A stretch of DNA of 63,349 bases, the filler included, from an uncultured bacterium (lineage in GTDB: Bacteria; CAYSBA01): NCBI GenBank assembly GCA_964429075.1. It is 22 parts of 22 records of this genome, joined end to end, with 100 filler letters (N's around TTAATTAATTAA, not from the genome) between each part and the next. Parts side by side here need not be neighbours in the genome. Positions count along the whole stretch, not along the records: positions 17,856 to 20,690 come from CAYSBA010000249.1; 21 more parts are not named here. One strand, given 5' to 3'. Below are positions 1 to 63,349 of this stretch, one piece after another. The notes under the pieces are model-generated. The model saw only the letters and a list, made by a program, of their open reading frames with translations. It had not been told where the DNA came from and searched no databases. Numbering within the stretch: the stretch's first letter is position 1; each line of letters opens with the position of its first letter. A program made the translations under genes and the position numbers.

Positions 1-10131: not shown

Positions 10132-11571
10132 TTGGCTATAGACAAAAATAAATGCCTTGCTGCAGCCACAAAATATCTGCAAAAAAGGCAGTATGAAAAG
10201 GCAATAAAAGAATACCAGAAGATAGAAAAAGAGGATCCAAACAACACCAGAATACTCATGAAGATTGCAGAGACCTATATGATAGCCAAAAACACAGAAA
10301 AGGCAACAGAATACTATCTTAAGGTGGCAAAGAAGTTCCAACAGGAGGGTTTTTTCCCAAAAGTTGTAGCAATATATAAGCAGATCATAAAGTTAGATCC
10401 ATCTAATATAGATGTGACCAAAAAACTTGCCACGCTGTATACAGAGATGGGTCTTATTGGGGAGGCACTTAAACAGTACAACAATATAATTAACGATTAC
10501 ATAAGACGTAAAGACTACAAGAGGGCAAAAGAGACTATCCAGAAGATGCTGCAGATATCTCCAAACAACATTTCTGTAAACATACGATTAGCGGACATCT
10601 ATGTCCTTGAAAATGATATTGAAAGGGCAAAACATCTCTATTCAAGGATTGCAAAGTTTCTTGTAGAAAAGGGTAAGATTGATGAATATCTCCTCATTGT
10701 AGATAGACTTGTAAGGATCGAACCAGACAACCTGAATCACATAAAAAATGCAGCAAGGACACTCCTCAAAATGGGTTATCCAAAACAGGCAATTGTCAAA
10801 CTACAGACAGGTTATCAGAAAAACCCCGAGGATATCGATATCCTGTCACTGCTTGCAGAGGCATTCTACCAGCTCGGTCAGGTTACCAAGGTTGCATCCA
10901 TATACAAAGAACTTGCAAGGATATTCAAACAACAAAATAGAATAGATAAGACACAGGAGATCTACAAAAAATTACTCCAGATCCTTCCTGATGATCCTGA
11001 GGCGGCAAAAATCATGGAGAAGATAAAAGGCGAAGATGCTGCAAAACTACCTGAGAGTGACCTTAAAAAGCAAGAGGCCCGGGATTCAAATATGAAAAAG
11101 AGAACTATAACACTCCAGGCTGCAGGTTCATCAACAAAAAAGCCAAAAGCACAGCGTAAAGAACAGATGCTGTTTGAGGCGCAATCCTACATAAAACTTA
11201 ATCTCAAAGAAAAGGCATGTAACCTTCTGGAGGAATTACTCAAATCCTATCCTGATGACCCTGAAATATTTAAATTGCTTATCGAGTTATATCTAGATCT
11301 TAAGGATTTTATCAATGCAACAGATAAGATATTCCAGGCTGCTAACATCCTGCCAAAAGAAGAATTAAGAGACTTTATAGAGAGGGCTCTAAAAGATGAT
11401 CCCGAAAATCCACGACTCAAAGAGGCCCTATCAGCCTTAGAGTCCGGCAGGGAACTGAAAAAAAGAGACGATGTACTGAAGGACCAGGATATTGAAATAG
11501 AGATCGGGATGCAGGATGGAAATCTCGATGACGATTTTATCCTCGACGACATCGATATAGTTGAGGAGTAA
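10132..11571 (+). CDS. TPR repeat protein, SgmX-like N-terminus
   Basis: Many TPRs; DKNK..AAA.K...YEKAIKEYQK...GFF.K.VA.YKQIIKL.P; acidic C-terminus. Confidence 0.75.
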   Translation: MAIDKNKCLAAATKYLQKRQYEKAIKEYQKIEKEDPNNTRILMKIAETYMIAKNTEKATEYYLKVAKKFQQEGFFPKVVAIYKQIIKLDPSNIDVTKKLATLYTEMGLIGEALKQYNNIINDYIRRKDYKRAKETIQKMLQISPNNISVNIRLADIYVLENDIERAKHLYSRIAKFLVEKGKIDEYLLIVDRLVRIEPDNLNHIKNAARTLLKMGYPKQAIVKLQTGYQKNPEDIDILSLLAEAFYQLGQVTKVASIYKELARIFKQQNRIDKTQEIYKKLLQILPDDPEAAKIMEKIKGEDAAKLPESDLKKQEARDSNMKKRTITLQAAGSSTKKPKAQRKEQMLFEAQSYIKLNLKEKACNLLEELLKSYPDDPEIFKLLIELYLDLKDFINATDKIFQAANILPKEELRDFIERALKDDPENPRLKEALSALESGRELKKRDDVLKDQDIEIEIGMQDGNLDDDFILDDIDIVEE

Positions 11572-11574
11572 GGG

Positions 11575-11841
11575 TTAATCACCCTTAAGGATGTTCAGAT
11601 ACTTCTCAAATTCAACCCTCCCTAGTTTGACCAGAAGCTGATATATCCTTGGATCAAATGGGTTGATATCTATTGCATCAACGAGTTTGGATACAGCCTC
11701 CTGGATATTACCCGACTGACTTAGCAACTTTGCGTACATATATAGAATGCCTGCAGTTGGTTCATATTTAGATAGAGATAGTCTTATATACCCCAGAAGT
11801 CTTTTGAAATCATCACCTTTTTTGTATTTCATAAGCACCGG
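11575..11841 (-). CDS. TPR-containing protein, C-terminal fragment
   Basis: YAKLLSQSGNIQEAVSKLVDAIDINPFDPRIY TPR pattern. Confidence 0.55.
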   Translation of the reverse strand, partial: PVLMKYKKGDDFKRLLGYIRLSLSKYEPTAGILYMYAKLLSQSGNIQEAVSKLVDAIDINPFDPRIYQLLVKLGRVEFEKYLNILKGD

Positions 11842-11941
11842 NNNNNNNNNNNNNNNNNNNNNNNNNNNNNNNNNNNNNNNNNNNNTTAATTAATTAANNN
11901 NNNNNNNNNNNNNNNNNNNNNNNNNNNNNNNNNNNNNNNNN

Positions 11942-13621
11942 TGCGTAGGGTCTGTATATTGCGCCTTTGAACTCTCCTCCCTCTTCGGGTAGAGCAAAGT
12001 ATTTTTCAAGCACTCTATCATAAAAATCAGACTGCTCTTCATCAAGTTCAAAGAACCATTCAACAGGGTCTTCAACTCTTGAAAGTTCTGAAAGCTCATT
12101 CTTATACAGAGGATTTTCCTTGAGATCCAGTCTGTTTCGTCTTATTGTTACAGGTTCGATAATGGATTTAATCTGCGCAGCTAGATAAAAAGAGCGCTCC
12201 TTTACTTTTCTTAAATCAACCACACCCTCTCCGAAAAGCTCTCTGTAATAAGCAAGAGCCCTCTGTTTTTTTCTAAAATCTGTTGAGCTGTGATATTTCT
12301 TTATATATGAAAGTTTGTAAAAGGTTTTTTTGTACACCTGAAATCTTATTTCTAAGTTATCATCCAGTGTAATTGTGGACTTTTTTGGAGTTATAAAGAG
12401 CTTGAGAAGCGAAAATATATCAGAGGGCCTGTTATTGAATGGTGTTGCAGTCAGCAAAATGACTTTTTTTCCTCTTAAGATGTTTTTTAAGAGTTCATAG
12501 GCCTTGGTATCCTGGTTTCTAAAACGATGTGCTTCATCTAAAATGACAACCTCTATATCCTTTGCACGCCTTACGAATTCTAAAATCTCTTCAAGATTAC
12601 CAAGAGAGAAGGCATCCCACCCAAGGGCAGACAGATGAAAATCTTCGAGATATTTTTTCCATCCCTCCTTAGAGGTCCTTGTTCCAATGAGTCCAGGAGG
12701 TGCAATAACAATCCCTCGTTTTTTGAGTTCAAAGGCAACCGAACATGCAATAACAGTTTTTCCAAGACCTACTACATCAGCAATAATAACTCCATCATTC
12801 TCTTTTAGAATAGATAGAGCCTGCTTTACAGCATCAATCTGATATCTATATTCTCTATAGCCATTTTCTCTTAACACATCTATTAGTCTTGTACTTATCT
12901 CTTTTCCTCTGAATGTATCAAGGTATGTTTTTAAAACAAGTGCATAAGCCTCAAATGGCGTAATCTTTTTTACCAGCGTCTCTTTTTCTATTACATCAAG
13001 GAGTTTCTCTTTTATCTGTTCATCTTCGGTTATAGATATTGAATTGCTGTCGTTCCACAGTGCGTCAAAATACTTTTCTGCATCATCAAAGCCATAGTCG
13101 CTGATCTCTACATTGAACTCCCCCTGAGAACCAAGACCAGCTCTTGTTAGATTACTACTTCCAGTGATAAATAGCCTATCTCTTGCTATCTGATCTTTGT
13201 TTAACTTAAAGAGATATAGCTTTGCATGGTTAGGCCTTAGTGTTTTTCTTATTATTAATCTGTCATTTCTGATAAGATCTAAAAAATAATTGACCTGTTC
13301 ATAAAACTCCCTGTTGTCGAATTCTTCTGTGTTTATTGATTTTCTGATTGAGCTGAAGAAATCGTATATCTTTTCTTCATCCGATTGATACTTGTTATCC
13401 TTTGCAACCTCCACAATGCCATTTATTGTCCTATCAACATCAAGGCCCACAAGGATTTTTAATACAAAATCGTTGTTTTCTCTGAGTGCATCATAGAGCT
13501 CCCTGATACCGGAAAAATAAAAGAAACCCACAAGAAATTTTAGTTCATAACTCTTTGATATTAGCTCATATAGCCTCTTTTTGAGGTCCTTTGTACGATT
13601 GTTTGTTATAAATCCAGACAT
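11942..13621 (-). CDS. PLD-nuclease-domain SNF2/SF2 helicase (3' truncated)
   Basis: VGFFYFSG, HAKLY and ITGSSNLT (PLD-like); ADVVGLGKT Walker A, DEAHRFRN, LLTATPFNN. Confidence 0.88.
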
Positions 13622-13709
13622 ACCAATTGTTATTTGTAAATTAAACTCATACTTTTATATCAGATTTTTTTCAAGAAATACATAATGGATTCCCAAAGGG
13701 ATTGCGTAC

Positions 13710-13738
13710 TTGACAATCAACTTAATGAATAATATAAA
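13710..13738 (+). promoter_or_regulatory. sigma70 promoter of rplM-rpsI
   Basis: TTGACA-17 nt-TATAAA, 50 nt upstream of rplM. Confidence 0.65.
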
Positions 13739-13787
13739 GCCTTTGTCATCTTGATTCTGTTTTTAAGATATAAGAGAGGGATAAAAC

Positions 13788-14216
13788 ATGAAGGTTACAA
13801 AATTCTTTAAGCCCGAAGAGGTTGGGTCAAAATGGTATCTTGTAGATGCTAAGGGCAAATCTCTGGGCAGAATTTCCACAAAGATAGCAGATATCTTGAG
13901 AGGGAAACATAAACCAACCTATACTCCAAATCAACCATGTGGAGATTTTGTTGTTGTAATCAATGCTAAGGATGTAGAAATAAAGGCAAATCCGGACAAA
14001 AGATTCTATTATTCTCACTCTGGCTACCCTGGAGGGCTTAAGGTTAAAACATTCACTCAACTCAAAAAGACCTTCCCTGAAAGGTTAATATACCACAGTG
14101 TCAAGGGAATGCTACCCAAAAATAAGCTCAGCAGAAGATTAATAAAACATCTTAAGGTTTACAGAGGTCCAGAACATCCTCATGCTGCACAAAAACCAGA
14201 ACCCATAGACCTTTAA
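13788..14216 (+). CDS. rplM: 50S ribosomal protein L13
   Basis: [11 protein letters not shown]...[45 protein letters not shown]. Confidence 0.98.
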
Positions 14217-14234
14217 TATCTTTGTGAGGTAAAA

Positions 14235-14657
14235 ATGACAGAGACAAAAAATCAAAATCAGGCACAACAAACAAAGATTTATTATGGACTTGGCAGGAGA
14301 AAAACATCCACAGCACGGGTGTGGATGCGACCTGGTAAGGGTATTATCAGAGTAAACAAACGCCCAATCGATGAGTATTTCCCAAGAGAAATCCTCAGAA
14401 AGATAATCATGGAGCCCCTTATCCTGACCAAAATGGAGAATCTTTTTAATATAAAGGTAAATGTGCGTGGTGGAGGCCTTTCAGGCCAGGCCGGTGCTAT
14501 CAGACTTGGTATAAGTCGTGCACTTCTTGAGTATGACCCAACGCTACGTCCAATTCTTAAAAAAGAGGGCCTTTTAACACGTGACGCTCGTATGAAGGAG
14601 AGGAAGAAATATGGCCTCCATGGCGCCAGGAGAGGGATGCAATACTCCAAGCGTTGA
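14235..14657 (+). CDS. rpsI: 30S ribosomal protein S9
   Basis: [43 protein letters not shown]...QYSKR. Confidence 0.98.
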
Positions 14658-14667
14658 AGAAAGGAAA

Positions 14668-14801
14668 ATGGGGAAAGATACATCTTCTTTTACAACCCTA
14701 CCTATAGAGTGGCAAATTCATCTACTAAAAAAAAAGCCACACTATTTAATTCTATTTATTTTAATCACAACTCTATTTGCCTATCTTGTTCTCATTAACA
14801 G
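14668..14801 (+). CDS. Hypothetical membrane protein, N-terminal fragment
   Basis: ATG after AAGGA, MGKDTSS...hydrophobic stretch to contig end. Confidence 0.45.
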
Positions 14802-14902
14802 NNNNNNNNNNNNNNNNNNNNNNNNNNNNNNNNNNNNNNNNNNNNTTAATTAATTAANNNNNNNNNNNNNNNNNNNNNNNNNNNNNNNNNNNNNNNNNNN
14901 NC

Positions 14903-16093
14903 ATTGTAGGCTCTGAAGATGGGTGGCTATATGCAATAAGGCCAGATACCGGGTATCTTTTATGGAGTTATAATTTAGGGTTACAGATTACATCCTTTTA
15001 TCCGTTTGATATTGATAATGATGGTCTTTCTGAGATTATTATAACACTAAACGATGGAAGTGTGCATTTTTTAGGCACCTCTCAATTAGATCCACCCGGT
15101 TTTGTTTATGATGTCTCTATTGATATAGATGGTAATCCAACTGTCAGTTACGATCTTGATGAAATGGAGCAAACAGATCGTGTTGGTTTTATATGGGAGG
15201 ATGTTGAGGGAGCAGAATACTACATGCTGAGGATTGTCTCTTCGAATGGATTTGCAATCACAGACTGGCAAAGATTCACAGAACCATTTGGATATTTTAC
15301 CGATCTCAAACTCCCATTTGGCGGAAATTTTCATGCAGAGGTAAAGGCTATCTCTGATGGGAAGGTATCACCAATAAGAAAGAGCGATGGATTTACAATA
15401 GAGGATATCTCGCCGCCTGTGATTGATTATTTCAGGGTCAATGAGGAGCCAGTAAATCCTGAGAAAACAAAAATAGAAATTGGGTTTAAAGCAGAGGACA
15501 GGACCACACTTTTGGCATACTCTATTGATATAGATGGTCAAAGTCTGTTTGATGAAAACATTAATCAGTCAACGATTGAGAGGGATATAATCTGGGATGG
15601 GATACTAAAAAATGGGGTTTTAATAGAAGATGGAATTCATACATTAAGATTGACTGTAAGAGACAGCGAAGATCATACAGATGTTGCCACCACAACCCTG
15701 AGTATAGATACAGTCGGTCCAGAGGTAGAGATCAGGACACCAAAAGAGGGGGATACTATAAATGATTCAATAGTTGTTGTCACGATACATACAGATGAAG
15801 AGGCTGATGTTGAGGTATACCTTTCTGATGGCTCCCTTTTCTGTGTGGCTGATTCAGCATATCAATCTGGTTACTTCAGCTGTCAAAAAGAGGTTGTTAA
15901 TGGCACATATACAATCTATGCGAAGGCAACAGACATGGCAGAAAATGTTTCCCTCTCCAAGGAGGTTAGTTTTACAGTAAACACTTCTGTTAGTTCAATG
16001 CATGGCTGTTCATGTAACAGCCCGGAATCTCTTTTCCTGTGGACCGCCTTATTATTAGTTGGCCTTTCACTACTTAGAGGATTAATTCTGTAA
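14903..16093 (+). CDS. Surface protein, C-terminal part: beta-propeller blades, Fn3/FlgD/Ig-like domains, MYXO-CTERM-like tail
   Basis: Frame open from contig start (GSEDGWLYAI..DTG.LLWSY; DIDNDGLSEII), WDG...DG.HTLRLTVRD, DTVGP, ends GCSCNSPESLFLWTALLLVGLSLLR. Confidence 0.75.
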   Translation: MVGSEDGWLYAIRPDTGYLLWSYNLGLQITSFYPFDIDNDGLSEIIITLNDGSVHFLGTSQLDPPGFVYDVSIDIDGNPTVSYDLDEMEQTDRVGFIWEDVEGAEYYMLRIVSSNGFAITDWQRFTEPFGYFTDLKLPFGGNFHAEVKAISDGKVSPIRKSDGFTIEDISPPVIDYFRVNEEPVNPEKTKIEIGFKAEDRTTLLAYSIDIDGQSLFDENINQSTIERDIIWDGILKNGVLIEDGIHTLRLTVRDSEDHTDVATTTLSIDTVGPEVEIRTPKEGDTINDSIVVVTIHTDEEADVEVYLSDGSLFCVADSAYQSGYFSCQKEVVNGTYTIYAKATDMAENVSLSKEVSFTVNTSVSSMHGCSCNSPESLFLWTALLLVGLSLLRGLIL

Positions 16094-17162
16094 GTATCTT
16101 GGTTATTCTATCTGCTGCATTACCATCCCATAAAGGAGGAATAGTCCCTTGCTTTGGATTTGAAATCTGCCTATAAAAAGCAGCTATTATATCATGCTTT
16201 TTTGTACCAACTACTATGTTGGTACCATGAGTAACAGTTACAGGTCTTTCAGTATTTTCTCTCAAAGTTATACAAGGAATTCCAAGGACTGTTGTTTCTT
16301 CCTGTATCCCTCCTGAATCTGTAAAAACGACCTTTGCCCCTTTTATTGCACCCAGAAAATCTATATATCCAATAGGCTCACCAAATAGTATATTGGCATC
16401 TTTCAGTAGGTCCAAAATTCCAAACCTCTCCATATTTTTTCTGGTTCTTGGATGTATTGGAAAAAAAAGCTTTAGATTCTGAGATATTTCTTTTAGTGCA
16501 TTTATTATTTCCCTTAATCTTTCTCTGTTGTCTACATTTTCTGGTCGATGCATCGTAACCAGTCCATAATCTACATCACGTAAATATTCAGGGACGCTTA
16601 GCCTGCTTATGACCTTCTTTAAACTGTCGATCATAACGTTACCTACAAAAAAGATCTTTTTTTCATCTACACCCTCATGTAACAGGTTTTTTCTACCAGA
16701 TTCTTCTGTAACAAAAAGTAAATCAGATATCCTATCTGTTACAATCCTATTTAATTCTTCTGGCATCTTAATGTCAAAACTTCTAAGCCCAGCCTCAACA
16801 TGAGCAAGCATTATATGCAATTTTTTTGTAACTATTGCACATGCGAGAGTAGAATTCACATCTCCAACAACAATTACAAGATCGGGTTTTTCTTGGATAA
16901 GTATCTTTTCAAACTCAATCATGATCCTGGCTGTCTGCTGCGCATGAGAACCGCTCCCTACTCCGAGGTAAAAATCTGGTTCTTTTATACTGAGTTGTTT
17001 AAAAAAAATATCAGACATATTGCTGTCGTAATGTTGGCCGGTATGTATTAATTGAACCTCAAATGCATCTATCTTCTGAAAAGACTCAAGCAGAGGTGCT
17101 ACTTTTACAAAATTTGGCCTTGTCCCTGCCACAAGAACAATCTTCACTTTTTTATTATTCAT
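16074..17162 (-). CDS. wecB: UDP-N-acetylglucosamine 2-epimerase (non-hydrolysing)
   Basis: GTRPNFVK, HTGQHYD, GDVNST, HVEAGLRS, TDSGGIQEE, LRENTERP. Confidence 0.95.
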   Translation of the reverse strand: MNNKKVKIVLVAGTRPNFVKVAPLLESFQKIDAFEVQLIHTGQHYDSNMSDIFFKQLSIKEPDFYLGVGSGSHAQQTARIMIEFEKILIQEKPDLVIVVGDVNSTLACAIVTKKLHIMLAHVEAGLRSFDIKMPEELNRIVTDRISDLLFVTEESGRKNLLHEGVDEKKIFFVGNVMIDSLKKVISRLSVPEYLRDVDYGLVTMHRPENVDNRERLREIINALKEISQNLKLFFPIHPRTRKNMERFGILDLLKDANILFGEPIGYIDFLGAIKGAKVVFTDSGGIQEETTVLGIPCITLRENTERPVTVTHGTNIVVGTKKHDIIAAFYRQISNPKQGTIPPLWDGNAADRITKILTELIL

Positions 17163-17755
17163 GTTTTGAATCCCTCTTGAATCTCGAAACCTTATATTTA
17201 AAAATTTTATATAAAAAATAGCTGTTGGTTATTAAATAGCGTTTCCATAGTCTACCAGGCTCTTGTAAAAGTCTATATAGCCATTCAAGACCTATTCTTG
17301 TCCATTCGGGTGCCCTCTTTTTTTCTCCAGCAAGTACATCAAAGGTTCCTCCTACACCAATTGCAACCTTTGCATTTATTTTTTCTTTATTTTTATAAAT
17401 CCACAACTCCTGTTTTGGTGATCCCATTGCAACAAGTAAGACATCAGCATTAGAATTGTTAATCTTATCAATTACCATATCCTCTGACTCAAAATATCCA
17501 TCATTAAAACCACAGACAACTGCACCCTTTGATGTTTCATTAATCAATACAGATAGCTTCTCAACAATATGAGGTTTTGCACCGAGCAAAAATAGCTTTA
17601 CCTTTGGAGACCTTGTTCTATTGATAAGATGTTCTACTAGTTCTATACCGCTGACTCTTTCTTTCAATTTTATACCAGTTAGTTTTGCACCTATAATAAT
17701 TGCCTGTTCTGGAATAATTAAATCAGAACTATTGATAACCTCTTTTAGCATTTTA
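17155..17755 (-). CDS. WecB/TagA/CpsF family glycosyltransferase (5' truncated)
   Basis: ERVSGIEL, VAMGSPKQE, GVGGTFDVLAG..KRAP, GLEWLYRL.QEP.RLWKRY. Confidence 0.92.
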
Positions 17756-17855
17756 NNNNNNNNNNNNNNNNNNNNNNNNNNNNNNNNNNNNNNNNNNNNT
17801 TAATTAATTAANNNNNNNNNNNNNNNNNNNNNNNNNNNNNNNNNNNNNNNNNNNN

Positions 17856-18834
17856 CTACCTCTTCTTCATAAAAATCTGCAACCTTGTTCAACATAGTAT
17901 CAAGGGCACCTGTGGCTTCACCAACAGCTATCATTTGAACAGGCATAGAAGGAAATATTCCCTCCTTCATAAGAGGCTGTGATAGATTTGATCCCTCTTT
18001 TACCTTTTGTTTTACATTTAAGAGTGATTTTTTTATGATCACATTATCTATAGTTTTACTAACTGTGTCTATACAATCTAAGAGTGGAACTCCACTGGCA
18101 AGCATTGTCCCCATTGTACGTGTAAAGCGTGCAACTGTTATCTTAATAAGTATATCTCCAAACAGGGGCATTTTTAAGATAGCCCTATCAAACAGCTCTT
18201 TACCTACTTTTGAATTCAGGAAGGTCTTAATTGCTATTACAATTCCAGTAATGCCAATAAGGATATAGACTATATTACTCACAACAAGGTCACTGAGTCC
18301 TATTAATACTTCAGTCATGGCAGGTAATTTCTGATTAAACCCTGCGAACATATCTTTAAATTTTGGTATAACGAATACAAGAAGGACGGTAAGCACGACC
18401 CCAGCAACACCCAAAACCATAACAGGATAGGAGAAGGCCTTTTTTATCTGTTTGACCAGTTTCTGGTTTTTCTCAATGTATTCTGCCAGTCTGTTCAGGA
18501 TTGTATCCAAAACGCCTCCCATCTCGCCAGCTGCAACAAGGTTTACAAAGAGATTATCAAAGACCTTCGGGTGTTTTTTTAAGGCCTCTGCTAAGGTGGC
18601 TCCCTCTTCTACACTCTTTTTGACACTGTTTATTACCTTTTTCATGGTTGGATTTTCTGTCTGGGATTCGAGGATATCAAGACAGGTAACAAGGGGTAGT
18701 CCGGCATCGATCATGGTAGAAAACTGTCTGGTAAAGAGTACAATGTCTTCAGTCTTTACCTTTGGTTCACCACCAATCTTAATCTCGTTAAGCCTCTGTA
18801 TGAGAGACTTTTGTTCTGCCGATGCCTCTGCCAT
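17856..18834 (-). CDS. pilC: Type IV pilus platform protein PilC / T2SS F family (3' truncated)
   Basis: FTRQFSTMIDAGLPL, AGEMGGVLD, RFTRTMGTMLASGVP, AVGEATGALDTMLNKVADFYEEEV. Confidence 0.93.
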
Positions 18835-18868
18835 ACAAATCTATTATATAACACACTTACAATCATTA

Positions 18869-18884
18869 TTCAAATATTGTGCCA
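18869..18884 (-). promoter_or_regulatory. Putative sigma54 (-24/-12) promoter for pilC
   Basis: TGGCAC-AATAT-TTGAA on the minus strand, 35 nt upstream of the pilC ATG. Confidence 0.55.
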
Positions 18885-18898
18885 GATGCCTATTTGAG

Positions 18899-18927
18899 TT
18901 GACAAAGTACATTAATAACTGTATAGA
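18899..18927 (+). promoter_or_regulatory. sigma70 promoter of tRNA-Ile2
   Basis: TTGACA-17 nt-TATAGA just upstream of the tRNA. Confidence 0.55.
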
Positions 18928-18940
18928 TAAGGCCATGTTC

Positions 18941-19013
18941 GGGCCCATAGCTCAGTTGGCAGAGCCACCGGCTCATAACCGGAAGGTCCCTGGTTCGAAT
19001 CCAGGTGGGCCCA
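18941..19013 (+). tRNA. tRNA-Ile2 (anticodon CAT, lysidine type); CCA not encoded
   Basis: GGGCCCA/TGGGCCC acceptor stem, GCTC/GAGC D stem, CT-CAT-AA loop, CCTGG-TTCGAAT-CCAGG T arm; the acceptor stem fits Ile2 rather than Met. Confidence 0.9.
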
Positions 19014-19103
19014 CAGACGAAAATCCCTTTCACATTGATAAACGAAAAAATAGGCTCAAGTTACAAGCTGAGAAGTCTAACATATTTCTTTATAAATACT
19101 GTT

Positions 19104-19130
19104 GGGCGCACGGTGCGCCCTTTTTATTTT
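19104..19130 (+). terminator. Intrinsic terminator between tRNA and zinc-ribbon gene
   Basis: GGGCGCA-CGG-TGCGCCC followed by TTTTTATTTT. Confidence 0.75.
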
Positions 19131-19154
19131 TTCAACTTCTAAATGAGGTACATC

Positions 19155-19880
19155 ATGACAGATCTAATGAAAAACTTATGGAAACTTCAAAAGATTGACA
19201 AAGAAATCCTTGCACTTCTTAACGAGAGAGAAGAAAAAGAAGATGTCCTTGATAAGATCAAAGAAGATTTGGACAAAGAGAAGGCATCTTTTGACAAACT
19301 GAAGTCCATGAAAGAAAGCCTTGAAGAGGATAAAGAGGCAAAGGAGCTGATATTAAAAAATCACATAAAAAAGGTCAAGCAGTGGGAAAATAGGCTCATA
19401 GGTATAAAGAGTACAAGAGAGTACAATGCATTACAACGTGAGATTGCCAATGCCAAGGAACTAAAAGACAAGTTAGAAAGTGAGATACTGTATATTCTGG
19501 AAGAAATTGATAAAATAACCACCCGTATGGATGAGATAAACGAAAAGATATCAGAGCTTGAAAAGGAGTTAAAGGAGGCAGAAGATAAGTATAGAGAGAA
19601 GATCAATACATATAACAATAAGATTGATCAGCTAAAAAAACAAAGAGAAGATTTTATCACCGGTTTTGACAAACGGATCATTCATAAATATGAGGCAATA
19701 CGAAAGACAAGAAATGGTATAGGTGTAGCCCTTGTGGTTAACAATATCTGTACAGGATGTAATATTCAACTGAGACCCCAGCTTGCCAATATTATCCAGA
19801 GTGGTAAAGTAATTGAGACTTGTCCAAACTGCCAGCGTCTCATTATATGGGAAGGTTTTATCAATAATGGAGAAGAATAG
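19155..19880 (+). CDS. Coiled-coil C4-type zinc-ribbon protein (DUF164/CT398-like)
   Basis: LWKLQKID, long coiled coil, REYNALQREI, CTGC...CPNCQRLI; likely start is MTDLMK after GAGG (track starts at 19143). Confidence 0.88.
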   Translation: MTDLMKNLWKLQKIDKEILALLNEREEKEDVLDKIKEDLDKEKASFDKLKSMKESLEEDKEAKELILKNHIKKVKQWENRLIGIKSTREYNALQREIANAKELKDKLESEILYILEEIDKITTRMDEINEKISELEKELKEAEDKYREKINTYNNKIDQLKKQREDFITGFDKRIIHKYEAIRKTRNGIGVALVVNNICTGCNIQLRPQLANIIQSGKVIETCPNCQRLIIWEGFINNGEE

Positions 19881-20463
19881 GGATCTCCGGGAAGAGGTCC
19901 TTGGCTTTATAGCTAAAAAGGAACCATTAGAACTTACCCAGAAGAGGTTCGGACTTAATAGAGAAAGGTTAAAGGAGTTAATCCTTGGTACTGCAGAGTC
20001 TATTGATATCTATATCGATGGTGCAGCCCGTGGCAATCCGGGTCCAGCGGGGGCAGGAGTAGTATTTATCAAAGATAATAAAATCAAACATTGCTTCTCT
20101 GAGTTCCTCGGTAACAGGACCAACAATCAGGCAGAATATCTATCTCTGATACTGGCACTTGAAAAGGCAAAAGAATTTGGTTATAAAAAAATAAGAATAA
20201 AAACAGATTCTCAACTTATCTCAAGACAGATAAAAGGGTTATATAAAACTAAAAACGGGATATTGCTGAAACTATTAGATCGGGCAAAAAGACTGCTTTT
20301 ACAGTTTGATAGCTGGGAGATAATTGAAATACCACGAAAAGAGAATAGTAAGGCAGATAGATTAGCAAGAGATGCCAGCAGGGCACGGGAAGGCGACCGC
20401 GTCCCGTTTTCAAAAGAGCGGGATGAGGAAAGTCCGGACTCCAGCGGGCATGGCACTTCGTAA
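19867..20463 (+). CDS. rnhA: Ribonuclease HI with C-terminal extension encoded inside rnpB
   Basis: IDGAARGNPGPAGAG, TNNQAEY, TDSQL, IPRKENSKADRLA; first in-frame stop is TAA at 20461-20463. Confidence 0.9.
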   Translation: MEKNRDLREEVLGFIAKKEPLELTQKRFGLNRERLKELILGTAESIDIYIDGAARGNPGPAGAGVVFIKDNKIKHCFSEFLGNRTNNQAEYLSLILALEKAKEFGYKKIRIKTDSQLISRQIKGLYKTKNGILLKLLDRAKRLLLQFDSWEIIEIPRKENSKADRLARDASRAREGDRVPFSKERDEESPDSSGHGTS

Positions 20464-20690
20464 CACGAAGACCGGGTGACCGGTGGAAAGTGCCACAGAA
20501 AACATACCGCTCCGATCTGCATAGATTTTAGATCGGAGTAAGGGTGAAAAGGTGCGGTAAGAGCGCACCGCTCTGCTCGGTGACGAGCGAGGCATGGCAA
20601 ACCCTGCCAGGAGCAAGGTCAAATAGGGATGCGTTAGAGGGTGCCCGCCCCGAGCATCCGGGTAGACCGCTTATGAGTGCTGCGGCAACG
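20381..20690 (+). ncRNA. rnpB: RNase P RNA, bacterial class A (3' truncated by contig end)
   Basis: GAGGAAAGTCCGGACTCC, GGAAAGTGCCACAGAAAA, AGGGTGAAAAGGTGCGGTAAGAGCGCACC, GGCAAACCC...GGAGCAAG..CAAATAG, GGGTAG..CGCT; P3 hairpin CGTCCCG/CGGGATG. Confidence 0.96.
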
Positions 20691-20790
20691 NNNNNNNNNN
20701 NNNNNNNNNNNNNNNNNNNNNNNNNNNNNNNNNNTTAATTAATTAANNNNNNNNNNNNNNNNNNNNNNNNNNNNNNNNNNNNNNNNNNNN

Positions 20791-20989
20791 GGATACAGCT
20801 TGCCTTTGTTGTTTCTAAGTATTTTTTATATTTGGCATTTCCAAGAAAGGTTATCTCGCCCTCTTTTGCCTCTTCAATAGGTGCAATTCTGGAGATAACT
20901 AAATCTACATTCCCCCTTAATTTTCCTCCACAGATCTCTGCCAGTTCTTTACATGAGAACAGAGTTCTATTTTGTCTTGTATCTTTCAT
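20791..20989 (-). CDS. lpxD: LpxD, N-terminal fragment
   Basis: ELAEICGGKL.G...IAPIEEAKEGEITFLGN.KY; follows bamA-skp. Confidence 0.88.
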
Positions 20990-21491
20990 TATATATTTTT
21001 ATCAATTCATCTGTAATGTCCCTTCCTTTTTTTACAAAGACAACGCCTGCTCTCATGTCCAATACAAGAGTAAATCCTCTTTTTTTTGCAATTTCATTTA
21101 CAATCTTTTCCATCTTTTTGGCTATCTTTGATGTCTTTTTCTTCTCTTCATTGAGCAGTTCCTGCTGTAGTTTTTGATACAGATTCTGTAGTTGCATAAA
21201 CTTTTCTTGTAGCCTTCTCTGCTTTTCCTCTTTTGCCTCTCTACTGAGAAGGGTCTGACTATCGAGCTCTTTTCTCATATCTTCGAGCTCTTTCATCCTG
21301 TCATCTAAGAGCTTCTGTTTTTCTTTATACTGCTTTTCAAGTTCCTTTTTGGCCTTTTTACCCTCTTCTACAGACAAAAGGGCCTTTTGTAGATCTACAA
21401 CAGCTATCTTTTCAGAAGCACTTGCAGCTTTTGGATTTACATTTAGAATAACAAATAGAATCGTCAGGGTTGCCAGTAAGATTTTTTTCAT
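20967..21491 (-). CDS. skp: Periplasmic chaperone Skp/OmpH
   Basis: Likely start MKKILLA after GGAGG; KIAVVDLQKAL...GKKA; DITDELIK. Confidence 0.92.
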   Translation of the reverse strand: MKKILLATLTILFVILNVNPKAASASEKIAVVDLQKALLSVEEGKKAKKELEKQYKEKQKLLDDRMKELEDMRKELDSQTLLSREAKEEKQRRLQEKFMQLQNLYQKLQQELLNEEKKKTSKIAKKMEKIVNEIAKKRGFTLVLDMRAGVVFVKKGRDITDELIKIYNERYKTK

Positions 21492-21511
21492 ACATTCCTC
21501 CATAAAACAGA

Positions 21512-23621
21512 TTAAAAGGGAGTACCGATCCCAAACTGGAAGACCGGACTTTTGTCCTGAGGCCTTTTTGTTAGCGGGAATCCCCATTCAAATCTAAGGG
21601 GACCCATTGGTGAAAACCATCTAATACCAAAACCTGTGTTCATCATAAGGATAAACCCGGTATTTTCATCTCTATCAAAGAAGTTTTGATCTTCAGCATA
21701 TACATTGCCCATATCAAGAAAGACTACACCAAACAGACCGGCCTTGTCAACAAGTGGGAACTCAAGTTCCATGTTTAGTAGAAATTCTTTGTTGCCGCCA
21801 ACTGTGAAAAAGGAGGTTGCAGATGTTGGATCGTTCCCATTATAAAGGACCTTGACTTCCGGGCCAACAGAATAGAAATCAAAGCCCCTCAATGTACTGA
21901 GACCTCCAAGGAAGAAACGCTCTGAGACAGGAAGTCCCTCTTTTGAAGGTGAGCTTATATATCCCAGAAGTAGATTTTGCTTGTATGTAAGTCTCCATAT
22001 AAGGGGAATGTATAATCTACTATTGAATATATACTGGATGTACTCAATGTCGCTCCCAAAGAGGCTCGAAGCCCAGTCAACGGAAAAGGATTGATAAAAT
22101 CCCTTTGTGGGGAAAAATCGGTTGTTTCTTCTGTCCCATCTTATCAGGAATTTGCTTGACCCAAGGTCTCCTTCTGTTAATAGACTCTTAAGTCTAATAC
22201 CTCCTGTGCTTGACTGTACATCAAGGATATCAAATGAGTAGGTGAGAGATATCTCAAGATTTTCCCTTCTTGAGAGAAAATAGCCCCAGCTCAGACTGCC
22301 ACCCTTTGCCTTTCTTATAAAGTAGATCTGATTACGTTCGGTGTTGTGGAGATTGAAACCGAATGACCAGTTGGAGTCAAGGAAATAGCGGTCGTAAAAA
22401 TCGAGTGAATAAAGCTGTTGCAGGCTTGATAATTGCGCTGACAGATTGAAATACTGTCCTCTTCCAAACAGGTTGTCCTGATAAAACTGTGCCTGAAATA
22501 TAAATTTCTCATAGCTCTGATAACCAAAGGTAAGCTGAAAGGCACCAGTAAAACGCTCCTTAACAGTTACTGTCAGAATAACAAGATGATCTGTAGTACC
22601 TGGACGGGTTGTTACATCTACCTTATCGAAAAATCCAAGGGCATATATACGGGCCTTGCTCTCCTCAATCTTTTTTTGGGAATAGTAGTCCCCTTCCATT
22701 ATAGTCATCTCACGTCTGATGATCTTATCCCTCGTTTTTTCGTTGCCTTTTATCTCGATCCGTTCGATGAGCACCTTTGTGCCGGGTTCTATCCTTAGAT
22801 TGACATCAATCCTTCTTTTTTTAGCAGAAACCCTTGTTTCTGGTATCACATTGACATATGCATATCCTATATCTTTAAATCTGTTTGCAACCCTGTCCAT
22901 AACCTTAATAAGACGTGATCTCGAAAAGACCTCACCGGTTTTGTAATCAACAAAAGCAGTCAATTCTTTTAATGGGAACAGTATTTTTCCAGAAAAGGTT
23001 GTCCTGCCAAAGTAGAACTTTTTGCCCTGATGAACCTTAAAAAAGATAAAGATATATTTCTTGCCCCTCGAATAGGTGACAACAGGTTCTTCTACCTTTG
23101 CATTAATATAACCATGATCATAAAAGTATAACAGCAGCCTCTGTGCATCTCTATTTAATGCCTCCTTAGAAAATCTCCCGCTCTTTGTTAAGATATTAAA
23201 TGGCCCTAATTCCCTTACCTCAAGGATCGATTTTAGTTCCTCAGGATCTATATCTTTGAGTCCAACAAATTCTATCCTCTTTACTATTGGATAACCTCCT
23301 TCTCTTATTCTAAATATTACATCTATGGTATTGTTTTTGTTCTTTTTTGTATCTACATCAACCTCTGCTAATGCAAATCCGTTCTCTTCATACAGGTTCA
23401 GGATCTTTGCCCTATCTCTGAGCATCATGCCCTTATCAAACAGATTGCCACTTTTTGATTCTACAACCTTTTTTATCTCATCTTTGTCCAGTTCCCTGTT
23501 GCCTGTTATGATGACCTTTCCTATTCTTGGTTTTTCTTTGAGCCTGATAAAAAGTATCTTTTTATTATTTTTCTCTTGTAATTCAACTATGATGTCTTTA
23601 TAGTAACCTTTCTTATAGAGA
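21512..23621 (-). CDS. bamA: Outer membrane protein assembly factor BamA (5' truncated)
   Basis: POTRA repeats, GNEKTRDKIIRRE, NLFGRGQ, LRGF, GIRWFSPMGPLRFEWG, C-terminal F. Confidence 0.96.
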
Positions 23622-23721
23622 NNNNNNNNNNNNNNNNNNNNNNNNNNNNNNNNNNNNNNNNNNNNTTAATTAATTAANNNNNNNNNNNNNNNNNNNNNNN
23701 NNNNNNNNNNNNNNNNNNNNN

Positions 23722-25106
23722 CTTTTTATAGTGATATTTAGGGCATTTATAGTGTTTTCTACCTTAAAGTCTATTAAATTACCTTCGATGGTGTAGTCCA
23801 TCACTACATCCGATTCCACTTTTATGCTTTTGTCCAACATGGTTGAAGGGATATAGATAGTGCCCTGGTCGGAATTGAATTTTTTGATGGTCATTGAAAA
23901 TACTGTTACATCGTAAGCCACTCTTTGAAAAATATCGATGCTAGGACAAACTATACAGTAAGGCAGGTAGACCCAATTTATCATCTCCTTTGAGTTACCC
24001 TCACTGTCGAGCATGGTAAAGCCCCCATTTGATCTGTCATAGCTCCAGTAGGCACTCCCAGATGCATTGTATCGAGAAAGAAGATTGAAGATGTCGATGA
24101 GATACTCCTTAAGATTCTCTGTCTCAGAGGACCCTCCATATTCACCCAACCACAAGGGCACATTGAGTCTGTCAGCCGTCTCTTTGAACCTATGGAAGGC
24201 CTCTTTTATGGGTGTAAGATCTTTGCTGCAAGACCCTCCATCATGAACCGAGTAGAGATAGTAGTAAGGAGCATAAACAAGGTTGTATGTGTCGAAGACT
24301 TCGAAATATTCTGGTTCCCCCACCTGTGTGGTAGTAGATGGCTCGAAGAAGATGAGTTTGTTGTCTCCCCTATTTCTCAGGACTTCGATTACCCGACTAT
24401 AAAGAGGTATGATGGCATCACTGTAAAACTCTTCTGTTTCTTTTGTACCCATGAACGGTTCGTAGAAGATGTCGTAGCCTATCACATTCTTCCTATCTCT
24501 GAAGTGCTCTGAAAGGACGGCAAAAGATTCACAAAGTGATCCTGTACACCCTCTTTGTTTGCATAAAAGTCGTAGAAACTGCCCCTTACTTCATCTGTCA
24601 GTTAGTTCATGTACCAGGGTGATCTGGGCTCAAAGGAAGCATAAAGACTCTCGTCGCTGGCCCAGCGAGGGGCTCCATCCCCACAAAAACCATCACCGAA
24701 TATGTCCTGATGCATATCTAAGATTACATAGAGTCCAACCTGGTCTGCGAGCTCAATCCAGTGAGAGAGTTTCCCCAGATAGTCGAGGTCAATTTTCCCC
24801 TTTTCGGGTTCAATGGCCGCCCAAATGACCAGAAGACGGATTACATTGAATCCCCAATCTCTCAGTTTCTGAAAATCCGATAGGGGTTGCCAGTTCTCAT
24901 AAGGAGATCGTTTTGGAGATTGACTGATATTGACCCCTCTCAAAAAGACCCCTCTGCCACTTTTGTCCACGATTACCCTGCCTGCTGTGCACAGAGGATC
25001 ACATCTATCTGTCGCATCTATCTGGATTGTTTTTTTGAAGAACATGCGAGAAGGAATATGATGAGCAGAATTTCTAATGTAGAGTATATGTTTTTTTGTA
25101 TGACAT
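23722..25106 (-). pseudogene. Disrupted GH5 (endoglycoceramidase-like) lipoprotein
   Basis: LRGVN, GFNVIRL..WAAIEP, ILDMHQD, GDGAP.W, IGYDIF(Y)EP, WLGEYG motifs spread over several frames; frameshift at T7 run 25030-25036, in-frame TAA at 24602-24604, frameshift near 24525. Confidence 0.85.
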
Positions 25107-25342
25107 CAATAAGATATTACTATAAAACCGGAAAACAGAGAATAGTACAGCAAGACTTACAGGGTTAGCTGCTCTGTCAATCAGCTTGTTGACACTGCAA
25201 CTATGTATCATACAAAATGGCAGCCAGTAATGCCTACAATCCTGAATTCCAAAAATGTTTCCATATTCAGAATTAGGGTTTTTGAGTTTTTGTTTGACAA
25301 TCCTTTTTCTATACTGTATCAATTTTTCAAACACATATTGGC

Positions 25343-26260
25343 ATGATAATGAGTGGAACTGACGACAAGACTATAATCAAAAATATTGATGACATTTTGA
25401 TCCCTAAAGAGGGGAAAGAGACCCCGTATCTGATTATTATTTCCGGCAAATCATCGGGCACAATGTACAGGCTAACGCTTGAAAACAGAGAATTCTTGAT
25501 CGGTAGGAATCCTGAATGTGATATAATCTTAGAAGACAGAGGCATATCCAGACATCATGCAAAGATCTACAAAAATTCAACAGATGAAATCATTATAGAG
25601 GACCTAAATAGTACCAACGGTACATTTGTTCAGGGCAGGAAGATAAAAAAATGCGTCATCAGGGATGGAGACAAGATTCAACTCGGCAATACAATTATCC
25701 TCAAATTTAGTTATCAGGATCCACTTGAAGAGCGTTTTCATCGTGAATTATACGAATCTGCAACAAAGGACGGTCTTACCGGTATATATAATAAAAAACA
25801 TTTTCTCGAACATTTCAAAAGGGAATTCAATTATTGTGTAAGATACAACATTGAACTCAGCCTTTTAATCTTTGACATCGATCATTTTAAAAAGATAAAC
25901 GACACATATGGACATGTAGCAGGTGATTTTGTGCTAAGAAAACTTGCAAAGACCATCTCTTCTACGATACGTAGAGATGACTTTTTCGCAAGGTATGGTG
26001 GAGAGGAATTTGTTTTTGTTTTGAGAGGGATAAACGATGAGAAGGCCTTCTTTTTTGCAGAGAGGATCAGAAGGTTGATAGAATCAACAGATTTTACATT
26101 TGAGAACAAAAAGATTGCGGTTACAATTAGTATTGGAATAGCCACCCTTTCTGATTCAAATTATAAGACTCCCCAGGATATGATAAAAGATGCAGATCGA
26201 TATCTCTATAAGGCAAAAAACAGAGGTAGAAACAGAGTGGAGAGTCATCTACTAAAATGA
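25343..26260 (+). CDS. FHA-GGDEF diguanylate cyclase
   Basis: FHA (IGR...ISRHHA...STNGT), DGLTG.YN, DIDHFKKINDTYGH, RRDD I-site, RYGGEEF. Confidence 0.95.
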   Translation: MIMSGTDDKTIIKNIDDILIPKEGKETPYLIIISGKSSGTMYRLTLENREFLIGRNPECDIILEDRGISRHHAKIYKNSTDEIIIEDLNSTNGTFVQGRKIKKCVIRDGDKIQLGNTIILKFSYQDPLEERFHRELYESATKDGLTGIYNKKHFLEHFKREFNYCVRYNIELSLLIFDIDHFKKINDTYGHVAGDFVLRKLAKTISSTIRRDDFFARYGGEEFVFVLRGINDEKAFFFAERIRRLIESTDFTFENKKIAVTISIGIATLSDSNYKTPQDMIKDADRYLYKAKNRGRNRVESHLLK

Positions 26261-26328
26261 TAAAGATGTTGAAATTAGATTTAAAGTGCTATATAAACCT
26301 TTTACATTGATTCAAGGAGAGGGTAAAA

Positions 26329-26534
26329 ATGGAGCAGCAAAAACAGAGTGGTGATAAAAAAAGATACAAAAGGAGGCAGTACATTGTTGACAAAAAATTC
26401 CAATACAAATACATTACTACTATAGTCGCTGTTGGTGTACTCCTTTCGCTTATCTTCTCTGTTATGATCTATCAAAAGACTATCGAAAATACAGAACTAT
26501 TTGAGATGTGTGCCAAAACTGAGGTATTTAATGT
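26329..26534 (+). CDS. Membrane (HAMP/signal-type) protein, N-terminal fragment
   Basis: KRRQYIVDKKFQYKY followed by a TM helix; RBS GGAG. Confidence 0.55.
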
Positions 26535-26634
26535 NNNNNNNNNNNNNNNNNNNNNNNNNNNNNNNNNNNNNNNNNNNNTTAATTAATTAANNNNNNNNNN
26601 NNNNNNNNNNNNNNNNNNNNNNNNNNNNNNNNNN

Positions 26635-27489
26635 TCCCTCCACTGATACTGCTATAACCAGTATCAGTGGAGGGATAACAGAGCCAACCATATTCATCGT
26701 ATGTCCTGTTACCACAAATAACCCCATGGTAAATGATGTGGACATAACAACAGCACCAAGGGGTATAAATACACCCCATTTATCTCTAAAAGTAATAAAG
26801 AGTATAATCGCAAGGATAATCATTGTAAGAGGCACAAATATGATATTATCTCGCTTACTCAACACATCGAGCCAGGTAGCAAGACCGGGAGAACCTGCCA
26901 CATAAAATTTTACCCCCCATTTTTTTGCAAGCTCTTTTACTATCCTTAGCGTACCAAAGTATGCCCTCTTTTTGGCACTCATCTTAGGATCAACTATTAT
27001 ACCTATGACTGCAGCTGTCCTGCCATCCTTTGACACAAGGTTATCATAGTAGAGAGGATTTGATAGGGCCTCTCTTTTTAAAGTATCAAACCCCTCTTTT
27101 GTTTCCGGAATACTTTCAATCAGCCTTCCTATCTCAATTGACTCCCCTTCACTTAGTATCCTTCCTGCGTTTGTAAGTGACATGACCCTATCGATATTGG
27201 GTACCTGTTCCATCCTGTCGGTAAGTTCCTGAATGATATTAAGACCCTTTTTGGTAAAGATATCATCTAAGGTAAAAACAGCAATAACATATTCATCACT
27301 TCCAAAAATGCTTTTAAATTCTTTATATCTAATTAAATTTTCATCATTCTCAGGTATCCAGACCTCATAGGAATTGTTTGTTTTGATCATAAGAGCATAG
27401 TATGTGGAGATGACGAATAAAAGCACAAAAAGTGGCATGATAATTATTTTATACTTTATTAAAAAATCAGTGTAGAATCTCTTCATCAC
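26635..27489 (-). CDS. MMPL/RND family transporter (3' truncated)
   Basis: F.SIFGSDE, V.SLTNA, NLVSKDG, YVAG.P, TM cluster, P.LILVIAV. Confidence 0.85.
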
Positions 27490-28856
27490 TCTTCCATTAG
27501 TAGACTTAAAAAGAATAGATCCGAATCGTTAAAGACTCCAAAGAGACCTCTTTTCGAATCACCTTCAAAAATAAAGGCACCTACCTTAAGTCTTATGTTA
27601 TCGGAAAATCTATAAGTCAAATCTGTCATAATTGTATAACTACCAAATGATGTCTCACCAAAAGAGCCAAGAGAAAGATTCAGATCATCATTGATATCAT
27701 AACTGGCCGCACCACTTAAAACCATCGTGTCAACATTTCTTTTATTACCACCCGGATCATGTACAAAAAGAACTCTGTCTTCCGAAGTTATACCAAAAAA
27801 TGAGTAACCGGCTACTGTTAAGATCAGTTTAAGATCTTCATAGCCAATATATTCTACAGAAATATCCATACTGAGGGCCGGGACCCTTACAGCTTCTGAA
27901 GATTGAGAATAGAGTGTACTTCTGGAGGAAAAAAAACTCTCCATTACCAGATTAAAATCTTCAAGAGCATATGTTGCATCTGCGAAAAAAATATTTCTCC
28001 TCATATACTTTGCACTGTAGGGAAGTCGTCCCTCAAGATAGGCCTTAATCATCATACTATTTAGATCTCTATAATTCCCATCTATTGAAAAAACGGGCAA
28101 CCACTCATATCCATTATAGAAACCAAATTGAAAGTCCAGATCATCTATACTCGATTTTAACCTGACCCCCCCCTGTGGAGCAAAAAGAGCAGGATCTTCT
28201 GTAGAACTTAATAGATGTTCAAGCTCTTTCCACCTGGTTCTATTAAAGAATTCAAATAGCTCAGGTGGAGGTAACATTTCACCGGATGACACCAACCTCA
28301 TTAAAGAAAATCTGCCCAACAAAAAATCAAAGCGTGGTTTTACAAAGACCGGTGAAAAAAGGATTTCAAGACTTGAGTCTGACCCCCAGAAGTATTCTGT
28401 ATCAATAGAAGGAATTGGCAATCTTGCCCCGGGCTTTTCTGTTAGAAAACCCCATATGCGCATATCTGGAGGATTTGTAAAATTCAGGATCGACCCAAAT
28501 GATGAAACACCCCAATTATAAATCCTGTTACCTGCATCTATTCTGAAATTATCTATGTTTGTAGTAAGATAGGTCTCCCATAGGTCTATTTTATGGCTAT
28601 AGATATCGCTGTCTGATCGATCAAACTGGATAAGACCCTCTGCATAACCCTTCCATCTACCTATTTCAAAGTCTCCCTTTACACCTACCACACCAAACTC
28701 CATAGAACTTTTGATGGATAAAGGATCGTTGATCCATCCAAGATAATAAATACCAAAGTATACTCTAGCCTCATCTGCCGATGCTTCAGGATAGCAAAAA
28801 AGAAAGAATAAAAAGATAGCAAGATGCCTGAATAGGGGAAGGTATCTACGAGACAT
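27486..28856 (-). CDS. Putative outer-membrane protein (DUF1302-like)
   Basis: Signal peptide, LWETY...G...NWG...NP.D pattern, C-terminal FG.F.D.D; lies between LolA-like and MMPL genes. Confidence 0.6.
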   Translation of the reverse strand: MSRRYLPLFRHLAIFLFFLFCYPEASADEARVYFGIYYLGWINDPLSIKSSMEFGVVGVKGDFEIGRWKGYAEGLIQFDRSDSDIYSHKIDLWETYLTTNIDNFRIDAGNRIYNWGVSSFGSILNFTNPPDMRIWGFLTEKPGARLPIPSIDTEYFWGSDSSLEILFSPVFVKPRFDFLLGRFSLMRLVSSGEMLPPPELFEFFNRTRWKELEHLLSSTEDPALFAPQGGVRLKSSIDDLDFQFGFYNGYEWLPVFSIDGNYRDLNSMMIKAYLEGRLPYSAKYMRRNIFFADATYALEDFNLVMESFFSSRSTLYSQSSEAVRVPALSMDISVEYIGYEDLKLILTVAGYSFFGITSEDRVLFVHDPGGNKRNVDTMVLSGAASYDINDDLNLSLGSFGETSFGSYTIMTDLTYRFSDNIRLKVGAFIFEGDSKRGLFGVFNDSDLFFLSLLMEE

Positions 28857-29437
28857 TATCTTGGCTCATATCCAGATTCAAGCCCCCTTTTGGAAAACAC
28901 CCATTCCGGTATGTTGTTGAGTACTTTTACACTATCTTTTAATAGAGTTACTCTTGTCCACCTATTCTTTCTAAGGTTTCTCATTAAAGCCTCTGTTGCA
29001 ACAGATTCATTGAAGATCTTCTCATATTTTTTTATTGTAAGATTCTTTATTATCCTACCAGATCTAAAATAATCTACCCTCCTTAGATGATGAGTGTTTT
29101 GTTCGATCCAGAGATGTAATCTATCGTAACGGGATCTTTTAACAGGGACAGCCTCAATTATAATACACTCTGTCTTAAAACAGGGTTTTATACCGACTTT
29201 TTTATAGTCATAATCATCAACATCCCTCTTTTGAAGATCTGAGAACGTAAATTCACTTCCCATAAAACGCTGATCCTTCTTTTTCCCCTTTATACGCCTT
29301 ACTATCCTGTTACCTGGCAGAAACATCATCTGTTCACTTCCACCCTCTTTTTTATCAATAAACAAAAATGAAGTACCCTTAAGGTCCTTAGGTCGTAATA
29401 CTCTGATGAGACTCTTAAAAAGTCCACTCTCTTCTTT
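28856..29437 (-). CDS. Outer-membrane lipoprotein-sorting protein (LolA-like), 5' truncated
   Basis: RPKDLKGTSFL, FLP..R.VRRI, FMGSEFTFSDL. Confidence 0.82.
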   Translation of the reverse strand, partial: KEESGLFKSLIRVLRPKDLKGTSFLFIDKKEGGSEQMMFLPGNRIVRRIKGKKKDQRFMGSEFTFSDLQKRDVDDYDYKKVGIKPCFKTECIIIEAVPVKRSRYDRLHLWIEQNTHHLRRVDYFRSGRIIKNLTIKKYEKIFNESVATEALMRNLRKNRWTRVTLLKDSVKVLNNIPEWVFSKRGLESGYEPR

Positions 29438-29539
29438 TGNNNNNNNNNNNNNNNNNNNNNNNNNNNNNNNNNNNNNNNNNNNNTTAATTAATTAANNNNN
29501 NNNNNNNNNNNNNNNNNNNNNNNNNNNNNNNNNNNNNNN

Positions 29540-29617
29540 ATCAAACACAGATATTTTTGCATCCTCTGAAGAGAAGACTTTGTTGTTTATAAAGACAATT
29601 ATATCCTGATCAGGCAT
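29540..29617 (-). CDS. Class IV aminotransferase (IlvE-like), N-terminal fragment
   Basis: MPDQDIIVFINNKVFSSEDAKISVFD matches the AKISVFD motif; overlaps the upstream stop. Confidence 0.6.
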
Positions 29618-31364
29618 CCCTATCCTCCTTTAAGATTCGGAATATTGTTCTTACATCAACACCAAGGTCCTTTGCAGTTTTTGTTCTGTTTCCATTGTTA
29701 AGCTCAAGTACCTCTTTTACATACTCTCTTGCAAATTCAGACTTGGCCTCTTTCAGAGGTTTTATCATACTGAGTTCACCTGGATCTTCTAATCCTAAAT
29801 CCTCAGGGGTGATTAGATCTGTTTCTGACAGTATAATTGCCTTATTGATCCGATTCTGTAGTTCTCTTACATTACCAGGCCAGCTATAATTCAAAAGTGC
29901 CCTCCTTGCCCCCTGAGTTAATCTTTTTTCTCCGGTAACAAGTTCTTTAGTGTACTTTTTAATGAAGTAGTTTGCCAGAAGCAATATATCCGCTCCCCTT
30001 TCTCTTAGAGATGGCATCTTGATATTTATAATATTGAGTCGATAGAAAAGATCTTCTCTAAACCTTCCTTCCTTTGTCTCTTTTTCTAAATCTTTGTTTG
30101 TTGCTGCTATTATACGAATATCTACCTTTATAGGCTCAGTTGCACCAACCGGCAGGACCTCCCTCTCCTGAATGACCCTAAGGAGCTTGACCTGAAGTTC
30201 AAGAGGGAGTTCAGCAATCTCATCTAAGAACACTGTACCACCATCTGCCATCTTAAACCTTCCTGGATTATCAAAATATGCACCTGTAAATGCCCCTTTC
30301 TTGTGACCAAACAGTTCACTCTCAAGTAGATTGTTAGGAATGGCTCCACAATTTACCGCAACAAAAGGACCATTCCTCCTCCTTGATCTTTTATGTAATT
30401 CCCTTGCAACCAACTCCTTACCTGTACCTGTCTCTCCCTCAATAAGTACTGTAACATCGGTATCAGACACCTTGTCAATTATCTGATAAATCCTTTTCAT
30501 TTTATGGCTCTGACCAAGGAGCTGCCCATACGTGACTGCATCAAAATCACTCTTTAAGCTTTCAAGCCTCTGCTCCAGGCCCTTCATAAATCTTGCATTC
30601 TCTACCATTAAGGCAGCAAAAGCTGCATATATCTCTGCCAGTCTTTTGTGTTCTTCAAGAAAGATACCCTTTTTCCCACTCGAACCAAGGTATAAAAGCC
30701 CAGATACTCTGTTGCCAAGCTGCATCGGTATTGCCATAACACTCCTTAACCTGAGTCTTAATACAGAATCTGTCTTGGAGATTTTTCTGTCGCTCTCAAC
30801 ATCTTCAAATATGATACTCCTTTTGCTCTTTATTACTAAATCAAGGATAGTATCAGAGTAAGGCTTTTTTTCTTCTTCTGATATCTTTTTATCCGGATAG
30901 ATAGAAACAATCTTGAAAACCCCGCCATCATCAAACACGAGCATACCCCTATCTGAGGATGTCAATTTAACAAGCTGGGTAACTATTCTATCAAAGAGTC
31001 TGTTTATACTCCTCTCGTTTATCAAATCTCTACAGAATTTATGGAGACTGTTGAAGGCATCGATTGCTATTTGATTATTCTCATTAGTTAGGTTAAGCCT
31101 GTCTAAATAGACGAATCTATTATTTCCTATTTCGATTATATCTCCTGAGTTGAGCTCTTTTTCAAGAAATTTTGAACCATTAAGTCTTATCTTTCCTCTG
31201 TTTTTTGTCCTGAGGATAACCCTGCCCCTGTCTGTATAGATATGCGCAAGTAGTGGATGAACACCTTCTATTTCAAGGTCGCAATCTTTGTCTGATCCTA
31301 TTGTAAAGATAGTCTGTGTTAACTCTATTAGCCTTGCCTCTTTCAGATCGATTAGATACCTCAT
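29610..31364 (-). CDS. FHA-GAF-sigma54 enhancer-binding protein (Fis HTH)
   Basis: GETGTGKE, ESELFGH.KGAFTGA, FLDEI, RFREDLFYRL, WPGNVREL, GNRTKTA..LGV. Confidence 0.95.
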   Translation of the reverse strand: MRYLIDLKEARLIELTQTIFTIGSDKDCDLEIEGVHPLLAHIYTDRGRVILRTKNRGKIRLNGSKFLEKELNSGDIIEIGNNRFVYLDRLNLTNENNQIAIDAFNSLHKFCRDLINERSINRLFDRIVTQLVKLTSSDRGMLVFDDGGVFKIVSIYPDKKISEEEKKPYSDTILDLVIKSKRSIIFEDVESDRKISKTDSVLRLRLRSVMAIPMQLGNRVSGLLYLGSSGKKGIFLEEHKRLAEIYAAFAALMVENARFMKGLEQRLESLKSDFDAVTYGQLLGQSHKMKRIYQIIDKVSDTDVTVLIEGETGTGKELVARELHKRSRRRNGPFVAVNCGAIPNNLLESELFGHKKGAFTGAYFDNPGRFKMADGGTVFLDEIAELPLELQVKLLRVIQEREVLPVGATEPIKVDIRIIAATNKDLEKETKEGRFREDLFYRLNIINIKMPSLRERGADILLLANYFIKKYTKELVTGEKRLTQGARRALLNYSWPGNVRELQNRINKAIILSETDLITPEDLGLEDPGELSMIKPLKEAKSEFAREYVKEVLELNNGNRTKTAKDLGVDVRTIFRILKEDRDA

Positions 31365-31369
31365 CCTTT

Positions 31370-32197
31370 TTAATCCAGTGGAAACCTTAAAGATATACCA
31401 AACCAGTAATTGGTTTTTCCCATCGATATCAGAGGTCTTGTTAACGTCCTTTCATGCCTGAAATTTAAAAGCCCATCAACGACTCCCCCAATATAGCTGG
31501 CGGTGAAGATTCCAAGGGAAATAAATTGAAGTTTTCTCAATAAAAGGGCGGTCCTATAGTCTTCTCGATAGAAATAACCATCAGGTGACCTGTATCTTTC
31601 TATCAAAAGAAAACTTAAAAGATTTACTGAAATAGCAATCAATTGAGAGCTCATAAATAAATAGGCCTTAAGGTGTTGATTGTTCTGAAATTGAGGTACA
31701 CCAAAAGGGAAAAAATTTAATAGAAAGATATTCTCCACAATCCTCTTTTCTATAACCACTTTTTGAACAATCTTTTTTTTTTTTTTTTTATTCTGTTTTG
31801 CCTTCCCTTTAGATCTACCAGACACGATTACACTCTCTTTTATTGATTTGAAAAAGTTTACCACCTTTGGGGGATAGAGGAAGGGATCGAGGTTAAAGGA
31901 TGGGTAATCAACGAGTATTTTTATGAATTCCTGTCTTGAGTCTTTTAGCCTTCCTACATAAAATAAAGAGATTGCATAAAGTTTTCTTGCCTTGAGGATA
32001 TCCTCTCTACCTGTAAGTCTCAATGGATAGAGTAGTTCCTTCAATATATCAACTGCATTCTTATAATTGCCATGTTCAAACTCTAAGGATGCCTGATCCA
32101 GAAGAGCGATAGGCCTGGACAATTCTTCTGAGGATAAATTTTCTGTAAAATAAAAGGCCAGAAACAGAGTAAAAGTTAATTGTAATACCTTTTTCAT
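31370..32197 (-). CDS. Secreted/membrane TPR-like protein
   Basis: Signal peptide MKKVLQL..., LDPFLYPP.VV.FF, NFFPFGVPQFQN, C-terminal hydrophobic segments. Confidence 0.65.
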   Translation of the reverse strand: MKKVLQLTFTLFLAFYFTENLSSEELSRPIALLDQASLEFEHGNYKNAVDILKELLYPLRLTGREDILKARKLYAISLFYVGRLKDSRQEFIKILVDYPSFNLDPFLYPPKVVNFFKSIKESVIVSGRSKGKAKQNKKKKKKIVQKVVIEKRIVENIFLLNFFPFGVPQFQNNQHLKAYLFMSSQLIAISVNLLSFLLIERYRSPDGYFYREDYRTALLLRKLQFISLGIFTASYIGGVVDGLLNFRHERTLTRPLISMGKTNYWFGISLRFPLD

Positions 32198-32271
32198 AAA
32201 CATTGTTACAATACTTCTCATACAAAAAGCTGTCAAGATCAATCCTTTAAAAATGCAGGGTAATGATAGTC

Positions 32272-32300
32272 TTGACAACACAGGACTGTTGTTTTATAAC
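32272..32300 (+). promoter_or_regulatory. sigma70 promoter of a tRNA gene
   Basis: TTGACA-17 nt-TATAAC. Confidence 0.65.
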
Positions 32301-32313
32301 TGATTACCCAATC

Positions 32314-32336
32314 GGGCGGATAGCTCAGTGGGAGAG
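32314..32336 (+). tRNA. tRNA 5' fragment (possibly tRNA-Val; anticodon not visible)
   Basis: GGGCGGATAGCTCAGTGGGAGAG = acceptor 5' strand plus D arm, downstream of a promoter, cut by the contig end. Confidence 0.7.
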
Positions 32337-32438
32337 NNNNNNNNNNNNNNNNNNNNNNNNNNNNNNNNNNNNNNNNNNNNTTAATTAATTAANNNNNNNN
32401 NNNNNNNNNNNNNNNNNNNNNNNNNNNNNNNNNNNNTC

Positions 32439-32639
32439 AATAAAAACAAGATGATGGTGGGTAAAAGGGTAAGGGTTCTTGTGGAAGGTCGCTCAAAAAG
32501 AGGTAATACTCTTTTTGGAAGAACTTCCTGTAACAGGGTGGTAAATTTTGAAGGTGGCACAGAACTTGTAGGTAAATTTGTGGAGATCGAGATAATAGAG
32601 GGTTTTCAGAATTCTTTATCAGGCAGGCTGGTTGGATAA
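32439..32639 (+). CDS. miaB: MiaB tRNA methylthiotransferase, C-terminal TRAM fragment
   Basis: VLVEG.SK....GRT..NRVVNF.G...G.FV.I.I......SL.G; followed by DUF151, a common neighbour. Confidence 0.75.
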   Translation, partial: NKNKMMVGKRVRVLVEGRSKRGNTLFGRTSCNRVVNFEGGTELVGKFVEIEIIEGFQNSLSGRLVG

Positions 32640-32664
32640 TTAAGATGTAATACTGGAGGCAATA

Positions 32665-33210
32665 ATGAGTAAGAAAAAAAAGAGAACAAGAAGAAAGAAG
32701 AAGGATGACGAAGAGATAGAAATGAGGGTCTACAGTATCCTTATTGATCCATTTACAAAATCACCTGTTGTGGTCCTGAAAGACAGTGAAGAGAAGAATA
32801 CGGTACCGATCTGGATAGGTATTATTGAGGCAAGCTCAATTGCTGCAAAGATGGAAGGGATTACAATCTCAAGACCATTGACACACGATCTTATAAAAAA
32901 TCTTCTTGATACATTTGACCTAAAACTGAAAAAGATTGTGATCTGCGATCTCAAAGACAATACCTACTATGCTACCCTCAATATCGAGCATGAAGGTAAA
33001 ATTGTAGAGATCGATTCGAGACCTTCAGATGCAATCGCTATCTCTCTACGAACAAATTCACCTATATACGTCAAAAAGAAGGTGATTGAGGCATCGAAAT
33101 CCAATTCCCTGGCAGAAAGAGAAAAGGAGATATCTGAGACAGATAAAGAGCAATGGTCAAAGATACTTGATGAGCTGGATCCTGAAGATTTTGGTAAATA
33201 TAAGATGTAA
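32665..33210 (+). CDS. Bifunctional nuclease family protein (DUF151)
   Basis: PIWIG..EA, RPLTHDL, DSRPSDAIA. Confidence 0.93.
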   Translation: MSKKKKRTRRKKKDDEEIEMRVYSILIDPFTKSPVVVLKDSEEKNTVPIWIGIIEASSIAAKMEGITISRPLTHDLIKNLLDTFDLKLKKIVICDLKDNTYYATLNIEHEGKIVEIDSRPSDAIAISLRTNSPIYVKKKVIEASKSNSLAEREKEISETDKEQWSKILDELDPEDFGKYKM

Positions 33211-33695
33211 TGAGACCACTTTTTATTGCAGATAGCGCTGTTGTTTTGGGGGGTGTAACCACAGGTAAGGATGTAAGTATCTGGTATAATGCTGTTTTGC
33301 GCGCTGATGTTGGATCTATAACTATTGGAGATTGCACAAATGTTCAGGATGGAGTAATAATTCATGCAACAGAAGACATCTCAATTGTAGAAATTGGTTC
33401 CTTTGTAACTATTGGGCATGGTGCAATCATACATGGTGCAAAAATTTTGGACAGGGTTTTGATAGGTATGGGTTCAATTATTATGGACAATGCCTTAATC
33501 CCTGAAGATTGTATTGTGGCGGCCGGTTCAATTGTCCCACCAAACAAGATTTTTAAACCCAGAAGCCTTATCATTGGGTCTCCTGCAAGGGTTAAAAGAG
33601 AGTTGACTAAAGAGGAGATTCGTAGGATAAAGGAGTCAGCACTGCACTATATTAAGCTTGCAAAAGCCCACTTGAATGGAGAATTTACAACATAA
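33210..33695 (+). CDS. Gamma carbonic anhydrase family protein
   Basis: Hexapeptide repeats, VLRAD, NVQDG.IIH, GHGAIIHG. Confidence 0.92.
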   Translation: MRPLFIADSAVVLGGVTTGKDVSIWYNAVLRADVGSITIGDCTNVQDGVIIHATEDISIVEIGSFVTIGHGAIIHGAKILDRVLIGMGSIIMDNALIPEDCIVAAGSIVPPNKIFKPRSLIIGSPARVKRELTKEEIRRIKESALHYIKLAKAHLNGEFTT

Positions 33696-35094
33696 ATGCG
33701 GAATCTTTGGTATCTTTGGCCATAAAGAGGCATCCACCCTGACCTATCTCGGCTTACATGCGCTTCAACACAGGGGCCAGGAATCTGCTGGCATTGTCTC
33801 ATCGGATGGCGAATTTCTGCACCATCACAGACAGATGGGTTATGTGGCCGATATATTTACAAAAGAGGTTCTTGGCAATCTGCCTGGAAATGCAGCAATT
33901 GGTCATGTCCGCTATTCTACCACAGGAGAAAGTACAATAGTTAATGCACAGCCCTTTGTTGTCGACTGTGTAAGAGGTGCAATTGCAATTGCTCACAATG
34001 GAAATCTTGTCGGTATTGAACAGACTCGTTCAGAACTTGAGTCGAAAGGAGCTATATTTCAGTCTACAATGGACACCGAGGTAATAGTTCATCTTATGGC
34101 AAGATCAAAAAAGGAGGGTATTGTATCTGCACTTGTTGATGCCCTCGCACATGTAACAGGTGCATATGCCCTGTTGATCCTTACACCCAAAGAGATGATA
34201 GCTGTAAGAGATCCATATGGGTTCAGACCACTAGTAATTGGCAGGCTCGGTGAATCCTGGGTTGTGGCCTCTGAGACCTGTGCCTTTGATCTTATCGGAG
34301 CGACTTTTTACAAAGAGGTTGAACCGGGAGAGGTAGTTGTATTCAGTGAAAGAGGCATGGAGATAATAAAGGCATTTGCCCCCCTTAGGGAATCGCTCTG
34401 TGTATTTGAGTTGATCTACTTTGCAAGGCCAGATTCACTTGTATTTGGGCAAAATGTATATGAGATAAGAAAAAGCTTTGGGAAGGTCCTTGGAAAGGAG
34501 AGCAGGGTTGATGCAGATCTCGTGATTCCAGTGCCAGATAGTGGTATACCGGCAGCAATCGGTTTTGCAGAGCAGACAGATATTGAATTCGATCTTGGTC
34601 TTATCAGGAATCACTATGTTGGTCGCACATTTATAGAACCAGAACAGTCTATAAGACACTTTGGCGTAAAGCTAAAATTAAATACCTTAAGGGATTTTTT
34701 AAAGAACAAAAGGGTTGTTGTAGTGGATGATTCCATTGTCAGGGGCACAACATCAAGAAAGATTGTAGAGATGCTAAGAAATGCTGGTGCAAAAGAGGTG
34801 CACTTTAGGATTAGCTCTCCTCCGGTAACCCATCCATGTTTCTATGGTATAGATATGCCCACAAAGGAGGAGTTGATTGCATCAAAATTTAAAGATGATA
34901 TTGCAAATAGTGTGGCAGATTATATAAAGGCAGATTCGCTCTCTTACCTTAGCCTTGAAGGTCTTTATAGTGTTGTTGGGTCAAAAAAAAGATTCTGCTA
35001 TGCTTGCTTTACTGGAGATTATCCTATAAAACCAAATGAGATCAGAAAATGGAAACAGCTAAAGATAAAAGGGCTGGGCAAATCATTTAAGTGA
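33676..35094 (+). CDS. purF: Amidophosphoribosyltransferase
   Basis: CGIFG, QHRGQES, GHVRYST, AHNGNL, VVVDDSIVRGTT, CFYGID. Confidence 0.98.
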   Translation: MENLQHKCGIFGIFGHKEASTLTYLGLHALQHRGQESAGIVSSDGEFLHHHRQMGYVADIFTKEVLGNLPGNAAIGHVRYSTTGESTIVNAQPFVVDCVRGAIAIAHNGNLVGIEQTRSELESKGAIFQSTMDTEVIVHLMARSKKEGIVSALVDALAHVTGAYALLILTPKEMIAVRDPYGFRPLVIGRLGESWVVASETCAFDLIGATFYKEVEPGEVVVFSERGMEIIKAFAPLRESLCVFELIYFARPDSLVFGQNVYEIRKSFGKVLGKESRVDADLVIPVPDSGIPAAIGFAEQTDIEFDLGLIRNHYVGRTFIEPEQSIRHFGVKLKLNTLRDFLKNKRVVVVDDSIVRGTTSRKIVEMLRNAGAKEVHFRISSPPVTHPCFYGIDMPTKEELIASKFKDDIANSVADYIKADSLSYLSLEGLYSVVGSKKRFCYACFTGDYPIKPNEIRKWKQLKIKGLGKSFK

Positions 35095-35217
35095 TAACTT
35101 TTTCTTGGTAATTTTACCTCTTGCTATATTTACAACTATCTTCTTTTCGATAGATTTATTTTTGTTTTTTAGGGTAAGTGTGTGTTTGCCTTCAGGTAAT
35201 CTTACTTTTATAAGAGG
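35083..35217 (-). CDS. PEGA-like domain, C-terminal fragment
   Basis: PLIKVRLPEGKHTLTLKN...V.I..G. Confidence 0.55.
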   Translation of the reverse strand, partial: PLIKVRLPEGKHTLTLKNKNKSIEKKIVVNIARGKITKKKLSLK

Positions 35218-35317
35218 NNNNNNNNNNNNNNNNNNNNNNNNNNNNNNNNNNNNNNNNNNNNTTAATTAATTAANNNNNNNNNNNNNNNNNNNNNNNNNNN
35301 NNNNNNNNNNNNNNNNN

Positions 35318-37098
35318 ATTGCAAGATCTGTAAAATTATCAGGATGTTTGTCTCTTGAGTTCTGTAATACCCTTATTCTGGTTTCAATTTTGATGGGTGA
35401 AAAGGGGATATTGGCATTTAGTACCCCATCAATTATATCAGTATCATACCTATCCTTAAGTAAAAACCTCAATCGTTCGCGAAGAAAATTCTCTGTATAT
35501 TCTTGCGTATCGTTTAAGAGTCCTGTTGCTTGATCTCCGAAGATATCGACAGCCTCTTCAATGATGGTAGAAAGATCAATATCCCATCCACTTTCTAAAA
35601 GGATTCGCAATATTCCAAGAGCAGAACGTCTAAGGCCAAAAGGATCACCGGAGCCCTTAGGTCTTTTATGTGCACCAGATATACCTACCAGAGTATCCAG
35701 CTTGTCTGCAACTGATAGGATTTTTGCAACATCTGTTTGTGGAAGACTATCTTCAGGCCCCTCAGGTCTGTAGTGATCTCTTATAGCTATTGCTATCTCA
35801 CTACCAAGACCGGATTCCAGGGCATAATAATAGCCAACTGTTCCCTGTAGCTCTGGGAATTCAAATACAAGCTCAGTGGCAAGGTCGCTTTTACACAAAA
35901 GGGCAGCCTTTTTCAGAACATCTTTTTCTTTTTCAGATAGATTTACAAACTCAGCAATCTTTGATGAGAGTCTCTCAATCCTCAGGGTCTTGTTGTAGAC
36001 AGAACCCAGCCTGGCTGTAAAAAGTAAACCCTTTGTCTTTTCTAAGAATTCACCAAGGCCCTTTTCTCTCTCCTGTTCATATATGAACTGAGCATCTTTT
36101 AACCTTGCCTCTACGACAGATTCATAACCTTTTTTTATATTTTCTTTACTTACAGGAGATGGGTTGTTGGAAAAGGCCAGGAATCTATTTGTAAGATTCC
36201 CCTCTTTTTCTGTAGGGATAAATCTCTGATGATGAATTAAAACGGTCTCAATCAATTCATGAGGCAGTGTTAGAAACTCCTCATTATAAGAACAGAGGAT
36301 GGCAATTGGATATTCCAGTAAAAAGGTAAGCTCTTCATGCAGGTCCTTATCGAGGAGTGCATTTAGTCCTTCTTTACTGCAGATTTCGTCACAGGATTTT
36401 CTTATTATATCTTTTCTTTTTTCATGATCGATAACTACTCCATGGTCTCTTAGGATCTCAAAGTAGGTTTTAACATCTCTTACATCTAATGGATCGAGTG
36501 AAACATGCCTGTTTATATAGGTAGATCCCTTTGAAACAATGTTTAAGTACTTAATATCAAAGGGTCCTTTATCTGAAACTGCCAAGATCCATCGAATTGG
36601 TCTTGCAAAGCTCTTCTTTGAATCATCCCAACGCATACTCTTTGGGAAAGAGAGAGAATCTAATATCTGTGGTATCATCTCTTTTATAATTTCAAGACTC
36701 TTTTTGCCACCTTTTGTCTTTTTAAAACATACCCTCTCTTGTTTGCCATCTGATTGCACAAAGATCTCTTTATCATCAATACCATTTTTCTTTAAAAACC
36801 CTACAAGTGCCTTTGTAACATTTCCACAGTCATCATAGGCGATACGTTTTGGCGGACCGTATACTACCTCTACCTTTTGGGGTGTGAGGGTAGCCAGTCC
36901 CTGTATAAAAATACAAAAACGCCTTGGAGTTGAGTATACTTCCAATTTTTCTGGCAGAAGATCGTGTTTTTGTAGGGTTTCTTTGATACTATCTTTGATA
37001 GAGTCTGCTGCACCTCTACAATAGCCTGCAGGGATCTCTTCAACACCTATTTCAACAACGACATCCACTGAAAGAAAGCCTTTTACAATTTGATTCAA
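35318..37098 (-). CDS. glyS: Glycine-tRNA ligase beta subunit (3' truncated)
   Basis: [38 protein letters not shown]. Confidence 0.96.
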
Positions 37099-37955
37099 TC
37101 CTGGTCATGTTTATCAATGCTTTCAATATACTTTTGGGCACATTTAACCGAGAGTGATCTTATCCTACCAATATACTCCTGCCGCTGGATAACACTGATT
37201 GCCGATCTTGCGTCGAGAAGATTGAACAGATGGGATACCTTGAGACAGTAATCAAAGGCCGGTATTACTAAAGAAAGCTTAAGAAGCCTCTCTGCCTCTT
37301 TTGAGAAATGCTCAAAGCTTTCAAAAAGCAGCTTTGTGTCCGCCTCATCAAAGTTATATATACTCTGCTGTCTCTCATTTTCGAGATAGATATCTTCATA
37401 TTTGAGATGATTATTCCACATGATATCAAAAACACTCTTTTTGTCTTGAATAAACATAGCTAATCTCTCCAACCCATAGGTTATCTCAGTACATACTGGA
37501 TCGAGGTCTATACCACCCATCTGTTGAAAGTAGGTAAACTGTGTTATCTCCATACCATCGAGCCACACCTCCCATCCGAGCCCCCAGGCACCGAGGGTTG
37601 GTGATTCCCAGTCATCCTCTACAAACCTTATATCATGTAAACCTATATCTATCCCTATAGCCCTTAGACTATCTAAGAACAGCCTTTGAGAATCATTGGG
37701 GGCTGGTTTTAGAATGACTTGCATTTGAAAATAGTGCTGAAGTCGGTTGGGATTCATGCCATAACGTCCATCTGTTGGTCTTCTGGAGGGCTCAACGTAA
37801 CAACAGCGCCAAGGATCTTTACCCAGGACCCTTAAAAAGGTATGTGGACTGAATGTCCCCGCGCCCTTTTCAATATCATACGGGAAAAGGATACAACAAT
37901 CTCTATCCTTCCAGTACTCCAAAAGCCGGAGTACCATTTCCTGGAAGTTAATCAT
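37095..37955 (-). CDS. glyQ: Glycine-tRNA ligase alpha subunit
   Basis: MINFQ start, [45 protein letters not shown]. Confidence 0.98.
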
Positions 37956-38185
37956 GTGGCTGTTAGCTACCATTTAGGTAAAAATATGTCAACCAGTACA
38001 CTACACACTTCTACAGATTTTGAGTGGAAGTATGTTTGAAGAAATACCTATTTTATAGGCACTTACATAACAGGAATACAGATTANNNNNNNNNNNNNNN
38101 NNNNNNNNNNNNNNNNNNNNNNNNNNNNNTTAATTAATTAANNNNNNNNNNNNNNNNNNNNNNNNNNNNNNNNNNNNNNNNNNNN

Positions 38186-38692
38186 ACCTATACCATAAGT
38201 ACCGTAGTCAGAGAGTAAAAAGAAGTCACAAATGTTGATATTGTCCTCTAATCTCTTTAAAAGTATGTGTTGTACCTCTTTTGCTGGTGGCAGATCTGGT
38301 TCATAGTCCAGTCTGAGTACCTGTTGTTTAACTGTTCCTTCTGCACCTGCCATAAATCGTGTTTTTTTGGGTGTGACAAAATATTTATCTGTTACAATAT
38401 TTTCAGTATTAAGGCCCTCTTTTTTGAAGTAATCAATCAATCTTTTTGATGTCTCATCCATACCAACAATACCAAATAGAACAACATCCATCCCCATCCT
38501 CTTTGCATTCATAGCTACATTGGCTGCACCACCACATGCCCAGGTTTTTTCCTCAAATTTTAAAATTGGTACCGGTGCTTCTCTTGATATCCTGTATGTG
38601 GTCCCCCAGATGTATTCATCGAGCACAAAATCACCAATAATACCAGCTACAAGTCCTTTTATCGATTCTATTTTTTCCTTTTTTAACCTCAT
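38186..38692 (-). CDS. D-glycero-beta-D-manno-heptose-7-phosphate kinase (RfaE/HldE kinase domain), 3' truncated
   Basis: IGD.VLDEY.WG...RISREAPVP, GGAANVA, KTR...QQVLRLD, LSDYG. Confidence 0.85.
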
Positions 38693-38707
38693 AAGATCTC
38701 CGCTTTG

Positions 38708-40342
38708 TTATTTGAATGCACTTGTTACTGGAATCCTCCTGCCGAAGGAAAAGGATCTTCTTGTAACTTTGAGTCCCAGTGGTCCCTGTCGCCTTTTGTA
38801 TTCATTGGCATGAAGTCGAGAGATGATCAATTCTACTTTTTCAGGGCTACCAAGATCTTCTATGATCTGTTGTTTAGACTGTCCAAGATCTATGTATCTA
38901 AACAGGACATTGTCAAGGAATTCATAAGGTGGAAGAGTGTCACTATCTTTCTGATCGGGTCTCAATTCTGCAGATGGAGGTTTTTTGAAAATCTCATCTG
39001 GTATGTTTTTAGAGTAGTCTATTGATCTTGCTATTTTATATACATCGGTTTTGTACACATCTGAAAGGACTGAAATGCCTCCAACCATATCTCCATATAG
39101 TGTACAGTATCCCATAGACAGTTCAGATTTATTACCGGTGCTTAGTACTATATGCCCGTAGCGATTTGAAAAGGCCATTAGGATCATGCCTCTTATCCTC
39201 GCCTGAAGATTTTCTTCAGCAATTCCAAATGAACTTTTGCCAAAAATACTGTCAATGCTATCCTTTGTAATACTGTATATATCATTTATAGGAATCTTGA
39301 GTAGTTGAATTGAAAGATTGTTACAGAGTTTCTCAGCATCAGTTATACTTCCTTTTGAAGAGAACATGGATGGCATTGAGATTGCAGATATGTTTTCTCT
39401 GCCAAGAGCTTTTTGAGCAAGAAGTAATACCAATGAAGAATCGATTCCACCACTTACCCCGACCACTGCCTTAGAGAAGCCGCACTTTCTGAAATAGTCT
39501 TTTATGCCAAGGATTAGAGCCTCTCCCATCATACTTGAATCGTTATCTGATCTAATTTCAATACCATTTTTCTTAAATAGTTGTTCTATCTCAATTACCT
39601 TGTGTTCTTCTTTAAATGAGCTTAATCTGAAAGAGATGTTCCCGAATGAATTGGTGCAGAAGGATGAACCATCAAAAATAAGACTGTCATTTCCACCGAT
39701 TAGATTTAGAAATATAAGCGGTTTATTATAACTTCTTGATATTGAAGAAAACATCTTTTCTCGATACAGTGGTTTGCCTTTAAAATAGGGCGATGCAGAG
39801 ATATTTACAATAAGATCACAACCTTTATCGATAAGTTCTCTGATGGGATTCCTATCATAACTTTTAAAAGTATAGATTTCATCCATTGTCTGATCATTCC
39901 ATGCGTCTTCACACACAGAAAGACCAATTTTGTATTTACCAAGGTTCACTATGGTAACTTCATCCCCTGGTTCAAAGTACCTTGCCTCATCGAAAACATC
40001 ATAGGTGGGTAATAGAATCTTTTTATGGATGGCCAGTATCTTTTTGTTTTTAGCAGCAATACAACAGTTGTATAATTTTGTCTTTTCTTTAAGTACAGTT
40101 CCAAAGATTGCCACTATTTCTTCTGAACAATTTATAAATTGCTCTGTTGTTTCTATTGTTTTTTGAACAAAATCCTCCCTTGCGAGCAAATCCATAGGAG
40201 GGTAACCACATATTGTTAATTCCGGGAATATGGCAATCTGACATCCTTGTTCTTTTGCTTTTTTGAGACAGTCTTGCATAAGTTTTAGATTATGTGGCAT
40301 GTTACCAATATGAGTGTTAATCTGGCATAGCATGATTTTCAT
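38708..40342 (-). CDS. nadE: Glutamine-dependent NAD+ synthetase
   Basis: Nitrilase domain (FPEL, YDVFDE.RYF, CEDAW), SGGIDS, ENLQARIR, TGNKSE, PSAELRP. Confidence 0.96.
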   Translation of the reverse strand: MKIMLCQINTHIGNMPHNLKLMQDCLKKAKEQGCQIAIFPELTICGYPPMDLLAREDFVQKTIETTEQFINCSEEIVAIFGTVLKEKTKLYNCCIAAKNKKILAIHKKILLPTYDVFDEARYFEPGDEVTIVNLGKYKIGLSVCEDAWNDQTMDEIYTFKSYDRNPIRELIDKGCDLIVNISASPYFKGKPLYREKMFSSISRSYNKPLIFLNLIGGNDSLIFDGSSFCTNSFGNISFRLSSFKEEHKVIEIEQLFKKNGIEIRSDNDSSMMGEALILGIKDYFRKCGFSKAVVGVSGGIDSSLVLLLAQKALGRENISAISMPSMFSSKGSITDAEKLCNNLSIQLLKIPINDIYSITKDSIDSIFGKSSFGIAEENLQARIRGMILMAFSNRYGHIVLSTGNKSELSMGYCTLYGDMVGGISVLSDVYKTDVYKIARSIDYSKNIPDEIFKKPPSAELRPDQKDSDTLPPYEFLDNVLFRYIDLGQSKQQIIEDLGSPEKVELIISRLHANEYKRRQGPLGLKVTRRSFSFGRRIPVTSAFK

Positions 40343-40942
40343 TTGTCTACCTCAGCAGGCAAATTTATTACATTACCAAAATAGCCCTTGAGCCAGATAA
40401 GCTTTTTTAGGTAACTGTCTGTTTTTTTTAAATCATTTCTGCTTAAAATTGCAGCCAAATGTCGTAGATCAAGCTTCTTAAGCCTGGGGAAAAGTCTATT
40501 TTCTTTAATTGTTGAATAGAGGTAGTCTAAAAAGGATAGCATATTTCTGGGTAATCCATCTTTTTTGTTTATATAAAGATCGATCTTTTCGTAGTAGTGA
40601 TCTTTGCCATCCCAGCCAAGTCCGTCCTGTGCAAAGACACCCGTTGCCATTGTATTAAAAAGTCCATCAAATCCTGCAGGGTATGCCACCACCTTTACTG
40701 CATCGAGTCCTCTTTGTGTTAGATTCTTAAAACAGATTTGGCGCATAATATCGGGAATGACAATCCCAGGTGTTTCAACTGGTATATGGAGAAACATCTT
40801 TTCTATTCTTCTTGAGCCATTTGTAGTAAAGTAGAGCCGCTTTGATATATAGGACCTTCTTATGTACATTTTAGCATTATAAACTGCCTTTTCAACCCTC
40901 TTTGAACCAGGATTTACAGTCTCCATGAGTCTGTAATAAACC
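40339..40942 (-). CDS. Hypothetical protein (probably 5' truncated)
   Basis: 195-aa ORF overlapping the nadE start (ATGA); no recognised motif. Confidence 0.55.
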
Positions 40943-41060
40943 NNNNNNNNNNNNNNNNNNNNNNNNNNNNNNNNNNNNNNNNNNNNTTAATTAATTAANN
41001 NNNNNNNNNNNNNNNNNNNNNNNNNNNNNNNNNNNNNNNNNNGTTAATATCTTTATAATA

Positions 41061-42559
41061 CTATTTTTCTTCATCATGCTTTTTTTTCTTAAGAATTATT
41101 ACGGTTGAATTCTCCTTTTTCAGGTATCTATCTATTAATAACTGAAGTTCATCTATCTGTGCAGATGTAATAACATCAAGATAATCAAAAAATTTCTTCC
41201 ACGAACCAAAAAAGCCTTCCCAGTAGGCAAGGTTTTCTGCAATGCCACTGTTAGAAGATATATCCCATATCATGCTGGCCTTCTCCAGTCTCTTGGCCCT
41301 GTTCAGTGTCTTTTCGTCAATAAGATCTTTACTCTTTTCAATTAACTCAAATATTGCCTTTGATAGGTCTTCAATTCTGGTATCTCCTGCAGTCTGAGCA
41401 TAAAAGACAAAAAGATTATTATATCTCAGCCCCGGCCAGTCTGAACTTGCTCTGATTACAGAGGCTATCTTTCTCTTTTTTACAAGTTCTTTATAAAATA
41501 TGGAGCTTCTACCACCAGTAAAGATCGTTGCAAGGAGATTAAAGAGATAGGCATCCCTATCTGGATAGGTTGGTTTATGAAAGCCGATTAAAAGTTGAGG
41601 CTGTGCATCGAAGAAAATAATCTTTTTCCTCTGTTTTTTCTGCTTAGGTTCTTCTGGAAATCTCTCTTGCTCTCTCTTGCCCATGGGGACAAGGCCAAAA
41701 TACTTATTGAGTATGGGTCTTATTTCATTTACGGTAAGATCGCCAGCAAGTGAAATGATCATCCTGTCTGACCTGTAGAATCTGTTGTAGAAATCTTTTA
41801 GATCATCACGGAAAAGATTTCTAAGGTCTTCAACCTTACCAATTGTTGGTATTCTGTATGGATGCTTCTGGAATGCTGTTGTTATTAGGTTGTAATATAA
41901 CAAACCAAAAGGACTGTTTTCAACCCTCATCCTCCTCTCTTCAATAACAACCTCCCTCTCTTTATAAAAATATCTAAAAACGGGATGGGTGACCCTCTCA
42001 CCATTAAGTCTTGCCCAGAGCTCAAAGGTATTCTTAGGCATATCTTCTGCATACATTGTACCATCCTGCCATGTCCAGGCATTGAAGAAGCCGGCTCCAG
42101 ATTCTTCGAATATCCTATTCATAGCCTCTGAATCAACAAGCAGTGATATCTTTTTTTCTGTCTCAGCAATCTCTGAGATGATCTTTTGTTTCTCAGTTTG
42201 TTGCTTTGCTTTGGATAATTTTTTATACAGCCTATCGAGTTTTGCAGATAGCTCTTTCTCTTTCGCAAAATCCTTTGTACCAATGGTAGGTGTACCTTTA
42301 AACATCATGTGTTCAAGAAGATGAGCCATTCCACTTTTACCTGGTGGCTCATCTACTGCACCGGTAGTAAACAGTATCCGTGCAGAAAATACTGGTGCTG
42401 TATGATTCTCAAAAAGAAGTACTTTTATACCANNNNNNNNNNCATCCTTTTCTCAAAATTGTCCTTCAATCTTGACTCCCAGCTTGAACCAAAAGAATTC
42501 TGATTGAATAAAATCAAAAAGAGTAGCAGTGATACTATAAATGACTTTTTATAAAACAT
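41061..42559 (-). CDS. Peptidase M16 (pitrilysin family), secreted
   Basis: Signal peptide from ATG 42559, GAVDE..GK.GMAHLLEHMMFKGT, FNAWT, EREVVIEERR; 10-N gap at 42433-42442. Confidence 0.92.
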
Positions 42560-42606
42560 AGGCAGTTTATAATAATCAGACACCTAATTGTCAATATATA
42601 ACTTAT

Positions 42607-42634
42607 TGAAACTGAACCTTTGGAAGTTGGACAC
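42607..42634 (+). mobile_element. Possible IS3/IS150-family terminal remnant
   Basis: TGAAACTGAACCTTTGGAAGTTGGACAC resembles IS150-group ends (TGAACTG.ACC...AAGTTGGACA); no transposase present. Confidence 0.35.
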
Positions 42635-42650
42635 AGAATACAAAAAAATA

Positions 42651-42885
42651 GGCAGTTAACTAAAATTTTGTGTAAAGCTAACATTGAAATCTGTTGAATG
42701 ACTTTCTGAGTTAGGAATAAAAGATGGCAGATGGTAGCGGATGAGGGTATCATAGTTACGCCGTCTGGTAGAGAGAAGATTTCGCAGAGAGTATTCTCCT
42801 GAGCGAAGAGAATTCCGGGAGGAAGTCCTATTTACGCTTAGATAGTCAGTTGTACAGGCATAAACAAAATTTATTGTCAATATTA
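42651..42885. mobile_element. Possible IS256-derived remnant/MITE
   Basis: Left end GGCAGTTAACTAAAATTTTGTGTAA with an imperfect inverted copy TAAACAAAATTTATTGTCAA about 210 nt away; minus-strand ORF ending FTQNFS at the end. Confidence 0.4.
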
Positions 42886-43071
42886 ACACTACAATTATTG
42901 CTATGAGGCAATCTTCATCTTATGTCCCCGCCATTTTCTACTATATAATTTTTTTCAAGAGAGGTAGCTATTATTAAGCGAGTGAACACAGCCAGTATAT
43001 ACATGACCTCTGTAAGTTATCAATCCGGGTTTTTTGGTATCTACCGGGATTTCTTTTGTAGATCTGAGGAC

Positions 43072-43769
43072 CTATTGACCACAGGCGGACTTCAGGCCCA
43101 GCCTACAGGCCCTGTCGAGAAAGAATAGGCCCTTCTGTCTGTCTGCTTTTACGCCTGCACCTCGAAGATACAGGTAACCCAGCTCTCTGCAGCTTAAAGC
43201 ATCATTGCCTGAACAACCAATAGAGAAATATTCAAAGGCTTTCTTTATATCCTGTTTTGTTCCATAACCTTTTTGATACATAACGCCCAGGTCCCCACAG
43301 CTTATATAGTCACCCAGCTCACACCCCTTTTTTGTATATTCAAAGGCCTTTTTTAGATCTTTTTTAACTCCATATCCCTTGCTATAAAGACCTGCCAGAT
43401 TATAACAGGCAACCCCAATACCGTTATTGCAGGAGAGCTCATAATATTCAGAGGCCCTTTTATAATCTCTCTCCACACCCTTGCCATTCTGATAGAGGAC
43501 TCCCATGTTGTTACATCCCTTCATGAATCTCATCTCACAGGCCCTGTTGTAATATTTATATGCAGTTACATAGTCCTGTTTTACACCTATCCCCTTCTCG
43601 TACATATAGCCGATATAGTTACACCCAATACTATCCTCCCCTTCACAGGTCTTTTTGTAAAGCTCCATAGCTATCTCTAAATCCTTTTTTACACCCAATC
43701 CATATTCATAAAGAACCCCAAGGTTATAACATCCTCTAAATACTTTCCCATTACAGGCTTTTTCAAAAT
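43072..43769 (-). CDS. Sel1-repeat Cys-rich (Hcp-like) protein, 5' truncated
   Basis: Tandem C..LG..Y..G.GV..D...A...Y...C repeats of about 36 aa. Confidence 0.92.
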
Positions 43770-43869
43770 NNNNNNNNNNNNNNNNNNNNNNNNNNNNNNN
43801 NNNNNNNNNNNNNTTAATTAATTAANNNNNNNNNNNNNNNNNNNNNNNNNNNNNNNNNNNNNNNNNNNN

Positions 43870-44816
43870 ACATGTAGATAATATCCAAGTGTTGCAAATA
43901 GTACCACCCTACCTGTGCTATCTTTGATAAAAACAAAATCCGATGGCTGAGCAGAAAGATCAATCTTATTTATGGATGGCCTGATAACTACATCACCAGA
44001 CTCTCTGGTTGCATGTAACATGACCTCCACAAGATCACTCGAGCCTTCCAGTACCGTAAAGATACTCTCTGTATCGTCATATTCATCCCCATCAAAGAGA
44101 TTATTTGAAAATTCTATTTTTATTGGTGGCTTGTCAGAATCAAAGAGAAGCAAAGGAATCTTCCAGGCCTTGGCAGATGGATTTGCAAGGTCAATTAAAT
44201 GGAGAGTTGAGCCCTCCACAAGGACAGCAAATCTTTTTACAATTACTTCGCCATCTACCAAAAAATGTATATCTTCTGAAAAGACTACATCATCTATCAT
44301 CGCACTTACAGAGACAAGTGTCCGTTCGCTCAGCCATATCCCATTATCCAGCTTCAAGACAGCAACCTTGTTGGCAAATACCATCTCTTCATTAGTGGAG
44401 ATACCCTTTTTGTAGTATGCGACTGCCCATTTTCCATCGCCTGATATTTTAATGGCAGTATAGTTTTCTGAGACTGTTAACTCTTTGACAGATAAATCTT
44501 CATCATTTACTACTATTATACTCTTCTTTGTCGGGACTGTTCCAAGTAACAGTGCATTACTTGTTGATACAACACTAACAAAACCCTTCACTCCATCAGG
44601 CACTACAATAGTTTTTGGTTGCTCTTGTGGTTTTTCTATATCGATTGCAAATAAAATATTACGTGTTTGATCAAACATAAATAGATGTCTCTTTAATATC
44701 AGAGGATTATTTTGAAATACACCAGCATTCTTATCATATACTGTTGTGGTACACCCTGCTGATATTATAAATATAAACAAAATAACCGCTACAACTTTTT
44801 TTATAGATCCTTTCAT
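43870..44816 (-). CDS. Putative beta-propeller lipoprotein (3' truncated)
   Basis: Lipobox ISAG-C, beta-rich with SGDGKWAV blade-type motif. Confidence 0.7.
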
Positions 44817-44826
44817 CCCATTCTCC

Positions 44827-46460
44827 CTATCTGATTCTCGAATTTAGTTCAAACCCGGTCAGTGTCCTTGATGTCTTATCAACCGGATCTATAAAGGTGA
44901 TCCTTCCTTCTGGATGTTCCTGCGAGACATAAACTAAATTGTAATCAGCCAGATAACCAATGTCGTTTGGGAACGATGTGAGAGGATAATTGTATACTAT
45001 AAAACTCTTCATATCTGCCTGAAGGATTTGTTTATCCNNNNNNNNNNATCCTTTCTGTTTTTGTCAGAAAACATCAAGAAAAGAAATCTATTATCTGAAG
45101 TAAATAAAAAGTCCTTTATTTGACTTCTGGTATTTATAACCTTTGGAAAAAGTGTATCAAGATCAAGAAGGGTAAAATTATATGGGTTGGTTGATGATTG
45201 TCCGACTTTATGAAATATCAGAGCCTTTGTCCCGTCTGGAGATATTACGGCACCATAGATATAATAAGAAAGTTTTGTATATCTTATCTCATCTGTATCA
45301 ATATTCAAAAGAGCACATGAATCTGAATCTGTTGAGTTAGAAAACACCAGTGCAAGATCAGAAAGTTGTGAAACCTCAGTCTGTCCAACAGGGATTAATA
45401 GTTGATATTCGTCCGCTACAGGGTTTGAATTTGGATTGAGTGATGAAAGATTTACAGTAACAACCTTATCCACATCAGGGAGTGAAAAGATTAATAGATC
45501 CTTATCTCTTAAATAATCCATATCTGTTGATGGAGAAACAAGATCATAGTATTCCACCTCACCAGAATCCAAATTTACAACCCTGAAGGTACTCGAATCC
45601 GGGACCCTAACAACTGCATTGTTGCCGTCTTCAGTGATCAGCACCTCATAATCCTTTGTATCTTCAAGTGGATCATCAGAAAGCTTAACTGGAGGAACTA
45701 TTGTATCATCATCAATCGATTCAGGATCTATTATCGATATACCACCATCGTTAACAATAAATGCCCTGCCTGAGGCGAACTGAATATCCCTTGGTTTTGG
45801 TCCGATTGTAAGATGATGTGCAGGTGGGGGATTGTTGTCAATATCAGTTAGGTCTCTGAGGTCGATGAGTGAAACTTCCTGATAGTTCCCAGGCCCATTG
45901 TTGTCGTACCAATCATAAAATACATAGGCAAATCTACCTTCTGGATCAACCACTATTCTGTTGTAATCAGGTCTTAACTGTAATATTACTACCCTATCTT
46001 TGCCAGAACGCGAATCAACAATTGCAATTTCATTCCCACCTTCATCAAGAACCAACGCAACATCCTTTCCTGGCAATGTTGTGATAAATGCAGGTTTCTG
46101 TACAGTATCTATTGTAGTTATCTCTAATGTCTCTGCATCTATCTTTGCAATGTGCTCCTTGGAAGGTGTTATTATAAAAACATACTTTTTACCTCTCGCA
46201 GGTGGTGCATAGTATCGAGATTCATGTTCATTCCCCCCATTTGAATTATTATCATCTGTACCGTTCTGATCTATCTTAGTGCAAAAACCATCTGTACATA
46301 TATACCCATCTGGACAGTCTATATCATAACTACACTGCGCATAATATCCATCGTCAAATCTATCTGATCCAACGCTTTTTGCCATTTCATCAGAAGCACA
46401 GGATATCAAACCCAGCAGAATGACCGTAAATAAAAGGATCACTAACCTACATCTCATCAT
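44827..46460 (-). CDS. Beta-propeller (YncE-like) lipoprotein with N-terminal Cys module; one gene split by an N gap
   Basis: Lipobox LIS-C, CSYDIDCPDGYICTDGFC, DPEGRFAYV/SPDGTKAL blades; GGAT flanks both sides of the gap at 45038-45047 and merging them restores one frame (NRKD-KQILQADMKSF...). Confidence 0.78.
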
Positions 46461-46487
46461 TTACCTCCCTAAAAACACAAAGATACA

Positions 46488-46503
46488 AGCAATATAAGTG
46501 CCA
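46488..46503 (-). promoter_or_regulatory. sigma54 (-24/-12) promoter
   Basis: TGGCAC-TTATA-TTGCT, consensus match 28 nt upstream of the ATG, with GGAGG RBS. Confidence 0.75.
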
Positions 46504-46787
46504 GATACCAATTGCAGGATCATAAGGGCAATCATAACAGCTATAAAACTATTTATTTAATTATCTTAAAAAAATCATCTTGATGTTTGCAAGAANNNNN
46601 NNNNNNNNNNNNNNNNNNNNNNNNNNNNNNNNNNNNNNNTTAATTAATTAANNNNNNNNNNNNNNNNNNNNNNNNNNNNNNNNNNNNNNNNNNNNAAAGA
46701 GGGTCAGATTTGCCAAAAATAATAATGTAGAGCAGAATATCTGCCTGAAGCACAGATAACCACACAAAAGGATCTATTATACCTCTT

Positions 46788-47045
46788 TTATACATCTTTA
46801 TCTATGTCTCTTTTTTTGTCATTTTCTTGTTCATGTAAATATCGTTTAGCCTCTCTGTAAAGGGCCTTGAATGCAGCTGCAATGCCTGCAACAAGGAAGA
46901 TATAAACAAAAATATGCCTCTTCCATAATACCCTGTCCAGAAATAAACCCAAAAAATAACCAATTGCCACCGATGCCCCCATCTCTATGCCGAGGGCAAG
47001 ATAGCTACCGGATTCCTTTAACTCCTTTAAATAGGTCCTTTTCAA
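46788..47045 (-). CDS. AtpZ/AtpI family membrane protein
   Basis: LGIEMGASVAIGYFLGLFLD...G.AAAFK.LYR. Confidence 0.8.
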   Translation of the reverse strand: MKRTYLKELKESGSYLALGIEMGASVAIGYFLGLFLDRVLWKRHIFVYIFLVAGIAAAFKALYREAKRYLHEQENDKKRDIDKDV

Positions 47046-47197
47046 ACAGCAACATACAAAAATTGTTCGTCATTGATATCAAAATAAGTATTATTAGTCA
47101 AATTATCCTCTTTGCTTGTCATAGTCTTAACAATCCCTTGACAATGATATCCATAGCCTATAAGTAGTTTTTAACCCGAATCTTAAGGGAGGATATC

Positions 47198-48850
47198 ATG
47201 GAAAAGGTATACAGGGCTCCAAGAGGCGATAAGTTACACTGCAAAGGATGGATTCAAGAGGCAGCATACCGCATGATTCAAAACAATCTCGATCCAGATG
47301 TTGCAGAAAAGCCACAGGAACTCATAGTATATGGAGGTACAGGAAAGGCAGCACGTTCACATAAAGAACTAGAAAAGATCTTGGGCGCACTTTTAAAACT
47401 TGAAAACAATCAGACCCTTCTCGTCCAATCAGGAAAGGCTGTTGGAGTGATTGAAACCCATCCCGATGCTCCAAGGGTACTTATAGCAAATTCAAATCTT
47501 GTTCCTCACTGGGCAAACTGGAAATACTTCAGAGAACTGGAGAGATTAGGACTTATTATGTACGGGCAGATGACAGCCGGTTCCTGGATATATATTGGTA
47601 CACAGGGAATCCTTCAGGGTACCTATGAAACCTTTTCTGCAGCAGCGCACACCCACTTTAAATCAGATCTTACAGGAAGGCTTGTTGTGTCAGCAGGACT
47701 TGGGGGGATGGGAGGTGCTCAGCCACTTGCAGTTACGATGAACAATGGGGTTTTCCTCGGAGCAGAGATAAATCCAGAGAGGTTAAAAAAGAGAAAGAAA
47801 ACAAAATACCTCGATATCATCGCAGATTCAATAGAAGAGGCTATAGACCTTGCCATTAATTATAAAAAGGGGAAAAAGCCAATCTCTATCGGGGTTTGTG
47901 CAAATGCAACAGAGCTACACAGAGCACTTATCGAAAGAGAAATTGTTCCGGATATTGTTACAGACCAGACAGCAGCACACGATCTTTTGAATGGTTACTA
48001 TCCCGAAGGGTTTAGCTACGAGGAGGCAGAAGAACTCAGAAAAAAGGACCCAGATGAATATCTAAGGCGTGCAAGAGATACGGTAAGAAGACATGTTGAA
48101 TACATGAATATGCACCTTAAAAATGGTAGCCATGTCTTTGACTATGGTAACAATATAAGGACCCAGGCAAAAGAGGCTGGCCTTGAGGATGCCTATCAGT
48201 TTCCGGGGTTTGTTCAGGCCTATATCAGACCACTATTCTGTGATGGGATGGGACCTTTCAGGTGGGTGGCACTCTCAGGTGATCCTCAGGATATCTATAC
48301 TACAGATAAAGAACTAATGAACCTTTTCCATGAGAAAAAGAGTCTCATCAGATGGTTAAAACTTGCCGGTGAACGTGTGGCATTTCAGGGATTACCGGCC
48401 AGAATCTGCTGGCTTGGATATGGAGAGCGTGACAGGGCAGGACTTCTATTCAACTACCTTGTGAAAAAGGGAAAGATCAGGGCACCGATTGTTATTGGTA
48501 GGGATCATTTAGACTGTGGTTCTGTTGCATCTCCCTTTAGAGAGACTGAAGGGATGAAGGATGGAAGTGATGCAATAGCTGATTGGCCCATCCTTAACGC
48601 ACTTATAAATACAGCATGTGGTGCTTCATGGGTCTCCTTTCATCATGGTGGAGGAGTTGGTATTGGATACTCACTACATGCAGGTATGGTCATTGTTGCT
48701 GATGGTACAGAAGATGCAGAAAAGAGACTTGAAAGGGTACTTAAGGCAGATCCTGCCACAGGCATAATTAGACATGTGGATGCAGGATACCAGCGAGCAG
48801 AGTCTTGCGCAAAGGAAAAGGATGTAAAGATCCCCGGTCTTAACTTTTAA
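47198..48850 (+). CDS. hutU: Urocanate hydratase
   Basis: [56 protein letters not shown]. Confidence 0.98.
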
Positions 48851-48870
48851 ACATATAAAAGGAGATTGTC

Positions 48871-49416
48871 ATGCAGGAGGGTTTTAAAACAATCATTGAG
48901 CCTTTTAAGATAAAATCTGTTGAACCTATCAGGATGTCCACTAAAAAAGAGAGAGAGAAGTATATAAAACAGGCCCATTACAATCTGTTTTTTTTAAGAT
49001 CTGAGGATATAATCATTGATCTTTTGACCGACAGTGGTACCGGTGCCATGAGTAGCAGTCAATGGGCCGCTCTCATGGAGGGTGATGAGGCCTATGCAGG
49101 GAGTCGGAGTTACTACCGTTTTGAAGAGGTCATAAAAGATATCTTTGGGTTTAAATATGTGATACCAACCCATCAGGGAAGGGCAGCAGAACATATCCTG
49201 TTTAGTGTAAAGGTCAAAAAAGGGCAGTTTGTCCCCAATAACAACCACTTTGATACAACAAGGGCAAATATTGAATATCTTGGAGCACATGCAGTTGATC
49301 TAGTTATTGATGAAGGGATGGATCCATCATCTCAACACCCCTTTAAAGGAAACATGGATCCTGAAAAATTAAAGAGATTTATCGACGAAAAGGGCCCTGA
49401 TAATATACCATTATGT
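48871..49416 (+). CDS. tnaA: Tryptophanase / tyrosine phenol-lyase (3' truncated)
   Basis: EPFKIKSVE, IDLLTDSGT.AMS, GDEAYAG, PTHQGRAAE, HFDTTR, FKGNMD; tnaA and tpl cannot be separated from this fragment. Confidence 0.82.
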
Positions 49417-49550
49417 NNNNNNNNNNNNNNNNNNNNNNNNNNNNNNNNNNNNNNNNNNNNTTAATTAATTAANNNNNNNNNNNNNNNNNNNNNNNNNNNN
49501 NNNNNNNNNNNNNNNNTAGTATATTATATATTCCTCAAGGAGGACAGTAG

Positions 49551-50429
49551 ATGAAGCTGTTACATATTCTGCTTAGCTTTGCAATATTATTGCAGGGAGT
49601 ACCAGTTCTACCATTGTATGCTAAGGAGTCAAAAACAACCAAGGAGCAGAAAAAGGTAGAAAAAAAGGAGAAAAAAACCCGTCTTTTATTCCTTGGTGTA
49701 GATCTAAAAGGAGATAAAAAAGAGCTTGAAGGTACAGTAGCCTCCCTTGAAGAATTGGTTACAGCAAGACTAAGAAAGATCAAAAATCTTGAGGTACTGA
49801 CAAAGTCAGAAATACAGTTGATGCTTGCCGTAGAACAGCAGAAACAGCTACTCGGATGTGAATCCAATGTCTCATGCATGGCAGAGATTGGAGGAGCCCT
49901 CGGTGCCGGGCTGATACTCTCAGGTAGTCTAACTGTTATTAGTAGTGAAAACCTTAGCCTGAGCATGAAACTTATAGATATTAATAAGGCAAAGGTAATA
50001 TCACAATATACCGAGCAATTTAAAAAGCAGGACTTTGAAAAAGAGATGGTTGATGTGGCATCTCGTTCTGTGACTCTTCTTTTTGAAAAAGGGGGGATGC
50101 ATATTGAGATGGAAAAACCTGTTGATTATGTAATGCTTGGTGCATTTACCATCGGTGCAATTGCCCTTGCTGCAAGTGGATATTTTGGATACAAGGTAAA
50201 ACAGGCAAATGATGCCTATGACTCATTAAAAAAAGAACAACAACAGAATGGATTATACCTCTATTCTGGAGCATCAATGAAGGAACTTGCAGATGGTCAG
50301 AAATATCAAAACTACCATTTAATAACCCTCGGAACCGGGATTGTTGGGATTACTGTAGGTGCTTATAAGCTATTTTTTGGAGGCCAGAACAAAAAGAAAA
50401 AGCAATCAAAAAGTCAAAAAAATCATTAA
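49551..50429 (+). CDS. Secreted hypothetical protein (CsgG/TolB-N-like domain plus C-terminal hydrophobic helices)
   Basis: Signal peptide; QKQLLGC....SCMAEIGGALGA motif common in Myxococcota proteins. Confidence 0.6.
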   Translation: MKLLHILLSFAILLQGVPVLPLYAKESKTTKEQKKVEKKEKKTRLLFLGVDLKGDKKELEGTVASLEELVTARLRKIKNLEVLTKSEIQLMLAVEQQKQLLGCESNVSCMAEIGGALGAGLILSGSLTVISSENLSLSMKLIDINKAKVISQYTEQFKKQDFEKEMVDVASRSVTLLFEKGGMHIEMEKPVDYVMLGAFTIGAIALAASGYFGYKVKQANDAYDSLKKEQQQNGLYLYSGASMKELADGQKYQNYHLITLGTGIVGITVGAYKLFFGGQNKKKKQSKSQKNH

Positions 50430-50461
50430 AGATCAGAGCAAGTATTATCTGGAGGGACATT

Positions 50462-50926
50462 ATGATCAAAAGATGTCTTTTTGTAATTATCTTTGCTGTA
50501 GTGTTTTCATCTATCTCCTATGGAGGGACAAAAAAACAGAGAAAAAAGGTTGTAGTTATAAATCGCTCTTCTGTCCCTACCTATGTAAATCCGCCCGGAA
50601 ATGCAGGAATAAAGATCTTGCTTGATGAAACCAATGGGTCAAAAAATGCCTATTTTGGACTATGTACCTTTTTACCAGGGGTAAAGGTACCTGCACATTT
50701 ACACAAGGATTCTGATGAGATATTATATATCCTCTCAGGAGGGGGTATACTTAAGGCATACGGTAAAGAGTACCACCTTAAAGCAGGTGATGCCATACTG
50801 ATCCCTGCAGGTGTCAAACACTCCTATATCAACGATTCTAAGCTAACACCAACACAGTGCATTCAGATCTATGCAAAACCTGGCCCACAGAATCGCTTTA
50901 AAAAGTGGAAAAGCCTAAAGGAGTAG
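50462..50926 (+). CDS. Cupin domain protein with signal peptide
   Basis: [29 protein letters not shown]. Confidence 0.9.
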
Positions 50927-52236
50927 ATCTGGTGGAGGAAGACAGGACCTATAAAACCTCATCGAATATAAAATTAAAACCATATTATACAAAAAAGGAT
51001 ATAAGACAAACAGATGAGGTACCAGGAGAATATCCCTTTACAAGGGGTATCCGCAAAGGGATGTATCGAGAAAAACTATGGACTATGAGACAATATGCCG
51101 GTTTTGGAACGGCAGAAAAGACCAACTTAAGATTCAGAAAGCTCCTTTCTCAGGGACAGACAGGGTTGAGTGTTGCCTTTGATTTACCCACACAGATGGG
51201 CCTTGATTCAGATGACCCTATGAGTGCTGGCGAGGTAGGGAGAACTGGAGTAGCAATTGATACGATCGCTGATGTAGAAAGGCTGTTCAAAGATATACCG
51301 CTGGACAGAGTCAGTACTTCCATGACAATAAATGCCACGGCTATGATCCTATTGGCAATGTATGTGGTGGTAGGCAAAAGACAGGGTGTGGATATAAAAA
51401 GTCTTCGTGGAACTGTACAAAACGACATCCTAAAAGAGTATGTGGCTCGTGGCACATACATCTTCCCACCAGAAGAGTCCATGATGCTTGTGGCTGAATT
51501 ATTCAGATGGTGCTCTGAAAATCTGCCAAAGTTCAACACCATAAGTATTTCTGGTTATCACATGAGAGAAGCTGGAGCCAATGCTGTTCAGGAGATTGCC
51601 TTTACACTCTCCAACGGGCTTGAATATATAAAATATGCTATTAACACCGGACTTAATATTGATCGGTTTGCTAAAAGATTATCCTTCTTTTTTAGTGCCT
51701 CAGATAACTTCTTTGAAGAGATTGCAAAGTTCAGGGCAGCAAGGCGCCTATGGGCAAAGCTTGTTAAAGAGCGTTTTAACCCTGAAACAGAAAGGGCATT
51801 AATGTTACGTTTTCATACACAGACTGCAGGCTCATCTCTTACAGCTCAACAGCCTATGAACAATGTAATCAGGGTAACACTGCAGGCCCTGGCGGCTGTC
51901 CTTGGCGGTACACAGTCTCTCCATACAAATGGTATGGATGAAGCGTTATCCATACCCACTGAAAGTTCTGCACTACTTGCTTTAAGGACACAGCAGATCA
52001 TTGCATATGAGACCGGAATTGCAGATGTAGCAGATCCCTTGGGTGGTTCTTTCTATATTGAAAACCTTACATCTCAGATAGAAAAAAAGGCACTTGAACT
52101 TATAAATAAGATAGATAATATGGGCGGTTCGGTAAAGGCCATAGAGGAAGGATTTATTCAAAAGCAGATTCAGGAATCAGCATATGCATACCAGAGAGAC
52201 ATTGAGAATAAAAAAATATACAAGGTGGGAGTTAAT
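50905..52236 (+). CDS. Methylmalonyl-CoA mutase-family catalytic subunit (3' truncated)
   Basis: [55 protein letters not shown]. Confidence 0.95.
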
Positions 52237-52336
52237 NNNNNNNNNNNNNNNNNNNNNNNNNNNNNNNNNNNNNNNNNNNNTTAATTAATTAANNNNNNNN
52301 NNNNNNNNNNNNNNNNNNNNNNNNNNNNNNNNNNNN

Positions 52337-52585
52337 GGAGACATACTGTTTGTGACCCGACCTGGAAAATCCATTTATCGGGGTAGTAATGTTGAAAGAT
52401 TTTACAGTACCATTCAGTTTATAAATAAAAATTTTTCACAGAATACCATTATATGTCCAGGACACTCCTACGGTGGATATACCATTTTGGAACTATCATA
52501 TATCAAGGAAATAAACCCCTGTTTTGCATGGACAGAAAAAGAGGAATTCATAAAATTTAAAAAAGAGATGGACCAAACTCTTTGA
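52337..52585 (+). CDS. MBL-fold metallo-hydrolase, C-terminal fragment
   Basis: GDILFV...ICPGHSYG...E..NP. Confidence 0.75.
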   Translation, partial: GDILFVTRPGKSIYRGSNVERFYSTIQFINKNFSQNTIICPGHSYGGYTILELSYIKEINPCFAWTEKEEFIKFKKEMDQTL

Positions 52586-52594
52586 GATTCTCAC

Positions 52595-54352
52595 GTGTCT
52601 CAACTCCTCGACGAAAGATACAGGCTTGAAGGGGTCATAGGTAGAGGAAGTATGGGAGTAGTGTATAATGCCTGGGACTGCAATCTTGAAAGACGAGTTG
52701 CAATAAAATTGTTGCATTCACATCTCTTATCAGACAGTGATGCAGTTAATCGTTTCAGAGTAGAGGCAAAGGCTGCAGCAAGTATAGATTATCCAGGTGT
52801 TGTTGCGATCTATGACTTTATAGAATTCAAAGATGGAATGGCAATTGTAATGGAATTTGTTGATGGTGATAACCTCCAGTCTTTTTTACAACACAAAAAA
52901 CTCTTTTCTCCATATATATCAGCCAGGATAGGTCTCGAAATTGCACACGCCCTTGAGATTGTTCACAAAAAAGGGATCTGCCATAGAGACCTTAAGCCAG
53001 AAAATATTCTCATTGATAAAGATGGTAGAATAAAGATAACAGATTTTGGTATTGCACGATTTTTAAAGGGAGCGAGACTTACTGCAACAGGGGAACTGCT
53101 TGGTTCACCTGCCTATATGGCACCAGAGGTTATATCTGGTCAGCCTGCAGATACAAAGAGTGACCTTTTTTCACTTGGCGTGTTAATGTACTGGATGGCC
53201 ACATCGGAACTACCACACAAAGGTGATCACCCTATTACAATCTTAAAAAATATTATTGAAGACAGAAGATTAAGGATGTCTGAGATATCCAGCAGGATTG
53301 ATAAGGATTTTGAAAGGATTGTTGAATGTCTCATGTCAAAAGAACCTTCCAACAGATACAGTAGCGCAGATCGACTTATAAATGATATTGAAAACTACCT
53401 CAAAAAGTTTGAATGCTGTATAGATGAAGCTCAATCAATTTATGAACTTTTGAATACAGATTTTCAAAAACAGATTGCAAAGCACTACTTACATATTTCA
53501 AAGGATTACTGCAAAAAAAGAAGATATAAAGATGCACTTGAGGCAGCACATATTGCGATGGCGTATGGTGCAGAGGATGCAAACTCTTTAATAAACAATG
53601 TTTATAAAAGGAGTAGGAGCATTAAAATTTCCATTCTATCTTTGGTGGTTATAATCATATCACTTATAACCTATTTTTTATTCAAAGAATCCCATAATAC
53701 ATTAAGAGACAATCGAGAAAATATTGTATCCCTTATTTCAAAAAACACGACACAAACCCAGGATCAGCGAAATTCTACAGATACCAGTAAGATTCAAAAT
53801 GTTTCTGAGTCTGAAAAAAGTTTTATCTCTCATAAGGAGCAGAAAAGGATAAAAAAGGTCTCTTTAGCAAGACAAAAAAAGACAGGAAAAAAGGTTATGG
53901 CTGAGTCTGTACCTGTAAGAGTACTTGTGCATCCATATGGAGATATATATGTAGACGGTACTCTTATTGCAAAAGAGGCAACTCGTAAGGATATTAGATT
54001 GAAACCGGGTAATCATATTTTAAGGGTGGAAAATTCATACTGTTATAAATATGAGAGTAGCAAAAAAGTTGATCCTGACAAAAAACAGAACATCTGGCGT
54101 GTAAGATTGAGCTTTCTACCTGCAAGGGTCTCTATTAAGGCATCAAAGGATGCGATTGTAAAGGTCACAGGAGAGGATAATAAGATCTTTCACATTAAAA
54201 AGGGTGAGACAAAAAGATTCGAGATTGTAGTTAATCAAAAAACAGGGAAGGCCTTGATACAGGTTGAGGTAAGTGATCTTGATGGACGGGTAATCCTGCC
54301 AACAACCGAATACAGACTCATGGCAGCAGGTGATGTCAATATAGAATTTTAA
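52595..54352 (+). CDS. Membrane Ser/Thr protein kinase (Hanks type) with extracellular PEGA-like region
   Basis: GRGSMGVVY, VAIK, HRDLKPEN, DFGIA, YMAPE, TM helix. Confidence 0.95.
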   Translation: MSQLLDERYRLEGVIGRGSMGVVYNAWDCNLERRVAIKLLHSHLLSDSDAVNRFRVEAKAAASIDYPGVVAIYDFIEFKDGMAIVMEFVDGDNLQSFLQHKKLFSPYISARIGLEIAHALEIVHKKGICHRDLKPENILIDKDGRIKITDFGIARFLKGARLTATGELLGSPAYMAPEVISGQPADTKSDLFSLGVLMYWMATSELPHKGDHPITILKNIIEDRRLRMSEISSRIDKDFERIVECLMSKEPSNRYSSADRLINDIENYLKKFECCIDEAQSIYELLNTDFQKQIAKHYLHISKDYCKKRRYKDALEAAHIAMAYGAEDANSLINNVYKRSRSIKISILSLVVIIISLITYFLFKESHNTLRDNRENIVSLISKNTTQTQDQRNSTDTSKIQNVSESEKSFISHKEQKRIKKVSLARQKKTGKKVMAESVPVRVLVHPYGDIYVDGTLIAKEATRKDIRLKPGNHILRVENSYCYKYESSKKVDPDKKQNIWRVRLSFLPARVSIKASKDAIVKVTGEDNKIFHIKKGETKRFEIVVNQKTGKALIQVEVSDLDGRVILPTTEYRLMAAGDVNIEF

Positions 54353-55051
54353 TCAGTGATATATGTTAAACTTAAATAGTGGTGTTGATGCATTCATGAC
54401 TATAGTTAGTGAATATGCAATCTCGATAAAACCCCTCTCATTTAACAGACCCTCTGGTGGCCCGGGATAGGGTGATCCATCCCTGAAGGCATCCATTAAG
54501 GCCCTGTCAAGAAAATCTACACCAGAACTTTTTAAAAGTTCTATGTTCTTGAGATAGCCATCTTTATTCAGCTTGACAAGTACAACAGTCTCTCTATCTA
54601 TGTAACCATAAAGATTGCCGGTCGGGTCCCTCAGCGATAACTCCTCAAGCCCATGATAGTATTTTAATGCAGTGTTAAAGACCCTCTTTATATAACCAGC
54701 ATACTTAAAATATTTTGAATTAAGTAGTGTCTCTTCTCCCTCCTTTACGTCCTTTATCCTGTCGTTGGATGGACCTTCATCTAACATTGAAAGGAGTCTT
54801 TTTTTCCCAAAGATATCAATTTGTTGAGGCCCATTTTCATTGGTACCCTTCTGTGGTATTTCAAATATATCACTGTTTCCATTTATCCTATCCTTGTGAG
54901 TCTGTCTGGAGAATCTGCCTGTTGTTTTAACCCTTAAAGCAAGGCTTTTTGAGGGTAACAATCTGGGAATCTTGAATGACTTTCCCACACCTTTTAAGTT
55001 TCTGGGTGTAGTTTTTTTTATTACCTGTAAAAGATCTGAATTAACATCAGC
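54353..55051 (-). CDS. TonB family protein, C-terminal part
   Basis: TLLNS..FKYA.Y..RV, RDPTG, SSGVDFLD.A..AF....PYP.PP. Confidence 0.8.
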   Translation of the reverse strand, partial: ADVNSDLLQVIKKTTPRNLKGVGKSFKIPRLLPSKSLALRVKTTGRFSRQTHKDRINGNSDIFEIPQKGTNENGPQQIDIFGKKRLLSMLDEGPSNDRIKDVKEGEETLLNSKYFKYAGYIKRVFNTALKYYHGLEELSLRDPTGNLYGYIDRETVVLVKLNKDGYLKNIELLKSSGVDFLDRALMDAFRDGSPYPGPPEGLLNERGFIEIAYSLTIVMNASTPLFKFNIYH

Positions 55052-55322
55052 NNNNNNNNNNNNNNNNNNNNNNNNNNNNNNNNNNNNNNNNNNNNTTAAT
55101 TAATTAANNNNNNNNNNNNNNNNNNNNNNNNNNNNNNNNNNNNNNNNNNNNGTTTAAACAAATAATAATAGGAAGTAAAGTTATATATCTTTTCATAACA
55201 CCTCCAATAATTTTTTATCCTACGCTATATTCACGCTAAAATCAAGACCATGATTCTATTTTTTACTTATCTTTTTCTGTATACTTTTTATTTGATCCAA
55301 ATCTATATTAAAAATTTTACCA

Positions 55323-56093
55323 TCAAAATAAAGAGATTAAAATTGTGAGTATCCCTACAATAAAAAGATATATTGAGAATTTATACAATGAACCCTTCTT
55401 TGTAAGCAATACAATAGTTCTTAGTGCAATAAGTCCACTTATAAGGGCACACAAAAAACCTGTTACTAATGCTAATGTCGGGATACCTATCTTTGAGGCA
55501 TCAAACTTCATAAACTCCAGGAGACCAGCACCGAGTGTGACAGGTATCAGTAACATAAAAGAGAAGAATGCAGCTTTTTGCGGTGATATTCCAAGAAGAA
55601 GTGCAGTAGCTATAGTACTACCAGATCTTGATATACCTGGAACAATGGCAAAGGCCTGAGCTGCACCTATAATTAAGGCTCTCTGCGGAGTTATTCCATT
55701 TTCATTATGCCTCTGTTTCTTTGTAATGAATAAAAAACTACCTGTGATTAAAAAAGATACACCCACATAAATCGTTGAATCAAATAGTCTTTCTATCTGA
55801 TCATTGAAAAGAACTCCAATAATACCTGCAGGTATGGAACCAAGGATAACCAGAAAGGCAATTCTTAGAGTATCATGGCTGAATGGATGATTGATGTAAT
55901 TAAGCAGCTCTTTTCGGTAGTAGAAAACTACAGCAAGAAGTGTCGCAAGATGAAGAATTACCTCTACAACTATACCACCAGTGTGAAGGTTTATTAATTT
56001 CTCTATTACGACAAGGTGTCCGGAGCTTGAAATCGGCAAAAATTCTGTAAGCCCCTGTACTACTCCAAGAAATGCAAGCTTTAGATATTCCAT
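55323..56093 (-). CDS. uppP: Undecaprenyl-diphosphate phosphatase
   Basis: QGLTEFLPISSSGHL, PGISRSGSTI. Confidence 0.96.
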   Translation of the reverse strand: MEYLKLAFLGVVQGLTEFLPISSSGHLVVIEKLINLHTGGIVVEVILHLATLLAVVFYYRKELLNYINHPFSHDTLRIAFLVILGSIPAGIIGVLFNDQIERLFDSTIYVGVSFLITGSFLFITKKQRHNENGITPQRALIIGAAQAFAIVPGISRSGSTIATALLLGISPQKAAFFSFMLLIPVTLGAGLLEFMKFDASKIGIPTLALVTGFLCALISGLIALRTIVLLTKKGSLYKFSIYLFIVGILTILISLF

Positions 56094-56095
56094 AA

Positions 56096-57139
56096 TTACA
56101 CCAGAAAGGTTTTTAGAATTTCTACTATCTGTGGTTCCTGTTCAAGAAAATCGAGTGTCCTTCTTCCATTATGTTGTACATATCCATTGCCCATTATCAG
56201 GGTGATGTCTTTTCCTATACCTTCTGCACCAAGCGTTGCCCTCTGAAAGCTTGTAGCCATATTAAAGAAATAGGCAATACCACCATCCTTAGTTGCAAGG
56301 ATTGTCCCCATTTCTGTCATGGGAATAGGTGCGGTATTTATTACTATATCAAACAGACGATCTTTAGAAAGTCTTTTTGCAGCATATAGAATCTCCATTG
56401 GCCTTGTTGCATCAACAACCTCAAAATTATCACAATATCCGGCCTTCTTAAGTCTTATAAGATTTTCATGTTTGATATCAACACAGCTGATTTTTGATCT
56501 GTTTTTTACAACTCTTTTTGCTGCTGCGCATGCAAGGGAGCCAGATTTACCGGAGCCTATTATCAAAACATCTTTGCCTGGATGTACCAGCCTCTCAATT
56601 GTCGGAACAACACCGGCTACATCAAGTGCAGAAAGAGCAATCCTCTGATCTACCACATTGTCAATACTGCAGGCCACACCACTATCGAATAATATTGCAT
56701 ATCCATCTACCTCAATTTGATGGGAGTTAAGATGGACCCTTTTTATCCTTGTAATATGCAGCGGGGTTAGGGTGAGGGATACAAGGGTGGCTATCCTTGA
56801 GCCTGTTTTGAGATTATCACGATTGGTATATCTTTTACCCATCTCTTTAACCCTGCCAATCAGCATGCCCCCGGAATCTGTAACTGGGTTGTGAAGTTTG
56901 CCCCTATTTTGAACTATTTTTAGTATCTTTTCTGCAAGTCTATCAGGATTATTGTTTGCTTCTTTCTTTAACTGTGTAAAACTTGCAGCATCTATATTGA
57001 TCATTTCTACATCGATAAGTAGTTCAGAATCATGGATTGGTAGAGAATTGTCGAGTCTTTCTGCCTGTTGTGGGAATACCCCTTTAGGTTCCAGGACCCT
57101 GTGAAGTCCAAATCTCTCTTCCAGCTTAACTGGTTTCAT
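56096..57139 (-). CDS. kdd: L-erythro-3,5-diaminohexanoate dehydrogenase
   Basis: G.HRVLEPKGVFPQ.A.RLDN, NIDAASF, RGK.HNPVT.SGGMLIG, TLVSLTLTPL, LGAEGIGKD. Confidence 0.9.
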   Translation of the reverse strand: MKPVKLEERFGLHRVLEPKGVFPQQAERLDNSLPIHDSELLIDVEMINIDAASFTQLKKEANNNPDRLAEKILKIVQNRGKLHNPVTDSGGMLIGRVKEMGKRYTNRDNLKTGSRIATLVSLTLTPLHITRIKRVHLNSHQIEVDGYAILFDSGVACSIDNVVDQRIALSALDVAGVVPTIERLVHPGKDVLIIGSGKSGSLACAAAKRVVKNRSKISCVDIKHENLIRLKKAGYCDNFEVVDATRPMEILYAAKRLSKDRLFDIVINTAPIPMTEMGTILATKDGGIAYFFNMATSFQRATLGAEGIGKDITLIMGNGYVQHNGRRTLDFLEQEPQIVEILKTFLV

Positions 57140-57795
57140 TTTTTACTCCTTATTGGAATTCCAAGTACCTCTATTACCTTTTTTATATCCTCCCATACAG
57201 GTCTTTTTAATGCAGGATTCCTCAGCAGCGCACTCGGATGATATGTTATCATCAGAAGTGTATTCTGGGTGAGTCTATGAAAGCGTCCTCTCAATGCTGA
57301 TATCCTTACTGTTGCACTGTCCATGTCAAGAAGAGTAGAAGCAGCAAACCTGCCAAGTGCAACCACTACCTCAGGTTTTAATATCGAAAGCTGCTTAAAA
57401 AGATAATCCTTGCATGATGATATCTCATCTGTCCTTGGGTCTCTGTTGCCAGGAGGTCTGCACTTAATGACATTAAGAATGAACACATCCTGTCTTGAAA
57501 GTCCCATCCCATTTTCAATGATTTTTGTTAACAATTCTCCGGCCCTTCCTACAAAGGGTCTACCCTGTTTGTCTTCCTCTTCACCCGGGGCCTCTCCTAC
57601 AAATACAATCCTTGCAAGTGGGTTGCCCTCACCAGGTACGGTATTTCTCCTTGTTCTATGTAGTATGCACTTTCTACACGATTTAATCTCTTCTGCAATA
57701 AGATCGAGTTTTTCTCTATTCGACTCCTTTTGAGAATCATTGTATTTTATGGGTCGTTTTTCTATTTGACAAGGTGGTAGTGTAAAATATCTCAT
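57136..57795 (-). CDS. Uracil-DNA glycosylase family 4
   Basis: C..C, VGEAPG.EED.QGRPFVG.AG, NV.KCRPP.NR, TYHPS; frame stays open to the contig end. Confidence 0.93.
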   Translation of the reverse strand: MRYFTLPPCQIEKRPIKYNDSQKESNREKLDLIAEEIKSCRKCILHRTRRNTVPGEGNPLARIVFVGEAPGEEEDKQGRPFVGRAGELLTKIIENGMGLSRQDVFILNVIKCRPPGNRDPRTDEISSCKDYLFKQLSILKPEVVVALGRFAASTLLDMDSATVRISALRGRFHRLTQNTLLMITYHPSALLRNPALKRPVWEDIKKVIEVLGIPIRSKK

Positions 57796-58005
57796 TCCTA
57801 TTCTTTGGAGTGAGTATAGGGTATTTATAATATNNNNNNNNNNNNNNNNNNNNNNNNNNNNNNNNNNNNNNNNNNNNTTAATTAATTAANNNNNNNNNNN
57901 NNNNNNNNNNNNNNNNNNNNNNNNNNNNNNNNNGATAAAATCTACATTTTTTTATTGAATTTTTTTATCAAGTATCAATCAGTTAGTGCGATAGTCTTAG
58001 TTAAC

Positions 58006-59292
58006 TCAGTAATGAACGTCAATTCCGCCCAATATTTCATGCCTCGTATATGAAACAGGACGTCCATCCACACCGGTGTCATTTGAGAAATTTGCTTTGA
58101 AATTGTATGTCAAAAAGGCATCTATCCATTTTGTGACTTCTACTGAAATTTTTAGATTTAAGTCTGCAATCTGATCACTTCTGTTTGTTGTAATATCGGT
58201 ATAATTTGTAGAGACATCGAGGGCTCCATAATCGTAAACCCCAAAGTTGCCACCCAGTGTGATATTCATAAAATCAGATATCCCCTGTACTATACTCAAT
58301 TTGCCTCTAACATATTGATAGAATCTATAAACAGCAATTGGCTCAAATCCCCTATCAGCACCAAGACTTATCTTGGTCATAGGTGTGAGAGTAAATATCA
58401 AGCCGAAAGTACCGATTGCACTTCTGAAGTTACCACCATCCTTAGAACTATACTGTCCATTTTCATATATCAGGGTATCACCATAGCCTGCTGAAAGATC
58501 GAGAGCTATCTTAGGAGATATTGCTCCTTTAATACCCATAATGATGTATAAATTGTTTGAGTCTACATTTGATCCTGTACCTGAGGATTGATCTGCACCA
58601 ATACTAAAACTCTTTTCTTTCCACCTTCTAAGGATGAGCCTGTTATTGAGATAGATGGTTGTCTTTGGTAAAAAGTTCCACGATATAACTAAGAACCCAT
58701 CAAAATCATTAAAAGAATATCTCGGATCATAATCGAAATAATCAAGACTCCACCCGGCAGCAGGTTCTATCTTAAGGGTACCACCACCCGGTTTCAAAGT
58801 TAGTTTTAATATAAGGTCGTTTATGCTCTGTTCATATTTACCTGCGATATTGTGCGTTTGAGGTTCTGTAGTTCTTCTAAAATTATCAGTTAAGGTAATT
58901 TTTACTTTTCCTTTAGGATTAAATACTCCATTCAACATTATCTTGCCATCTATGCTAGACTGGCTTGTCTGCTGTACATATCTATTTATAGTTACCTCAG
59001 CCCTTGTTTCCAGATTGAATGACCTTGAATCTTGATAATACATAAGATTTGGTGAGATCTTAAAATTAATGTCCTGTATTTCACTACCCGCCGGCATATA
59101 TGTAAGGTTTGTGTCGAGCCCTCCAAGTATATTCAATCCCAAAGACATCCTTCCAGGACCAGCAGCAAACCCCTTTTCTCTTGTATCTTCTTTAGCAGAA
59201 ATTAAATTTATACTTGCTAATATTAAAAAAATAATTAAAATCTCTAAATGTATTTTGAGATATCCCTTTAAAAACCATCTAAGTTTTTTCAT
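58006..59292 (-). CDS. Putative outer-membrane beta-barrel protein
   Basis: N-terminal hydrophobic leader, G.DTN motif, amphipathic strands, terminal aromatic residue (GIDVHY). Confidence 0.65.
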   Translation of the reverse strand: MKKLRWFLKGYLKIHLEILIIFLILASINLISAKEDTREKGFAAGPGRMSLGLNILGGLDTNLTYMPAGSEIQDINFKISPNLMYYQDSRSFNLETRAEVTINRYVQQTSQSSIDGKIMLNGVFNPKGKVKITLTDNFRRTTEPQTHNIAGKYEQSINDLILKLTLKPGGGTLKIEPAAGWSLDYFDYDPRYSFNDFDGFLVISWNFLPKTTIYLNNRLILRRWKEKSFSIGADQSSGTGSNVDSNNLYIIMGIKGAISPKIALDLSAGYGDTLIYENGQYSSKDGGNFRSAIGTFGLIFTLTPMTKISLGADRGFEPIAVYRFYQYVRGKLSIVQGISDFMNITLGGNFGVYDYGALDVSTNYTDITTNRSDQIADLNLKISVEVTKWIDAFLTYNFKANFSNDTGVDGRPVSYTRHEILGGIDVHY

Positions 59293-59317
59293 GCGCCAGT
59301 CCTTCTGTTAAAAAAAT

Positions 59318-59875
59318 TTACTGGGTACTGAATCTACTTGCCACTGGGGGTCTTGTCCCAACCAGTGTAGTACCAATTGTTACTTCGGGAGCCTCATTTT
59401 CCCCTACGGTACTCTTATCAACTTCTACGCTTACTTCTGTCTCACCCGTATACATAGAACTTTCACCTACACACGCTTGTGCTTCAATCTTTATCATCTC
59501 GATTGTCTGATAGGCCACCTTGATCTTATCAAACTGCCTGCTGGCTGCTTCCTTATCTTCATTTGCCATTGCCTCTTTCAACAGCAAAAATGCCTCTTCT
59601 GCAATCTTCAGATTTCCATTTGCGTTTACCAATTTCTCATTTGCACAGTTAAGTCTGACTATATCTTTGTCTTTCCTCGCCTTTTCAATTATTCCTAAAA
59701 TTACAGAGTGCATCTTTTTCATCTTATCAAGATACATCCTACTCTGAGAAAACATTTGAGATATCGTTAGTGCTTTAGTTGTTTGTTTGTCATTATTATT
59801 GTTATTTTTATCTGCATATGCATTTGACAAAATAAAAGCACACAAAATAAATGTCATAATCTTCTTCATAATCAT
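59318..59875 (-). CDS. Secreted helical hypothetical protein
   Basis: Signal peptide, ARKDKDIVRLNCANEKL...EAQACVGE, ends RPPVAS. Confidence 0.65.
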   Translation of the reverse strand: MIMKKIMTFILCAFILSNAYADKNNNNNDKQTTKALTISQMFSQSRMYLDKMKKMHSVILGIIEKARKDKDIVRLNCANEKLVNANGNLKIAEEAFLLLKEAMANEDKEAASRQFDKIKVAYQTIEMIKIEAQACVGESSMYTGETEVSVEVDKSTVGENEAPEVTIGTTLVGTRPPVASRFSTQ

Positions 59876-60360
59876 TCTCCACTACTTTGCTCTATTATAC
59901 CAGACTTTAAACTTTTTACAAGTAAGTTGTTTGTAGCCCTAAGACGCCTGCTTAATACCTTTGCAATATTTATTACCATCATAGAAAATCCAGTTTGATA
60001 CTGCCTTGCAAACATATGAAGATTGTCTGCACTGAGCTTCAAAACCCTTACATCACCATTGGCCTTTATGGATGCAGACCTTTCATCCTTATCAATTAGT
60101 GCCATCTCTCCAAAAAACTCCCCCTCTTTCAGAGTTGTTATATGTCTTTCCACACCATCTTCATCCTTTTTCACCACATCTACCTTTCCTTTTGCTACTA
60201 TAAACAAAGATCTATCTCTATCACCCTCTTTTACAAGATAATCTTCATCTTCAAAATCTAAAAGCTGTGAAATCCTTGCCAGAAAGTCTATCTCTTCTGG
60301 ATTTAAATTTTCAAATAGTGTAGTGCTTTCCATAATTGCAAGTTTTTCCTGTGTACTCAT
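59872..60360 (-). CDS. Stand-alone cyclic nucleotide-binding domain protein
   Basis: EGD...LFIV..G.V, GEFFGEMALID...RSAS, LSRRLR. Confidence 0.92.
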   Translation of the reverse strand: MSTQEKLAIMESTTLFENLNPEEIDFLARISQLLDFEDEDYLVKEGDRDRSLFIVAKGKVDVVKKDEDGVERHITTLKEGEFFGEMALIDKDERSASIKANGDVRVLKLSADNLHMFARQYQTGFSMMVINIAKVLSRRLRATNNLLVKSLKSGIIEQSSGE

Positions 60361-60605
60361 CCTTCAACAACTCCTGCTGCAGATTGAAAAAAATCATCAA
60401 GTCTTTTATCTTCGTGATCCTTAGACTCTGTTTTCTGTCCAAGGATTTCCACAAACTCAACACCCTTTTCTATATTTATCGTATACAATTCTCCAGAATG
60501 TATTTCTATATTATACTTTTTTTTATCATCACAGATTGCGACTGCAAAGGCAAATCTCTCATCCTCTTCCATCTGCCAGTAGACAAAATCTTCTCCCCTG
60601 AGATA
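60357..60605 (-). CDS. Hypothetical protein, C-terminal fragment
   Basis: Frame open from contig end; ATGA overlap with the cNMP gene. Confidence 0.45.
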   Translation of the reverse strand, partial: YLRGEDFVYWQMEEDERFAFAVAICDDKKKYNIEIHSGELYTINIEKGVEFVEILGQKTESKDHEDKRLDDFFQSAAGVVEG

Positions 60606-60709
60606 TCNNNNNNNNNNNNNNNNNNNNNNNNNNNNNNNNNNNNNNNNNNNNTTAATTAATTAANNNNNNNNNNNNNNNNNNNNNNNNNNNNNNNNNNNNN
60701 NNNNNNNCT

Positions 60710-61330
60710 GATGAATCAAGCTACGAATCTATTAAAGAGCTTATGGCAATGGCTTCAGAGATGCGTGATTGTAGTCTTACAGAGTTTGTTGAGAGGATTG
60801 CACTTAGCTCAGAACAGGACGAACTACATATGGAAAATTCTGTAAATCTCATGACTCTTCACACCTCAAAGGGGCTTGAGTTTCCTGTTGTATTCATAGT
60901 TCGTACAGAAGATGGTATGTGCCCATATTACCGCTCCACCTCTGATGAGGAACTTGAAGAAGAGAGAAGATTACTCTACGTCGGTATTACGAGGGCCATA
61001 GAAAGGCTATATATCACCTATCCAGAAAAGATAACGGATCCTGTTACAAGGGATAAGATAAAGCCATCCAGGTTTCTTGCAAGTTTCCTGCGAGAGAAGA
61101 GGGATTTTATAGAGGTTATCGGTAACAGAAGTATAAAGATGGTTGTAAAGGGCAAAAACAATTCATTGGGATCAAGGTTCTATAAGGGTCAGTATGTAAA
61201 ACACAACAGCTTTGGTGAAGGGATTGTACTCGACATTAAGGATATGAATTCGAGGACCCTTGTAAGCGTCAAGTTTAAATCTCATGGTATGAAGAAGGTA
61301 CTTTCTGATTTTCTTATACCCCTCGGATGA
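60710..61330 (+). CDS. UvrD/PcrA helicase, C-terminal part
   Basis: [35 protein letters not shown], Tudor-like G..V.H..FG.G. Confidence 0.92.
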
Positions 61331-62163
61331 GAGACTCTATATCAACTGTCTTCTTTGTCCTTATCTTTTTATGTTTTTCCTGTAATTTTGACTTTTCTAA
61401 AAATAGGGATCATTCTGTCAAAAGGATAATGAGCCTTGCACCATCATTAACACATATTATCCTTGCTTTAGATGGCCCAGAAAGACTCTTTGCATATACA
61501 CGCTATTGTGGTAGCATCTGTAATAATCTTAATGGAAGATGGATCATCGACAACCCCTTTGGTGTCTCATATGAAGATGTGATCAAAAGAGATATAGATA
61601 CAATTGTTACAGCCGGCAAACATGGGGAGCTTGAAGAGTTGAGTCAGATTGGAATGGGTGTCTATTATTTTAGTCTTGAAAATATAAATGATATAATATA
61701 CGTCATAGATAGGCTTGGCATTCTACTGAATAGAACAAAAGAGGCAAAGATTTTAATCAGAAAAATCAAAGATGCGGTCTTTCACGGTCCAACATACAAG
61801 GATTACATCCCTTCAATTATCTTTTTGGGGCGTCCATCTACAGAGCTCCCTTCTTTCTTGGCTGGCGGCAAAAGCTATCTTACAGAACTATTAAAGGCAG
61901 CAGGCTTTAAAAATTTACTTAATAAGCTTCAAAGAGATTATATAGAGCTAAGTCCCGAGATCTATTTTTCATTTAAACCAGATGTACTTTTTTTTGTTGA
62001 TCAAAATATAAATCGGCCCTTTATAGTTCATAAGAAGAGCTCAATAGGATTGTTTAAGAATGTGGATATAGTGCTTTTAAAGAGTTCAATCTTTGCCAGA
62101 CCGGGTATTGAAGTCATAAACGCAGTAAAGCTCTTGCGTAACTTAAGAAAGGATTATTATTGA
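61327..62163 (+). CDS. ABC substrate-binding lipoprotein (BtuF/helical backbone metal receptor)
   Basis: Lipobox [19 protein letters not shown]. Confidence 0.8.
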
Positions 62164-62903
62164 TAGAGATAACTGGATTGACATTTGAATACAAAAAAGA
62201 GCAGGTTCTCGAGAATATAGACCTGAATCTCAATCCCGGTCTTTATTTCATCTTGGGTAAAAACGGCTCAGGGAAGAGCACATTCCTGAGGCTTATGGGT
62301 GGGATTTTAAAACCCAAAAATGGTATAATCAGGATCTTCGGACATGATATCAATACCATTGATACATTAGATAGGGCCAAACTGGTTGCCTATTTACCAC
62401 AGTATGTGGATACCTCTCATGCATTTAAGGTAAAAGATGTAGTCGCTATGGGATTATATGCAAGAACAGGTGGTTTTTATGATTCCTCTGTATATAAAGA
62501 TAAAATACAGGAAATTCTCCAGCTTTTAGGGATTGATCATCTCGAAGATAGAGATATCCTGAATATAAGTGGAGGTGAGAGGAAAAAGGTCTTTATTGCC
62601 TCCACCCTGATACAGGATACCCCTGTTCAACTCTTTGATGAACCGGAGGCGAGTCTTGATCTAAAGAGTGCAATCGATCTTTTGGAAATCTTTTACAAAA
62701 AGGTTCAGAAAAAGGATAAGATCATAATTGTTGCAATACATAATATTCTTTTGCTTTCCACAATGCTGGGAAGGTGTCTTCTGGTACACAACAGGTCTGT
62801 TAAACCGGTGGATCTTAAAGACGATCTTGCTTTTTTAAATGAAGTAATAGGAATAGATCTCAAGCTCTCTGGTTCCAGAATAACCATAAGTCCAATCAAC
62901 TAA
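62160..62903 (+). CDS. ABC ATPase (BtuD/FecE-like)
   Basis: GKNGSGKST, ISGGE, DEP..SLD. Confidence 0.9.
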   Translation: MIEITGLTFEYKKEQVLENIDLNLNPGLYFILGKNGSGKSTFLRLMGGILKPKNGIIRIFGHDINTIDTLDRAKLVAYLPQYVDTSHAFKVKDVVAMGLYARTGGFYDSSVYKDKIQEILQLLGIDHLEDRDILNISGGERKKVFIASTLIQDTPVQLFDEPEASLDLKSAIDLLEIFYKKVQKKDKIIIVAIHNILLLSTMLGRCLLVHNRSVKPVDLKDDLAFLNEVIGIDLKLSGSRITISPIN

Positions 62904-62904
62904 C

Positions 62905-63349: not shown

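Follow-up and report, generated by a model that had tools for sequence, protein, structure and literature searches.

The analysis of the window (i.e., the whole stretch of 63,349 nucleotides under study, filler included) confirmed that the rnhA gene of this uncultured bacterium, which probably lives in a hot spring, encodes an RNase HI and lacks its own stop codon, the frame continuing for 83 nt into the gene for the class A RNase P RNA (rnpB) that follows it on the same strand. The explanation that we favour, with some reserve, is that the overlap arose as a by-product of the tight linkage of these genes and is tolerated, rnpB being probably matured from a shared transcript by 5' processing up to P1. 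The features involved are as follows:

18900-18928, plus strand: sigma-70-type promoter-like site (TTGACA, 17 nt, TATAGA), whose end lies 12 nt upstream of the tRNA-Met gene (found by eye)
18941-19014, plus strand: tRNA-Met (CAT), the first member of the cluster (Rfam tRNA, 67.7 bits; ARAGORN anticodon cat)
19104-19130, plus strand: GC-rich hairpin (GGGCGCA cgg TGCGCCC) followed by a T run, before the zinc-ribbon gene (terminator-like scan)
19143-19880, plus strand: DUF164/FlgZ-type zinc-ribbon gene (Pfam Zn_ribbon_9 and CT398_CC; ORF listing)
19867-20463, plus strand: rnhA, RNase HI (RVT_3 type) frame of 198 codons plus TAA (ORF listing, Pfam, alignment A1, AlphaFold)
20298-20324, plus strand: the one notable promoter-like match in the 3' part of rnhA (TTTACA, 15 nt, GATAAT), with 10/12 matches and a short spacer (consensus scan)
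20381-20690, plus strand: rnpB, class A RNase P RNA gene, its 5' part of about 300 nt (RF00010; 5' end extrapolated)
20381-20463, plus strand: same-strand overlap of rnhA and rnpB, 83 nt (frame, Rfam, and nhmmer)
20400-20424, plus strand: P3 hairpin of rnpB, translated as residues 178-186 (cmscan alignment)
20425-20437, plus strand: universal P4 5' strand, GAGGAAAGUCCGG, read as E187-E188-S189-P190 (cmscan alignment and translation)
20461-20463, plus strand: rnhA stop, provided by the UAA with which the conserved L8 loop of rnpB begins (cmscan alignment)
20691-20791, no strand: artificial contig junction (N run, TTAATTAATTAA, N run), cutting rnpB (sequence)

As far as the protein is concerned, the frame is open from the ATG at 19867 to the TAA at 20461-20463 and encodes 198 aa with the C-terminal end ...ENSKADRLARDASRAREGDRVPFSKERDEESPDSSGHGTS; the absence of any earlier stop, claimed by the sequence-only reading, was borne out by the ORF listing and by a second assembly identical over 19143-20567. 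Residues 51-170 match the Pfam family RVT_3 over profile positions 3-123 of 123 (E 4.7e-20, 72.2 bits; cut-off 21.6 bits), and the product also matches RNase_H with 49.6 bits (families PF13456 / PF00075). The residues D51, E90, D114, and D164, which we take to be the carboxylate active site (DEDD) of RNase H, are invariant across the ten sequences of alignment A1. On the basis of the full-length profile and of the four carboxylates, the product is assigned to the type 1 RNases H, RVT_3 subgroup, as a putative enzyme acting on RNA/DNA hybrids.

The folded part of RNase HI stops where rnpB starts: the RVT_3 match reaches residue 170 and, in the AlphaFold model (mean pLDDT 82.9), the final predicted helix spans residues 157-172. 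Residues 180-198 have a pLDDT below 50, and the read-through tail is predicted to be disordered. The usual end of the protein had been placed at ENSKADRLA; no stop is indeed found there, but homologs usually run about 8-10 residues beyond ADxLA (NRAIDEFxx), so that RDASRARE still belongs to the usual C-terminal helix, and the truly extra part amounts to about 23-26 residues. No clamp-binding or other motif was seen in this tail. The tail would yield a tryptic peptide ending ...DEESPDSSGHGTS.

The downstream gene matches Rfam family RF00010 at 20400-20696 on the plus strand with 231.3 bits (E 7.1e-74; model positions 20-303 of 367); this score exceeds the curated gathering score of 100, and the ribozyme is thus a bacterial class A RNase P RNA. 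The contig end (20690) removes the 3' third of rnpB, including the strands that would pair with the 5' sides of P1 and P2, so that the match begins only at P3; model positions 1-18 correspond, in the structure line, to the 5' strands of these two helices. Subtracting 19 positions from 20400 places the 5' end of rnpB at 20381, and the same nucleotide is reached with an nhmmer profile of 23 full-length rnpB genes, whose position 12 falls at 20392. Hence, two extrapolations agree with the start near 20381 that had been aligned by eye, which is compatible with P1 GGGCACGGGA (known from its 5' strand alone), P2 GGCGACC, and the P3 hairpin. The latter is also recovered by local folding, and is followed by the P4 5' strand motif (GAGGAAAGUCC), aligned to RF00010 model positions 43-55. 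No match to the P4 3' strand (ACAGAAC..GGCUUA) at two mismatches or fewer exists elsewhere in the window.

The translation of the P4 strand as E-E-S-P (codons 187-190) and the extent of the shared sequence were both read correctly from the sequence: the 83 nt comprise rnhA codons 172-198 with the stop and, on the RNA side, P1, P2, P3, the P4 5' strand, P5/P7, and the P8 5' strand.

The two genes stand at the end of a longer cluster. The promoter-like site at 18900-18928, missed by the stock promoter scan on account of the final A of its -10 hexamer, suggests that canonical promoters are in use in this organism. The hairpin behind the tRNA-Met gene could be a terminator or an attenuator, or else a 5' stabiliser. 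The product of the next gene matches Zn_ribbon_9 (PF02591; E 4.7e-09, 36.6 bits; cut-off 29.1 bits) and CT398_CC (PF24481; E 4.3e-08, 33.6 bits; cut-off 27 bits), and both matches together provide the C-terminal C4 zinc ribbon after a coiled-coil hairpin that defines the DUF164/FlgZ family. This gene likely starts at the ATG at 19155, preceded by a GAGG ribosome-binding site, and its frame ends at 19880, 14 nt inside rnhA. No terminator-like site was detected on the plus strand between 19121 and 20690. The 14-nt overlap, the lack of a terminator, and the conserved gene order make the zinc-ribbon gene, rnhA, and rnpB look like one unit, as the sequence-only reading had already assumed.

The order tRNA-Met, DUF164 zinc-ribbon gene, rnhA, and rnpB is kept across phyla, which points to an old cluster. 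Among 80 RNase HI loci of the genome collection, RF00010 was found within 3 kb in 24, being downstream and on the same strand in 23 of them, and within 160 nt of rnhA in 18 of these 23. In metagenome contigs, rnpB lies immediately downstream in 52/64 RNase HI loci, and eight of the other twelve are cut by contig ends. The presence of rnpB was confirmed with Rfam in 34 of the 40 loci submitted. Upstream of rnhA, the gene belongs to the Zn_ribbon_9 and CT398_CC families in 8/10 related loci tested, and a tRNA-Met gene is located upstream on the same strand in 37 of the 45 related loci examined. The spacer between rnhA and rnpB has a median of 9.5 nt over 70 junctions from other genomes and metagenomes, 30 of which have a gap of 1-10 nt; the two genes overlap in ten, deeply in two. 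In JGI metagenomes, none of the 235 pattern matches obtained with a single protein as a query was a relative, and a second scan, using a two-protein alignment, retrieved only relatives that are 36-49% identical (best segment, short fragments excluded). A taxonomic comparison based on GlyS gave a best hit of 41% identity and no close named relative.

The sequence-only reading had proposed to look for tails of the EESP type over rnpB in other genomes. Ten proteins with a deep read-through into rnpB were observed, sporadically distributed; the rnhA stop precedes rnpB at 60 of the 70 related junctions. One of the ten proteins (P0002) comes from another source, is known as a protein only, and is 67% identical to the RNase HI of this window (P0001); its tail has the same architecture and length, and it is the only one to share the overlap of the window. 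In a search with the tail alone (residues 158-198), run on a coarse word index, only P0001 and P0002 passed among eight candidates. The two proteins differ at 7/31 positions over residues 168-198, and five of these fall in the P3 hairpin, a concentration suggesting that the sequence of the tail is constrained by the RNA.

The deep-overlap state is scattered on the RNase H tree, where four changes are needed; the deep branches are weakly supported, and the starred ones force only one change. Closely related loci differ as well. Locus L116, with an overlap of 73 nt, is sister to L105 (support 100/98), which has a 19-nt gap, and a deletion of about 38 nt eliminated 12 codons at the 3' end of rnhA together with the TAA and the greater part of a promoter-like motif; similarly, L092 (overlap of 8 nt) is sister to L102 (8-nt gap). 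The tree and the sister pairs indicate that overlapping is a derived condition, and not a stable one.

The analysis of 54 rnpB genes revealed that a long open frame is not improbable by chance, since in 28 of them no stop interrupts the frame used in the window between the 5' end of rnpB and the end of the P4 strand. In 22 of these 28, the first in-frame stop is a TAA located exactly 36 nt after the GAG of P4, suggesting that the position of the stop is set by the RNA itself, i.e., by the TAA of L8. Each of the three frames is open through P4 in 28-30 of the 54 genes; all ten deep read-throughs use the same one (frame a), which ends soonest, at L8, and yields a neutral tail in which Pro, Gly, and Ser abound. 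The median overlap length is 80 nt in frame a vs. 106 and 125 nt in the other two.

On the whole, these data are most easily reconciled if the overlap is a by-product. It would represent an ancient, very compact rnhA-rnpB junction at the cluster end taken to its extreme, the rnhA stop having presumably been lost in the lineage leading to this organism and to the 67%-identical relative. Ribosomes would then read P1-P4 until the first in-frame stop, the conserved UAA of L8, which requires the rnhA mRNA to extend into rnpB, and the read-through would add a non-folding tail of about 25 residues, whose sequence would be dictated by the ribozyme. The RNase P RNA would most likely derive from the rnhA transcript, possibly with the help of a weak internal promoter, and might be released by endonucleolytic cutting and/or by 5'-to-3' trimming halted at P1, as in the SA1279(gpsB)-rnpB locus of S. 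aureus. We infer co-transcription and processing from the layout of the genes. Selection would only filter which read-throughs persist, i.e., those in the soonest-ending frame and with a harmless tail, the overlap itself being presumably neutral. As a counterpoint, the overlap has persisted over a protein divergence of 33% between P0001 and P0002. This persistence, together with the use of one frame in all ten cases, implies that selection does see the tail, which might still have a function.

A different explanation, which is rather unlikely although it deserves consideration, is that rnhA and rnpB are two independent overlapping genes, with rnpB transcribed from its own promoter inside rnhA, a short leader being trimmed, the rnhA mRNA simply running on through rnpB, and no processing link between the two products. 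A precedent is E. coli, where, according to the available portion of the description of garPLRK-rnpB, rnpB relies on an intra-operonic promoter (bioRxiv 10.1101/2020.03.04.975888). The sequence-only reading had reported no convincing sigma70 promoter before 20381. The stock promoter scan gave nothing on the plus strand from 19811 to 20690, and a start at 20381 has no -10-like hexamer in place (consensus scans not being evidence of function), so that the statement appears to hold for the immediate upstream region; it has to be completed by the weak candidate at 20298-20324, from which transcription would start near 20331, about 50 nt before rnpB. This internal promoter is possible, but its 15-nt spacer is poor and promoter-like matches of at least 8/12 are not enriched there (2 in 245 positions of the rnhA 3' part vs. 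16 in 990 upstream). Moreover, a canonical promoter would be expected for a highly expressed RNA, since that of tRNA-Met on the same contig is canonical.

Relatives provide a further argument in favour of an independent promoter, in that a motif TTTGAnAAn lies directly 5' of rnpB (at 10-17 nt) in 13/34 loci and also 15-29 nt before tRNA genes in three loci, its TGA coinciding with the rnhA stop in eight loci. This motif may be a -10-like promoter element; if so, rnpB would usually be self-transcribed, and the tight spacing would be no proof of co-transcription. However, the motif is absent from the window and from loci L005 and L116. In L116, the deletion removed most of it, yet the first approximately 90 nt of rnpB differ from those of L105 at one aligned position, and a full-length RF00010 match remains.

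Still less probable is a regulatory coupling, according to which each transcript could either have its tail translated or its ribozyme folded or excised: once cut at P1, the rnhA mRNA would be devoid of a stop and its product tagged by tmRNA, and RNase HI would fall as the maturation of RNase P RNA rises. If the cut at P1 occurs, a stop-less mRNA is unavoidable, because no in-frame stop exists before 20461; the retention of the overlap in P0002 and the sharing of one frame by all ten deep read-throughs, when each of the three is open about equally often, are also in line with coupling. Nevertheless, a selected overlap should be conserved among relatives keeping both genes, and in these, as reported above, overlaps are a minority and sister pairs differ, new ones arising through small deletions or frameshifts in single lineages. 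Likewise, a selected peptide should possess a structure, or a conserved motif that is not simply imposed by the RNA; disorder is predicted for the tail, and its differences from that of P0002 fall in the variable P3. The frame bias is equally explained by a filter against harm, frame a giving the shortest overlap and a neutral tail. Furthermore, the long-range helices P1, P2, and P4 would form only once the 3' end has been transcribed, and a rarely translated mRNA need not compete with their folding. The idea of the overlap as an either/or device is not supported, given the stop kept at most junctions, the scatter on the tree, the fresh deletion of about 38 nt, and the tail predicted to be disordered. 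It seems no less doubtful that RNase HI is made only from transcripts with an unexcised ribozyme and that the strict use of one frame reflects selection barring ribosomes from going beyond L8.

Lastly, an error in sequencing or assembly (whether an indel or a chimera formed within the conserved rnpB core) that erased the true stop is close to refuted: even though the contig is short (2835 nt) and ends inside rnpB, and many organisms of the sample share the rnpB core sequence, as indicated by the summed contig depth climbing to 462-1660 over this core, a second assembler's contig is identical over 19143-20567, P0002, of different origin, matches the RNase HI of the window in architecture and length, and nine other proteins carry the same kind of tail. 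The second contig, retrieved from Logan (run X1) and stopping at 20567, shows 0 differences and 0 gaps with respect to the window, and thus no indel or lost stop; it possibly derives from the same sample and represents an independent assembler rather than independent reads. The sole run matching 19143-20690 is one DNA run of a hot-springs metagenome, possibly the source sample. A chimeric join as the origin of the overlap was ruled out by the identity of the Logan contig together with the tail of P0002.

The by-product interpretation can be compared with known systems. In S. aureus, a long SA1279(gpsB)-rnpB transcript enters rnpB and is cut by an endonuclease, and trimming by RNase J stops at P1, although, according to the available portion of the same work, a start site of its own is also possible (Linder et al. 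2014, PMC3937233). As in the window, rnpB is located there directly behind a same-strand protein gene with no terminator between them; unlike the window, the gene preceding rnpB is gpsB, its ORF terminates before the RNA starts, and the RNA belongs to class B, whereas here the ORF runs 83 nt into a class A ribozyme and cleavage at P1 would deprive rnhA of its stop codon. The available portion of the E. coli preprint describes a similar position of rnpB at the tail of the garPLRK operon, abutting the stop codon of the upstream gene, but with an expression depending on rnpBp (bioRxiv 10.1101/2020.03.04.975888); the window has no convincing promoter at the corresponding place. The gene order of the window is also that of the DUF164/FlgZ (HP0958, CT398) neighbourhood, in which tRNA-Met, the DUF164 gene, and rnhA are neighbours in several phyla, and in Borrelia burgdorferi rnpB lies behind the DUF164 gene; the available portion of that study treats rnpB as a peculiarity of Borrelia and mentions neither a general rnhA-rnpB linkage nor an overlap (Pereira et al. 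2011, PMC3372290). No report of rnhA reading into rnpB, or of a general linkage of the two genes, was found in the main texts of open-access papers.

In noncoding RNAs derived from the 3' end of coding regions and in dual-function RNAs such as SgrS, one stretch is both coding and functional RNA, and conservation of the overlap, or of the promoter embedded there, goes together with a function. The case described here differs, in that conservation of the overlap was tested and not found.

In this organism, P4, the universal catalytic strand of an essential ribozyme, doubles as protein-coding sequence, and an enzyme gene draws its stop codon from a conserved RNA loop; the overlap is a clear natural example of how extreme gene packing in bacteria can be while both products stay intact. 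The single case is of less use than the comparison among relatives, since the latter links RNase P RNA to RNase HI, DUF164, and tRNA-Met in many phyla, with a spacer usually shorter than 10 nt, and it raises the question of how the 5' end of RNase P RNA is made outside model organisms. Finally, judging from the bias towards one frame, it seems costly, in a way visible to selection, for ribosomes to translate into the gene of a structured RNA.

In the window, the RNase HI frame (rnhA) runs into the gene that encodes RNase P RNA (rnpB), in the following arrangement:

18900, promoter-like site, canonical by eye (TTGACA, 17 nt, TATAGA)
18941-19014, tRNA-Met(CAT)
19104-19130, GC hairpin followed by a T run
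19143-19880, DUF164-type (zinc-ribbon) gene, Pfam Zn_ribbon_9 and CT398_CC
19867-20463, + strand, rnhA
20381 to the contig end, + strand, rnpB

The rnhA frame extends from ATG 19867 to TAA 20461-20463 and encodes 198 residues (C-terminus ...ENSKADRLARDASRAREGDRVPFSKERDEESPDSSGHGTS). This ATG is taken as the start because P0002, a 67%-identical relative of the window protein (P0001), begins at the equivalent residue, and because the zinc-ribbon frame ends 14 nt inside rnhA (at 19880), as coupled operon genes do. With 231.3 bits (gathering score, 100; E 7.1e-74), Rfam places a bacterial class A RNase P RNA (RF00010) at 20400-20696, the match taking in model positions 20-303 of 367. Since the contig stops at 20690, followed by an N run and the TTAATTAATTAA linker, rnpB lacks its 3' third. 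According to the structure line, the 5' strands of P1 and P2 occupy model positions 1-18, and the local alignment begins at P3 because the partners of these strands are absent. Counting 19 positions back from 20400 sets the 5' end at 20381, and the same value is obtained with our own nhmmer profile (built from 23 Rfam-delimited full-length rnpBs), whose position 12 falls at 20392. The resulting overlap, 20381-20463, is 83 nt long; the P4 strand GAGGAAAGUCCGG (20425-20437) is translated as E187-E188-S189-P190, and the rnhA stop TAA coincides with bases 1-3 of the L8 loop. The sequence-only reading had described an rnhA without its own stop and open to 20461-20463, an rnpB starting near 20381, a P4 read as E-E-S-P and an overlap of about 83 nt, and had proposed the RF00010 search; the frame, the codons and the length are as it described them, and its rnpB start, extrapolated here from the Rfam match and the profile, is right to within a few bases. 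A 27-codon open frame inside rnpB is in itself unremarkable, and 28 of the 54 rnpBs examined have no stop from the 5' end through P4 in the frame in question (hereafter, the EESP frame). Separate contigs make up the window, connected to one another by N runs and the linker (20691-20791; near 17800); the one with the overlap spans only about 17.85-20.69 kb (2835 nt), and sequences on opposite sides of a linker are not genuine neighbours.

In Pfam, the window RNase HI matches RNase_H (E 5.8e-13) and, over residues 51-170, RVT_3 (E 4.7e-20; profile positions 3-123 of 123). Residues D51, E90, D114 and D164, the established catalytic carboxylates of RNase H, are invariant in an alignment of 10 sequences. 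The usual end of the protein had been put at ENSKADRLA, which did not hold, since homologs typically continue for 8-10 residues beyond ADxLA (NRAIDEFxx) and RDASRARE is therefore the normal last helix. In the AlphaFold model (mean pLDDT 82.9) this helix stops at residue 172 and pLDDT is below 50 over residues 180-198, so that the predicted fold ends almost exactly where the ribozyme gene starts. Some homologs (P0035, P0070, P0071, L012:920-1378, L070:816-1325, L082, L093 and L113) have Q/D-x-x-L-F-like C-termini (GKLF, GILF, ESLF, DKLF, PTLF, ADLFL), presumably resembling the sliding-clamp-binding motif.

The strong hairpin and T run at 19104-19130 lie only about 12-25 nt ahead of the RBS and start of the zinc-ribbon gene. 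No space for a promoter is left after the hairpin, and transcription of the operon therefore either comes through from the tRNA-Met promoter or begins at or before the hairpin. No terminator-like site was found on the + strand of 19121-20690, and the stock scan gave no promoter-like site beyond 19810. The best match of the GlyS from the window has 41% identity, which means that the organism lacks a close named relative.

Related loci were retrieved with an RNase HI alignment scan of a genome collection (one genome per species, best 80 loci kept, nine of them haloarchaeal). Rfam detected RF00010 in 24 of these 80, downstream on the same strand in 23 cases and on the other strand in one, and nhmmer contributed three more partial copies at the ends of loci. 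The rnpB start lies at most 160 nt from the rnhA stop in 18 loci, and seven other same-strand Rfam-delimited rnpBs begin 618-1453 nt past it. In L007, L013, L019 and L054 (Nocardia) the RNase H frame, at about 400-435 codons (ends at 4200-4305), is far longer, and rnpB follows on the same strand at a further distance of about 950-1000 nt downstream (in L054, where the copy is a partial nhmmer one, about 2 kb); in these actinobacterial loci the linkage is retained but loosened. A metagenome contig scan seeded with P0001 and P0002 yielded 64 loci, 52 of them with rnpB immediately downstream of rnhA; eight of the remaining 12 are truncated, the contig ending within or at the ORF, and in four the flanking sequence is present and no rnpB was found in it. 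Rfam confirmed rnpB in 34 of the 40 metagenome loci submitted, with start coordinates matching the profile estimates.

Across the 70 tight junctions (near-duplicates among the loci being L108/L114, L123/L124, L088/L089 and L135/L136/L138) the median spacer is 9.5 nt, and 30 spacers measure 1-10 nt; an overlap of at least 1 nt occurs in 10 and a deep one in only two (L005, 71 nt; L116, 73 nt), the window being an extreme of this spacing. The gene upstream of rnhA carries Zn_ribbon_9 and CT398_CC in eight of 10 loci tested (NIF3 and DAHP synthase in the other two), and 37 of 45 loci have a same-strand tRNA-Met(CAT) upstream; with the exception of L001, the 45 were picked because Rfam had detected a tRNA there beforehand. 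This conserved context indicates that the cluster tRNA-Met, DUF164, rnhA, rnpB is old and widespread. In most metagenome loci (L081-L123; also L011 and L056) a tRNA-Val(CAC) follows tRNA-Met(CAT) upstream of the zinc-ribbon gene; thus, two tRNA genes, whose transcripts are RNase P substrates, share one cluster with the RNase P RNA gene. Two rnpBs, L081:3383-4060 (678 nt) and L015:3430-4023 (594 nt), are unusually long, 350-430 nt being the common size, and must therefore contain large insertions.

The search for EESP-type RNase HI tails suggested by the sequence-only reading disclosed ten such deep read-throughs: P0001, P0002 and P0073 among 120 proteins listed, the products of L005 (2823-3293) and L116 (2416-2871), and P0269, P0278, P0289, P0291 and P0368 from an additional 147 cluster representatives. 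Four changes are needed to account for the deep state on a tree of 54 RNase H domains, in which the deep branches are weak and the well-supported ones force only one. P0002 groups with the window in a clade (100/99), and L105, whose spacer is 19 nt, is the sister of L116 (100/98). Compared with L105, L116 has lost about 38 nt, i.e., the final 12 codons together with the TAA and the greater part of a motif preceding rnpB, and its rnpB differs at one position of the aligned part (about the first 90 nt). A frameshift distinguishes L092 (+8) from its sister L102 (8-nt gap). By these comparisons, the rnhA stop drifts in position and the overlap is a derived state.

All ten deep read-throughs use the EESP frame. 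Among the 28 rnpBs open through P4 in it, 22 have as their first stop the TAA of the L8 loop, exactly 36 nt past the P4 GAG; the other two frames are open through P4 in 30 of 54 each. The median overlap is shortest in the EESP frame (80 nt versus 106 and 125 nt), and its tail is 13% basic, 13% acidic and 38% Pro/Gly/Ser, while tails in the other frames are 21% basic and richer in hydrophobic residues. With at least four to five independent origins, a count that does not assume the independence of the five cluster representatives, the bias is suggestive; we interpret it as a filter against harmful read-throughs, and the bias also implies translation of the tail. The P0001 and P0002 tails differ at seven of 31 positions, five of them within the variable P3 hairpin, as predicted by constraint from the RNA.

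We consider it fairly probable that the native rnhA stop was lost at a compact junction, that rnpB is released from the rnhA transcript and that the tail is a harmless appendage. The rnhA message would then necessarily extend into rnpB, which would be freed by a cut and/or by 5'-to-3' trimming halting at P1. Such a release would be analogous to that of S. aureus SA1279-rnpB, where rnpB is released from the transcript and trimming stops at P1 (PMC3937233).

A promoter of rnpB's own within rnhA, like E. coli rnpBp, which lies inside garPLRK-rnpB (bioRxiv 10.1101/2020.03.04.975888), seems rather unlikely. The observation that no convincing promoter lies directly upstream of 20381 stands, as neither the stock nor the relaxed scan placed one for that start. 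The best relaxed match, TTTACA-15-GATAAT at 20298-20324, has 10 of 12 matches and a short spacer and would start transcription about 50 nt ahead of rnpB, and the density of hits is not above background (two in 245 positions versus 16 in 990). In 13 of 34 metagenome loci (within L082-L123) a motif, TTTGA[ACT]A[AT][ACT], begins 10-17 nt before rnpB, where less than one is expected by chance (81 matches in 156,495 nt, + strands of the loci). Its TGA is the rnhA stop codon in eight loci; other loci have it 60-90 nt beyond the stop, frequently behind a hairpin, and in three it also lies 15-29 nt before tRNA genes (L098:40, L095:1957, L122:196). It could serve either as a processing site or as a -10-like promoter element in that lineage, and it is absent from the window, L005 and L116. 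The deletion in L116 looks like a natural test of the need for it: after its loss rnpB keeps a full-length RF00010 match and a nearly unchanged aligned 5' part, which argues that read-through transcription from rnhA can supply rnpB.

The sequence-only reading had also proposed that the overlap couples the two ribonucleases as an either/or choice with non-stop rescue, which finds only partial support and which we regard as improbable: the overlap on which it builds is there, but only 10 of the 70 junctions overlap, and in a derived state. If P1 were cut on a message still in use, the rnhA mRNA would lose its stop here, and in most relatives it would keep it 3-10 nt from the new end, which would be a real difference between them and the window.

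That the overlap is an artefact is scarcely credible, since a Logan contig of X1, a hot-springs metagenome DNA run that contains 0.97 of the sampled words and is possibly the window's own sample (hence a second assembler, not second reads), spans 19143-20567 with 0 differences and 0 gaps, which speaks against the indel or lost stop that was to be excluded, and since P0002, which comes from a different source, is of equal length and has a matching tail, KDASRAREGDRVSKFSLRDEESPDSTGHGTS. The contig breaks within rnpB because its conserved core is common to many organisms in the sample, and the summed contig depth climbs to 462-1660 at 20495-20598.

In Pereira et al. 2011 (PMC3372290), tRNA-Met, DUF164 and rnhA are drawn as neighbours in several phyla, and rnpB lies behind the DUF164 gene in Borrelia. 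In the open-access literature searched, neither an ORF that reads into rnpB nor rnhA-rnpB linkage as a general feature was found to be described; the sole related mention is an annotated ORF inside S. aureus rnpB. An rnpB at an operon tail and compact overlapping gene ends are of kinds already known, and the single overlap of the window is probably neutral; it is the widespread tight linkage of rnhA and rnpB, together with the frame bias, that deserves experiment.
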